Shown here piece by piece: positions 1 through 64,000 of a stretch of DNA of 64,000 bases. Position 1 is the stretch's first letter. The number at the start of each line of letters is the position of its first letter. A program made the position numbers and the translations under genes. Origin of the DNA: Lytechinus pictus. Lineage: Eukaryota. The DNA lies in assembly GCF_037042905.1 (NCBI RefSeq), contig NC_087261.1, forward strand, positions 1,612,001-1,676,000, given 5' to 3'. A model generated the notes under the pieces. The model had not been told where the DNA came from. It saw only the letters and a list, made by a program, of their open reading frames with translations, and made no database searches.

Positions 1-1029
1 CTATAATGTCGAATTGATATATAATTCATTTTAATATATGGGAATCTTAAATAAAACAACAAAAAACTGCAAAATGCATACATAACGTTTAGATAAATAA
101 TTTATAGAGAAAACAAAAAAGATCTTACGAACTACTGCCCATATCAGGAAATGCCCAGGCACAATTCCATAAAAGTTGTAATTATCTGACAGTTACAATA
201 TCTTTTTTTGGGGAGGGCTCCAATTAGAGGATTTTATTTAAAACAAAGCAACATAACAAATTACACTGTATACAAATGATCATACATTGAAAGACAGGAT
301 GTTTTTAAAATCATATCGATACAAAAACAAATGCATGATTACGTAATCATCCAATAATTTCACATAAGCTATAACAATAACATAAGTTACAGTTACAATA
401 TCATAGTGAGAATTAGGGATAAGCCAATATACTGTCAGCAGATTACTCATGTCAGCAGATTACTCAGTGTAGTGGCTGATCTGACTAGTCAAAGGACATC
501 ATATTGATGAAACGTCCCACATATGACAATAATAATCAAGGTACACATGCTCCCTCACACCCAAACGGAAAAGTTCACACGAGGTAAAACGGAGTAGCTA
601 CCAGAAGTTGGTTTTAATAACAACACAACCAATTTAGAAAATTGGTGTCGGTGAAGGAAATCCGCCAAAGAATAGCACAGCTTGGGATTTTTAAATGTTT
701 GATTTTGTGACGTCAAAGACGAGCAGGTTCTCCATATATCATGCGATAGAGATTCCTAAAGGTGCAATTTTCTCTAACAATATATGATTTTTATATGCGC
801 GGTGGATGAACCATCCAGTACATCATTTCATGCCCTTCTTCTATATTTTTTATAGTGGAATTTAAGTCAAAATCGTATAATACTTGATTAAATGATTTTT
901 TTTTAAGAAAGAGGGGCTGTGTATGTAGCGATAATGGCTCCCATATTTGTAAAACCTAACAACAAACAAAACAATACAATACAAAACAAAAATCCCTGAC
1001 CAAATCGTATTACTTTTTTTCATTTTATC

Positions 1030-1490
1030 AACGGTTGTACGTTCTCGTCCCTAAGTCTGATAACAAGTTATTCGCAACACTAGGGAATTCTTGCTTTCAC
1101 GAAGTACGACGTATTTAAGAACATGTATTGCCACAATTGCCCTTCATGACTACAAAGAAGTCTTCGTCGAAAATTGGTGAATCAAAACGGCAGTTTCGTC
1201 CTGGACTCTGGACAAACGACATGTTTTCAATTCAGCTCCGAAACGTAGGACGGAACTGCTGGTCTGGTTCATTAATATTCGACAAAGACCTCCTAGCTGT
1301 TCATTGTTATTTGACCGGCATTGTCAAGACAGGCGTCGGGAAATCGAAAACCCCTTATTCCATCCGACGATACATACTAAATGTATGGTCACTGAACCAT
1401 TGGTTGTCTTCTAAGATTTAGGCTACTAGTCATTGCGTTCGTACGGCAGGATATATGGGAGTTTTACCTGAGCGATAAACAGAGGACACA
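1030..1490. mobile_element. Degenerate dispersed repeat (MITE-like); related copy in opposite orientation at about 19030-19740
   Basis: caaagaagtcttcgtcgaaaattggtgaa...gtttcgtcctggactctggacaaacgacat matches the reverse complement of about 19565-19640. Boundaries approximate. Confidence 0.55.
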
Positions 1491-2176
1491 ATATCATAGT
1501 AAATGTATTGTAAAAACAAAACCAAGTAAGAATACCTTAGCGCAAATTGGTGAACCGGAATAGCAGTTTTGTCCTAGTTTCAGAAATGATGAAAAAATGC
1601 AAATATGTCGTTTATCCAGAATCAAGGACTAAACTCCTGTTTTTATTAGATTTACTACGGTTTTTTTTTTTTACAAAGATTGTTTGTCATAACGGGTATT
1701 TGACAATAACTGACTCTGTTCCTGAATCTTCCATATGTCGTTGAGCCAAAACTCCCTATTGAGGAAATGGGACCGATTCCTGACAAGAATCTTGCTAAAC
1801 AGAAAATCAATCAAGAATGCATGTGTAAGCCAAAACGAGAGAAAATATTTGTAGATAACATAAACGTTTATGGGGTGTGTAACAAAGATTTAAGTGTGCA
1901 CAGTCGCACTTGAATTCCAAGTTGCGTGCGTTATAAAAGGCACCACCGCATTGGTCAAACTGGACCAGTGCGGTGATGGCTTCCATAAAGCACGCAACTT
2001 GGAGTTTAGTAAGACTCACTTAAATCTTTAAATCTTCCACTCCCAGCTCTCAATCACAGTTATCCACGACTGACCGCTTTTTGGTCTAAAATGAAATCAT
2101 GAAAACCATTTTTAGTATTTATCTATTATCTGGACTATCCTACAGTAAGATGAAACTGCATGAGTAGGCATTGCAC

Positions 2177-2690
2177 TTAGTCCGGTATTTTCCCTTTCTT
2201 TTTACACGAGTCTATCCACCATACTTTCCAATCCTTTTGTTTAGGAGGTTTGTAGGTTCCATTCCGAACCCGTTTTGCGTCAGCTTCTAAACGATCACCA
2301 AGGTAGCACATAATATTTTTCGTCGGTCCCCCATAAGGCTTCAAAGACCCTTTTTTCTTCCATTCAAAGTATTTATTGTAGAGGGCGTCGTCACTATCGA
2401 CCCTTTTTAGATACTCCCCTAATTCCCTCGTCGTGTTAAAATCTTGGATGTGAATGAAGGAATTCGGAGGCGCTACTTTTTCGTAGTCACTCCTCGGAGG
2501 TCCAAACACGATGGGTACAATTTCTTTAAATAGGGCTTGAATCCAGAACTTTTCTGTGATATAATCAGTGCATTCGCTATTCTCCAGGGCTAAAAGGAAC
2601 TTGTGTTGTTTCAGTTTCCTCTCGCAGTCTTCAGTGCCAGCTCTGCAGGATTGGTTGCCGCACCTGCCATACATGTCTACAGGAACGTAT
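2177..2690 (-). CDS. Alpha-1,3-fucosyltransferase (GT10), coding exon 2
   Basis: Acceptor tcccatttag|A TAC GTT. Contains VDMYGRCG, the alpha-1,3-FucT motif KFLLALENSECTDYITEKFW and VPIVFGPP...PPNSFIH; stop TAA at 2179-2177. 758+514 nt = 424 codons including the stop. Confidence 0.93.
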
Positions 2691-2837
2691 CTAAATGGGA
2701 AAATAAAAGGCAAATTCTACTCAGTCAAAATGAAAATTTTCTTTTTACTAAGGCTAGCTTCAATAATCTTGACTAATCTTTACTAAGCACATGTCACTAA
2801 TTCAGAGATTAGTTCAATCACAGAGCGGCCCTTCCCC

Positions 2838-3262
2838 CTCTCATCTATTGGTTTCAGAATCCAAAGTCACAAAATGGCAAAAGAAAAACTAATGAAAATG
2901 AGATGGGATTAAACAAACTTTCCACTTTATCACAAATGTCGTGTACAGTGATTGGCTTGATCACAGGAAGTCAAAACCAATATTTCAAATGACTGGAAAT
3001 ATCACACAGCCACACACAGATCCCAGAATGAAGGCCCGGTAACCGGTGGAAAGTCTGAACACGGTGTTATCTGTGTGTCGTTGAATGAGACACACACCGA
3101 TGTTAATTCCATGTAGCTTCTTTGTGCTTGAACCAATCATTAAACATGCCCATGAAGGATATGTCTAATAAACTGAGAAGTTTGTTTAATTCCATCTCAT
3201 TTTCATTGATCTTTATTTTGCCCTATTGTGACTTTGGATTCGGAAACCAATTGATTTGAGAG
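2838..3262. mobile_element. MITE with about 83-bp terminal inverted repeats inside the fucosyltransferase intron
   Basis: 2838-2920 (ctctcatctattggtttcagaatccaaagtcacaa...gattaaacaaactt) is the imperfect reverse complement of 3178-3262. Confidence 0.75.
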
Positions 3263-3835
3263 ACTTTATCCTTTCTTTGCTGAGTAATATTTGTGCAGTG
3301 CCCTTGTAAAGTTTGATTAATTTCTTTTGGAACGTTTTGCGTTCTTTTTTACTCCTGCGTTATTTTTTCATCAATGATATGTATTTTGGGAACCCGACTC
3401 CCTCATCTGTTAATTAATAAAAGGCGATTCATGAAAGAAAAAAAAAATTACATATGAGTTTGTGTTTACTATTGTGTATGCTCAAATGTGAATACTATCC
3501 CAACATATATCATCCTTTTCACTTCGCTTAATAGAACTTACTTAATCATTCATAAAACAATGGACGTCAATGACGTCATGCTTGGGAAGGTAGAAGGCGG
3601 AAGGAGAAGAGGAAGACAGAGGAAAAGATGACTGAAAAGAATTACTAAATAAACTGGAAAATCTTTGAGAGTATACTGAGCATGCTTGCCCTAGATAGAA
3701 CAATATGGAGAAAGGTTGTACGTGGGGTCACCGGGAGTCGATGACGACTCAATGACACTTAACACCCACAACAACAATATCATGTATAATAATATAATAA
3801 CAAATACTGTAGGAATAATACATAGTTCATCTTGC

Positions 3836-4593
3836 CTTCCAAGCCTCTTCACGAAATCCATTCTTGGCCAGGATGTGCCTCTGCAGTTGGATGCCATCCA
3901 GACGACAAGCCTCGAGCGATCCTTGGCCCAATTTCTGGTGTCATTGGCACTAATCTCAGGTTTACCGGCAATGTACTGCCCATAGTCGGCCCGGAAGTCG
4001 GAATCGTACCGATACGTCATAATGTAGTCGTAGGAATTGTTGTAATACTGTTGAGGGGGAATCACGTGATGCATTGTATGACGTGGACTCTCAAGAGTGT
4101 AAAACACCCACTTCTGGCCCTTTGGTCTATGACTATGCATCGCATCCCAGTCCCACCGTGTCCAATGGAACAAGACAAGTGCCTCATTCTTCTGCATCGT
4201 GTCGAAGGATATATCAACGGTCAATTGTACATCGCAAGTACTTCCGGGACATTTTACATCATAGACACCCCTCGAATATCCCAGCTCACCTGCTCTAGTA
4301 GCCCAGAGATGGACCTTACGAGGACAGTCAACAACTGCTTGAGACATTTTCCCGATCGAATTAGTGTTCTTGGTATGCTGGGAATCTGGTCCAACTTTTG
4401 TCAGGTTAGTGTTGTCCAACGCGTTTTGTTTTGGGAAAACGGCTAGTTGTCTTGCCCTATTAAACTTCTGTTTCAAAATGTCCTCACCGGACTTTAGATC
4501 AACTCGCATCACCATTAAAATCAGTTGAACGTATCCACAAACGGCAAATAGAAGGATTGCACAGAAGAGTGATTTGGTCTTAGCCATACCCAT
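3836..4593 (-). CDS. Alpha-1,3-fucosyltransferase (glycosyltransferase family 10), coding exon 1
   Basis: ATG at 4593 (MGMAKTKSLFCAILLFAVCGYVQLILMVM, a type II signal-anchor), then a stem and the GT10 N-terminal motifs WVFYTLESP, IMTYRYDSD and VVWMASNC. Ends at phase 2 at GGA AG|GCAAG (GC donor). A pyrimidine tract plus AG just upstream of the ATG suggests a further 5' UTR exon. Confidence 0.88.
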
Positions 4594-5604
4594 ACCTGCC
4601 TTTAAGGGAAGAGAACACCAAAAAATAAATGCGTAAAAGTCGTTTAACATTTTAATTTCTCTACTCATATAGAGTCCATATAATCTGGCCTTAGACTCCG
4701 ATCTTTTAAGGAGTCCAGTGATTATGGCGAACGTGAAGAGAATCTATAAAATTGCCCATCCAATTAAGTGTCACATTTCAATTTAGTTTTATATATCATT
4801 TGTTTGCATGATTATGTTTTCATTATTAATAACGCATTTGTGAATTGCGAAATCACGAAGGTTGCGATGTTGGTAACACTATATTATCATTTATAGTACT
4901 GTTAACATGTGAATGATGGGTTCGTTACTTAAATCCTTGTAATATACCACTTCCCTTCAGGTACAATCTATGCCGATGGACAATTATCTTTTTTTTTTTG
5001 CACTGACTGTAAAACAATTTGTTCATGTTATCTAGGAATTCCCCAGAGTGAAATTATTCTGGGTACGTATTGGTAAATTACTAAATTCACTAGAATTTCA
5101 TGTAAACCCACATTGTCACTAACTAAAAAAGAATTGGCAATGGGTATAGATATCAAATCTGTGAATTCAATTCAATTTCGGCATACGCCCAATATTCAAG
5201 TTATAAAATGTACATGGTAAATTATTTTCAAGAGAACTTACACAGTAGTTTTTCGATATATGGAATGTCTTTAAAGATGAATTATTTATGGATAATATAT
5301 CGGATACTTTATCAAACGCTTTTAAACTTTTACCGAGAAATTTTCGAGATCATTATCTGAAGGGCTTTCCTTCTTTATCATCTTTGTTTATCATGTTTAT
5401 ATTATGTTGGATGTTAAATGTATTTTGTATATCTTAGTGTGAATGAATAGCTCTGATGAGGTAAAATATAAAAAGATAATACCACCGCATATCGAAGATT
5501 ATTTCATGTTGCAGAAGCACAGTGCCTCACCATCAAGTAGCCCGTTCTGAGTTTTATGTAAAGTGAAATTTGCTTTAGGATGTACATGATGTAGGCGCGC
5601 AGGT

Positions 5605-6916
5605 TAAATCAAGTTGCTTTGGTATGCACAGTTTGCAGTCACGTTGAAGATGTGCTGATTACAGTTATGTTGGTTTTGAGAACCAGATGTGAAGATTACG
5701 GTCAAGTTGGTTTGGAAACTAAAGAAAATGTGCTTATTGCAGTCAAGTTGGTTTGGAAAGTAGATACACAGATTGCAGTCATGTTGCTTTGGGAAGTAGA
5801 AGCGCAGGTTGCATTCATGTTGGTTTTTAAAAACAGATGCGCAGATTTCAATCACGTTGGTTTGGGAAGTAGGTGTGAACATTACAGTCAAGTTGGTTTG
5901 GAAAGCAAATGTGTAGATTGCAGTCATGTTGGTTTGGGAAGTAGGTGTGTAGATTGCAGTCATGTTGGTTTGGGAAGTAGGTGCAGAGATTGCATTCTTG
6001 TTGGTTTGGGAAGTAGGTGTGTAGATTGCAGTCATGTTGGTTTGGGAAGTAGGTGTGTAGATTGCATTCATGTTGGTTTGGGAAGTAGGTGTGTAGATTG
6101 CAGTCATGTTGGTTTGGGAAGTAGGTGCAGAAATTGCATTCATGTTGGTTTGGGAAGTAGGTGTGTAGATTGCAGTCATGTTGGTTTGGGAAGTAGGTGC
6201 AGAGATTGCAGTCATGTTGGTTTGGGAAGTAGGTGTGTAGATTGCAGTCATATTGGTTTGGGAAGTAGGTGCAGAGATTGTATTCATGTTGGTTTGGGAA
6301 GTGGGTGCAGAGATTGCATTCATGTTGGTTTGGGAAGTAGGTGTGTAGATTGCAGTCATGTTGGTTTGGGAAGTAGGTGCAGAGATTGCATTCATGTTGG
6401 TTTGGGAAGTAGGTGTGTAGATTGCAGTCATATTGGTTTGGGAAGTAGGTGTGTAGATTGCAATCATGTTGGTTTGGGAAGTAGGTGCAGAGATTGCATT
6501 CATGTTGGTTTGGGAAGTGGGTGCAGATATTGCATTCATGTTGGTTTGGGAAGTAGGTGTGTAGATTGCAGTCATGTTGGTTTGGGAAGTAGGTGCAGAG
6601 ATTGCATTCATGTTGGTTTGGGAAGTAGGTGTGTAGATTGCAGTCATGTTGGTTTTGGAAGTAGGTGCAGAGATTGCATTCATGTTGGTTTGGGAAGTAG
6701 GTGTGTAGATTGCAGTCATATTGGTTTGGGAAGTAGGTGTGTAGATTGCAGTCATGTTGGTTTGGGAAGTGGGTACAGAGATTGCATTCATGTTGGTTTG
6801 GGAAGTAGGTGCAGAGATTGCATTCATGTTGGTTTGGGAAGTGGGTGCAGAGATTGCATTCATGTTGGTTTGGGAAGTAGGTGTGTAGATTGCAGTCATG
6901 TTGGTTTGGGAAGTAG
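5605..6916. repeat. 36-bp minisatellite, array 1 (about 36 units, degenerate at the left edge)
   Basis: Unit TGTAGATTGCAGTCATGTTGGTTTGGGAAGTAGGTG with variant GCAGAG; gives a 12-aa periodicity in the ORF track. Confidence 0.95.
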
Positions 6917-7194
6917 GAGGGGCGTCGATCCATTTTTCAGATTGGGGGGGGGGGGGCAAAACGATGTTTGCCCCCCACCCCATATTTTCATTCGCCCCCC
7001 CCCCCCCCCCTCTGCGGCTCGGTGTAAACATGGCAGAGGTAAAAATGGCAGAGGTGAAATTGATAACACTTGAGTTGGTATTTCTCTTTTTTTTTCCTGG
7101 ACTTACATGCACGACCTTCTCATGTCAAATCGCTCTTCTTATATTCAAATTTGAAGAACACTTTGGATTCGAAATATTGTACGTAATTTATTAC

Positions 7195-7645
7195 AGGGAA
7201 CTCACACTGACATAAAGTTTATTAAAATGATATTGGTGAGGGTTTTAGGGAATCCATCAAAGATTTAAAAAGCTACTAAAATTTTACATGTTAATGGGGA
7301 CTTTATTTGCCAGCAGTTTCCCCGTATATGGTGTGATAAAAAATATCGATGAAATGTCATTTAAAAATACAATGAAAATGGTTTTAATTGTACCTTAAGT
7401 ATATTGACATACAAACAATTTCACATCCGCTCCTAAAAGATTTGTTTTAGCAATCATGAACCACTGATTAAAACATTGAAAAGTAGACATTTTGGTGCAT
7501 AAAATACGGAGTAGTTACTTCTATATGACGTCACAGATCAAAAACTCAAACTTCTAATAACTTTCTTAATCGTTGGTGGGTTTTCCGCAAACCTTCACCA
7601 ATATATTTTTACAGTAAACCATTCGTCAGGGTGAATTTCCCCTTC
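7195..7645. mobile_element. Degenerate palindromic MITE nested in the 6917-8517 element
   Basis: agggaactcacactgac...atattggtgagggtttt at left versus aaaccttcaccaatat...gtcagggtgaatttcccct at right. Confidence 0.5.
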
Positions 7646-8324
7646 AAAACAGGTCGATAGAATGGTACCTAAAAAACACATATGTATTTAAATCCCTGAT
7701 TCGCTACACATTTCAAAATTCATGCGGTACCCGTTACCATAGAAACTAGTTAAAGAACCTGATATCCACCTGGACCAGCTGCAATGAGGCATTACTCTGA
7801 AAAAATAAACACTAGTTGCTATTACTATTATTATCATTTACATTAAACTATATACGTATCATATCAATATCTATTCGGATCCATTCTGCGTTGAAATATG
7901 AAAAATTACTTTAATTACAGAACGTTTTGTTAATTTTCTGTTATCCAAATTAAGCAATTAAGTTGTTCAAAGAAATCCCGAACTCGTCTATTTCAGTGTG
8001 TTAATGGTAGCGCACATTTGTGTATACATTACAATTCGTTTGGTATGTATGTGATGAAGTGCTGTTCTACTATACGAACTGACCAAGATAAATCCTCTCA
8101 TCACTCACTAATTGAAATAATTTTGGCATGAAAATGTTTGAGTTTGATCATATCAACGATAAAGTATTGACCTAAAATGATGAAAAAAATTCGAAATAAT
8201 ATCTCATCAGTTCATAATACTCATTTTGTCGATAGGAGTCCATTCAAGGTCAATAATTACATGTATGATTGATATTAAATGGAAATGCTATATCTTTTCC
8301 TTGCTGATTTAGCATGTCATGATC

Positions 8325-8468
8325 TTTACCTCTCTGCCATTTTTACCTCTGCCATTATTACCTCTGCCATTTTTACCTCTTCCATTTTTACCCGTGCCAT
8401 TTTTACCTGTGCTATTTTTACCTGTGCCATTATTACCTGTGCCATTTTTACCTCTGTGATTTTTACCC
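8325..8468. repeat. 15-bp tandem repeat (TTTTACCTCTGCCAT), about 9 units
   Basis: Directly visible; about two inverted copies at 7025-7058. Confidence 0.9.
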
Positions 8469-8517
8469 GGCCCCTCCCCCTGCCCACCCCCCCCCCCCCC
8501 CAGGATCGACGCCTCTG

Positions 8518-11500
8518 GGAAGTACAGATTGCATTCATGTTGGTTTTGGATGTGGGTGCACAGATTGCAGTCATGTTGATTTGGTAAGTAAGTGTGTAGA
8601 TTGCAATCATGTTGGTTTTGGGTAGTAGGTGTACAGATTGCATTCATGTTGATTTGGAAAGTAGGAGGGCAGATTGCATTCATGTAGCTTTGGGGAGTAG
8701 GTGCACAGATTGCAGTCATGTTGGTTTGGGAAGTAGGTGTGTAGATTGCAGTCATGTTGGTTTTTGGAAGTAGATGCACAGATTATATTCATGTTGGTTT
8801 GGGAAGTGGGTGCACATATTGCATTCATATTGACTTGGGAAGCAGGTGTGTTGATTGCAGTCATGTTGGTTTGGGAAGTAAGTGCACAGATTCCAGTCAT
8901 GTTGGTTTGGGAAGTAGGAGCACAGATTGCAGTCATGTAGGTTTGGGAAGTAGGTCTACAGATTGCATTCATGTTGGTTTGGGAAGTAGGTGTGTAGATT
9001 GCAATCATGTTGGTTTGGGAAGTAGGTGTGTAGATTGCAGTCATGTTGGTTTGGGAAGTAGGTGTACAGATTGCATTCATGTTGGTTTGGGAAGTAGGTG
9101 TGTAGATTTCAATCATGTTGGTTTGGGAAGTAGGTGTACAGATCATGCAGATTGCATTCATGTTGCTTTGGGAAGTGGGTGCACAGATTGCATTCATGTT
9201 GATTTGGAAAGTAGGAGGGCAGATTGCATTCATGTAGCTTTGGGGAGTAGGTACACAGATTGCAATCATGTTGATTTGGGAAGTAGGTGTGTAGATTGCA
9301 GTCATGTTGGTTTTGGGAAGTAGATGCACAGATTATATTCATGTTGGTTTGGGAAGTGGGTGCACAGATTGCAGTCATGTTGGTTTGGTAAGTAGGTGTG
9401 TAGATTGCAGTCATGTTGGTTTTGGGAAGTAGATGCACAGATTATATTCATGTTGGTTTGGGAAGTGGGTGCACAGATTGCAGTCATATTGGTTTGGTAA
9501 GTAGGTGTGTACATTACAGTCATGTTGGTTTTGGGGAGTAGATGCACAGATTATATTCATGTTGGTTTGGGAAGTGGGTGCACAGATTGCAGTCATATTG
9601 ACTTGGGAAGTAGGTGTGTAGATTGCAGTCATGTTGGTTTTTGGAAGTAGATGCACAGATTATATTCATGTTGGTTTGGGAAGTGGGTGCACAGATTGCA
9701 TTCATATTGACTTGGAAAGTAGTTGTGTAGATTGCAGTCATGTTGGTTTGGGAAGTAAGTGCACAGATTCCAGTCATGTTGGTTTGGGAAGTAGGAGCAC
9801 AGATTGCAGTCATGTAGGTTTGGGAAGTAGGTCTACAGATTGCATTCATGTTGGTTTGGGAAGTAGGTGTGTAGATTGCAATCATGTTGGTCTGGGAAGT
9901 AGGTGTGTAGATTGCAGTCATGTTGGTTTGGGAAGTAGGTGTACAGATTGCATTCATGTTGGTTTGGGAAGTAGGTGTGTAGATTTCAATCATGTTGGTT
10001 TGGGAAGTAGGTGTACAGATCATGCAGATTGCATTCATGTTGCTTTGGGAAGTGGGTGCACAGATTGCATTCATGTTGATTTGGAAAGTAGGAGGGCAGA
10101 TTGCATTCATGTAGCTTTGGGGAGTAGGTGCACAGATTGCAATCATGTTGGTTTGGGAAGTAGGTGTGTAGATTGCAGTCATGTTGGTTTTGGGAAGTAG
10201 ATGCACAGATTATATTCATGTTGGTTTGGGAAGTGGGTGCACAGATTGCAGTCATGTTGGTTTGGGAAGTAGGTGTGTAGATTGCAGTCATGTTGGTTTT
10301 TGAAAGTAGATGCACAGATTCATGTTGGTTTGGGAAGTGGGTGCACAGATTGCATTCATATTGACTTGGAAAGTAGTTGTGTAGATTGCAGTCATGTTGG
10401 TTTGGGAAGTAAGTGCACAGATTCCAGTCATGTTGGTTTGGGAAGTAGGAGCACAGATTGCAGTCATGTAGGTTTGGGAAGTAGGTCTACAGATTGCATT
10501 CATGTTGGTTTGGGAAGTAGGTGTGTAGATTGCAATCATGTTGGTTTGGGAAGTAGGTGTGTAGATTGCAGTCATGTTGGTTTGGGAAGTAGGTGTACAG
10601 ATTGCATTCATGTTGGTTTGGGGAGTAGGTGCACAGATTGCAGTCATGTTGGTTTTTGGAAGTAGATGCACAGATTATATTCATGTTGGTTTGGGAAGTG
10701 GGTGCACAGATTGCATTCATATTGACTTGGGAAGTAGGTGTGTAGATTGCAGTCATGTTGGTTTGGGAAGTAAGTGCACAGATTCCAGTCATGTTGGTTT
10801 GGGAAGTAGGAGCACAGATTGCAGTCATGTAGGTTTGGGAAGTAGGTCTACAGATTGCATTCATGTTGGTTTGGGAAGTAGGTGTGTATATTGCAATCAT
10901 GTTGGTTTGGGAAGTAGGTGTGTAGATTGCAGTCATGTTGGTTTGGGAAGTAGGTTTACAGATTGCATTCATGTTGGTTTGGGAAGTAGGTGTGTAGATT
11001 TCAATCATGTTGGTTTGGGAAGTAGGTGTACAGATCATGCAGATTGCATTCATGTTGCTTTGGGAAGTGGGTGCACAGATTGCATTCATGTTGATTTGGA
11101 AAGTAGGAGGGCAGATTGCATTCATGTAGCTTTGGGGAGTAGGTGCACAGATTGCAATCATGTTGGTTTGGGAAGTAGGTGTGTAGATTGCAGTCATGTT
11201 GGTTTTGGGAAGTAGATGCACAGATTATATTCATGTTGGTTTGGGAAGTGGGTGCACAGATTGCAGTCATGTTGGTTTGGTAAGTAGGTGTGTAGATTGC
11301 AGTCATGTTGGTTTTGGGAAGTAGATGCACAGATTATATTCATGTTGGTTTGGGAAGTGGGTGCACAGATTGCAGTCATATTGGTTTGGTAAGTAGGTGT
11401 GTACATTACAGTCATGTTGGTTTTGGAAGTAAGTGCACAGATTCCAGTCATGTTGGTTTGGGAAGTAGGTATACAGATCATGCAGATTGCATTCATGTTG

Positions 11501-12306
11501 GTTTGGGAAGTGGGTACACATATTGCATTCATGTTGCTTTGGAAAGTAGGAGGGAAGATTACATTCATGTTGCCATGGCGATTAGGTGCACAGATTGCAA
11601 TCATGTTGGTTTGGGAAGTAGATGCACAGATTGCAGTCATGTTGGTTTAGTAAGTAGGTGTGTATATTGCAGTCATGTTGGTTTTGGGAAGTATGTGTAC
11701 ATATTATATTCATGTTGGTTTGGGAAGTGGGTGCACAGATTGCATTCATGTTGACTTGGGAAGTAGGTGTGTAGATTGCAGTCATGTTGGTTTGGGAAGT
11801 AATTACACAGATTCCAGTCATGTTGGTTTGGAAAGTAGGAGCACAGATTGCAGTCATGTAGGTTTGGGAAGTAGGTGCACAGATTGCAATCATGTTGGTT
11901 TGGGAAGTAGGTATGTAGATTGCAATCACGTTGGTTTGGGAAGTAGGTGTGTAGATTGCAGTCATGGTGGTTTGGGAAGTAGGTGTGTAGATTGCAGTCA
12001 TGTGGTTTGGGAAGTTGGTATGTAGATTGCAATCACGTTGGTTTGGGAAGTAGGTGCACAGATTCCAGTAATGTTGGTTTGGGAAGTAGGTGTGTAGATT
12101 GCAATCATGTTGGTTTGGGAAGTAGGTGTGTAGATTGCAGTCATGTTGGTTTCGGAAGTAAGAAGGCAAATTGCATTCATGTTGGTTTGGGAAGTAGGTG
12201 TGTAGATTGCAGTCATGTTGGTTTGGGAAGTAGGTGTGTACATTGCATTCATGTTGGTTTGGGAAGTAGGTGTGTAGATTCCAGTCATGTTGGTTTGGGA
12301 AGTAGA
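8518..12306. repeat. 36-bp minisatellite, array 2 (about 105 units) with higher-order repeats
   Basis: Same unit as array 1 but with the variant GCACAG. Contains 109-bp trimers and roughly 0.9-1.0 kb higher-order blocks. Confidence 0.95.
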
Positions 12307-12385
12307 TCTTTAAAGTCCATGCTAGGCCCCATAAAAAATTGACCCAGCCTTGCTCTTATATTTATGCGTTGTTTTTTTTTTTTTG

Positions 12386-15338
12386 GTTTCTTATCAAATC
12401 GTGGGTACCGATACCGAATCTGAATGATGCCACTCGTGTAACCTTGAGCATTATCCGCAAATTGGCAAAATCCAATACGACCGCCAAAATATGCAAATTA
12501 TACATGGAAGTCATGAAAATTCTCACACAAATAAAATGTGTGTATAAACTGACTGTGTTGCAGGAGTAGATTACTCTATGACCATTTGTAAACAAGATTT
12601 TTGACAACGTGTTTATATTCTTGATATTCTTAATGGCCGCCAGAGACCCCTGTATACTCTATTTTATGTAGAATATAAAGGGGGGGGGGATAAAAAAGAA
12701 CACTTATTAAATGCATGTGATGTGATCTATGACTAGACCTCTGCCTAAGAACCTGATGGTTAACAAAATATGTCATTTTTATACTATATATGTGATAAAA
12801 ACTGTATTTTCATATTCAAAGTTGCTGCCATAGACGCCTTATATTATGAGGAATATAGAAAAGGAGACAAATGATTTTGACAACTTTTGAGTTTGGTTTA
12901 CTATGAAATGCCTATGAAAAGAGAGATATTAGTGGTACAATGTCTATCACCATGATTTGTAATAAAATATATAATTTTTTTTGCCACGTAGGTACTTAAA
13001 GGACAAGTCCACCCCAACAAAATGTTTATTTGAATAAAAAGAGAAAAATCCAACAAACATAAACACTGAAAATTTCATCAAAATCGGATGTGAAATAAGA
13101 AAGTCATGGCATTTTAAGGTTTTGCTTAAATTCACGAAACAGTTATATGCACATCCTGGTCGGTATGCAAATGAGGAGACTGATGACATCCTCCACTCAC
13201 TATTTCTTTTGTATTTTATGGAATATGAAATATTCTAATTTTCTCCTCATTGTCAAGTGAAACAACAATAATTCCTCCCTGAACATATGGAATTAGCATT
13301 GTTTAATACTATATGGTTCAGTCAAATTGGTCCATAAAGTCAAATTTGTAAAAAATGAAATATTGTATAATTCAAACAATAAAAAAACAAAATAAATAAT
13401 GAGTGAGGGACACCATCAACTGTCTCATTTGCATGTCACTGAGATGTGCATATCACTGTTTTGTGAAAAATAAGGAAAACTTTAAAATGCCATTACTGTC
13501 TTATTTTACATCCAATTTTGATGAAAATTTCATCGTTATCCTACTTTGATTTTTATCTATTTAATTCAAATCAATATTTTCCTGTGGTGGACCTGACCTA
13601 TAAGAGCTGTATTTTGAAATTCAAAATGGCCGCCATAGGCCCTGTGTAGTGGTGAAACTAATTTTCACAAGAGTAAGAACCATAAAAATGCATGTAATCG
13701 TGATCTACGGGAGTAAGATTTGTATGAAAACGTATTTTCTAGCAACAGATATCATTTTTTGCCACATGCATGAAATAAATGCTGTATTTTGAAATTCAAA
13801 ATGGCCGCCCTAGGCCCTAACAGTATTATGTGCAACGTAAATGGGGATAGATAATATTTATAGAAATTTGATTTGCTTGACTATGAAATGCATATAATTC
13901 TGCTGTATGAGTGAATCATTATCTGAAAACATGATTTTTATGAAATGTAGCATTTCTTCTGCCGTTTAGGTGATAGATACTCTATTTCAAAATTCAAAAT
14001 GGCAGCCACGAGCCTTTCTGATTTATGTAACAATTGAATACGGAAACTAATTTTCACAAGAGTTAGAACCTCAAAATGCATGTAATTGTGATGTATGAGT
14101 AAAATATTAAATGAAAACATTATTTCTAAGTAGATATATCATATATTAGCCAAGTAGGTGATAAATGCTGTACTTTGAAATTCAAAGTAGCCGCCATAGC
14201 CTCTAAAAAGTATTTTGTACATGGTAAATTGGAACAGATAATTTTGACAAAGTCTGGATTTTCTTGACTATGAATTGCATGTTATTTGTTGTATGAGGGA
14301 AATGTTTTATGAAATCATGATTTGTACATATTATATACTGTGTCATTACGGTGAAAAATGGCCGCCATAGCATCTTATCGTGTTATATACAATTTGAATG
14401 GGGACAAATAACTTTCACTAAGTGGGATATGGCAGCTATTTTGAATTTTAAATTGCAGAAGTTATCACCTAAATGAATTATATACTTCGATAGAAATTAT
14501 GTTTTCAGACAGTATTTCACTCATGCATCACCGTTTAGTCAGGCAAAGCAAAATTCTGCTAAAAATATTTGTCCCCATTAGCATTGTGCATAAACTGTTA
14601 GGGCCTATATAGCGGTCATTAAGAAATTCAAAATACAGTATTTATCACCTACCTGACATAATAAATTATATATCTTGTTAGAAATCATTTTTTTAGACTA
14701 TTTTTTGCTGATGGTGCTCACTCCTAAGAAAATCAGTGTCCCCATGTTCGCATTGTACACAATACAGTTAAGGTCTATGGCGGCCACTTCGAAATTTTAA
14801 ATACAGTAAATAACCCAAAGTTAATATGACACCAGAAAGATATTGTTCGTTAACAATTATGTCTTAGATAGTATTTCACTTACTCATCATAAATGCATGC
14901 ATTTTAGTGCTCACTGTTGTGATTTTTTTGTCCTCTTTCACATTGTATCATATTACTGTTACGGCCTTTGGTGGAAATCATGTTTTCAGACGTTATTTCA
15001 CTCATAGATCACAATTACTTGTATTTTAGTACTCACTTTTTTGTGAAAATTTGCTTTATCCAACCACATTGTACGTAATTAAGTATGCAGGGGTCTATAA
15101 CAATCATTTTGAATATCAGGAAAATAAAGAATTTGTAAAAAATCATGTTTTCAGACCTCCAACTACTACTGCGTCAGAATTACATACGTTTTATAGTCAA
15201 TGTGTGTGCAATTGTATGATTTTTATGGGTAATTTGCATATTTTGGCGGCCATATTTGATTTGCGGAAAATGTTCAAGGTTACACGAGCGGCATATCATT
15301 CAGATTTGGAATCAACACCCTCGAATCGTCAATAAACC
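12386..15338. mobile_element. Old foldback-like element with inverted ends and internal degenerate tandem repeats of roughly 180 bp (TTCAAAATGGCCGCCAT core)
   Basis: 12386-12500 is the imperfect reverse complement of 15230-15338. The internal repeat motif switches orientation near 14400. Confidence 0.6.
13000..13599. mobile_element. TTAA-target MITE with AGG termini (Kolobok/T2-type)
   Basis: TTAA|aggacaagtccacc ... ggtggacctgacct|ATAA, with long imperfect palindromic arms. Related fragments at about 51655-52040 and 54790-54960. Confidence 0.75.
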
Positions 15339-18300
15339 ATCACACATTGCATGTGACTCGAATCAAAACATCCGTTATTTTGTTATGCTTTCATATCTTT
15401 GGTGCCAAACCTTCATCAACATGATTTTTAAAATTATATTTGCTTTTATTAAAACAAACGTTACATAAGCAGGCTGTGAACTTCTTCTTAAACTGAAGAT
15501 GGCAACAATAGAGGTTGGATTATATGGAAATGGCTAGTTTGAAGATAGATCTCTGAGCACGTATACTTTAATAGATGTTAGTTGCAACATATTATTAAGT
15601 TTGAGTTATTGGGAAATGGGAGGGATATATAATTGTAGAACTTTTGGAGGAAGAATGGGAAAAATGAATTGAGGTGAAGCGAATTTTTAATAGCTTGTAT
15701 CATATCACGTGCATATTCGTCCAAAAATAGACCTGAATGCACGCCAGTACCAATAATTAATCACAATATTTGTATACTTTCAAAACAGAAGGGGTTTTTA
15801 AGAACGGGAAGGCTTATAAAAATGTATCTATCAGACAACGCAACAAGTAGTATATACAGACTCGATTCCAGGTACTGCAGTATACTTATTGCTTACAGTT
15901 TAGAGGAGTATATTGTGTACTGTATGAGCTGGGTTTGCAGTTAAGAAGCGTCCATACATTATACAACCAGTACTTTAATTGTAAAGATATGCATTATGGT
16001 ATTGTCATATTTCACCCCTTTGAATAAGTTTGACACCGTTCACTGCTCCACATGCTTTTTAACAAAAGGCCGGTACATCTGAGTTCACCGTTTCGGTTTG
16101 AAACAACAACACATCTCCATTACCAATGGACATGATGGAAGATACCTCGCTCCAGATTCTACATCAGCAGTTATTGGAACATCTGTGCATTTGTCAAATA
16201 AATTGACCTCAATTTCTTTTTAAAAAATAAATCCAAAAACAAAATGCCTAGATGTAATACTTGAATGTGCAATGATCATAATACTGATATACTAGGCATG
16301 CTCTGATATAATAAACGGCGGAATCAGGGGAATATGCCACATATTATGATTTTCAAGTAGTGAAAATACTCCTAAAAGAGTAGGTAATGAAAGGGGGTGG
16401 ACAAAAATGAAGAAGACGCCTAAGTATCAAGAGAACGGGCAGGGCCGTTTTACTATAAAGATACCCTAAATTGAGAAAATTGACGTCGCCTTAAAACGAA
16501 TTGCCTTGCCTGTGGGAGACCCCTGAAAGGGAATAACCATCACCCCTCCAACAGAAAAGAAAAATGAAATTAATGTCATGTAGCATAAACAATGGGGCCC
16601 AGCTTACGAGCAGTCTGCTTATCAAGGGTACCCCTCCATATTGTTTTATCTTGATAATGTCAATATTGTGTTATATTTACAATGTATACTGGTTTTTAAT
16701 GATGAAAAAAAAATGAATTGAATTACATTGAAAGAAATCATAGTTGCAACTTTAATTAGTTCAATTGTATGCTAAATGTAATGAAATTTTGGAAATTTGA
16801 ATATAATGGAAGCCGAGAAAAAATAGTTTATTTGAAGTTGGTTGCAAGATTATTGTCGTAAAAGTTAAAACATGAGAATGTTCACTTTATGATCATTGTC
16901 ATATTGGTAATAGTGCTGCAAAATTGATTACTTTTTTTTCAAAACTGCCTAACGGATATGTTCTGTACTGCAATTAATTTACAGAATTACTGAATTAATT
17001 TTGCAATAATAAAGCCATAGTCAACATGGTCGTTAAGGGGCAAACTGTGACTCGAAAATTAGTGTTGCAATCTACAGGTTATGTTCGATTTTGGATGTTG
17101 TCATTTTAATAATATGTGAATATCTTATCAAATCGGGACTAAAACACCGTCATTTTAAACTACAAAAAGTTCTGTCTTAAAAGAACACAGTAAAAAATAG
17201 TATTACACGAGACTGATCCTCTACCTAAATAATTACGTTTCATCTAAAGTTGGTATTTTTATTTGTTTCATAATGAAAGGGGTACACTAATTGGTTGCAT
17301 AATGCAAGACATGATTTATGCAAATGATGATGCAGAATCTCCTGACGTATTTTTGAAATCAAAATTAACGATTATAAAAAGGTATTTTATTCGTAGATCA
17401 GTGATTTTGTTTTTCATTTCATTCCAACGACAAAATATGAGGGAAACGATGTTTGGAGGTCCGTTTAAGAATTTACATATCTGTTTACTATTCATTTCAC
17501 AAAACAATCAATCATTTTCTTCTATGCACCTGCGATAGCTCCCTTACAATGTTAATAGTATCCTTACTTATGCAATCCTGAAAATAATCCCAGAGTAAAT
17601 TATCATTGTCATGATGGAATCTTGCCTTTTGTAAAACTCTGCAGTGTAGTACACAGCACAGTGCAGATCTCTCTATGCATATGCATTCCAACTTATACCA
17701 TGTATACGATTCTTTCTTCTTCTTTAAGAATTATGTAATTACTTTTATCTGATAGTTTATAGCTCATGTAGACACAATAGAAAATAATAACAGAATTTTA
17801 TTCTAATATGATAATTTTCCATTAGACTATTTAAAAAAAAAGTATGCGAAATAAAACATACCTGGATATGGTCTCGGTTTCAGCGTTAGGTCGTAAACAA
17901 ATTCTGGTAAATGAAATGATATTGCGTGAAATATTGGTCCACACGTCTAATGTATTCATTCTACCGTTCACTCGTCCACTTCATCACAGACGGGGGGGGG
18001 GGGGGGTGGTTGGAAATCAGTGGTCTTTCCTGTACCATTTCGAGGGTAGGGGGTTTCAAATCCAATTCGGTATCTGATGCGCTATTAATTCATTCAGATC
18101 TCATTTGATTTGAATCTCGTAATTTGGAATTTTCTCGCGGATCAGTCATGTTAGTAATTAGATATGTATCGCAATCCCCTTTACAGAGAGGCTCTTTCAT
18201 TCATTTGCTTTCTTTGTATTTTTAATTTGGTTGAATTCAAATTATTCGTTCTTGTTTTAAAAAATGTGTCCTTGCTTACCACTCAGTAATAGTTATGTAT

Positions 18301-20676
18301 AGATAGCAAAAGGCCTGAGAATATTGCTATCGTAAAAAAGGAATGAAAGGTATTATTATTCAATATTATTAACTGAATGGTATTTCAAAATCTTACTACA
18401 ACGTTTTCATTTAAAATATCATAATTTTCGCTCGCGCAGCTTGCTTTCTCGTGACAAGGCCTATTAATATCTTGTTTTAATCATTTTATCTATTTCATTT
18501 GTTTTCTTATTTATTTTTTTAATTTTTTTTTTGGGGGGGTCATTACGCCTCTGTCCGGGGACCTACCTGAAAGTATATATTTGTGTTTTCGATTTATGCT
18601 CGCAAAATGTGCATGAAGTAATGAAAGAATGGTGAAAAAGGGGATTATTTGTTGGTGTATCATTTTCTTGAGGATCAAAATGTTGTATCCAATCACGTAT
18701 AAGTTATAAGCATGTTTTCGATGTTAAGGTACACACTCATTAGTAGGACTAGGTAATGGGATTGTTTCTGAAGCCTCAGTCACAAGGCAGGTGAAAACGA
18801 CTGTAGACCGAACAAATCCCTTCACGTTACTTTCGAGCCCATTTGTCGGTTTAATTAATTTGGAATCGATTTCGTTATTTTGACTGTAGAGGGGCAATGT
18901 GTATCAAGGTGGGATATACCATAACAGTTCACAATTGAAATATTAATAGCTCAATGCCATCAGACCTCCCTGAACGACGCATTCACCACAATCTCGCCAT
19001 ACATGACTGCGTTCTTTCAGTAAGTTATTCGGTTAAGTTCCAGGATACAATAGACAGACGATAAAAGAGAGCAATATATACACGGGATATGAATGAAAAC
19101 AATCTACCACAACCGTATCGAACTATGCTATAGCCCTGAAAAAATAATATAAAACTTGAGATGTCAGGAATTATACGTAACGCAGATATGGCGTGTGTAT
19201 TTGTGTGGATGTGTTTGTGCATGTTAACATGCAATTATTATCTAACAATATTCGACAATAATAAGATAAAGACATTTGCAGGATCTTTCGAAATGTCTGA
19301 AGTGATTCTGCTGATCGGATGGAGGGATAGATCATATCAGAGAGATAGAGTAGAAGAATATAAAAAGGCCAAGTTGGTAATATGTTGTGGATGATAGTGA
19401 GTGAGTATTCGCTCTGGGATGAACGACGGATTCGAGAACACAGTATCATGTATTGAAAATACCCGTCATGATTATGACAAAAACACCTGTGAGGTCTTTG
19501 TCGAAAGCTGATGAGCCGGAACAGCAGTTTCGTCCTAAGTTTCAGAGCTGACGAAAAATTTGCAAACGATATGTTCTTTGTCTAGAGTCTTGGACGAAAT
19601 CGCTCTTTAAATTTACCAATTTTTCGACAAAGACTTCTTTGGTTGGTCTTTGTCATTGAGGGCATTTGACAATACATTTTATTGGTTATTGATTCCGTCG
19701 TGCATCGTAGAGAGAGAACTCCGTATTGGCACAGAATAAGAAATATTTAAATGTGATTATTTTCATCAGGCTTCAAATTTAATACCATGATGATAATTGT
19801 TTCATTGCTATAATGCAATATTTATTTGTTTGATCATTTATTTGTTTTAGGGGGTATATATTCTCTTTATATTCAAATGATGTTGATTTTCGGCTGGATT
19901 CGGTATAGTTTAGGTTCGCGTTTGGATATCCTTAGTATATTTCAATTTATCCTCGTAAAAACTGCCTTTCAAAGTGTGTGCTCTAAGAAGCTTCCTATGT
20001 ATCCGCGTAAATGAGCTTGAATGAAATGACGATAATAAACTTGCTCAGACAATGCAGTAACATAGCAACCATGGGTGTCGATTCGGGGGGGGGATGGGGG
20101 ATATATCCCCCCTAATATTTCAGGTAGGGGATGGCCTGTGTAATCATCCCCCCAATATTTGAGGTCGAACATTTTGATATGTTAGTGATGAATCATATGA
20201 CAAGTTATATAAATTATAATCAAAACAATTGTTATTATCATTATCATGTGTAACAGATATAAATACTAATTTCTCTGGTATAGGGAGAAGTGAAACGTGG
20301 TTGAAAGATAATGAAAATTTATTACCAGTGTTCAGTTTAAATGGTTATAATTTTGTGAATAAAGGAAGAAAGGATCGTATCGTTGGTGGTGTTGGTTTTT
20401 TCATAAAACATGTAAAAGATACAATGAAATTTAAAATACGTACCGACTTACATGTATTTGTTAACGAAGTTGAAACATTATTTACTGAACTGAAGTTTAA
20501 TAGACATAATGTTATTGTGGGCATTATTTATAGACCACCATCTCAGTCAGTACTTTCTTTTAAAGAATATATCGAGCCAATGCTTTTTAAAATTATCAAC
20601 GAAAACAAATCCTGTTACGTAATTGGAGACTTTGACATTGATAATTTTCTACACGATTCGTTACAGTCATCTGAAT

Positions 20677-23600
20677 GGGTTATTATAATCACTCGGGTCG
20701 CGGGCGCGTTCGAAATCACTCGGGTTTTGGATTTTTGGCGATTTTTTGGATTTCGATGCAATTTTTTTAAGGTGTCTTCAATGGGACAAACACGCTGGGA
20801 AAATAAAATTAAATTGAAATTCGAGTTTTGTTTTAAGCCGGCAAGTGCCTTAAATAAAATGTACTCGACTACTGTTTTAACATAACAAACAAGCAAATCA
20901 GCCATGTGGCTCAACTATCTTATAATACATCCGGACTTCTACTGTGTCTTATACGTGGACTCCGAGTCGGAACCTGCCATATCTGCCACATCGATATTAC
21001 ATCGTCATTCCCATATGCGGACATGCCTGCATGCAATGGCCCCAAGGCGGGACCCGGCCTAGCCTCTTGTCGAGGCCCAGTCGGCTGCTTTCCGAGCGAA
21101 CATGTCGAAGCAAGGAAGAGAGCGAAAAAAAAACCTAGACGGCTGCCAGCTGTCTAATACGTAATGAGCTGTGAGGACGATCTTTCCGATCGGCGTTTTA
21201 AAATTATGCTATTAATTATTGTCCATTTCTCATAAAATTGGTCTTATTTTATAAAAGGGCCATATCGTGTTTTAAGTTACTGGAGACCTAAAAAATTCCC
21301 TACCTAAATTCTCGAGACATTGCATTAGGTGATGTGCTTGACTGATCTTCTTTGTGCTCGCGGCGAAACGTATATGCGTTGATCTGAACGGGGAGTTTTT
21401 CTCTCTCTCTGTCTCTCCTACCTTTCCGAAATTAAAATAGTCCCTCGATCCGACACACTGTTATTTAGACGCAGGACAAATAATGCTCTGACAACCAAAC
21501 TAACTTCTCGTCAGCATCAGTAAAACTGTGAATGGGCTTAAAACTAATACTAAAACTGATCTAAAATTGATCTTAGATTGATTTTAATATTGATTTAAAA
21601 ATCGATTTAAATCAATTTTAAAATCGTAATTGTACCTGTTCTAATTATTCCATCAACTCCTCTTTTCCCTCCTCTCCAAAACCACTCTGCCACTTTTAGA
21701 CACTTATAATTTTAAAATCGATCTTAAAATCGTATTTTAAATCGATTTTAAAAGCTCAAACATATTTAAGACAGTTGGCTAGCCACGATATCGCCTTATC
21801 AATCCCTATTATTTACTCCTCCTTTAGGGCTCTCCCCGTATTAAAAAACATTAAAATCCCATAGACGGAGCCCTAAAGGAGGACTAAATAATAAGGATTG
21901 ACAAGGCGATATCGTGACTAGCCAACTGTCTGAAAGTCGCAGAGTGGTTTTGAAGAGGAGAGAAAAGAGGGGTTGATGGAATAATTCGGTTGATTTTTAA
22001 AATTGATTATAAAATCGATTTTGAAATCAAGTTTACAATCGAAAGTAAAATCGTATTTCAAATTGGTTTTAAAAGCTCAAACATTTTCTGAGACAGTTGG
22101 CTAGCCACGATATCGCCTTGTCAATCCTTATTATTTAGTCCTCCTTTAGGGCTCCGTCTATGGGATTTTAATGTTTTTTAATACAGGGAGAGTCCTAAAG
22201 GAGGAGAAAATAATAGGGATTGACAAGGTGATTTCGTGGCTAGCTCGTGGCTGTCTTAAAAAATGTTTGAGCTTTTAAAATCGATTTTAGAATTTTAACT
22301 GTTTAAAAGTGGCTGAGTGGTTTTGAAGAGGAGGGAAAAGAGGGGTTGATGGAATAATTTTGGACAGGTATAATTACGATTTTAAAATAGATTTTAAAAT
22401 CAATTTAAAAATCGATTTAACTTCAATTTTAGATCAGTTTTAGTATTAGTTTTAGAAGCCCATTCACATGTTAACTGATGCTGAGAAGTTATTAGGCCCC
22501 TGTTACATCTGAAAGTTTCCTACCCGAGACCCGACCGAGTCCACTTGCAACCTTGACTGGATTATTGGTGGATTAGCTTCGCGAACGGACCGAGTCCGAA
22601 ATGTGGTCTGTTTACATCACAGCGTTCATTCCCTCCCCTATCGGTACGGTTTCGAGCGGTATCCGATTGCTGACACCAAAGGGCACTCTCGATCTAGGCT
22701 CTGAATAATTTGCGCGCGCTAATTGAAGTTGTTTACATTTCGTTATTCTGGAAGCATGCTGATGATCCCAGCAGTCGTTGAAGATATGATCGATTTGAAA
22801 AGAATACGTTTAAAGGGCTTCCTTTTTTCCACTAAAATCAAAGACTTTATCAATCACAATTCACATGTCAAAAGCCGCAAAACATTCGAAGAACGACGGG
22901 GCAGGGGAGGTAATTTGACAGCTGGCGAACGGACCGAGATAGGTTTGAAAGCTTGTGTGTGTTTACATCTACGAATCGGTGGACCGGGGCCGGCCCGATA
23001 CCTACCCGAGACTACCTCTTGATGTGGTCTCGGGTAGGTTCGCTAAAAGGTGGCCCGAGGTAGGTTTGGGATGTTTACATCTGATTTCTTTCCGACCCGA
23101 GGTAGGCCCCGGGCCGGCCCGAGGTAGGGAATCTCTCAGATGTAACAGGGGTCTTATGGTTGTCAGAGCATTATTTGTCCTGCGTCTAAACTGTGTCCGA
23201 GGGACTGTTTTGTCGGAAGGTAGGAGAGACAGAGAGAGAGAAAGAATTTTAGGTGGGGAATTGTTAAGGTCCCCAGTTACTTAAAACACGATAAGGCCCT
23301 TTTATCTATAAAATAAGACCAATTTTATAAGAAATTGACAATTCTTAGAGCAACATTTTAAAACGCCGATCAGAAAAATCGTCTTCACAGCAGCTCATTA
23401 CGTAAATGCATTAAATCACGGATGGCTATGCATACCGCTGAATAAAATACTTTCGGACGGGCTGCGGACTGACTGGCACTGTATAACTTACGTTGGATCT
23501 ACCTCGGCTCGACTCACGTTAGCTTGCTCCATGCTACCGATGCACGTCGTGTCCGACCGCGGCCGGGTCCCGCCTTAGGGCCATTGCATGCAGGCATGTC

Positions 23601-23970
23601 CGCTTATGGAAATGATGCGATGTAATATTGATGTGGCAGATATGGCAAGTTCTGACTCGGAGTCCTCGTATATATAGTACAAGTCCGGATCTATTATAAG
23701 TTAGTTGAGCCACATGGCTAATTTGCTTGTTTGTTATGTTAAAACAGTAGTCGAGTACATTTTATTTAAGGCACTTGCCGGTTTAAAACGAAACTCGAAT
23801 TTCAATTTCATTTTATTTTCCCAGCGTGTTTGTCCCATTGAAGACACCGTTAGAAAAAAATGCATCGAAATAATAAAAGAAAAATCGCAAAAAATCCAAA
23901 ACCCGAGTGAATTCGAACGCGACCCGAGTGATTGCGAACCCGCCCGCGACCCGAGTGATTATAATAAGCC
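20677..23970. mobile_element. 3.3-kb foldback (almost wholly palindromic) non-autonomous DNA transposon with 8-bp TSD
   Basis: Termini gggttattataatcactcgggtcgcgggcg / cgcccgcgacccgagtgattataataagcc. TSD ATCTGAAT at 20669-20676 and 23971-23978. The arms stay complementary inward to about 22000. Confidence 0.92.
22495..23153. mobile_element. PIF/Harbinger-like MITE in the right arm of the foldback element
   Basis: TTA|ggcccctgttacatctga ... tcagatgtaacaggggtc|TTA. The corresponding site in the left arm (about 21490-21520) is empty. Confidence 0.85.
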
Positions 23971-26616
23971 ATCTGAATTACAATTCATGAGTTCATATAC
24001 ATTAACACCTGTTATTGATATATAAACCCACCAGTCACGCTCGGAACTTCTACTTCGTTGGACAATATTTTCGTTAATGATTTGAATAATATTTCTTGTC
24101 TGGTATTATAACATACCCGATAAGTGATCACATGCCCATATTTAGTTATACACTGTCTGATATTGATTCACCAGGGAAAATCACTCATCACCAAGGGTTA
24201 GATTTATTAATGAAGAAAATGTTTATCATTTTGTTCTTCATTGCAGGACATTAATTGGAATACCGTACTTAATGATTCCTCTAACAATTTGTATGTAAAC
24301 AATATGTATGATGCATTTATGAATGTATTCAGTAGATTGTATAATACACATTTTCCTAAGCTTGGATATAGATAAAACAAAATAAAAAGGAACCCCTGGT
24401 ATAAAAGAAAATCCTTGAAAATGCTTTCTTGTAAAAAGAATTCCCTTTACCACAAGTTTATTAAAAATCCAACATCGTACAGAGAAATTGTTTAAAAACA
24501 ACGGAATATTGTAAATTCTGCTATTAGCAAAGCTAAAAGAGATTATTATGAATTATGAAAGAAAGTTTGGTTCCGTTAAAAACGATTTAAAGGGAACTTG
24601 GAAGGTAATTGATAACGTTTTGAAAAAGGAAAAGAAACCTGAATTTCCATCTCTGGTGGTTGACAATACTTGTTTAACAGAACCTTGCGATATTTTGTTG
24701 CATTCTAATCAATATTTTGTTTCTATTGGAGATAGTATTCTTGATACCATGCCTCTTTGTAACAAGAATCCATCAGACTTTATATCCATTGTTTACCCAC
24801 ATTCATTTCTTTGTACAGCCATACATGAACTTGATGTTATAAATGCTGTATTGGGATTAAAAGATGGCAAGAGCCCATGGCATGATGAAATTGATAGCAA
24901 AGTTTAAAAAAAAGTCAATTCATGTAATAGCTCCAGTACTGTCACATAAATTCAATGTTTCTATTGAAACTGGATGCTTTCCAGAATCTTTGAAAATAGC
25001 CAAAGTCTTGCCTTTATTTAAAAAGGGAGAAAAACATTTGTGTACAATCGTCCAGATTCACTTTTATCTATTTTCCTAAAGGTATTTGAAAAATTAGTTT
25101 ACAACAAACTAATGTCCTTTATAAACAAACGTAATATATTATACAATAAACAATTTGGATTTCGATCGGGAAATTCTACATGCACGGCTCAGCTGGAATT
25201 TATTGAAAATATCAATACAGCATTTTAAAACAAAAACATTGGGTTGGGTATATTTCTGGACTTTTTTTACTCAATAAATCACAAAATGATATCACATAAA
25301 CTTCATCATTATGGTATAGGAGGTACTTTTTTAGAATGGTTTAAGAGTTATTTGAGTATTAACAGACAACAGTTTGTATCCATAAGTGGTATAAATTATC
25401 CATTACTACAAATAAACACAGGCGTGCCGCAAGGTTCAAACCTCGACCCCTTGTTACTTTTATTATATATCAATGATGTCCAATATTTTAGTCACCAACT
25501 GTGCCATTTTATTTTTGCGGATGATATAAGTTTCTTTCTGTCAGGTAAAAGTATTACCGATTTAAATTCTATCCTGAATGTAGAAAAACCTAGGATCGAA
25601 GAGTGGTCTCTTATAAATGAATTAGTTATTAACTCCTCTAAGACAAATAATATGATATTCAAAACAAAAAATTAGAAACTTTTTGACAATCTTAGTGATA
25701 TCTACTTGAATGATAAAAGCATATTACAAGTTTCTACAATTAATTTTCTTGGAATCACTTTTGATGAAAACCTGTCATGGTCTTCTCATGTAAATGTAAT
25801 TTCACAAAATAGATATTGTGCTATTGTTGTTTCATTTAGAATAAGACATTTTATACCACGTCAAATTTTATTGTACATTTATAATGCAACCATTTTACCA
25901 CATTTATCTTACTGCACAATGACTTGGGGTAGCAGTGCTCAAACACATTTATATAGAGTCTTTGTCTACAGAAAAGAGCATTACGAGCAATTAATAGTCA
26001 CCTTTCGCAAACCTAACACAAAAGTTAACGATTAATCATACACTTGATTTTTAAGATCGATTGTACATTATAGTCAATAGAATCAAACGTAGAAAACTGC
26101 TCTACAATCATTGCTAAGCTTTGTGTTACTGGCCCTATAGATCTGCTTTTCGTGTGCAAACTTCTTTCACGTGACACCCGCACCATACATGCATGTACAT
26201 TACGACTAATGGTCATCATCGTATATGCCCCCTGAGCCGGCGGCGAGCCTCTACCATGACAGCTGGCTGGATATTCGAAATGCAGGGACTACAATAGATT
26301 ATGACATGGACAAGAACGTGGTTTTTCAAACAAATCGAGTACATGTTGAGTGAGGAAAAAGCTACTGAATTAAGGCTTAGATATAGATCATTACAGTCCA
26401 TCGAATCGATATTGCATTTAATGTGGATTATTGGTGGATCACTGGCAATTGATTCAATGGATCAGATCACCTCTCCAGCCGAAACCATTTCGCATGCGTT
26501 GATCATGTTGATATGTACACGGCATAGGCAATAGGCCTAAACGTCTGAACACCAGCCGAATTTGCGGGTTTTTTCTTTTGCTTACTCCTACACAAACGAT
26601 ATGCCTCTAGCACACA

Positions 26617-28608
26617 ATGGAATGGGCATTATGTTTTACTTTCCCCAGAAATGGTGGATTAGCTTCAGTAAACGAATCCATTTTCAAGTACCTTACAACT
26701 AGTAATTTGAGTGATACCATGATTGACAAGTCTTTGGTGTGTGATAATAGTCCTGTAGATCAGTCTTCTCTGGATGAGATTGGTGGTGATGTTGATCTCA
26801 TGCATGTGGTGTCTAGGCCAGACCCCATTGCCATAGTCCCTGGGGATAATGAGCAAGATCTTGGTGTCTACTACGGTGACAGTCAGCCGAATCTGCGTGT
26901 TGTGTCTAAGGATGTCCAGTCCCCCGAGTCTAAATGTTCCTCCACTTGTGTCGAGTCAAGTGGGTGTACTCAAAACCGACCGAACAGGAATCTCAGTGAA
27001 GTTATTCACATTACTTCCCTAGTGCATGATGTTGTTGAGCATAGGCCTACATCCGATATTGAACCTGATCCATCCGACAAGTTTCGTTTGCCTGTCTCGA
27101 TGGCTCAGTCTCATCTGTCAGGTTCTGTTTTGACCGACGAAGAAGTGCAGTGGCCTGAGCTCGATGATTTGCATTCGCCCGTTTCGGCCTGCTCGTCGCA
27201 CAAGCCCGATTCTATCGTTTCGCTGCTCATGTCCGATTCTAACGTTTCGCTGCGCTCGCCCGATTCGTTGGATGATAAGTCATGCTTGCCTGATTCGATC
27301 GTTTCGCCGCGCTCGCATGATCCGGTAGCTGATCAGTCAAACTTAACCGATTTGGATCCACTCAACAACCGATGGTCGTTCGTTTCGCTCGGTGATGATT
27401 TCGTGGTTGAGTCGGACTCTATTAACATTTCAACATCACACCCACCTGGTCATTCACACATTACACCTTACATACATGTACATGACACATCACAATCCTC
27501 GTACGATGATCCTGATATAAGTACACGGTACTTTCAGTCACATGACCAACCGCTCACTGATAGCGTAAGTTATTTTACTCCGGCCATTGTTCACACCATC
27601 GAGATGACAGATGTCCACGCTCGTCGCTACCAACCAGATTCTGCAGAAGCCGTGACAGTAACCGGCGATACAGTCTATGGCTAAGAGATGTCGAATCATG
27701 TCACCTTTGATTCCATTCCAATTAAGGTAGCCTGTTGTGCCGATGGCCACGACCCTCCGTCAATAACCCATGGTGTCCAAGATCATGGTTCCTCGGTAGC
27801 CCAAAGTGCCCATGAACACCCTTCTCCATCACACTATGGTGCCAATGTTCATGGCCTTTCATCAGTTGCCCATGGTGCCAACGATCACGGTTCTCCATTG
27901 ACAGTAACCCGTGGTGCCAATGAACACGGTTCATCCATCGAGCTATTAATAGCTATATTTCCATTTCATTTCATTTATTTTATTTCAACACGGTAAACGA
28001 ACTTCAGCCAATGGCTGTTCTTCTGAACGTCCGTGCGTACATATTATGGTTCATCAGAGACAGTCGCCCGTGGTGCCCGCGATCACAGTTCTTCAGTGAC
28101 AGTAGCCTGTGGTGCCCATGATCACGGTTCCTCAGAGACAGTAGCCCGTGGTGCCCATGATCACGGTTCACCTGCCTCAAGAGCCCATGGTTCCTTTGAC
28201 GCTGACCTTCAGATGACAGCCAGCCCTACCGACCATCCTCAACTGACAGCCTGCAGTTTCCCTGACCCTCCAGGGCCCCACACTGATGACGGCATACCTA
28301 TGTTACCAGCCCCTACTCCATTTGCAATTCCTCATCTGAGTAGTCCCAAACCCATCCCTCCTGACATCCCTGAATGTTCTAGTAAGGTGCCTCTACCCAT
28401 GTCTCACGAAGATGGTAGCCCGCCCATAATTCCCAATCTTTCCCAACCCATATAGGTTTCAGTCCCCATACGGTATCCCATATCTTTCAGTCAGGTATCA
28501 CCTCCGATATCCCAACAGCAGATGATGACTACCGGATCCAGCCTTGCCCGTTCACCACAGCCCATGACCACCCTCTGGAGTTTTCCCCTCTTGAACGAAA
28601 AGCCCTGA
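26617..28608 (+). pseudogene. Decayed Ser/Asp/Pro/His-rich long reading frame of unknown origin (possibly a retroelement remnant)
   Basis: ORFs 26617-27684, 27688-27996 and 28033-28455 share one frame, separated by single stops and a short insertion. Internal 27-bp and 39-bp (GAHDHGSSETVAR) repeats; no recognisable domain. Confidence 0.4.
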
Positions 28609-29262
28609 ACATGTATTCCCCTGCCCCATTGCTAGACATCCCTTTCGGGCCCCCATCTACCCTGCATCATACATGTATGATATGTGCTTATTAGGACCGG
28701 ATCTTACATGTTTTATGTGTTGACTTTTTGTATGTACATTTTTCAGGTTGTATTGCATTAAACTGCTGTTTACCCTGATGTTATGTATTTTTCTTTGTCA
28801 ACCTTGCTTATTTTTTATTATATATGACATGTGCTTTCTCATTTACTTTTATTTGTGAGTGTATTTTGACACTTTATTTTGAGTTAACGGTTAAAGCAGG
28901 TTTTGGATGTCTGCTTAGTTTAGGATGTGAGTTTTACATTGTTTTTATGTGTGATTTAGTGCATTTGATAAATTGCTTGCTTATTGTTAAATCACAGTGC
29001 TGAGTAATGTGCTGCATTACTGTTTGAAGTGTTGCATAGACTGGAATGATTGTTTTAGGAAAGAGGGTAAGGTGCAAGAATGTATCATGAATAATGATTG
29101 CAGGTTTTGATGTTGTGTTCCTATGGAGTGCAGATGGGATGAAGAGAAAGATTGAAGATGTATAGTTAAGATGAGATTACTTCTGGAATGTTATTGGAAT
29201 TGAAAGTGACAGCTGGTGTGAAATGGGAGGTAGCAGTCTAGCAGAACTCATGTTTGATTTAA

Positions 29263-29638
29263 AGGTAAATTCCATTTTTGGGAACGATCTCAAAATGACT
29301 TTTTACAGAATTTAATATAATGATCACCAAAGTGTCTGTTTGTATGAATAAAAAATATGTGCCAAAGGATTCTGGAAGAAATTGTGTAATTGCTGAGAAA
29401 TAAGCAAACTAAGCGCGGATTCGGTCACTTCCGTCGGGTCTTTATTCCAGCAATAATAATACACTGTCCCACGTGTGCCTATCTGTGTTGGCGATCTTCA
29501 GTGTGATCGTTTTTTAGCTAGATATTATGATTTCACAAAGTTCAGTTAATGTAACTGTACCAGATCTAGATCCACGATGATATATCAATACTTTACCTTG
29601 GTTTTACAGTGTTTTACTGCAACTACGTTCATTTCGCT
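29263..29638. mobile_element. TTAA-target MITE (Kolobok/T2-type), degenerate
   Basis: TTAA|aggtaaattcca ... catttcgct|TTAA. Confidence 0.55.
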
Positions 29639-30519
29639 TTAAATGTATTGTTTATATTGCTTACACCATACAGTTTAATTATGGAGTAGTGTTTAGATAG
29701 TATATTGTTGACAGGTAATCATTGGTGCAAATATAATCCTCATGCGTTTTAGTTCTTACTATTTTGACTCACATTAATGTTTTGATTGCTTACTATAGAC
29801 ATTTGTTTATTGATGCATATCATAACCTGATTTCATTTGGATTTAATATTTCTTACTAAACAATCGTGTATCATTCTACCTGTTATGTATATGATATTGG
29901 TGTTTTATTATCAATCTGGTATGCATTACAAGTAAATTGTACCACCCCCCCCCCCCTTACTGGCTGCATATTGATTGTATTTTACTTTAACAGGGCATTA
30001 TATGTTTGTATGTCAAATGATAGGCAAGATTTATTATGTATGCAGGCAAGTTTATTATTTGAAAGTGAGAGTGTTTTGTTTTACATGGATAAGAATTTGA
30101 TTGTAGTTTAACATAGCTTCATTTACCCTTTTTAAAGTATCATATTGCTGTGTTTTATTATTTTAGCAGGCTTGCCTCATTCACCTCTTTTCAATGGATA
30201 TTATGGAGAATAATATACAATGTCAAATGATTTATGTGTGTTTTGTTTAAACTACTTAATAATGAAGATTTGTAATGTGTATTTTGGGATGATTACTGAA
30301 GTTTAATGGGATCTTCTTATATGCAAGTAGAAATGATTTGTGTGTCGAATATCATTTTATTGGTTTTCAGTTTGCAGATGATTCAAGTGTTGAAAGGCAA
30401 TTTAATATTTTTATACTGTAAAGGGAAAGCAAAGCAAATGAGGTCTGTTCAACAATCTCAGATATGTAATGGATTAGAAGGTCATCCATTGAGTTTTGTT
30501 ATGTAAGATTTAGTAGAGT

Positions 30520-31098
30520 TGTTATTGCCACATTTATAAGAAAAAGAAAAATCAGACAAGTTGATAGGTGAAAGTTTGAACAATATTGGAGAAACAACAA
30601 GAAAGTTATGGTTTTTTTTAAGTTGTAAATATTGATTATCACTATACCCATGGAGACTTCAAATTGGCCGCATATGGGATGTCATGGTGATGTAAGGCAA
30701 GGACTACTCTTCCATGTACTCCAGTACATATTATGGCTAAAATTTCATTTTTCTCAAAAGTTTTATTTCAAATTATATATTTTTTTCATGAGGACATTAA
30801 ACAATATACTACCTAAATTATATTTAGATTACTGCCCCAGGGGAATGGGTGCTTAGGAGAAAACCACAAATCCCTGATAATAAAGTACATGGCCTATGGG
30901 AAAGTAATCCTTGCCCCTTGTCATAATTTACCTACCCAGTTGCCAATTTTGAAATCTACATACTATTAGTGATCTCAATTTTAAAGCAGCTATAACTTTC
31001 TTATTGCTTGTCCGATTTCTTTCAAACTTTCGCCATTCTTTTTAATTTATTTTTCTCCTTACCAACACAACATTTTATGGCCAAGGCTGGATTCCCCT
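30520..31098. mobile_element. TTAA-target MITE, left end degraded
   Basis: Right end ggattcccct|TTAA. 30545-30625 is complementary to 30975-31060. Confidence 0.55.
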
Positions 31099-32066
31099 TT
31101 AATAAACCACACACTCCCACTCAATACTCCGTCTAGTAAATTATCTTTTATTTTAATAAGACTGGCACTTATATTCTCACTCTGCTATGCAGGTGAGACA
31201 AAAATGGCATAGGCCTTCTAGGGTGTGTTTTTTTTTTATTATCATATGCAATTGATATCATAATTGATATTTGACATAAGTGCACCACAACATTGGATTA
31301 TCAGTTTCGTAGTTGACTTTTAAAAAGTCAGATTCAATTACAGAATCCCAATGAGCCACAAATAGCATGCAATGCCCCTCTACAATGCAATTGCTTCTGT
31401 TCACAACTATAGATAGTAACACTTTGCATGATGGAGTCAGTTTCAATGGCCAATAAAAGAAAGTCACACAAACAACTTGACAAAATAAAGTGGCAAGTGA
31501 AATAGCTAATTGTTTTATAGTGTCCTAGATCAAGAGAACACGCTTTTATTCACAATTGTTAAGAAAATCAACATAATCAACAAGCATTTTGTTTTTGTCC
31601 ATTACGATAAATTGAGACTTGCTTTGTTGACATTCTGTGCTTGCATATACAAATATAATAAACAGACTTGATGTATATTTTCACAGCAAAGATATATTTC
31701 TATTCAACCTCTTCACGTACATATTAACCTCTTCAAATTAAAAAAAATTAAAAATACAGAATTTATATTAAGAGATCAACCAGTATAAATTGAAAGGCAT
31801 TCTTTTTTCGGATATCAATTGGATATCAATTACGTCCAGGTGGGCATATTTTTTTCTCTTGTAACTAAATAATTCCGGGTATTTTCACTCATAATAACGT
31901 GGTGCAGACTCGCAGTTTTTATGCGTGTAAACGCCATTAACTTGCATCGGCTCGCGGTGCAGACATGGCAATTTTGCTCCGCCAAAATAGTAAGGTTTCC
32001 ACTTTGGCGAGTTTGAGTTGCGAGTCATATAATACGCGAGCTGCGCGACCTCTAACTCGCCTTTAA

Positions 32067-32484
32067 GGCCACCGCACACCTTACGACCCGACCAGTCGCC
32101 GACTGGCTTGCGACTGAGTGAGGGGAGATGTGACGTCACAGCGCATGTCAGCTTCAGAGTCGCAGACCGGTCAGAGACAAGTCGCAAGGAAAATCGGAAG
32201 GATTTGACATGTCGAATCCTTATGACTGGATCGCAAGCTCAATCCAAATTCCAGCCAATCAGACAGCAGAGTTGCACGACGCGTATATGATAAACAACGC
32301 GCATACGCAGTAGTAAACGCATTCTCTTTGTTGTTATGCCAAAAAGCAAAAAGCGCATGCGTGAGTCACAAATCGGATCGCAAGGTGTGCGGTGTCGAGG
32401 CTTCTGACTACCTTGCGATTCATTTCCCCTCACCCAGTCGCAAGCCAGTCGCCGACCAGTCGGGTCGTAAGGTGTGCGGTGGCC
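32067..32484. mobile_element. Young MITE with about 50-bp TIRs, flanked by TTAA (Harbinger- or Kolobok-like)
   Basis: TTAA|ggccaccgcacaccttacgacccgac ... gtcgggtcgtaaggtgtgcggtggcc|TTAA. Confidence 0.88.
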
Positions 32485-32760
32485 TTAACTCGCACAAGCT
32501 CGCGTAAAATTCACATTTTATCTTGAATTTGCTTGAGTGACAAAAGACTCAACATCGAGTTCACTACGCTTGCTGTACGAGTGAACCGAGCGCAAAACGA
32601 GTCAGACCGAGCTTAGTATGAGTTGCAGTGACCTTTATACGACTTAAAGCGAGCTCTGAACGAGTTATCAAGATTTTGTTACGAGTGATAAGAGTTTCAT
32701 ACGATCAAGGTGAAGGAAATGCACATTTTGGGCACTCAAAGATGGATGCCGGCGGCGGCG

Positions 32761-33982
32761 CACAGTGGGCCGGGGCGAAACAAAAGTGCGCCAAAAGTAA
32801 TTTTGGGCAATTTCAGATTTTTAATTTTTGTTATGCCCAGCTGAAAGACAACACTTTGAAGAATACTTCGGCAAAATATTTCATTCCGGAATTTGCATAA
32901 AGGTTGTTAATTTCCTACCTCAAATCGTAAAATGTGACATTTTGCGAAATGTCACGTATGTGACAACCTAGTTGAAAAACAGGCCATTTTACATGAGGTT
33001 TTTCATGTAGGAATCTGAAATGGCTCCCACATAATCCTGATATATTCTGTTTTCGTGTGAAAGGGTTCAAAGTAGATAAAAGACATCTTTCAGGGGGTTT
33101 ATAGGATGATTATTCCTCGAAATAGGCTGAAAATCCATGTTTTTTGCATTTACATTAGAAACGTTTAGATTTTCGTGGATTTCCGTCTAAATTCTATAAG
33201 CATCATTTTTCCCGATGTCTAAGCTTTAAGTCGATACCAAATTTAGCTGCCCGTTTTTGCCCGTTTTCATGTTAGAGCCGATTTTACTTGACACAACACC
33301 CCAAAAACCTGTTAAAAACGGTCATGTTTATGCCGCGCAGTCGTCGTAGCGCACCGTATGGGTGTACATTATTGCCGTTCGCTTTTGCACAGCGAGGACG
33401 ATTCCCCTTCATTCCATGAAAATGACATGAATTCCGGGCATAATGTAAACAAAATAAAGGTCGCTAACGCAAATAAGGGCTATACCCACAACTCTTCCAG
33501 ATATAAAACTTACTTGTATAATAATTTCAGTAAAAAAACCCTCCTCATAGTGATACGTTCGTGGTGTTTTTTATACTCTGCGTTTTACACAAGTCAACAC
33601 AGCTTGATAAAGCACGGTTAATATATTTCAGATTTTATAAATCTAATTAATGATCATTTTGATGCCATAAAATTATTGTTGGCATCTTATACACACTTTT
33701 TAGGCATGTGAGAAACATAAACCAACATTCACTCTGGTCAATCTGACAGTAGCACATGCATAACACAAAATGTATATACCACACATTGTTTAGCGTAATT
33801 TGTCTTTTCACAGATAGGTTTTAAGTAGCCAATCAAAATTTTGTATCAAGGTGACGTCACATCGGCTTTAAATTATGTTCAGTCAATTCTACGCCCAAAC
33901 TTACCCTTAATCAACATGTTAAAGTAAAATATAACTCGAAATATATTTTTGGCGCACTTTCAACCCATTCTGGCCCACTGTG
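32761..33982. mobile_element. Non-autonomous Transib-like transposon with RSS-like TIRs
   Basis: Both ends start CACAGTGGGCC, followed by an 11-bp unconserved spacer and then AAAGTGCGCCAAAA. 5-bp GC-rich flanks CGGCG / CGGCT. No transposase ORF. Confidence 0.85.
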
Positions 33983-34040
33983 CGGCTGTCGGAAAAGCGG
34001 CGCCTAAAGTCTCACTCTGCTATGCAGGTGAGACAAAAAT
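33983..34040 (+). mobile_element. 3' end of a Helentron-type non-autonomous element (target of the Transib insertion)
   Basis: gtcggaaaagcggcgcctaaagtctcactctgctatgcaggtgagacaaaa, the same as 40417-40467. Its upstream (GGC)n part lies at about 32745-32760. Another solo end is at 31175-31204. Confidence 0.75.
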
Positions 34041-34134
34041 GAAGAAGCGGGGGCTTGATTTGAATGGATTTTTATCTCTATCGACACAGACAAAAGAATC
34101 ATGTTCTGTATGGAACCTTCATGACTATTTCTGC

Positions 34135-34520
34135 TCGTTTTGCAGCTTTCCAATTCAGACCTCATCCAACACTTTTGAATCCTGCTCTTTTCGTCATGGC
34201 ATGATCATAACAAGCATGGTATCATTTTAAAGGAAACTAATTGATCTTTTGAATGATATCAAATATGCATTGTGTAAAATTTGGAGTTGGAAGAAATTAA
34301 TGGCCAAAATCAGATTTCAAAATTTTTGGCTCGTTTTGCAGCTATTCAATTCAGACTTCATCCAACACTTTGAATCCTGTTCTTTTCGTGATGGCATGAT
34401 CATAACAAGCATTGTATCATTGTAAAGATAATTAAATGATCTTTTAAATGATGTCAAATATGCATTGTGTAAAATTGGGAGTTGGGAGAAATTAATGGCC
34501 AAACTCAGATTTTCAATTTT
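34135..34520. repeat. Tandem duplication of about 190 bp
   Basis: ctcgttttgcagct...aattcagac...atggcatgatcataacaagcat...gaaattaatggccaaa..cagattt occurs twice. Confidence 0.8.
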
Positions 34521-36625
34521 TTTGAGGGGTTTATATATGGCAAAAATATAGATCCATGGACATTTATCATTCAGCTGGCATGTCAATGAGCACTCGCAAC
34601 GCACTCTGAATAAACTCATACGAAACTCGCTGTAACTCGGGGTGCTCGATCTAAAATCGCTCTTATCTCGTGGGCACCTCCACTTGACTCGTAAAACGAT
34701 CGCAATGCTCGTATCTCGCTCTTGACAACTCGGAACGCACTCGCGTATACTCAGATGTGGCGAGTTATTACGAGTTATGACGAGTTTATCTCGAGCTTCT
34801 TCCGAGTTATTGCGAGTACTGAGAGTATATGACGAGTTTAGGTGAGTTCAACACGAGTTACAGCGAGTAAGCAACATTTTTGAACATGTTCAAAAATTTT
34901 GAAACTGCTCACGACTTCAAGGAGAGTTGTCCCGAGCTTGAAAGAGCTCCGCCGAGCCATGCCGAGTTGTCGCGAGTTATCCCGAGTTTCATGGTGAGCT
35001 TTATGCGAGTTATCGCGAGTGCCGCATTTTGGCAACTCTCCATAACTCGCCATTACTCGCGATGTTAACTCGCCAAAGTGGAAACCTTCAGAACCGCGAG
35101 CCGATGCAGACAAGGCAATTTTTCTTCGCGTAAATACGAAGCCGAGTCTGCACCGGCACTGAGCGCGCGTTTCATGATTTAAATCTAATCCACTGATCTG
35201 TGTTTTTGCCCCACGAGTCGATTCTGCACCACGAGCTGGGGCAGCGTGTAAACGCGACGCAGGATAATCCGCGAGCCAAGTCTGCACCGACTCTCTCGGG
35301 TCCTCACCGCGAGCCGATCGATGCAGCGTGTAAACACGGTAATAAGCTGCTATTTTCCTAGATTTTTTTTACATGGATGTCGAATAAAGGACCACTTTCC
35401 TTTGATGTCTTTTCGTCTCCCATCGATACCAATAAAATAAATTTATGATTTTCATTTATCATAAGTTTACCATATTTAGACAAAGGTTATACTCTACAAT
35501 GTAGTATCTAGCGCTAAACGCTTGCCATCGGAGTAAATTGCAATTTGACCCACACCCACTTCGTCTTCTTTCCATTTGGTCTAATACCAGTTCGTCTACA
35601 ACCGATTCGCCAACTTAGCATATCAGCCCATTAACCATTTTGTCCATTTAAATTTTCCATTAGGCTATATCCATTGTGTGTAATCCACTCTTCCACTTGT
35701 TCTTACACAATGTATGATTAGACGAACTATTTATGATCCAAATTTAAAGCACACAATAAGTAGACGTGGTGGAAATTGTGGGGCATTCGTTTAAATAACA
35801 ATTAGACGGAGTGAGAATTAAACGCACTGGTATGAACACAGAAGTTCTTTTTTTAGTGATATGTCCTATTTACATGATTTAGCAGCAGGTAGACAGTATG
35901 CGTCTGAAATGATATTTATCCCTGGATTTGTCACAGCATGCGATGGCACAATGTATTTTTCTGCTGAAATCATATTTTCGAGCTTGTGTCGGTCTGGTGC
36001 TGCGAAAAGGATAAAGAAAAAAAGGGGGGAAAATGCTTATCAGAGTTTCATTTTCATTGTTCAGTTCTACAACTATGATCAATGAACTATGAGGGACACA
36101 TCCTGATGGTTGTGATTCTACCATTATAGACACCAGGATGTTTAGAGTCTAATCAAACCGGTTGTGGAATTCAAAGTTTTATGAGAGTGCGTGAGAAATC
36201 TCAATTTACGACGATTCTCATAATGGCATTATTGATTCAAAATCACAGTTTGCTGGTAGAGCACAAAGAAAAAAAAAATCACTTAATGTGCACATTGTCT
36301 GCATGTGGCAACGTGCTAGTGGGGTGGACTTTGGTCTTTCATAACAATAAAATAAATGATGATGTCAACTGCCTTTATCAGAATGACGATGCTAATGTTC
36401 ATTTCCTTGATATATTGTGAAATATAAAAATGATTATTGCAACAACATCAATATAATCATTTTCATCTANNNNNNNNNNNNNNNNNNNNNNNNNNNNNNN
36501 NNNNNNNNNNNNNNNNNNNNNNNNNNNNNNNNNNNNNNNNNNNNNNNNNNNNNNNNNNNNNNNNNNNNNNNNNNNNNNNNNNNNNNNNNNNNNNNNNNNN
36601 NNNNNNNNNNNNNNNNNNNNNNNNN

Positions 36626-36762
36626 ATCATCAGCAGAAGCAACATCAGCATCGGGATTACCTCATCATGGAAAAGACTTGGAGCGCAGCCAATACAAGTA
36701 GGTGAATTCTGACCAATGTAGCCTGGATTGGAATAAGCCACTTTCATTTCCTCACCAGCAAA
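36626..36762 (-). CDS. Candidate terminal exon of the SLC5 transporter (runs into an assembly gap)
   Basis: Open frame FAGEEMKVAYSNPGYIGQNSPT with an NPxY-like motif downstream of the last confident exon; the acceptor is weak (ccatgaag|TTT). Confidence 0.3.
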
Positions 36763-38104
36763 CTTCATGGACATGTTGAAATATAAAGCATTTTCTTTAT
36801 TTCATTTATTATATCAGAAAAACAACGCACGAACAGGTATATAATATAAATGAGTGGTTTAACTGTATGAGGAGGATAAAGTAGAGATAAATACATGCTG
36901 AACTTGAGATATTTAATTAAGATATAAAAATATGAGTGATCAAGGTAATGATTTAACAAAAGCTCATTCATTTGTAGTTCATTATCTATCTGTTAGTATA
37001 GTCCAGTAAAACGTTGTTTGAAATTTTATATAACACTGTACACTAAATAAACCTTACAGTATGCTTAATCTATTGATAATTAAATATTACAGTTTGACTT
37101 TGTTTGAGATTTTAAACAGTTGTTTAAATTGTTCAAGTAACTACTGTAAGGTTTATATTGTAAACAACTTTGTATAAAAGTGATTTCATCAATGCCAATC
37201 TAAATGCGCAGAAGATGATAAATCACTTACCTGTATAATACATTGGGCCTGGATCTTGTTGAGTTCAATTCAATTTCAGTGTATTAGATATTAAAAGATG
37301 GACAAACAATACAATGATGTAGTCCGAAGACTAATGTTTACATCAAGACATGATATACACTCGTAACTAACATTTGAAAGAAAAAAAGTTGGACAAAATA
37401 TTTCCTAGCTATAGACATGGGCCTATTAATTCAAGGTTCAAGAAGTTTATTTCATTTCCATAACAAATATAAATCAAATACAGATACAAATCAAAATACG
37501 AGTACAAAATCAATTTTACCTTAGCATAATTATATAACAAAAGCTTGTATAAATAGTAAAAAAAACATGGAAATGAGGGGATCCACTAAAAAGCATTGCT
37601 TGTAGAGCGTGGATCCACTATAGCGAGTTGAAGAAATAGTTTATATTAAGCAATTGAGAAAAGGCAAAGTAATAAAAATTAAATAACTGTGGAAAATCAT
37701 TCGATTGTACAAATGTACAAATATACAATATTATAAAATGGGAAAGTAAAATGTCATAAATATAATAGGAAAACTATTTTAAAGAAAAAAAAGGAAATGA
37801 TAGCAAAAAGTGGAAATAAGGTGACAGAAGTACGGGACGACATGCATTATCAAAGACACACACACACACACAAAAATACAGTGACATATTAGAGGATGGA
37901 GGCGAGAGTGAAGAAATAGGCTGACCGGTAGAGAGAGTGTGGGTGACTGGGAGGGAGGCAGACAGATAGGCCCGAATTCACAAAGGTGGCTCTGAAAAAT
38001 TAATAATGGTGCCTTCATGAAAATGCCCTTTTTAAACCATAATTTTAAATGTAGGTCTATAAGAATAATTATTCAAAATTGTTACTAAAGACCATGTGCT
38101 CTAC

Positions 38105-38253
38105 CTTATCCATTTGATAATTTGGTTCCTCCTCGTATAGTTCTCCAACATGGCACCGTAGAGGACGCTTTACAGATTCTGGCAAGCAGCAGTACATTCG
38201 ATCTGCAATGGGGCTAATAACCATAGGGTTTACGTTTCGAGGGTCATTTGCTC
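38105..38253 (-). CDS. SLC5 sodium:solute symporter exon (cytoplasmic C-terminal region)
   Basis: tatacag|GA GCA AAT...GAT AAG|gtag; (G)ANDPRNVNPMVISPIADRMYCCLPESVKRPLRC; 149 nt, phase 1 to 0. Confidence 0.85.
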
Positions 38254-38356
38254 CTGTATAAGATGGAGTGGAGAAAAAATAATGTTACAAAACTGAGTAA
38301 TTTCATTTTCTATACAGTGATGTTTGAATAGAATCAATATGAGCCTATAGTGACAA

Positions 38357-40467
38357 ACAAGTGGAATGCCTCTGGCGGTCTCACCTGCATCACGCGATTC
38401 AATATAGCAGCAGTGCTGACTTTAAAAACTGCTATAAAATAATTGTTCACAAAAAATACTACGTTCATTGACATTTGACCTTGATCATGTGACCTAAAAC
38501 TTGTCAGTGATACTTGATTACCATTATATCCACATTTTATACACTTTATCTATAAACTTGAAAGTTATGACCGCAATCTAATTACCTCTAAGATGGCCAA
38601 AGTTCAATGACGTTTGACTTTGGTCATGTGACCTGAAACTCGCATGAGATGTTCAGTGATACTTGATGACTCTTATTTCCAAGTTTTATGAACTACACCA
38701 ATATACTTACAGAGTTATGATGGTAATTCAACAAATGAAGAGCTCACTTGCAAAAGGGGTTAGGTCCATTTTTCATCAAATTTGATTTTTGGGTCTCTAT
38801 GTATATATTTTTAGTAGCTCTCTAAGATGATACCAAAGAAAAGTTGAAATTCCTATTTAAAAGTGATCAAAAATGGCAAAGAAATATTACCTTTTTTTTT
38901 CAAAAGGGGTTAGGTCCATGTTAGTTTAGTTGCAAAAGGGATTAGGTCCACACCGATTTTTTTTTTTGGAAAAGAATATTTAAAAAAATGAAGAATGGTA
39001 GATTTATTTTATTACCAATTTTATGTTGTCATGGTAGGGAATCTTGAAAATTTAGTTTCGCATAAGAATATGCAATATAGCAGAATTAAAAAAAAAGATT
39101 TTCTTGGAGTGGACCTAAGCCCTTTTGCAAACAAACTCTTCTGAAGAGCTCATTTGTCAAAAGGGGTGAGGTCCATTGTTCATAAATTTTATTGTTATCT
39201 GTCTCTAAACCTCTAATTTTTTTGTCGTTTTGATGAAAACAAAGAAAATTTGAAATTTACATGAAAACGTGAAAAAAGTGGCAAAGAAAAATCACTTTTT
39301 TAATCAAAATAGATTGGATTCATTTCAGTTTACTTGCAAAAGGGCTTAGGTTCACAATGATAATTTTTAAAAGAATTTATAGAAAAAAAATTGAAGACAG
39401 TTAGATTTCTTTTATACCCAATTTTATGTTCACATGATAAGGTAGTACATCATGACAATTTAGTTTCTCATAAGAATATTGCAGTTAGTGAAAATAAAAA
39501 CATGTTTTTTCTCAGAATGGTCCAAAGTGGACCTAAGCTCTTTTGCAACTAAACTCTTCAAATACACCCAACATGGCCAAAGTCCATTGACCTTTGACCT
39601 TGATCATGTGGCCTGAAACTCGACAAGATGTTCAGTGATACTTGGTTACTCTAATGTCCACGTTTTATGAACTAGATCAATACACTTACAGAGATAAGAT
39701 GGTAATTCAACAAATACCCCCAACATGGCCAAAAATCATTGACCTTAAATGACCTTTGACCCTGTTCATGTGACCTAAAACTTGTCAGTGATACTTGATT
39801 ACCAATCTATCCACATTTTATACACTATATATATAAACTTGAAAGTTATTACAGCAATCTAATAATTACATCTAAGATGGCCAAAGTTCAATGACCTTAA
39901 ATTACCTTTGACTTTGGTCATGTGACCTGAAACTCGCATGAGATGTTCAGTGATACTTGATGACTCTTATTTCTAAGTTTTTATGAACTATACCAATATA
40001 CTTACAGAGTTATGATGGTAAATCAACAAATACCCCCAACATGGCCAAAGTCCATTGACCTTTGACCTTGATCATGTGACCTGAAACTCAAGCAGGATGT
40101 TTAGTAATACTTGATTAACCTAATGTTCAAGTTTCATGAACTAGGTCCATATATTTTCTAAGTTATGATGACATTTCAAAAACTTAACCTTAGGTTAAGA
40201 TTTTGATGTTGATTCCCCCAACATGGTCTAATTTCATTGACCCTGAATGACCTTTGACCTTGGTCATGTGACCTAAATCTCAGGCAGGATGTTCAGTAAT
40301 ACTTGATTAACCTTATGGCCAAGTTTCATGAACTAGGTTTATATACTTTCTAAGTTATGCTGTCATTTCAAAAACTTAACCTTCGGTTATGATTTGGTGT
40401 TGACGCCGCCGCCGCCGTCGGAAAAGCGGCGCCTATAGTCTCACTCTGCTATGCAGGTGATACAAAA
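38357..40467 (+). mobile_element. Helentron-associated non-autonomous element (HINE; Tsp/pearl-like architecture) with internal 150-180-bp tandem repeats
   Basis: 5' subterminal gtctcacctgcat; 3' gtctcactctgctatgcaggtgatac hairpin plus A-run; (GCC)n microsatellite before the 3' end; repeats with a TGACCTTTGACCT core. Confidence 0.8.
38737..39559. mobile_element. Head-to-tail dimer of an approximately 410-bp TIR element with 4-bp AAAT TSD (Sola-like)
   Basis: AAAT|gaagagctcacttgcaaaaggggttaggtcca ... aaactcttc t gaagagctc ... tggacctaagctcttttgcaactaaactcttc|AAAT. Confidence 0.75.
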
Positions 40468-40748
40468 GTAATCGGAAATAGATGAAAATACACGAATCTA
40501 AGATATTCTACTTTTTCTAGTGCATAACTAATAAAGTAATGGATGACAGCTATACTATGATGCCTTTAGTAACTTAATTAACGGGTCAATAATTATTATT
40601 GAGAGGCTCGGCTAGTAAAAAGTGCGAATACCGTAAAAACCTGATAAATATTTAAGATTAATATTGGGATGAAATATCGACTTGGGCTGATTAAAAAAAA
40701 ATTACAAACCCATATTTTCAAAATAAAATAGACGTATGATTGAGTTAC

Positions 40749-40849
40749 CCGTAATAAAGCTGAAAACGAAGGCCCAGAAGATGGTCATGAGCATAGCTGC
40801 ACAGCTGTACCAGGCGTATGACAATGAATATAGACTGGCTATGGCTGGT
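40749..40849 (-). CDS. SLC5 symporter exon (last TM helix)
   Basis: tttttcag|A CCA...ACG G|gtaac; PAIASLYSLSYAWYSCAAMLMTIFWAFVFSFIT; 101 nt. Confidence 0.9.
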
Positions 40850-40964
40850 CTGAAAAATATTGAAGAGCGGTATACGATGGAAAGAGATGTAAAGGGGATT
40901 GAAAACATGAAAGATTGAACAATTAATAACGACAAAAAATGATAGTAATAAGGATGTTCATAAC

Positions 40965-41231
40965 GGATGACGATGATGATGGTGACGATGACGATGATGA
41001 TGATGAGGAATGATGATCATGATGATGATGATGATGATGATGCGGGTGAAAATGATGGTGATAATAATGATGAAAATGAGGATGAATATTTGTTTGTTTG
41101 TTTGTTTGTATTTATTTCCATATAAAGAGAATACAATATATACATGCTCAAATTTAACAAATCGAATAGATCATATAAAATATGAAGGATGGCACATTTC
41201 AGCGGTATTAACAAAATACCACTATTCTTCT

Positions 41232-41284
<53 letters not shown>

Positions 41285-41331
41285 CATGATGATGATGACT
41301 TTAATTATAATGGTACTGATTGTGATGATGG

Positions 41332-41376
<45 letters not shown>

Positions 41377-41597
41377 CTTTAATTNNNNNNNNNNNNNNNN
41401 NNNNNNNNNNNNNNNNNNNNNNNNNNNNNNNNNNNNNNNNNNNNNNNNNNNNNNNNNNNNNNNNNNNNNNNNNNNNNNNNNNNNNNNNNNNNNNNNNNNN
41501 NNNNNNNNNNNNNNNNNNNNNNNNNNTACTGATTGTGATGATGATGATGATGATGATGATGACTTTAACTATAATGGTACTGATTGTGATGATGGTG

Positions 41598-41628
<31 letters not shown>

Positions 41629-41672
41629 CTTTAATTATAATGGTACTGATTGTGATGATGGTGATGATGATG

Positions 41673-41703
<31 letters not shown>

Positions 41704-41775
41704 CTTTAATTATAATGGTACTGATTGTGATGATGATGATGATGACTTTAATTATAATGGTACTGATTGTGATGA

Positions 41776-41806
<31 letters not shown>

Positions 41807-41846
41807 GATGATGATGACTTTAATTATAATGGTACTGATTGTGATG

Positions 41847-41877
<31 letters not shown>

Positions 41878-41901
41878 CTTTAATTATAATGGTACTGATT
41901 G

Positions 41902-41949
<48 letters not shown>

Positions 41950-41993
41950 CTTTAATTATAATGGTACTGAGTGTGATGATGGTGATGATGATG

Positions 41994-42024
<31 letters not shown>

Positions 42025-42314
42025 CTTTANNNNNNNNNNNNNNNNNNNNNNNNNNNNNNNNNNNNNNNNNNNNNNNNNNNNNNNNNNNNNNNNNNNNNNN
42101 NNNNNNNNNNNNNNNNNNNNNNNNNNNNNNNNNNNNNNNNNNNNNNNNNNNNNNNNNNNNNNNNNNNNNNNNNNNNNNNNNNNNNNNNNNNNNNNNNNNN
42201 NNNNNNNNNNNNNNNNNNNNNNNNNNNNNNNNNNNNNNNNNNNNNNNNNNNNNNNNNNNNNNNNNNNNNNNNNNNNNNNNNNNNNNNCTGAGTGTGATGA
42301 TGGTGATGATGATG

Positions 42315-42345
<31 letters not shown>

Positions 42346-42371
42346 CTTTAATTATAATGGTACTGATTGTG

Positions 42372-42402
<31 letters not shown>

Positions 42403-42443
42403 CTTTAATTATAATGGTACTGATTGTGATGATGGTGATGATG

Positions 42444-42474
<31 letters not shown>

Positions 42475-42498
42475 CTTTAATTATAATGGTACTGATTG

Positions 42499-42552
<54 letters not shown>

Positions 42553-42680
42553 CTTTAATTATAATGGTACTGATTGTGATGATGGTGATGATGCTGATGA
42601 CTTTAATTATAATGGTAGTGATTGTGATGATGGTGATGATGATGGTGATGATGATGATGACGATGATCATGATGATAGCG
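40965..42680. repeat. (GAT)n microsatellite and compound minisatellite GACTTTAATTATAATGGTACTGATTGT(GAT)n, intronic, with two assembly gaps
   Basis: Directly visible; N runs at 41385-41526 and 42030-42287. Confidence 0.95.
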
Positions 42681-42909
42681 TGGTGGTGGTGTTGGTGAAA
42701 ACGAAATGCACAACCAAGTTGATGGTTTAATATGTTTTAGGGTGTACTCCATATTACATATTCTATAGCTACATAAATTGCATTTAGATTTCCGTTCGTT
42801 CAACAACAAAAATTCAAATCGAATAATAACGGAGATGGCATGAGTTCAACTTGCAGCTAGACGAAAGGTTTGAAATAGGTTATTAGAACATACAGTAACA
42901 GTTCCGTAC

Positions 42910-43100
42910 CTTTCCACTGGTGGTTCCATTGTCGAAGAATTCATCAAGTTATCGAACATAGCTGTTGTCATGGTTTCCATAGTAACGTTACATCCATCTA
43001 TGCTTAACGGTGGTTTCACCGATGAGGGCGGGTAGATCTGTGCTCCAATACCAATCCAGAGAGACCATGTCAATCCAAACAAGGTGCCGACGAACGCCCC
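42910..43100 (-). CDS. SLC5 symporter exon
   Basis: cacgaag|GGG GCG...GAA AG|gtac; [25 protein letters not shown]...CNVT; 191 nt. Confidence 0.92.
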
Positions 43101-43788
43101 CTTCGTGAGAAAGAAGAAAAGTGGAATACGATTGTGGATACCCATTGTTTTCAAGTGTCCACCCAGACATGTTACATTTTATTCATTTTTTAATACCAAG
43201 TTCCTAAAAAAAACATTTCACACACACACACACACTCCTAAATGCATACATGTCATTAAATGAAAACAGCAATATTCGGTAATAAAAGGGAAATACAACA
43301 GAATGACCAATATTATATGTATATAATTATGAAAAACATACCAAAATTGAACAGACAACAATAATTGCTTGAAATTAATTTTACTGCACCCATACATCTC
43401 TACGGCATTGTATATTGTCTCTCTAGATATTCTATAGCTCATATTTTCAATGAACCCTTAGACTAATCGCTAGATATTAAACAGTTAATCTGATGAAGGC
43501 AAGAAGACTATTAGAATATGCACTCGCCACGCGATGCCTCGTTGTAAAATAAGGGTAAGGTTATAACCATAAATTTGAAGAAACTTTGTTTTCATGTCAA
43601 CGGCAATACTTCAACCTAAGGATTCACTCATTTAAAGCATGGGCTCTAGTAGGGTCCATGTTTAAAACAAAGTATCGGCCTCGTGCTGGAGATGTTATTA
43701 GCACTTTGGAAAGGGTATTTCTCATGACGTTGGTTTTTGGAGGAAATGGCCTGTTCCTGTTTGTACTTGAAATTTTTACTCTACTTAC

Positions 43789-43875
43789 TGCAGAGTTTAT
43801 CCAAGGAAAGAGCATTCCTGATGTGTATAGGCCAAGAAGAGGGCCCCCTATCATTCCAAATACACTGAAAGCTGC
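43789..43875 (-). CDS. SLC5 symporter exon
   Basis: tacag|GCA...GCA|gtaagt; [29 protein letters not shown]; 87 nt. Confidence 0.95.
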
Positions 43876-44621
43876 CTGTATTCAGTGGGGGGAAATATTA
43901 TAAGAGAAAATATTACTAAAAGCATTATTAAAAAAAAAAAGAATAAAAAAGAACGAGAGTAATCGGTATTATCATGATAATTCATGTTTCTTCAAATAAC
44001 AATTATTTTCAAAAGTTAATATAATATATGTGAATATGTATATTCTTTGGTATCGAAAATTTATTTTTTATTTATTTTATTTCCAGGCAAAAGACAATAA
44101 GAATATATACAAGAGGAATAAATTACCACCGACTAGTGCCTGAGGATGACTAAAAGAAAAACTAGTTTCTGTTATGAAGCTCTCCTCACTAGTCGGGGTT
44201 TACAAATATATATACAAAAATAAAATCAGATAAAATGGCAATATATGTTTAGATGCATTACTTATTAAAACATAGAACTTAATAATAAAGAGTGTTTGTT
44301 TCCATGTGCAATTATAATATCCAGTCAATATGAAGTGTTAATGTATTTAATTAAACAACTTTATGTTATTATCAGATAGTCAAGCCTATGGAGATGGAGT
44401 TGCATATATTGTGAGAACTTCAATGTTACATAAGCAGAGAATAAGCAATATAGTCGAACATGAAAACAATGAATAGCTACTAAATGATACTGTATGGACG
44501 AACGTGGTAGAGTGGATCATAGTCTCAACAAGAATGTGTTTTCAATGGCAAAGTGAAATTAAGGATAAACTCCATTCAATAATTGACCAGTTAGTTCAAA
44601 TATTGGCCATGCAACCTATAT

Positions 44622-44896
44622 GGAGCGTTGTGGCCCAGTGGATTAGTCTTCGGACTTTGAAACAGAGGGTCGTGGGTTCGAATCCCAGCCATGGCGTAAT
44701 TTCCTTCATCAAGAAACTGATCCACAGTGTGCTGCACTCTACCCAGGTGAGGTAAATGGGTACCGGTAGGAAGTAATTCCTTAAAAAGCTGTGTGCGCTA
44801 TGAACGCCTAGCTTAGCCGGGTAATATAGGAGCGCCTTGAGCACCTAACAAGGTGGATATGTGCGCAATATAAATACCCTATATTATTATTATATA
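44622..44896 (+). mobile_element. tRNA-derived SINE (full length)
   Basis: Pol III A box (tggcccagtgg) and B box (ggttcgaatcc), a body with cccaggtgaggtaaatgggtac, a LINE-like 3' tail and a (TAT)n end. Confidence 0.9.
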
Positions 44897-45067
44897 TTGA
44901 GAAAAAAAACTAGTCCAATATGTGTTGCCAAGTCCATCCGGCAACCAACCAAACAAAATCCTCGACCAACCGGTAACGATTAAATAGATTATCTGCATTC
45001 TGCATTTAGTTACGGATATATCGCTGAAACTTATGACGATATTTAGATATAATATACTATTACATAC

Positions 45068-45135
45068 ACCGAGAACACTGCCAAGTTGTGAAGAAACAAA
45101 GGCCATCGCAATGCTTAGTAATCCAAAGAAAAGAG
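45068..45135 (-). CDS. SLC5 symporter exon
   Basis: aacag|CT CTT...GGT|gtatgt; (A)LFFGLLSIAMAFVSSQLGSVLG; 68 nt. Confidence 0.88.
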
Positions 45136-45934
45136 CTGTTTGAATAGAGAGAGAGAAAAAAATTGTCAGTCAGTCAGAGTTGGCAATGATACTGCAGTCA
45201 CTGCGTCGTCGGGCAGACTCAGAAAATCAGTCATTTTGATTCGTAGTGTGACGGACTTGGCCACTCTGTAATGAAAGGTTATGATTTTTATAGCTAACTA
45301 GAACTAATGTTCGCGTCCTTTACATTTATGTGGTTAAAATGTATCCGTGAAACACATCGTGCTCATTTTTTCATGAGCGACATTAGCAAGTCAAATGGTG
45401 AACGTAATTCCTTAATCAGCTAACATGGTTCAAGAATTGTGTTTGAATTTTAATGAGTACGATAATGGTCAAAGTGAATACAATCATGACAAATGCAATA
45501 ATGACCATCATTAAGATGCGGCACTTGGGCTGAAATTTGTTCAGAGAAAAGGCACACTGTCGCATTGCACTGTCATGATTGCATTGGATCTGATCAATAT
45601 CGTATCAACAAAATCTTGAATACAATTATTATTTAATTGTTCCGTTTTTCATTACGGTAGGCATTCCCACTGTTTGTAAGTATTTAACTAGAAAGATATG
45701 GTTTATCAAAAGTTGGTCAAAATCATGTAATCATGTTTTGTTATTCAGAATATTATTTTGACATAAATGTATTTGGCATTTCATTAAATAACATCGAACG
45801 ACATTTAACCGAGAATGAATAGATAGAAAGAAATAGGAGAGATGGAATAGGGGAGTGAGGAGAAGTGGAGACATTTCTTCTGCTTAAAAAGATTATTAAC
45901 ATTGTTCTGTATTTTTCTTTTTGCATGCATTTAC

Positions 45935-46047
45935 CAAGTCCTTTGGTTATCCATGTGTAAGTTCTTTCATTCATTTTGGGCCAGATTGATTTCACAATGT
46001 CCTCTCCTACCACAGCAGCCAGTGAGTTCACTCCAGAAGACACTGTA
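45935..46047 (-). CDS. SLC5 symporter exon
   Basis: ctgtag|T ACA...CTT G|gtaaat; (S)TVSSGVNSLAAVVGEDIVK; 113 nt. Confidence 0.95.
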
Positions 46048-46669
46048 CTACAGTTTGTCAATGAAAGATGGAATGGGTCCAAAATAATAAAGTTAATGGT
46101 AAGTGAAATCATTTAATAAAATAACAATAATGCAAAAAATCTATCGAATTTTACAGCTGTAAAATTTTCATGAGCAGCTTATCCACGGATTCGACATCAC
46201 GTCTTAATACATTGTGAAGTTTACATCATGGCTTACTATCATTTTAGTGCACCTTCAACATGTTGAAGTTCAGGTATTTCTGGATAAGTCTTCGATCGGG
46301 TTATGCACATGTCTTACATAATTATTGATATTATATAAATCAAGAAACTGGTATTGTCTGGTATACATCGTTTTATCATCATGGAATAGGCATTTCTGAA
46401 GTAAAATGTAGTAACCTAGACAATAGGACACACTATATCGAAACTTTTGTATTGTACTGCTAAAATATGTCACCTTCAAGTAATATTACGAACTGGGGGA
46501 TTACCATAGGCAATGAAACTAGACATTTCAAACTTTCATAAATTTGTCGTTCCGTTTTGATGAAAGACGTTCTGATCGATTCTCTGTACAATCCTTCTTG
46601 CTAGAAATCTGTTTTCCCCGAGTGTTTTAATCTCCTTTTTAAAGAAAATCTTATATCCAATTGGCGTAC

Positions 46670-46758
46670 CTGAGGGCAGCACTGAATACGGCTGAGGTAA
46701 ACAGACCAGGTAATCCAGGCATCTTGCCAAAAAGGTACATCACAAAATAAGGCATGAG
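46670..46758 (-). CDS. SLC5 symporter exon
   Basis: ttttag|CTC ATG...CTC AG|gtac; LMPYFVMYLFGKMPGLPGLFTSAVFSAAL(S); 89 nt. Confidence 0.95.
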
Positions 46759-47436
46759 CTAAAAACAAAAGAAGAAGAATAAGAAAGTAACATTATAGCA
46801 GTGGCCGTTATGAGTGTCCCAGTGGTGACTAGTCGTTCTGCTTTGACAAAGAGCTACAGAGGTCCACCGCCCCCCCCCCCCCCCGATCTTTTTAAAGCCC
46901 ATCCATTGTCATGAATGTATACTATAACAGCTACTCCTGATTGGAAGTTTATTGTATAAAGGGGAAATTATTTTCCGGAAAGTTAACGTAGAGGGCCTGA
47001 CTCACAAATTTCATGTGTTAACCCAGTGATAATCCACCAATCCTCACTCGCCCTCATCAGGGGAGGTGAAGTGTTTGGCACTGGATTAGGAAGTTCGTGG
47101 GTCAGGTCCTATACGTTAACTTGGGGGGGGGGTTAGTTTCCTTATATCAACGTCTCATCTGAATTAGAGTAACATGATGGCAGAGGTAAAAAAATCACAA
47201 ACCAACAATCCTAGGGGAAAAATCATTCACTAATGATTCCCTATTAAAAAAAAAGGGTTCCTGTAAAAGTGTTCATATGGAAAGTACATGAGGTCAACAT
47301 GAAACTTGGCATAACGTACTTAAGTTATGCTGAACATTAAAAAAGTACAATTAAAACCATAACCCTACATCTTCGAGAAATGAGGACAGAAGCAATTGCC
47401 GCGGCAAGCGAAGAAAATCTTTTGACCTCTACTTAC

Positions 47437-47566
47437 CTGATCTGATTTGGATACATATCCCATCGTCAGAGGGTCACAATCAGCGAAGTTAGCGTACATA
47501 ACGATTCCAGAAATACACGCTGCTGTCACCACGATGATCATGCCAACAATAGCAATGAACAGAGAC
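47437..47566 (-). CDS. SLC5 symporter exon
   Basis: aacag|G TCT...CAG|gtaagt; SLFIAIVGMIIVVTAACISGIVMYANFADCDPLTMGYVSKSDQ; 130 nt. Confidence 0.95.
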
Positions 47567-48014
47567 CTGTTACAAATTACAATAAAGCCATGACTATACG
47601 TGAATTTCTCTTGGAAGCAAGTCAACATTCCGAAAACTTTTCCTAATGCGTTGATCTCACATCATGTAAGATAATACAGCATTCGCATGATAACGAAGGA
47701 ATCGAAGGAAAATGGGAATCCGAATTGATATGGACCATTTTAGAAAGTCATAATACAATGAACATGATTGACCACAAACCAATGACTCTTCTGTACTGTA
47801 CTAATTCAGTGCTTGATATCATCCTTTCGATTTAGTCAAATGTTTATATATAATTTGTATCTTATCTGATATTCAAGTGATTAAATAGACGCAATAGACA
47901 TGATAGACAATTCAAACAAGTGCAAGATAGGCTTAATGATTATGCAAATTATGAAATTATTTATTGGTTGTCAACATTAACCCGACCGGCTAAAATCAAT
48001 TAAGATATACCTAC

Positions 48015-48155
48015 AGTAAAGCAGTCTTTTCCGATCCACACGTCAGGTATCTCTGAACTTGTGACTGGTTGACAGCATATAGAGTGCCCCAGAAGAATGT
48101 TCCTCCAACAACAACTGTCCAGAAAGTATGGCGTACAGTTGGGTCTGGATTGAAG
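48015..48155 (-). CDS. SLC5 symporter exon
   Basis: ccctag|C TTC...TTA CT|gtaggt; [39 protein letters not shown]; 141 nt. Confidence 0.95.
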
Positions 48156-48469
48156 CTAGGGAGAAAGGAAGTGATTGAAGTCATTGACTTACTTGTTTTC
48201 TTAACTTTTTACGTGAGCATTGACCTAATTATGCCTTTCTTTTACATTTAGGTCTTTTTTTATGTTAAAGAGTAACGAATATATGTCATCAAGAGGTGCT
48301 TAATTATTTTAGGTCTCCTGGGCATATTCATGTTTCTCTTTAGTTAGTAAAGCATCAAAGCTAACAAGATATATTTAATCCACAAAATATGCGGTAAAAT
48401 CAATATACGAAATATGTAACATCAGTACACATGAAAAAGACAACAAGCAATAGAGCTATACGGACTCAC

Positions 48470-48624
48470 TCCCAAATATCAAGTCGCCCGCCCTCTCCGG
48501 CGATCCGCCAAGCCTCGCTGAATCCATTCAAGTTCATGGAACCAGCGATGATGACAGCGAGGAATCCGGCCATCATGACAGTCACTTGAAATGTATCGGT
48601 CCATAGTACAGCTTTCATTCCACC
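48470..48624 (-). CDS. SLC5 symporter exon
   Basis: aaaag|GGT GGA...TGG GA|gtgagt; sodium:solute symporter signature GGMKAVLWTDTFQ; 155 nt. Confidence 0.96.
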
Positions 48625-49509
48625 CTTTTACAAATTTAGATCATTGAAAAGGGTAAATTGTTATTCTGAGGGATTGATAATACTGCAATGATGATCAACG
48701 ATTATTAATGATAAAGTCTGCTTTTCAGGCCCTTCACTCCAGTTAACCCTAAAAGGACTGGGGGCCATGATGCCCCCCCCCCCCTCCCCCTTAATGCTTT
48801 GTGCGATATTTCCGAAGATAGCGCCGCAAAAATTTTTTTTTTATTTTTTTTTTAAGTCTCGCGCAATTTTGGAGACCAATTTCGCGATATACGGGTATTA
48901 TTATATCGCGACGCTACGTGACTTTTTACGAAAAAACAGCAAGTTTGTTTATGCGCTATAGTCTTGTGCATGTTGTGTGAAGATTCATTTGACGATCAAA
49001 GTTTCAATCAGGGTCTGTGTCTGCAAAATAGATGATGGTGATTAATGTTACAGTGATTTTCGTTCTGAATTTGTTTAATGTATCTTATGTGGTAGGCCTA
49101 TGTATCTACAAGGTAATAATCCTAATCTTAAGATTGCAATTCGATTTATCGAATCTGGCACTGTAAAGTTTACAAACGAATATTCTATACAATATGACGT
49201 AATAGAAGAATTAAATATCCATAGATATGAATAACAATATGATTAAATAATAGCTGGAGTAATCAAGGAGGCTGCTCTGTGGAATGCCACAACTTTTAGA
49301 TCGTAACGCTGGCATATTTATTTACATAATTATATTGTTTTCTTCTTGAATAGTAATGATTGCACCATTCTAAGACTTTCCCTTAGATTTTCACCGTAGA
49401 TTGAAAGCTTAAGTATCTATATACAGGGATGTCATTCTTGATTGTATCGAAAGACCCATAAAAGTCCGGGAATATTACTATATATGTGGTTATCAATGAT
49501 AATACTTAC

Positions 49510-49577
49510 GATAGTGGTGTAGAATGTACAGACAATGCCTATCGCCAAAACGGATCCCCACAGATGCAAACCGCTCA
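49510..49577 (-). CDS. SLC5 symporter exon
   Basis: ttccag|TG AGC...ATC|gtaagt; (V)SGLHLWGSVLAIGIVCTFYTTI; 68 nt. Confidence 0.95.
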
Positions 49578-50028
49578 CTGGAAAGAAATATTCCAATGAT
49601 TAGTCTTAACGTCGGCACACAATTTTTTTTTGGGAAATTCATCAAAATAAAAACAATGAATAGGGGGCTTCAAGAAGGTATACAAATTATTTCTTTACAA
49701 CTCTAACTTCGTGATCGTAAAAATATCGAAACCTTATATGTCTGAACTACAGAACGATCTTTCCCAGCACATGTGCAGGTAATTTTCTGACATAGTGGGG
49801 AGTTAAAGAAAAATGGCACTATGCAAATTATGCTCATCATCATCATCATAAATGAAAATTGTTAAATTTTTGATCATTTGGAAATCCAGACAATAATCAT
49901 GACAAAATGGGAAAGGATGCTTTTATGTTAAGTTTTGGTATCCTGATCACAAAAAAAATTACATTAGTTTCCCTCTTTTTGCCTCTTTTCTTCTAAAGCA
50001 TCATTGAGGCCTAAAGTTGACTCTCAAC

Positions 50029-50257
50029 CATAGGCGGCGAAAGCGGGGGGGGGGACGTGCCCCCCTAAATTTTAGGTGGGGGGACGATCCCCCCCCCCTA
50101 AATTTTTTGTTGGTAACCTTTTTTTTTTTGCTAGTCAATTTTTTTTCCTGCGTCCCCCCTATAATTTGTGGTTGATAACCTTTTTTTCCTTTTTTTTTTG
50201 CTTGTCAAAAAATTGTTTGGTGGTCCCCCCTAAATTTGTTGGCTTCCGCCGCCAATG
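50029..50257. mobile_element. hAT-type MITE with perfect 8-bp TSD
   Basis: CTCTCAAC|cataggcggcg ... ccgccgccaatg|CTCTCAAC. Confidence 0.9.
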
Positions 50258-50427
50258 CTCTCAACAGATTTAAAGAAATTCAATCGTCCATCGGTTCCCC
50301 GTCCCTTTTCATTTTTTTAAAAGAGATTTAGCTGATGATCAGGTACCAAAGATGGCGGAAACTAGCTTTTCCAACGAGCATCCCCTTCAAAGAAGTTGAT
50401 ATAAGGGTAACATTTGGACATACTTAC

Positions 50428-50479
50428 CTTGGTTTAAGGCAAGGGCAGGAGCATAGATGACGATACCAAGGTATATTGC
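50428..50479 (-). CDS. SLC5A8/SLC5A12/SLC5A6-like sodium-coupled monocarboxylate/multivitamin transporter, most 5' exon found in the window
   Basis: cctacag|GCA...CAA G|gtaagt; AIYLGIVIYAPALALNQ; 52 nt. All 12 exons join in frame with GT-AG boundaries. Confidence 0.95.
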
Positions 50480-50898
50480 CTGTAGGTGGAAATACCAGTA
50501 TTTAATCCGATATTGAATTGTTTGAGCGCTTTGAAACACCCGTATTAAGCGCCGTACAAATATTATAATTATTCATTTATCATTTATTCATGATTTATTT
50601 GCCAAAAGTTTTTTTTGACGTGGATTCTCTATCCATTAACTTGTCTTTTGTAATGCCTCAAATTATTACAGAGGCTCCCTGAAATAATTCTTATATCATT
50701 AAGCCGATGACAGCAATGTGAGCAATCAATGTATAATTACCAGTCGTAAGTAATAATAAAACAAAAAACATGCCAAGTTAATTTTTTTTTCACGAACTGA
50801 ATGTTGAATGAATTAATATGAGAGTCGAAGGGAGGAGTCAATCTGGCTGGAATTTAGATAATGTTTATACATGGAAGTACATGGCACATTTCCCTTAA

Positions 50899-51480
50899 AG
50901 GGGAATGAAACCTTTGGAACAAGTGAGTGGGATTGTGTAGAAAAAAGAATAAGATCAAAGAAAGTTTGAAAAATCGGGCAAAATAACCAAAAAGTTATAA
51001 GCATTTGGATATTGCGATCACTTATACCATGGAGATCCTCTCGATGGCAATGCGACAAAGATGTGTGATATCACATGGGAACAACTTTCCCTTTGATGAA
51101 CTGTAAATTGCCCCCAGAATGTCTCTTTTTCCTCTACCTTATGCTGATACAAACTCTTAACCCAAATTGTATTTTTTTTTTAATCTGTATTACATGCCCT
51201 CCTATAGAAAGAATACATGATCTACTGATAAATGTGATAAAAGAGGCAATGTCAGTGAAATATGATTATACAAAAGTGATGGCAAAGTTGTTCACATGTG
51301 TCATCGCACATCTTTGTCGCATTGCCAATCGGTAGATCTACATTACAATAATGATCTAAACTTCAAATGCTCATAACTTTCTTTGTTATTTATCAAATTT
51401 TTCTCAAGCTTTCGTTGATTTGTTTCTTAGATTTTTCTGTTTTCGCACAAGCTATCTTATTTCAAAAGTTTTATTTTGTT
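50899..51480. mobile_element. TTAA-target palindromic MITE
   Basis: TTAA|aggggaatgaaacctttggaac. ggcaatgcgacaaagatgtgtgatatcacatg is mirrored by catgtgtcatcgcacatctttgtcgcattgcc. Confidence 0.75.
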
Positions 51481-52039
51481 TTAAAAGAAATATGTTGCCT
51501 ACAATGTACAACGTCCTTATTTTGAGCTAGACCTGGCATGCCAGGGGAAGTCCCCTAAGTTGTAACAAATAAAAGCTAAATCAGCTGGAAAGGAAACTCT
51601 ATGAATACAACACGACGGAAGTTTTGCCATAGTCTCTGGCGACTTTCACACGCCCCTAAAGGTCAAATTTCATTAATAACGGATTTAAAACAAGAAAGTT
51701 ATGACATTTCAGAGTTTAACTTATGTTTCACAAAAGCAGTTTATGGTTATATGCACAACTCAGTGATATGCAAATGAATGGGTCGATGATGTCCCTCACT
51801 CACTATTCATTTTGTTTTTTATTGTTTAAATTATACAACATTTCATTTTTTTACAGATTTGCAAAGAAGAACCAAATAGACTGAACCACAAAATGTATTT
51901 AAAAAATTGGTAATTCCACATGTGCAGGGAGAAATAAAACTTTGTTTTATATGACAATGAGGAGTTATATTTCATATTCTATAATAAATAAAATACAAAA
52001 GAAATAGTGATTGGGTGATGTCATCAGTTCCCTCATTTA

Positions 52040-52640
52040 TGGAGATGGAGTGAGAGTCAAGGTGCTTCATCACTGACGACACAACTATGTGCTCCAGTGT
52101 CTTGGAGATTATACTGGTTAAAGAGATAGGACGGTAATTTTCAGCTAACGTCTTGTCGCCTTTCTTGAAGACCGGAGCTATATGCGCTTTTTCCCAATCC
52201 TTTGGAAGAACTCCAGATTTCAATGATTGGTTGAAGATGAAGGTGAGAATAGGACTTACTTCTGAGGCCGTCTCTTTCAAAAGGATGGCTGGGATGTTAT
52301 CCGGACCAGTGGCTTTGGATGCATCTAGTCCCCTCAGAAGCTTCTCAACACCATTGACATGGACTGAAATGTCTTCCATTGATGAATATCGAGAAGGAAG
52401 GATGTTAGGCAGAAGGACATTGTCCGGTTCTGTAGTGAAAACCGATTCAAACTGACGACTAAGGATGTCTGCCTTTTCTTGGCTGCAAGATTTCAGGCAT
52501 CCTTCAGAAAGGAGTTGCTGAATACCTGTGGAGTCTTGCCTAAGTCTTTTAACATATTGATAAAAGGCTTTTGGTTTTTCTCTTAGGCTTGGACCAATGA
52601 CGTCATTAAGGTACTCCCATCTCGCGGAGCGAAGGGACAT
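52040..52640 (-). mobile_element. LINE (CR1-like) ORF2 fragment, tether region and start of RT
   Basis: KAFYQYVK, KADILSRQFESVF, KATGPDNIP, PVFKKGDK, NYRPISLTS. Confidence 0.9.
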
Positions 52641-52815
52641 TCAGTGTAATGCTTGTTCGAATTTTCTCTTTTTACACAAATCAACTTTTTTGGGGGGTGG
52701 GCTCTAATATTGCGACTGTTTGGATCGCGATCGCAATAGATATCGCATTATCCCCAAATGTTCGTTGTTGTTACCTTTTCTGTCATTTGTTTGTTTCCTT
52801 TTTTCCTCTGTCTCG

Positions 52816-52818
52816 CTC

Positions 52819-52858
<40 letters not shown>
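52816..52858. repeat. (CT)n microsatellite
   Basis: Directly visible. Confidence 0.95.
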
Positions 52859-52860
<2 letters not shown>

Positions 52861-53008
52861 TTATGTGTATGACTGTTCTGTCTATTCTCCTGTTTGTCCT
52901 TGTTATTAGTGTGTTAGTTTGTTCAGCTTCAGTGTCTGATTATGTACGAGGGGGGGGGGATCCTAGGAAGGGAGAACGCATAATAATACATTCATTCAGT
53001 TTACTTAG

Positions 53009-54090
53009 CAGTCAGTCCGCAAGCCCTGAAAAAGTAGCTTCTTTTATCCAAGTGATATTCATGACTAGAGGGTTTTTGCATAGTTAATGAGCTTGGTGCG
53101 AACCAAAACACCTCTTTTTATTCGGCCATTGCTGCCCTAAATATTGACCAAAATTCATGTTTTTGGTATCTTTGTAAAGAAGAAGAATAATTCTTTCAGG
53201 TCATGTGTTTGGATTTTAAAAAAATGTTGTAATATAGGAAAAACTTTTGATCTAAAACATGAAACAAAATAATTTTTTCATGCAACAAAAGGTGTTGTTT
53301 TCACACTTAATTTCTGTTTGGGCACAAATGATTTTTAGATCATGATAAAGCTGAAGATCTAAGCTTTAATATGATATAATTTTTATAAGAAGATGTATTT
53401 CAGATGGGTCAGCAGCCAGCTTTTCATAGGCCAAGTACATTTTGCAGCTCAAAAACAAGAATACTGCGCTCTGATTGGTCATAGAGAACACACACCCACG
53501 CAAATTCCAATGTTCCCCACACTGGGCCTCTGCAAGGTCACACTCACCATGTGGTAATCTCTTCAAATTACCCGCGCCTGTTTGTTTTGAAAACAGTATT
53601 CAGCCAATCAGAACCCTCGATTTTATGTTACTCAGAAATTTCAGAAATCTCGTCTTGCATCTTGATGGAAAAAGCTGGCTGCTGACCCATCTAAAAGATG
53701 CCACATATCAAGAGTGACATTGTAAGAAGGTATAGAGTTTGAGCTTTCTGATGATATAAATAATGTTGGTGCCTAAAACACAAAATGTTGCACAATTTGC
53801 AAGTGAAAACAGAGGAAGAAAATTATGTTTGATGCATCTTTTCAGGTAAAAAATTCACTTATTTATCAAAATATTTCATTCAAAAGAAATGACCAATATA
53901 AAAGAGTAACATTTACTCTTGCCTATAATACAAAAATAATCAATATTACTCAAGAAGAAAGTGGTTAAATTCTTTGAGAAAGAAAGTCTCACAATTCACG
54001 AGATTTTGCAGGGACATGAATTCAGCCACGAGAGGACTTGGATAAATCTTGCTCATTTGCTCATTAACACAGGGGCTTGCGGACTGACTG
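53009..54090. mobile_element. Non-autonomous TIR element with 18-bp perfect TIRs and 3-bp TSD (TAG)
   Basis: TAG|cagtcagtccgcaagccc ... gggcttgcggactgactg|TAG. Internal inverted pair agatgggtcagcagccagctttt / aaaagctggctgctgacccatct. Confidence 0.85.
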
Positions 54091-56077
54091 TAGCTGTTAA
54101 AGTTATGTCATATTTTCTAATTGCTTTAGCTGCATAGAGTAGTCGCTGAAAATTTTATATTTTGTATGATTTTGGATTATGTCTCTGTCCTGAACAATTT
54201 ATCTGCATGATTATTTTCCTGTTGTCTTTTATGTTATTTGATCTTGTGGATTCACAGTTGCCATTTTTGTATTGTTATTTATGATATTTTCTAGATCAGG
54301 TATGTAAGAATTCCATTTGAAGTGAATGAATGATAAAGATTATTTTTAAACAAAAAAAAACCATTTGCATATTGGTAATAACCATTTGAATTAGACTGAT
54401 GCGTATTTTTATTTTGGTGAAGCAATGTTGAAATTATGACATTTTCTCGATTTGTCCCCGTGCAACATAAATAGGGCCATGTGTGTTGGGGTCTCCGCTC
54501 TTCCGTTTGCAGTGCCAAGCTAAACTTCGAAGTTCAAAAGTATTCAAACATGTGTCAAATCTACGTTACCACTTCCTTTTAATAATAGCTTGGGTGAATT
54601 ATCAATCGTTTAACCCTGTGCTAAAATTTGTGTTTTTCACTAAGGTCGGAAACAGATATATGGCAACAAAAACATGACACTTAAAACCTTCCTAGTAGAA
54701 CATATTCTTTCATCTAAATCAACTGCTATCAGACTAAACAGGGATTCGGTTAGTTATGAAAGTGTAAGTTTCGCTTGATTAAATAAAAGTTAATATGTGC
54801 ATTTCCTGGTCGGTATGTAAATGAAGGGGCCGGTGACACCACCCACTCACTATTTCTCTTGTATTTCATTACATGAATTAGAAAATATGGTAATATTAAT
54901 CCTTATTGTCATGTGAAAATGTGGAATTACCATTGGTTTAACATGTTATGGTTCAATCATGGAAAATCGTCAAACCTGTTTCACAAGAAACCTTTATGAG
55001 CGTGTAATTGAAATGTACGTATTAGCTATTGAGTGATCTCAATTCAATTTGGCCAAGATAACATCTACTTGCTGGACATGCTTGTTTACATTAATACAGC
55101 TTTTCTTAAACAATATGATCATTCTAAAGCGCTGCTTTTTACACCTTGTTTAGAATCGCTCTGTATACTCGGCAATTCAAGGTGTACATGTCTTGTGATC
55201 ATTTTTACCTTTTTTAATTTTGTTTTCATAAGAAATATAAAACAGATGGTACTTCCATTAGAATACTGAATGCACTAGCGTACTGTTAAGGGGAAAGATA
55301 AGCTGTATTTATGTACACACATCGTGACTTTAAATATTCATGATAACTATGTAAACGTTTCGATTATTTTTTTACTTGTAATTTGCAGGTTACAGGCTTA
55401 TATGAAATATCACTCCTATAATCGGTGATATACACGATTGACATGTTGAGAACCTGAGATTCTCTTATATTCTTTTCAGAAAAAAACTGAATAAATTTCT
55501 CTGTTATCGAATGAACTAAAAAAAAAAATTATGGTATTGCTTTTCCATAAATGCTTGTTTCTTCACTGTCATAATATACGTTATGCTGATATGACTAGTG
55601 TGTACTTGTTTTGAGATATCACTCCCAAATATTGTTCTGAAGTTTTCTTTGCCAAACATATCCACCTCTGTTTCTAATGAGGAAAAGAATGTTGCTAACA
55701 TTATACGCTTACATGCCATACACTGCATGATTGAATCTATGCGAAAAAACAATAATTTTACTCTTTCTTCTTCAATCTTGCCAGTTATTTCTTCTTTTTT
55801 TTTTTGCCAGGATAAACTTGCATATGTCTTTTTTTTTTCTCCATGCTATAAACATGCTAATGGACGCAAAATAACTCTCATTCTATTTGTATGGAAAAAG
55901 AAAAAAAGTCCTTTATAATTCTCTTAAAAGTTGCTTCCAAAAATATACTAAAACATATCTAAAATATTACAACTTCTTGTATATTTTCTCCAATGAAAGA
56001 GATCTCACTTTGTATTATTGTTTATGACCATCCAACTTCAATTCTGTCGAATTAACACGATTTTTATTTTCATTGCA

Positions 56078-56322
56078 ACTAAAATCACCTCCTCAAACAG
56101 TTCAGTGCAATGAATACAGTGGAATGCCTATGCAAATGATCATCGCTTATACAATTCAAACAGTTCAATGTCCTGCAGAGAACTGATTTTTTTTTCTAAT
56201 TGCAAGTAAAATCACCTTCCCAAACAGTTCAACACAATGAATATATATAGTGGAATGCCTATGCAAATGGTCATCGCTTATTCGATTCAAACAGTTCAAA
56301 GTCTTGCACTGAACTGATTTTG
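56078..56322. repeat. Tandem duplication of about 128 bp
   Basis: taaaatcacct..caaacagttca...gtggaatgcctatgcaaatg.tcatcgctta...ttcaaacagttcaa occurs twice. Confidence 0.85.
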
Positions 56323-57538
56323 TATACAATGTCATTATCATTTATTTGGTTTGTCTGTACACTCTTGTCAAACTTGCAAGTAATTTAAATTACATGTAAA
56401 TGAGTGTTAATAGAACAGGTTGCATTGCAAGCAAACATCTACATTATTCCAAGTGCACTATTGTATTTTAACAACACCTTGTCCCTTTTCGGATTTAATT
56501 GTGGCATCTTATTTGGTCTTTATGCCTTGTTTGATTGTTTGAAACAGAAAAATTCCAGCATAAACAGATAAATGAGGATCCCATATAATCATGTTTCCGA
56601 CACATCACATATTGTCTACTGTGTTTACCATGCACTATAACTGCATTCTTTCGTATATCTTTCATCATTCCAAAGCAAACATTTAGAGTGTTTCAATTAT
56701 GGTCTGACATAAATACCTTTTTGTAGTTATATTGCATTCATTGATCAATTAGAATTGAATAGAATTGAATCGGTTATAAAGTATACGTATAGGTGTATCG
56801 GAATTCCATGTAAATGAGGATCTTTTTGCTCCTTCAACGACTTTTTTAAATCACTATTTGTATAACAATTGAGACGTTGTTATGTATATTGTTATGTATA
56901 AATTTGATCTCGTACTTTTTTTTATTCACAGCAATGCCTGTATTGCCCTATTACATTCTCAATCATTCATGGCTTGCTGACATAGAAGTAAATGCTTTTC
57001 TATATGCATTCCAATCCCATTCACAGTTCGATGGCAATTTCCTATTTTTTTTCTTTCTAACTCTGAGAGGCAAGAAAGTTTCTATTCAAATTGAAGACGC
57101 CTGTTTATTCATGAACAATCACATTTTGCTCTTGATTATTGTATTTGTTGGAGTTTATGACTCTATAGATAGACTATCCCCTATTCACTGTATATACATA
57201 TAGATATACCTTTGCAGAAGATATGCCCGCGGTTAGTGAATAATAGAATAATGTAAAGCACGTTAATCATTTAAGGCACTATGATGTAATGAAATCGCCA
57301 TACTGTCTGGGAAAAAAAAAATCTTTATTACCAGCTGTTAATTGTATTAAAAGGTTTAAAAAGTCATTTCAATTTCATATTATCTTTAAAACTTATTTTA
57401 CCAAACATTGGACAAAGATATATCAATATTTTCAAAGATCCATCATATAATTTATTTTAATGACAATGATGTAAGCACTAGCCCGAGTCTGTCAGATCGT
57501 CACACGTATATAAGTGAACATGTATAACACTTTCTTCA

Positions 57539-57758
57539 ATGCTTCTGGCATACACATTTACTTGCACTCACATGCACCATGCACCTCGGTTACTTCTTCA
57601 ACGATTGCAACCAAAATCCTATTTATTCTCTTTCAATAGAGCAGATATATTAAACGGTGAAACCTTTTCTCCCCAGTGTAAATATTATACAGCCAGTGAA
57701 TTTAATAAGGCTTTTCATAAAGTAGCTCAAAGTGATATTCCCGACTACTTTAGTTTAA
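57539..57758 (+). mobile_element. 5' piece of LINE ORF2 (region preceding the endonuclease), continuing at 58674-58685 and from 63068
   Basis: SPQCKYYTASEFNKAFHKVAQSDIPDYFSL, cut at a TTAA by a MITE. Confidence 0.65.
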
Positions 57759-58669
57759 GGACGTTCCACAGTTAAATTGAAATCCATGTCATTTTCACCA
57801 AACTTTGCACATAGATACTTTAGAACCTTAATATTCGAAATATGCAAAAATTAACATAGGTCCATGTGCTTGATTCTTTGCTGTAGAGCTTCAAAGTTCA
57901 CCCAAATTGATGTTCTCAAAAATTGCGCATTCAAAAGAATTTGCCATTTTTAGACCGCCCAAGATTACTACAATGAGTTTAAACCTCTATTACTCAGTCA
58001 AAATACATGAAAAAGTCATAAAATTTCACAAGAGAGTTAATAATTGTATCGTTAGAATGGAGAATCTATTTATAGTGCTATTTGTTTGCAATTTTAAGTT
58101 TAACAGCACTGTCAGTTCTTAAAAATGGCGTAAAAGATTAACAAGATCCCAATCTAAAAAAAATTTCAGTAGCAAACTACAAACGTACAGTAAATGATGC
58201 ACTTTATTCAAAATCCATGTCATTTTCACCGAAATTTGCAGAGTTGTAGAGGAAGGTATACATAAGAGGTACAAACATTAAAAAATAGGGGTTCATGTGC
58301 TTAGTTTTAAACTATCAGCATTTTTATTAGGGCAAATAATGCTTTTTAAAACACCAAAAATGCGCCGAATGCTTAGTATCTATGTGAAGAAAAAATCAAA
58401 ACCACTCTACCATTTATTCAAACTCGGGGTAATATTCGTGATTCTTGGCAGCACTGCAAAGTAAAGTATTTTGAAATTGTAGAGAATATTTTTTTGAATG
58501 GTCCATGGAATAATTCAATTTTTTAGCTTCATGAAATAACGCATCGGGTCTGCAGTTAAAGTGCAGAAGATGGGAAAAATCAGCTCATACCCGCAGCTTG
58601 TGACGTCAGCGCGCAGAGTGTAAACTATGCGCAGATCATAATGCGCACAAACATAACTGTGGAACGTCC
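57759..58669. mobile_element. TTAA-target non-autonomous element (Kolobok-type) with 16-bp perfect TIRs
   Basis: TTAA|ggacgttccacagtta ... taactgtggaacgtcc|TTAA; internal direct repeat aaatccatgtcattttcacc. Confidence 0.9.
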
Positions 58670-61600
58670 TTAATGCATTTAAATATGTGTGGCGTCGCGC
58701 GAAAACCAGACTATTGGTGAGAGACAATAAATGCGCTAGGACGTCATTTAAATACGCGTGTCATCAAACTTTTGTCTGGCGCGCGTCGCGAGGAAAAACA
58801 AAACAAACAACCCGCGGGGGAAAAAAATGTCAGGCGCATTTTTATTTTTCAGGACTGTGGATATCGGCTCGATATATTTGGTGGCGGATTCGGATATATG
58901 TTGATTGGATTTAATTCCTTTGGCTGAAATCCATGAAGGTAAGTTAAATTATGTTGCAGATTGAGTTGTTTTGTTAAATTAATTGATAATTGCGATGCGA
59001 GGAACATGGCAACTAAACACGTGAATGTGAATTTTGTGTTGCGTGTTTATGTGGATCGATCGAGAGAGAGCTTTTTTAGGAACGACTTTAAACGTCAAAT
59101 TACATGCGACTGCTGCAGCGATTCGCGGTATTTGTCCGGGACTTTGACGGCCTTTTTAAGATCTAACTTATGTCTGCCTATGCTATCAACTAGATCTAGA
59201 TATGCACCTACTTAGAAAAGCCTTCGTTACATACTTGTAACAATTTAAGATAAATCTATCACATGCAACAAGTTTGTAAAAAATGTATATTAAAAAAAAA
59301 ATCAAAATTGGACAAGGAGTGATAATTTAAAGATATGGATTTCGGTGAAACAGTTCTATGCATGTTTTTATGAATTTACTTGACAAACTGATGCAAAGAT
59401 GTCTCACCTTGTTACATGAAATTTTGTTTGTTCTATTCCCCCCCCCCTCCCCCTCCAAGACTAGATAATAATTAATGCAAAAGGGTGACATATCATTCAC
59501 ACACGTATGACCAAATAAAATAAGTATGATTTCATGTTTTTGATATAAGACAAGTTAAAGTGAGGTGTCATCATCATCCCATCTAACGAATATTTATTAA
59601 GACGTGCATATAACTGTTTTTATAATGCATGAAAACCCCTTTTACTTTAGATCAAGTTGTTATCAGATTTTGATGAAATTTGCAGCATTTGCTTACATTT
59701 GATGAAATTATTTTCAGCTCGGAGTACCCTTTTAAATCGGTTAATTATGGACATTTTTCAAATCCCCTCTCCTAACAAATTCTTATTTGTCGGACTTCGG
59801 ATTTTAAATTTGGTTTTTTTTTCGGAGGGAGTGGGGTCCATTTGGTATGAGGTTCACCAAAGCTGTGCAAATGATATCGAAATTATAACTAGAAAACAGA
59901 TTGTCACAATTTATAAGAAATTAATTAAACAATAACAATATATTTTTGGGGCGGGTGGGGGGTATTTCTTATTTTTTTCTACAATCTGGTCGAGCTACAT
60001 TACATGAGGTTCGCCAACTTTCTACACAAAATCATTCAATATATATAAAAAATGAAAAGACATATGTTTTAAAATAAAAAAAATTATTATAGTTTTAATT
60101 GTTTTTGTTTTAAGTTTTTTTCTTAATAGTGTTTTTTAATAAACTTTAACTCTGAAAATTTGTTAACTAATTGGACTTGTTTTCTTTCTTTGTGTTAAAC
60201 ATGTTAAAGGCACGGGATCTACAGAGCAACTGCATTAATGCAGTGAGGACAAGACAGAACCAACATACAGCTGACAGTAGCCCTTTAAGACTCTGATGTG
60301 GGATTCACCATTACCACAGCTTCAGGTAGCTTTCCATGCTTTATCCATATTCTATATGGAAATAGTGTGCCAGTTTTGACTTCATCATGTCAGTTGTAAG
60401 CGATTTCTCCACGAATTTGGTTAATTGCCGTTTTATAAGATATTTTTTTAAAATTAATTTTACCACTATTAGTACATGAAATCTAGAATTATGGAAAAAA
60501 TAAAAAACATAAAATGATAAAAACCATAAAAAATGAAAAAAAATATAGAATTTGGATAAAGGCTCATGCAGAGAAAGCTTTTTGCAAGTGATATATCAAA
60601 ATTAAACATTTAAATATGAACATCTCATGAATTTTGGAGGGATTTTTTTACCCAACAATAGTTTAATCTTATTATTTTTGGTAGAAAAATATGACATCAG
60701 GGAGTACTTCCACCTTTATAAGTAACATTTACACAAAGTCAAAGAGTGAAAAGTTAATGTATGTTAAATATCATGTTGTTGATAAATGTCCATGAATCAT
60801 GAAGAAATGAGAGTGTAATGTGATTGTTTTTATATATGTATTCATCAAACATGCAGATTCGAGTCATCGGAACGTGGCATTTTTAAGACTGGAACATGAA
60901 GAAAGCAAACAATGCAGAGGAAGAAAATTATCCCCTTTGGTGAACCCTGCTGACATACTCTCTCCTCAGATACTCCCAGATAAGCTATCAACTGGATTTT
61001 CCAAATAGAGGGAATATGATATATGGAAAGATCTTAGATGAGGACAAGGCACCTCGGCCCCCCCCCCCCCCCCCCCCCGGTAGGAGAGGAAATTGAACAA
61101 TGAATACATGTTTTACTTTGAATGAACAAACTCTATGAAGTTTTTCGAAAAAAAAACTTAAACTTAATTTGTAACGTTTGCTGACCCATTAGAAGGATGT
61201 CATTGTAGAAAATTTAAATGTGGTAAGTTTGCTGCTGTATTAAGAAGTTTGTGGTAATGTTAAAGACACACACTAAGGAGAGATTATCGTGTTTTATATC
61301 CTTTTTAGTGCAAATCTGGACAGTGGAGAGCGATGCACATTGCTGAGTTTTGCTAATACTGCTGCATAGAAGAGAGTAAATGTATGTAGTCTCTTCCATA
61401 TCAAGAATTAAACTCTGATGTTATTTTTTTAAAGATGTTTACAACGCATATCATTACACACGTGTACAGAGTGTAGCAGACAAAAGAAGATTATGTATTT
61501 GTGATTATTTGTTAGTTATAATAACTGTCGTTTTAATATGTGGAGCCAAGTTTTTATGCACAGTTTTATTCTTCTTTTCAAACGAAGTGACCAAAAAAAA

Positions 61601-62039
61601 ATCCTTCAGTGATCCAGATAATTTGGCAGCAATTTGTGAAATATATTTTCATGACTACCCCATCCCTAAAAAGAAACCAAATGTGGCCCATTTCATGAAA
61701 TGTTGATATGATCCCTTGCTCGAATGAAAACTACCATGAAAACAGTGAACCTTCTGCTTCCTGATACGCTAGTTCAATGAAAGTTGATATTTCATCAAGA
61801 GTTGCTGTCATATTAAATCTTTATGAAATGTAGCTCGCATCAGCTTTTCACTATTGTTTATTGCCACCGAAAAAACTTGGTTTTGCAAAATTGAATTTTG
61901 TTTGTGTTTATTTTCCAAAGCTTAAGCATGATTTTTTTTTAGATTTTACTTTGCGAGAAAGTGAAGTATGGACAAACAGCAAGGTGGTGTCTTTTTTTTT
62001 TTTGGGGGGGGGGTTATGGGCAGGGACAAATCTAGGATA

Positions 62040-62332
62040 ATAATAATAATAATAATAATAGCGGCATATTTACCCAGGGTAGCCACTTCAGTTCCGAAAA
62101 CTGTTCTCCCAGCGGGCCTAGCTGCTATTATTACCCCGGCTTTAGCACGGCTACCTTGATCGGGCGCTCGAGCATTCGAGGAATATCTTCCTACCGGGTA
62201 CCCGACCCGGCACTCGACCTCACCTGGGTCGAGTGCAGCACAATGTGGATAAATTTCTTGCTGAAGGAAATTGCGCCATGGCTGGGATTCGAACCCACGA
62301 CCCTCTGTTTCAAAGTCCGAAGACTAATCCAC
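62040..62332 (-). mobile_element. tRNA-derived SINE, same head and body as 44622-44896, 5'-truncated, different tail
   Basis: The reverse complement reads gtggattagtcttcggactttgaaacagagggtcgtgggttcgaatcccagccatggcg... and ends in (TAT)n. Confidence 0.9.
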
Positions 62333-63069
62333 AGGATGGAGGTGGGCAGGGGCTTTGGCCCCACTTTTTTCCCCCAGAACGCATGTATAAACATGTAAAA
62401 AAATTACCATTTGATTGTGATTCTTTTTGCATGGACAGCCCCTCCCATTTTCAAAAAATGTTCTGCGGCGCCTGTGGGGGTGGGCACCCCCCCCCCAAAA
62501 AAAAATGATAAGCTGCCCCCCCCCCCACAACAAAAAATCAGATGAATAATGCCACCCCATCTGCCCCTGGTCATTGGATCTGGTAACCTCCTCCCATGTT
62601 AAAACTACGCGCTATGACGAACTATATATAGTATGACAAATAGTCTCTATAAGGGTTTTTTTTTGCATGTAATGTGAGTGTGTGGGTGTGGGTTCTAGTG
62701 TGGGTGTGGTTGAATATGTAGAATAATTTGTTTTATCGTATTCGCCTAGCTGTGTATATTTGAAATTATGTCTGAACTGCAAAAGATCACCTTGCCTATG
62801 ACAGGTATGTTTGGCGTTACAAAAGCACCAACATTTCCCTATCATGAAAAGATGAATAATAAGCCCGACTACCATGACGACCCATACAGCCAGGCAGTGG
62901 GGGGGGGGGGGTACCCCTGATTCAATTGGCCATATCTCTAATTTAAATATGAATTAGACTCTAATATTTTGTGTACACATTGTACATGTGTCCAGGTACC
63001 AGAAAACATAAAAAAAACAAAATCCAAAATTTCACCTATAATACCCATTTTCCCAGGATGGCCCACAAA

Positions 63070-64000
63070 AGAAGCTTACAAAAAAACTTTGATACTTTTT
63101 GCGAATTTTTATCCACATTAAACACATTTCCATTTTCTATTATTGGTCTCACAGAGACATGGTTGCATCCAATGTCTCCTCCAATTTACAACATTGATAA
63201 TTACAACTTCCTCCATACAGATCGAAAAGTTGGTAAGGGAGGAGGTGTCGCTCTCTATGTACATAAAGATCTTAATTACAAAGTAAGACATGATATTGAA
63301 CTTCAAAATATAGAATCCTTATTCATTGAAATTTCTAACGCTAAAAATAAGAATAAAATAATCGGTGTAATCTATAGACCCCCAACCTATAATGCTGATA
63401 CATTTTTAAATGAATTGGAATCTAGTCTCGAATCAGTTTCTCGAGAAAACAAAAAAATCTATATCACGGGCGACTTTAACATTGATTTGTCCTTTCCCTA
63501 TACTACAATAGGTCAACATTTTACTAATTTATTATCATCAGTTGGATTACAACATCTCGTTAATAAACCAACTAGAATTTCTAACATATCAAATACAATA
63601 CTTGATAATATTTTTTCTAATGCACTTGATAGAAATAATAATGGAATAATATACTATGATATTTCAGACCATCTGCCTATTTTTGCAATGTATCCAAATG
63701 ATAAACGCCCTCACCAACCTAGGGACAAAGAAAACATAACCAGACGAAAAGAAACCCAACGTAATATAGAATCCCTGAAGGTAGATTTGGCTGAAGAAAA
63801 TTGGCATGATATTTACCTAGAACAAAATACAAATGACTCTTATGTAATATTCTTAAATAAACTTCTTTATTATTATGATAAAAACGTGCCATTACTAAGA
63901 GTTAAATCGAGCAAAAAGAAGAACAAACAACCGTGGGTTACACAAGGTATAATTAAATCCATATTTACTCGGAATAGACTCTATAAAATATCCATTAAAT
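63070..64000 (+). mobile_element. CR1/L2-type LINE ORF2, APE endonuclease domain; frame uninterrupted to the window edge
   Basis: My translation (absent from the ORF track): RSLQKNFD...GLTETWL...GGGVALYV...GVIYRPP...TGDFNID...KPTRI...LDNIF...ISDHLPIF...KQPWVTQGI, with no stop in about 310 codons. Confidence 0.93.

What the first reader, a model, noticed from the sequence alone, without database searches (positions are those of the whole stretch)
32756..33987. Transib-like element whose ends mimic a 12/23 pair of V(D)J recombination signal sequences
Seen in sequence: the left end is CACAGTG + 12 bp (ggccggggcgaa) + ACAAAAGTG. The right end, reverse complemented, is CACAGTG + 23 bp (ggccagaatgggttgaaagtgcg) + CCAAAAATA. 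Each nonamer-like block matches the RSS nonamer ACAAAAACC at 6/9 and both heptamers are perfect. The left end also has an A-tract at the 23 position (ccaaaagta). The TIRs are bipartite: 11 identical bp, 11 unrelated bp, then AAAGTGCGCCAAAA. Flanks CGGCG/CGGCT form a 4/5 GC-rich TSD. Established: CAC-starting TIRs, A-rich blocks and 5-bp TSDs define Transib and RAG-like transposons, the ancestors of RAG1 and RSSs, and echinoderms carry RAG1/2-like genes. Inference: this is a 1222-bp non-autonomous member mobilised in trans by a Transib or RAG-like transposase, and possibly a natural substrate with asymmetric ends.
Basis: partly seen in the sequence, partly recalled or inferred. Interest (0 to 1): 0.8.

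Follow-up and report, generated by a model that had tools for sequence, protein, structure and literature searches.

The report
Ordinary non-autonomous Transib transposon copy
This is one copy of an abundant, non-coding sea-urchin DNA transposon of the Transib type; its two ends have the same layout, so the resemblance to a 12/23 pair of antibody-gene recombination signals comes from reading different halves of one conserved block at each end.

Summary

It is a real mobile element. It is highly repeated in the host's sequencing runs. Two marine metagenome contigs from other organisms carry the same end.

The 12/23 reading does not hold. The two ends align without a gap. Both have an 11-bp terminal block (CACAGTGGGCC), 10 variable bases, then one 15-bp block ((A/G)AAAGTGCGCCAAAA) in the same register. 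That block has two A-tracts 11 bp apart, which fall where a 12- and a 23-spacer nonamer would sit.

Both blocks are 100% identical in relatives whose interiors are only about 40-47% alike, so the blocks are the constrained parts.

Four independent insertions sit beside CGRC. This fits a 5-bp GC-rich target duplication; Transib1_SP is published with CGGCG.

The element has no ORF longer than 87 aa inside. The autonomous partner could not be reached.

Published work already describes Transib ends that resemble RSSs, including 12/23-like families. The scan's first readers noted the same kind of element at least ten times elsewhere in this genome.

Verdict: an ordinary symmetric non-autonomous Transib, of low interest.

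The parts
32756..32760 (+). Left copy of the putative 5-bp target-site duplication, CGGCG
   Evidence: It matches the right flank at 4/5. The same CGRC start is seen beside three other independent insertions. It is identical to the published TSD of Transib1_SP (PMC1131882).
32761..32804 (+). Left terminal inverted repeat, about 44 bp
   Evidence: It aligns ungapped with the reverse complement of 33939-33982.
32761..32771 (+). Left terminal block CACAGTGGGCC (RSS-type heptamer plus GGCC)
   Evidence: 11/11 identical to the right end and to the ends in L001 and L002.
32772..32781 (+). Left variable spacer GGGGCGAAAC
   Evidence: Only 3-5 of 10 bases match L001/L002, and by eye only 2 of 10 match the right end's AGAATGGGTT.
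32782..32796 (+). Left subterminal block AAAAGTGCGCCAAAA, with two A-tracts 11 bp apart
Evidence: 15/15 identical in L001 and L002, whose interiors are about 40-47% alike. It is 14/15 identical to the right end.
32805..33938 (.). Non-coding interior
   Evidence: The longest ORF lying wholly inside is 87 aa. There are no significant Pfam matches and no Rfam matches. Read depth is lower in the middle than near the ends, and there are many internal-deletion joints.
33939..33982 (-). Right terminal inverted repeat, about 44 bp
33947..33961 (-). Right subterminal block GAAAGTGCGCCAAAA, in the same register as the left one (TIR positions 22-36)
33972..33982 (-). Right terminal block CACAGTGGGCC
33983..33987 (+). 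Right copy of the putative target-site duplication, CGGCT
   Evidence: It is a 4/5 match to CGGCG. It lies at the edge of a GC triplet tract that precedes a hyper-abundant short repeat.

Best explanation
The feature is a fossil copy of a high-copy, non-autonomous DNA transposon of the Transib superfamily in the sea urchin Lytechinus pictus. It encodes nothing.

Its ends are symmetric and bipartite. Each has an 11-bp terminal block that begins with the cleavage heptamer CACAGTG, 10 free bases, and a 15-bp subterminal block, (A/G)AAAGTGCGCCAAAA.

Inferred mechanism, from what is established for Transib and HzTransib: a Transib transposase encoded elsewhere binds both blocks at each end and pairs the two ends. 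It nicks at the 5' C of CAC and releases the element by a nick-hairpin reaction. It then inserts the element with a 5-bp stagger into a GC-rich CGRCS target, which produces the CGGCG/CGGCT flanks.

The 12/23 appearance arises because the subterminal block contains two A-tracts one helical turn apart, at the positions where a 12-spacer and a 23-spacer nonamer would lie. Both ends carry the block at the same position.
For: Shown here:
- The ends align ungapped, with both conserved blocks in register.
- The element is repeated. In runs of the host species, 11,786 and 16,883 contig pieces lie on the 2.4-kb stretch, which includes the repeated flanks. Depth steps up at the left boundary and is higher near the ends than in the middle of the element. 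Many internal-deletion joints are seen.
- Exact matches to 25 specified end bases occur in two metagenome contigs. Their interiors are only about 40-47% identical to this one, while block 1 (11/11) and block 2 (15/15) are identical and the spacer is 3-5/10. Those contigs belong to organisms other than the window's.
- Four independent insertions are flanked by CGGCG/CGGCT, CGGCC, CGACG and CGACG. CGRC occurs at 0.0023 per site in the window.
- There is no coding capacity.
- The host is a sea urchin.

From the literature:
- The Transib TIR is CACAATG + 23 bp + AAAAAAATC, with 5-bp GC-rich TSDs, and Transib1_SP is flanked by CGGCG (PMC1131882).
- Transib elements with intact TIRs occur in many echinoderms, whereas no transposition-competent RAGL is known there (PMC10629977).
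- Transib uses nick-hairpin cleavage and makes invariably 5-bp TSDs (PMC4840297).
Against: No autonomous copy with these ends encoding a Transib transposase could be examined, so superfamily assignment rests on ends and flanks alone.

Only this one copy was seen with both flanks. It sits in a (GGC)n tract, where a 4/5 match is easy to get and a 2-bp CG/CG duplication would also fit.

The left and right spacers differ at 8 of 10 positions. No majority-variant letters were listed inside either TIR, which suggests, but does not prove, that this spacer difference is typical of the family. Some functional distinction between the two ends is therefore not excluded.
Confidence: 0.8

Rival explanations
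1. The family is a true 12/23-type asymmetric Transib. On this reading the transposase reads the proximal A-tract (12-bp spacing) at the left end and the distal one (23-bp spacing) at the right end, and needs one end of each kind.
For: At the 12-bp spacing the left end scores 6/9 against ACAAAAACC and the right end only 3/9. Left ends of the related L001 and L002 also keep AAAAGTG there, scoring 5/9 and 4/9. The left and right spacers differ systematically. 12/23-like Transib families have been published for insects (PMC1131882, PMC8355894).
Against: Both ends carry the distal block at 23 bp with 5-6/9 matches, and the whole 15-bp block is in the same register at both ends. The difference at the 12-bp position comes down to three bases of the variable spacer plus one A/G change. 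The published asymmetric families have ends that resemble RSS12 and RSS23 respectively, which is not the case here, where both ends carry the 23-position block. Only one right end was available.
Confidence: 0.07
2. It is a non-autonomous derivative of a RAG-like (RAG1L/RAG2L) transposon and is mobilised by sea-urchin RAGL proteins.
For: It has a perfect RSS heptamer and 5-bp-type GC-rich flanks, both shared with RAGL elements (PMC7204232). Sea urchins carry RAG1L/RAG2L genes (PMC9885083). Unchecked scan notes report RAG1-like ORFs elsewhere in this genome.
Against: RAGL ends have the consensus CACTWMCAAAC..., with a conserved A-rich TR2 at positions 8-10 and only about 13-17 bp conserved (PMC7204232, PMC10629977). 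This element has GGC at 8-10 and GGCC at 8-11, and its second conserved block lies at positions 22-36. No TIRs have been found around any echinoid RAGL locus (PMC9885083).
Confidence: 0.07
3. It belongs to another CAC-ended superfamily, for example the CACTA/Mirage/Chapaev group, which makes a 2-4 bp target duplication. On this reading the 5-bp look comes from the triplet-repeat context.
For: In this copy CG/CG (2 bp) is a perfect flank match, while the 5-bp match is only 4/5. The site lies in a (GGC)n tract.
Against: The same CGRC motif appears in the same direct orientation on left flanks (window, L001, L002) and on right flanks (window, organism B copy). That is what duplication of a 5-bp target gives; a 2-bp duplication would need an 8-bp repeated target motif. 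L001's left flank ends in CC, not CG. The end architecture matches the Transib description (PMC1131882).
Confidence: 0.05

Closest known systems
Transib1_SP / TransibN1_SP of Strongylocentrotus purpuratus (Kapitonov & Jurka 2005, PMC1131882; deposited in Repbase)
   Same: Both hosts are sea urchins. Both have CAC-initiated ends of about 38-44 bp with an A-rich 9-mer after a 23-bp spacer. The published Transib1_SP copy has the TSD CGGCG, identical to this element's left flank. A non-autonomous family exists there too.
   Different: The Repbase consensus sequences are not held by any tool here, so sequence identity with those families could not be tested. The host here is Lytechinus pictus, not S. 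purpuratus.
12/23-like Transib families of insects (Transib5, Transib2_AG, TransibN1-3_AG; PMC1131882 Fig. 4C, PMC8355894)
   Same: Both have heptamer and nonamer-like motifs that can be read at 12 and 23 bp.
   Different: In those families the 5' and 3' ends resemble RSS12 and RSS23 respectively. Here the subterminal block is at the same distance from the heptamer at both ends, so the ends are symmetric.
HzTransib of Helicoverpa zea (PMC4840297; structures cited in PMC10629977)
   Same: It serves as the model for the inferred mechanism: symmetric ends, a CAC heptamer essential for cleavage, nick-hairpin cleavage, and invariant 5-bp, slightly GC-rich TSDs.
   Different: HzTransib ends have little or no nonamer similarity. 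This lineage has a strongly conserved 15-bp subterminal block with two A-tracts.
ProtoRAG and PflRAGL-A ends (PMC8289069, PMC10629977)
   Same: All are bipartite ends with conserved terminal and subterminal elements separated by a less conserved spacer, and all have 5-bp GC-rich TSDs.
   Different: Those ends have spacers of unequal length (27/31 bp, or a 10-bp asymmetry) and an A-rich TR2 next to the heptamer. Here the spacers are equal and no TR2 is present.

Membership tests
Transib superfamily (non-autonomous member) | Ends begin 5'-CAC with a heptamer close to CACAATG / CACAGTG | tested here: met
   CACAGTG is present at both ends, 6/7 to the Transib consensus and 7/7 to the RSS heptamer.
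Transib superfamily (non-autonomous member) | TIR of about 38 bp with an A-rich 9-mer after a spacer of about 23 bp | tested here: met
   CCAAAAGTA and CCAAAAATA lie at a 23-bp spacing on both ends. Against ACAAAAACC they score 5/9 and 6/9. By eye they score the same against AAAAAAATC.
Transib superfamily (non-autonomous member) | 5-bp target-site duplication | tested here: inconclusive
   The flanks match at 4/5 in the only copy seen with both flanks, and that copy sits in a triplet-repeat context. A direct CGRC motif on left and right flanks of four insertions favours 5 bp.
Transib superfamily (non-autonomous member) | Preference for GC-rich targets | tested here: met
   All five flanks are CGRCN, in a window that is about 36% G+C.
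Transib superfamily (non-autonomous member) | An autonomous partner with the same ends that encodes a Transib (RAG1-core-like DDE) transposase | not testable with these tools
   There is no way here to search the host genome by DNA, and no Transib protein was available from a tool to use as a query. ORF-based searches returned nothing.
Transib superfamily (non-autonomous member) | Multi-copy, with sharply defined ends | tested here: met
   Thousands of contig pieces are laid at 80-99% likeness. Depth steps up at the left end at 32767. Organism B copies end at 33984.
12/23-asymmetric Transib families | One end resembles RSS12 and the other RSS23, so the nonamer-like block lies at different distances from the heptamer at the two ends | tested here: not met
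   The ungapped alignment puts the 14-15-bp block in the same register at both ends.
RAG-like (RAGL) transposons | A-rich TR2 directly after the heptamer (positions 8-10), and RAG1L/RAG2L genes in autonomous copies | tested here: not met
   Positions 8-11 are GGCC at both ends and in L001 and L002. No coding capacity is present.

The most novel reading that the evidence does not exclude
In this echinoderm Transib lineage each end carries two A-tract half-sites one helical turn apart (CAAAAGT-GCGC-CAAAAGT). They lie exactly where a 12-spacer and a 23-spacer nonamer would sit, and the block is perfectly conserved between distant relatives. If both half-sites are bound by the transposase, a dual end of this kind could be the ancestral state, and 12-type and 23-type signals could arise from it by loss of one half-site at either end. 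The stronger proximal half-site at the left end would then be a first step toward such asymmetry.
Probability: 0.08. Interest if true: 0.6.

Novelty: new member of a known kind. Interest (0 to 1): 0.2.

Why it matters
It matters little beyond annotation. RSS-like Transib ends, including 12/23-like ones, have been published since 2005, and Transib elements with intact ends are known in many echinoderms.

The useful result is negative. The many '12/23' notes this scan has raised for this genome most likely describe one symmetric family.

A minor positive point is that cross-species conservation defines the constrained parts of the end: an 11-bp terminal block and a 15-bp subterminal block with two phased A-tracts. 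These could guide binding studies of echinoderm Transib transposases.

Tried and rejected
- I tried to fetch other copies through predicted proteins. An internal 87-aa ORF and a TIR-crossing ORF of L001 found no homologue. Exact look-ups of five window ORFs were not in the collection.
- End-pattern scans of viral contigs found nothing.
- A relaxed end pattern in prokaryotic genomes gave 9 matches. About 20 are expected by chance for 19 specified bases, so I discarded them.
- I fetched about 25 kb each of L. variegatus and S. purpuratus around fucosyltransferase homologues. They held no copy of the element and were not syntenic with the insertion site, so an orthologous empty site could not be examined.
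- There is no other copy or other Transib-like pair in the window.
- Pfam on six internal ORFs and Rfam on 30-36 kb gave nothing.
- No paper in the library prints these end sequences. The supplement of PMC1131882 that shows TransibN1_SP copies is not held.
- The single read-laying run lists only its best-supported rows. The loose ends at the element's own boundaries in the host species, and minority variants inside the TIRs, were therefore not visible.

Full report
**Observation**

The region 32761-33982 is a 1222-bp element. Every sequence detail in the finding is correct.
- Both ends start with CACAGTG.
- Read inward, the two ends align without any gap: 11 identical bases (CACAGTGGGCC), an 11-base stretch with only 2 matches, 14 identical bases (AAAGTGCGCCAAAA), then weaker similarity out to about 44 bp.
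- The left end reads ACAAAAGTG after a 12-bp spacer (6/9 to ACAAAAACC) and CCAAAAGTA after 23 bp (5/9).
- The right end reads CCAAAAATA after 23 bp (6/9) and TTGAAAGTG after 12 bp (3/9).
- The flanks are CGGCG and CGGCT.

It is the only heptamer/inverse-heptamer pair in the window with extended end similarity, 29/40. A 9-mer matching the nonamer at 6/9 or better occurs at 1.8% of window positions.

**It is a real, repeated mobile element**

I laid Logan contigs of four public runs on 32200-34600 at 80% likeness.
- In the two runs of the host species, 11,786 and 16,883 pieces were laid on that stretch, which includes the repeated flanks. Likeness ranged from under 90% to over 99%.
- Depth steps up at the left boundary, from bin 32686-32766 to bin 32767-32847.
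- The terminal ~80-160 bp are several-fold deeper than the middle.
- Many internal 'skip' joints indicate deletion derivatives.
- About 17 listed positions inside the element are ones where nearly all other copies differ from this one (for example 32799 A>C, 33936 T>A, 33939 A>G). This copy is therefore a somewhat diverged fossil.
- None of the listed majority differences falls in TIR positions 1-38 of either end. This suggests, but does not prove, that these ends are typical of the family, because the tool shows only the best-supported rows.

The interior has no ORF over 87 aa, no significant Pfam match and no Rfam match.

**Relatives elsewhere define what is constrained**

An exact scan of JGI metagenome contigs for CACAGTGGGCC-N11-AAAGTGCGCCAAAA found two contigs, L001 and L002. 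With 25 specified bases, chance matches are not expected.
- Both contigs carry a left-type end.
- Their interiors align only weakly to the window's, at about 40-47% identity; L001 and L002 are 84-94% alike to each other over the first 300 bp.
- TIR positions 1-11 are 11/11 identical and positions 22-36 (AAAAGTGCGCCAAAA) are 15/15 identical. The 10 bases in between match at only 3-5/10.
- L001 is held by runs of organisms coded E-L and by marine and plankton metagenomes, and by none of the organisms A-D that hold the window's element.

The two blocks are thus conserved across host taxa while everything else has drifted. That is the signature of transposase recognition sites.

**Why the 12/23 reading fails**

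The conserved subterminal block occupies the same TIR positions (22-36) at both ends of the window's copy. The right end has G instead of A at position 22. The block contains two A-tracts 11 bp apart: CAAAAGT-GCGC-CAAAAGT at the left end, GAAAGT-GCGC-CAAAAAT at the right. Eleven base pairs is also the difference between a 12- and a 23-bp spacer, so one A-tract falls at the '12' nonamer position and the other at the '23' position at each end.

The only real left/right difference at the proximal site is three bases of the variable spacer (ACA against TTG) plus the A/G at position 22.

The published 12/23-like Transib families have 5' and 3' ends that resemble RSS12 and RSS23 respectively (PMC1131882, Fig. 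4C legend). Here both ends carry the block at the 23-type position, so that pattern is absent. The ends are best described as symmetric and bipartite, in the sense used for RAGL and Transib ends in PMC8289069 and PMC9435367, with equal spacers.

**Target site**

Five flanks from four independent insertions were read in the element's orientation:
- CGGCG and CGGCT (window)
- CGGCC (L001)
- CGACG (L002)
- CG+ACG... (two organism B contigs that end at 33984)

CGRC occurs at 0.0023 per site in the window. The same motif in direct orientation on both left and right flanks is what duplication of a 5-bp CGRCS target produces. Kapitonov and Jurka report a 4132-bp Transib1_SP flanked by CGGCG, and GC-rich 5-bp TSDs as the superfamily hallmark (PMC1131882).

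There is a caveat. This copy sits in a (GGC)n tract at the edge of a hyper-abundant short repeat. Other copies of that repeat read (GAT/GAC)n(GCC)n-GTCGGAAAAG.... A 4/5 match is therefore cheap here, and CG/CG would also fit a 2-bp duplication. No second copy with both flanks could be obtained.

**Which transposase**

RAGL ends have an A-rich TR2 at positions 8-10 and only about 13-17 conserved bases (PMC7204232, PMC10629977). This element has GGC at 8-10 (GGCC at 8-11) and a second conserved block at 22-36. No echinoid RAGL locus has TIRs (PMC9885083), whereas Transib elements with intact TIRs occur in many echinoderms (PMC10629977).

The host is a sea urchin. A window ORF is 100% identical to a Lytechinus pictus fucosyltransferase, and the fetched genome locus matches the window base for base. 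This places the window at GCA_037042905.1 CM073242.1:1,612,001-1,676,000.

I therefore assign the element to Transib as a non-autonomous member. The one untested defining feature is an autonomous partner with the same ends. The mechanism (end binding, nick at CAC, hairpin on the flank, 5-bp staggered integration) is inferred from HzTransib work (PMC4840297), not shown here.

**Comparison and novelty**

RSS-like Transib ends, their 23-bp architecture, 12/23-like variants, GC-rich 5-bp TSDs and sea-urchin families have been in print since 2005 (PMC1131882). They were discussed again in 2021-2023 (PMC8355894, PMC9435367, PMC10629977).

This copy adds a member from L. pictus and a cross-species definition of its constrained end blocks.

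First readers of this scan have flagged the same kind of element many times on other pieces of this genome. That fits a common family and adds no independent support.

The most novel reading left open is that the dual, phased A-tract block is bound at both halves and represents a state from which 12- and 23-type signals could diverge. I give it about 8%.

**Dead ends**

These are listed under Tried and rejected. The main limitation is that no tool here searches the host genome by DNA, and the single read-laying run does not return copy sequences.

Noticed in passing
window 33985-34040 (other copies at 40414-40467 and 31164-31206): A hyper-abundant ~55-bp repeat, GTCGGAAAAGCGGCGCCTAAAGTCTCACTCTGCTATGCAGGTGAGACAAAAATG. 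Its summed contig depth is about 40 times that of the neighbouring Transib element end. It ends sharply at 34039-34041. In other copies it is preceded by (GAT/GAC)n(GCC)n triplet tracts. It contains a strong hairpin, GTCTCAC...GTGAGAC (DNA fold -13.1 kcal/mol, z = -4.4). It may be the end of a SINE, a Helitron-like element or a retroposon tail; it was not identified.
   Followed up: partly
window 34133-34522: Two tandem ~195-bp units, 90% identical, lie just right of the insertion. They are themselves highly repeated in the host's reads.
   Followed up: no
window 5736-6917 and 8524-12305: Two arrays of a 36-bp tandem repeat, with 33 and 104 copies and strong GC skew. Long ORFs are open on both strands. 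The public record annotates genes of 236, 220 and 213 residues across this region. A Pfam 'Pox_VP8_L4R' hit to one ORF looks like a low-complexity artefact.
   Followed up: partly
window 2177-4668, minus strand: A GT10 alpha-1,3-fucosyltransferase gene (Pfam Glyco_tran_10_N plus Glyco_transf_10). It is 100% identical to a Lytechinus pictus protein, which identifies the window as L. pictus CM073242.1:1,612,001-1,676,000.
   Followed up: yes
L001 590-1260 (metagenome contig Ga0102829_1034279): The related element in this marine contig carries an internal array of ~120-bp units, each built round a long palindrome (ttccacgaagtgacaca...tgtgtcacttcgtggaa). The contig ends in a minisatellite, gacaattgctccgcc. 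This family is held by organisms other than the window's and by plankton metagenomes and metatranscriptomes. The same Transib end blocks therefore occur in different marine taxa.
   Followed up: no
window 32200-32523 and 32063-32130: The left neighbourhood is another high-copy repeat, with depth comparable to or above the Transib element and a sharp end near 32486-32489. A 68-bp inverted partner lies at 32063-32130. The Transib copy therefore lies in a patchwork of repeats.
   Followed up: no
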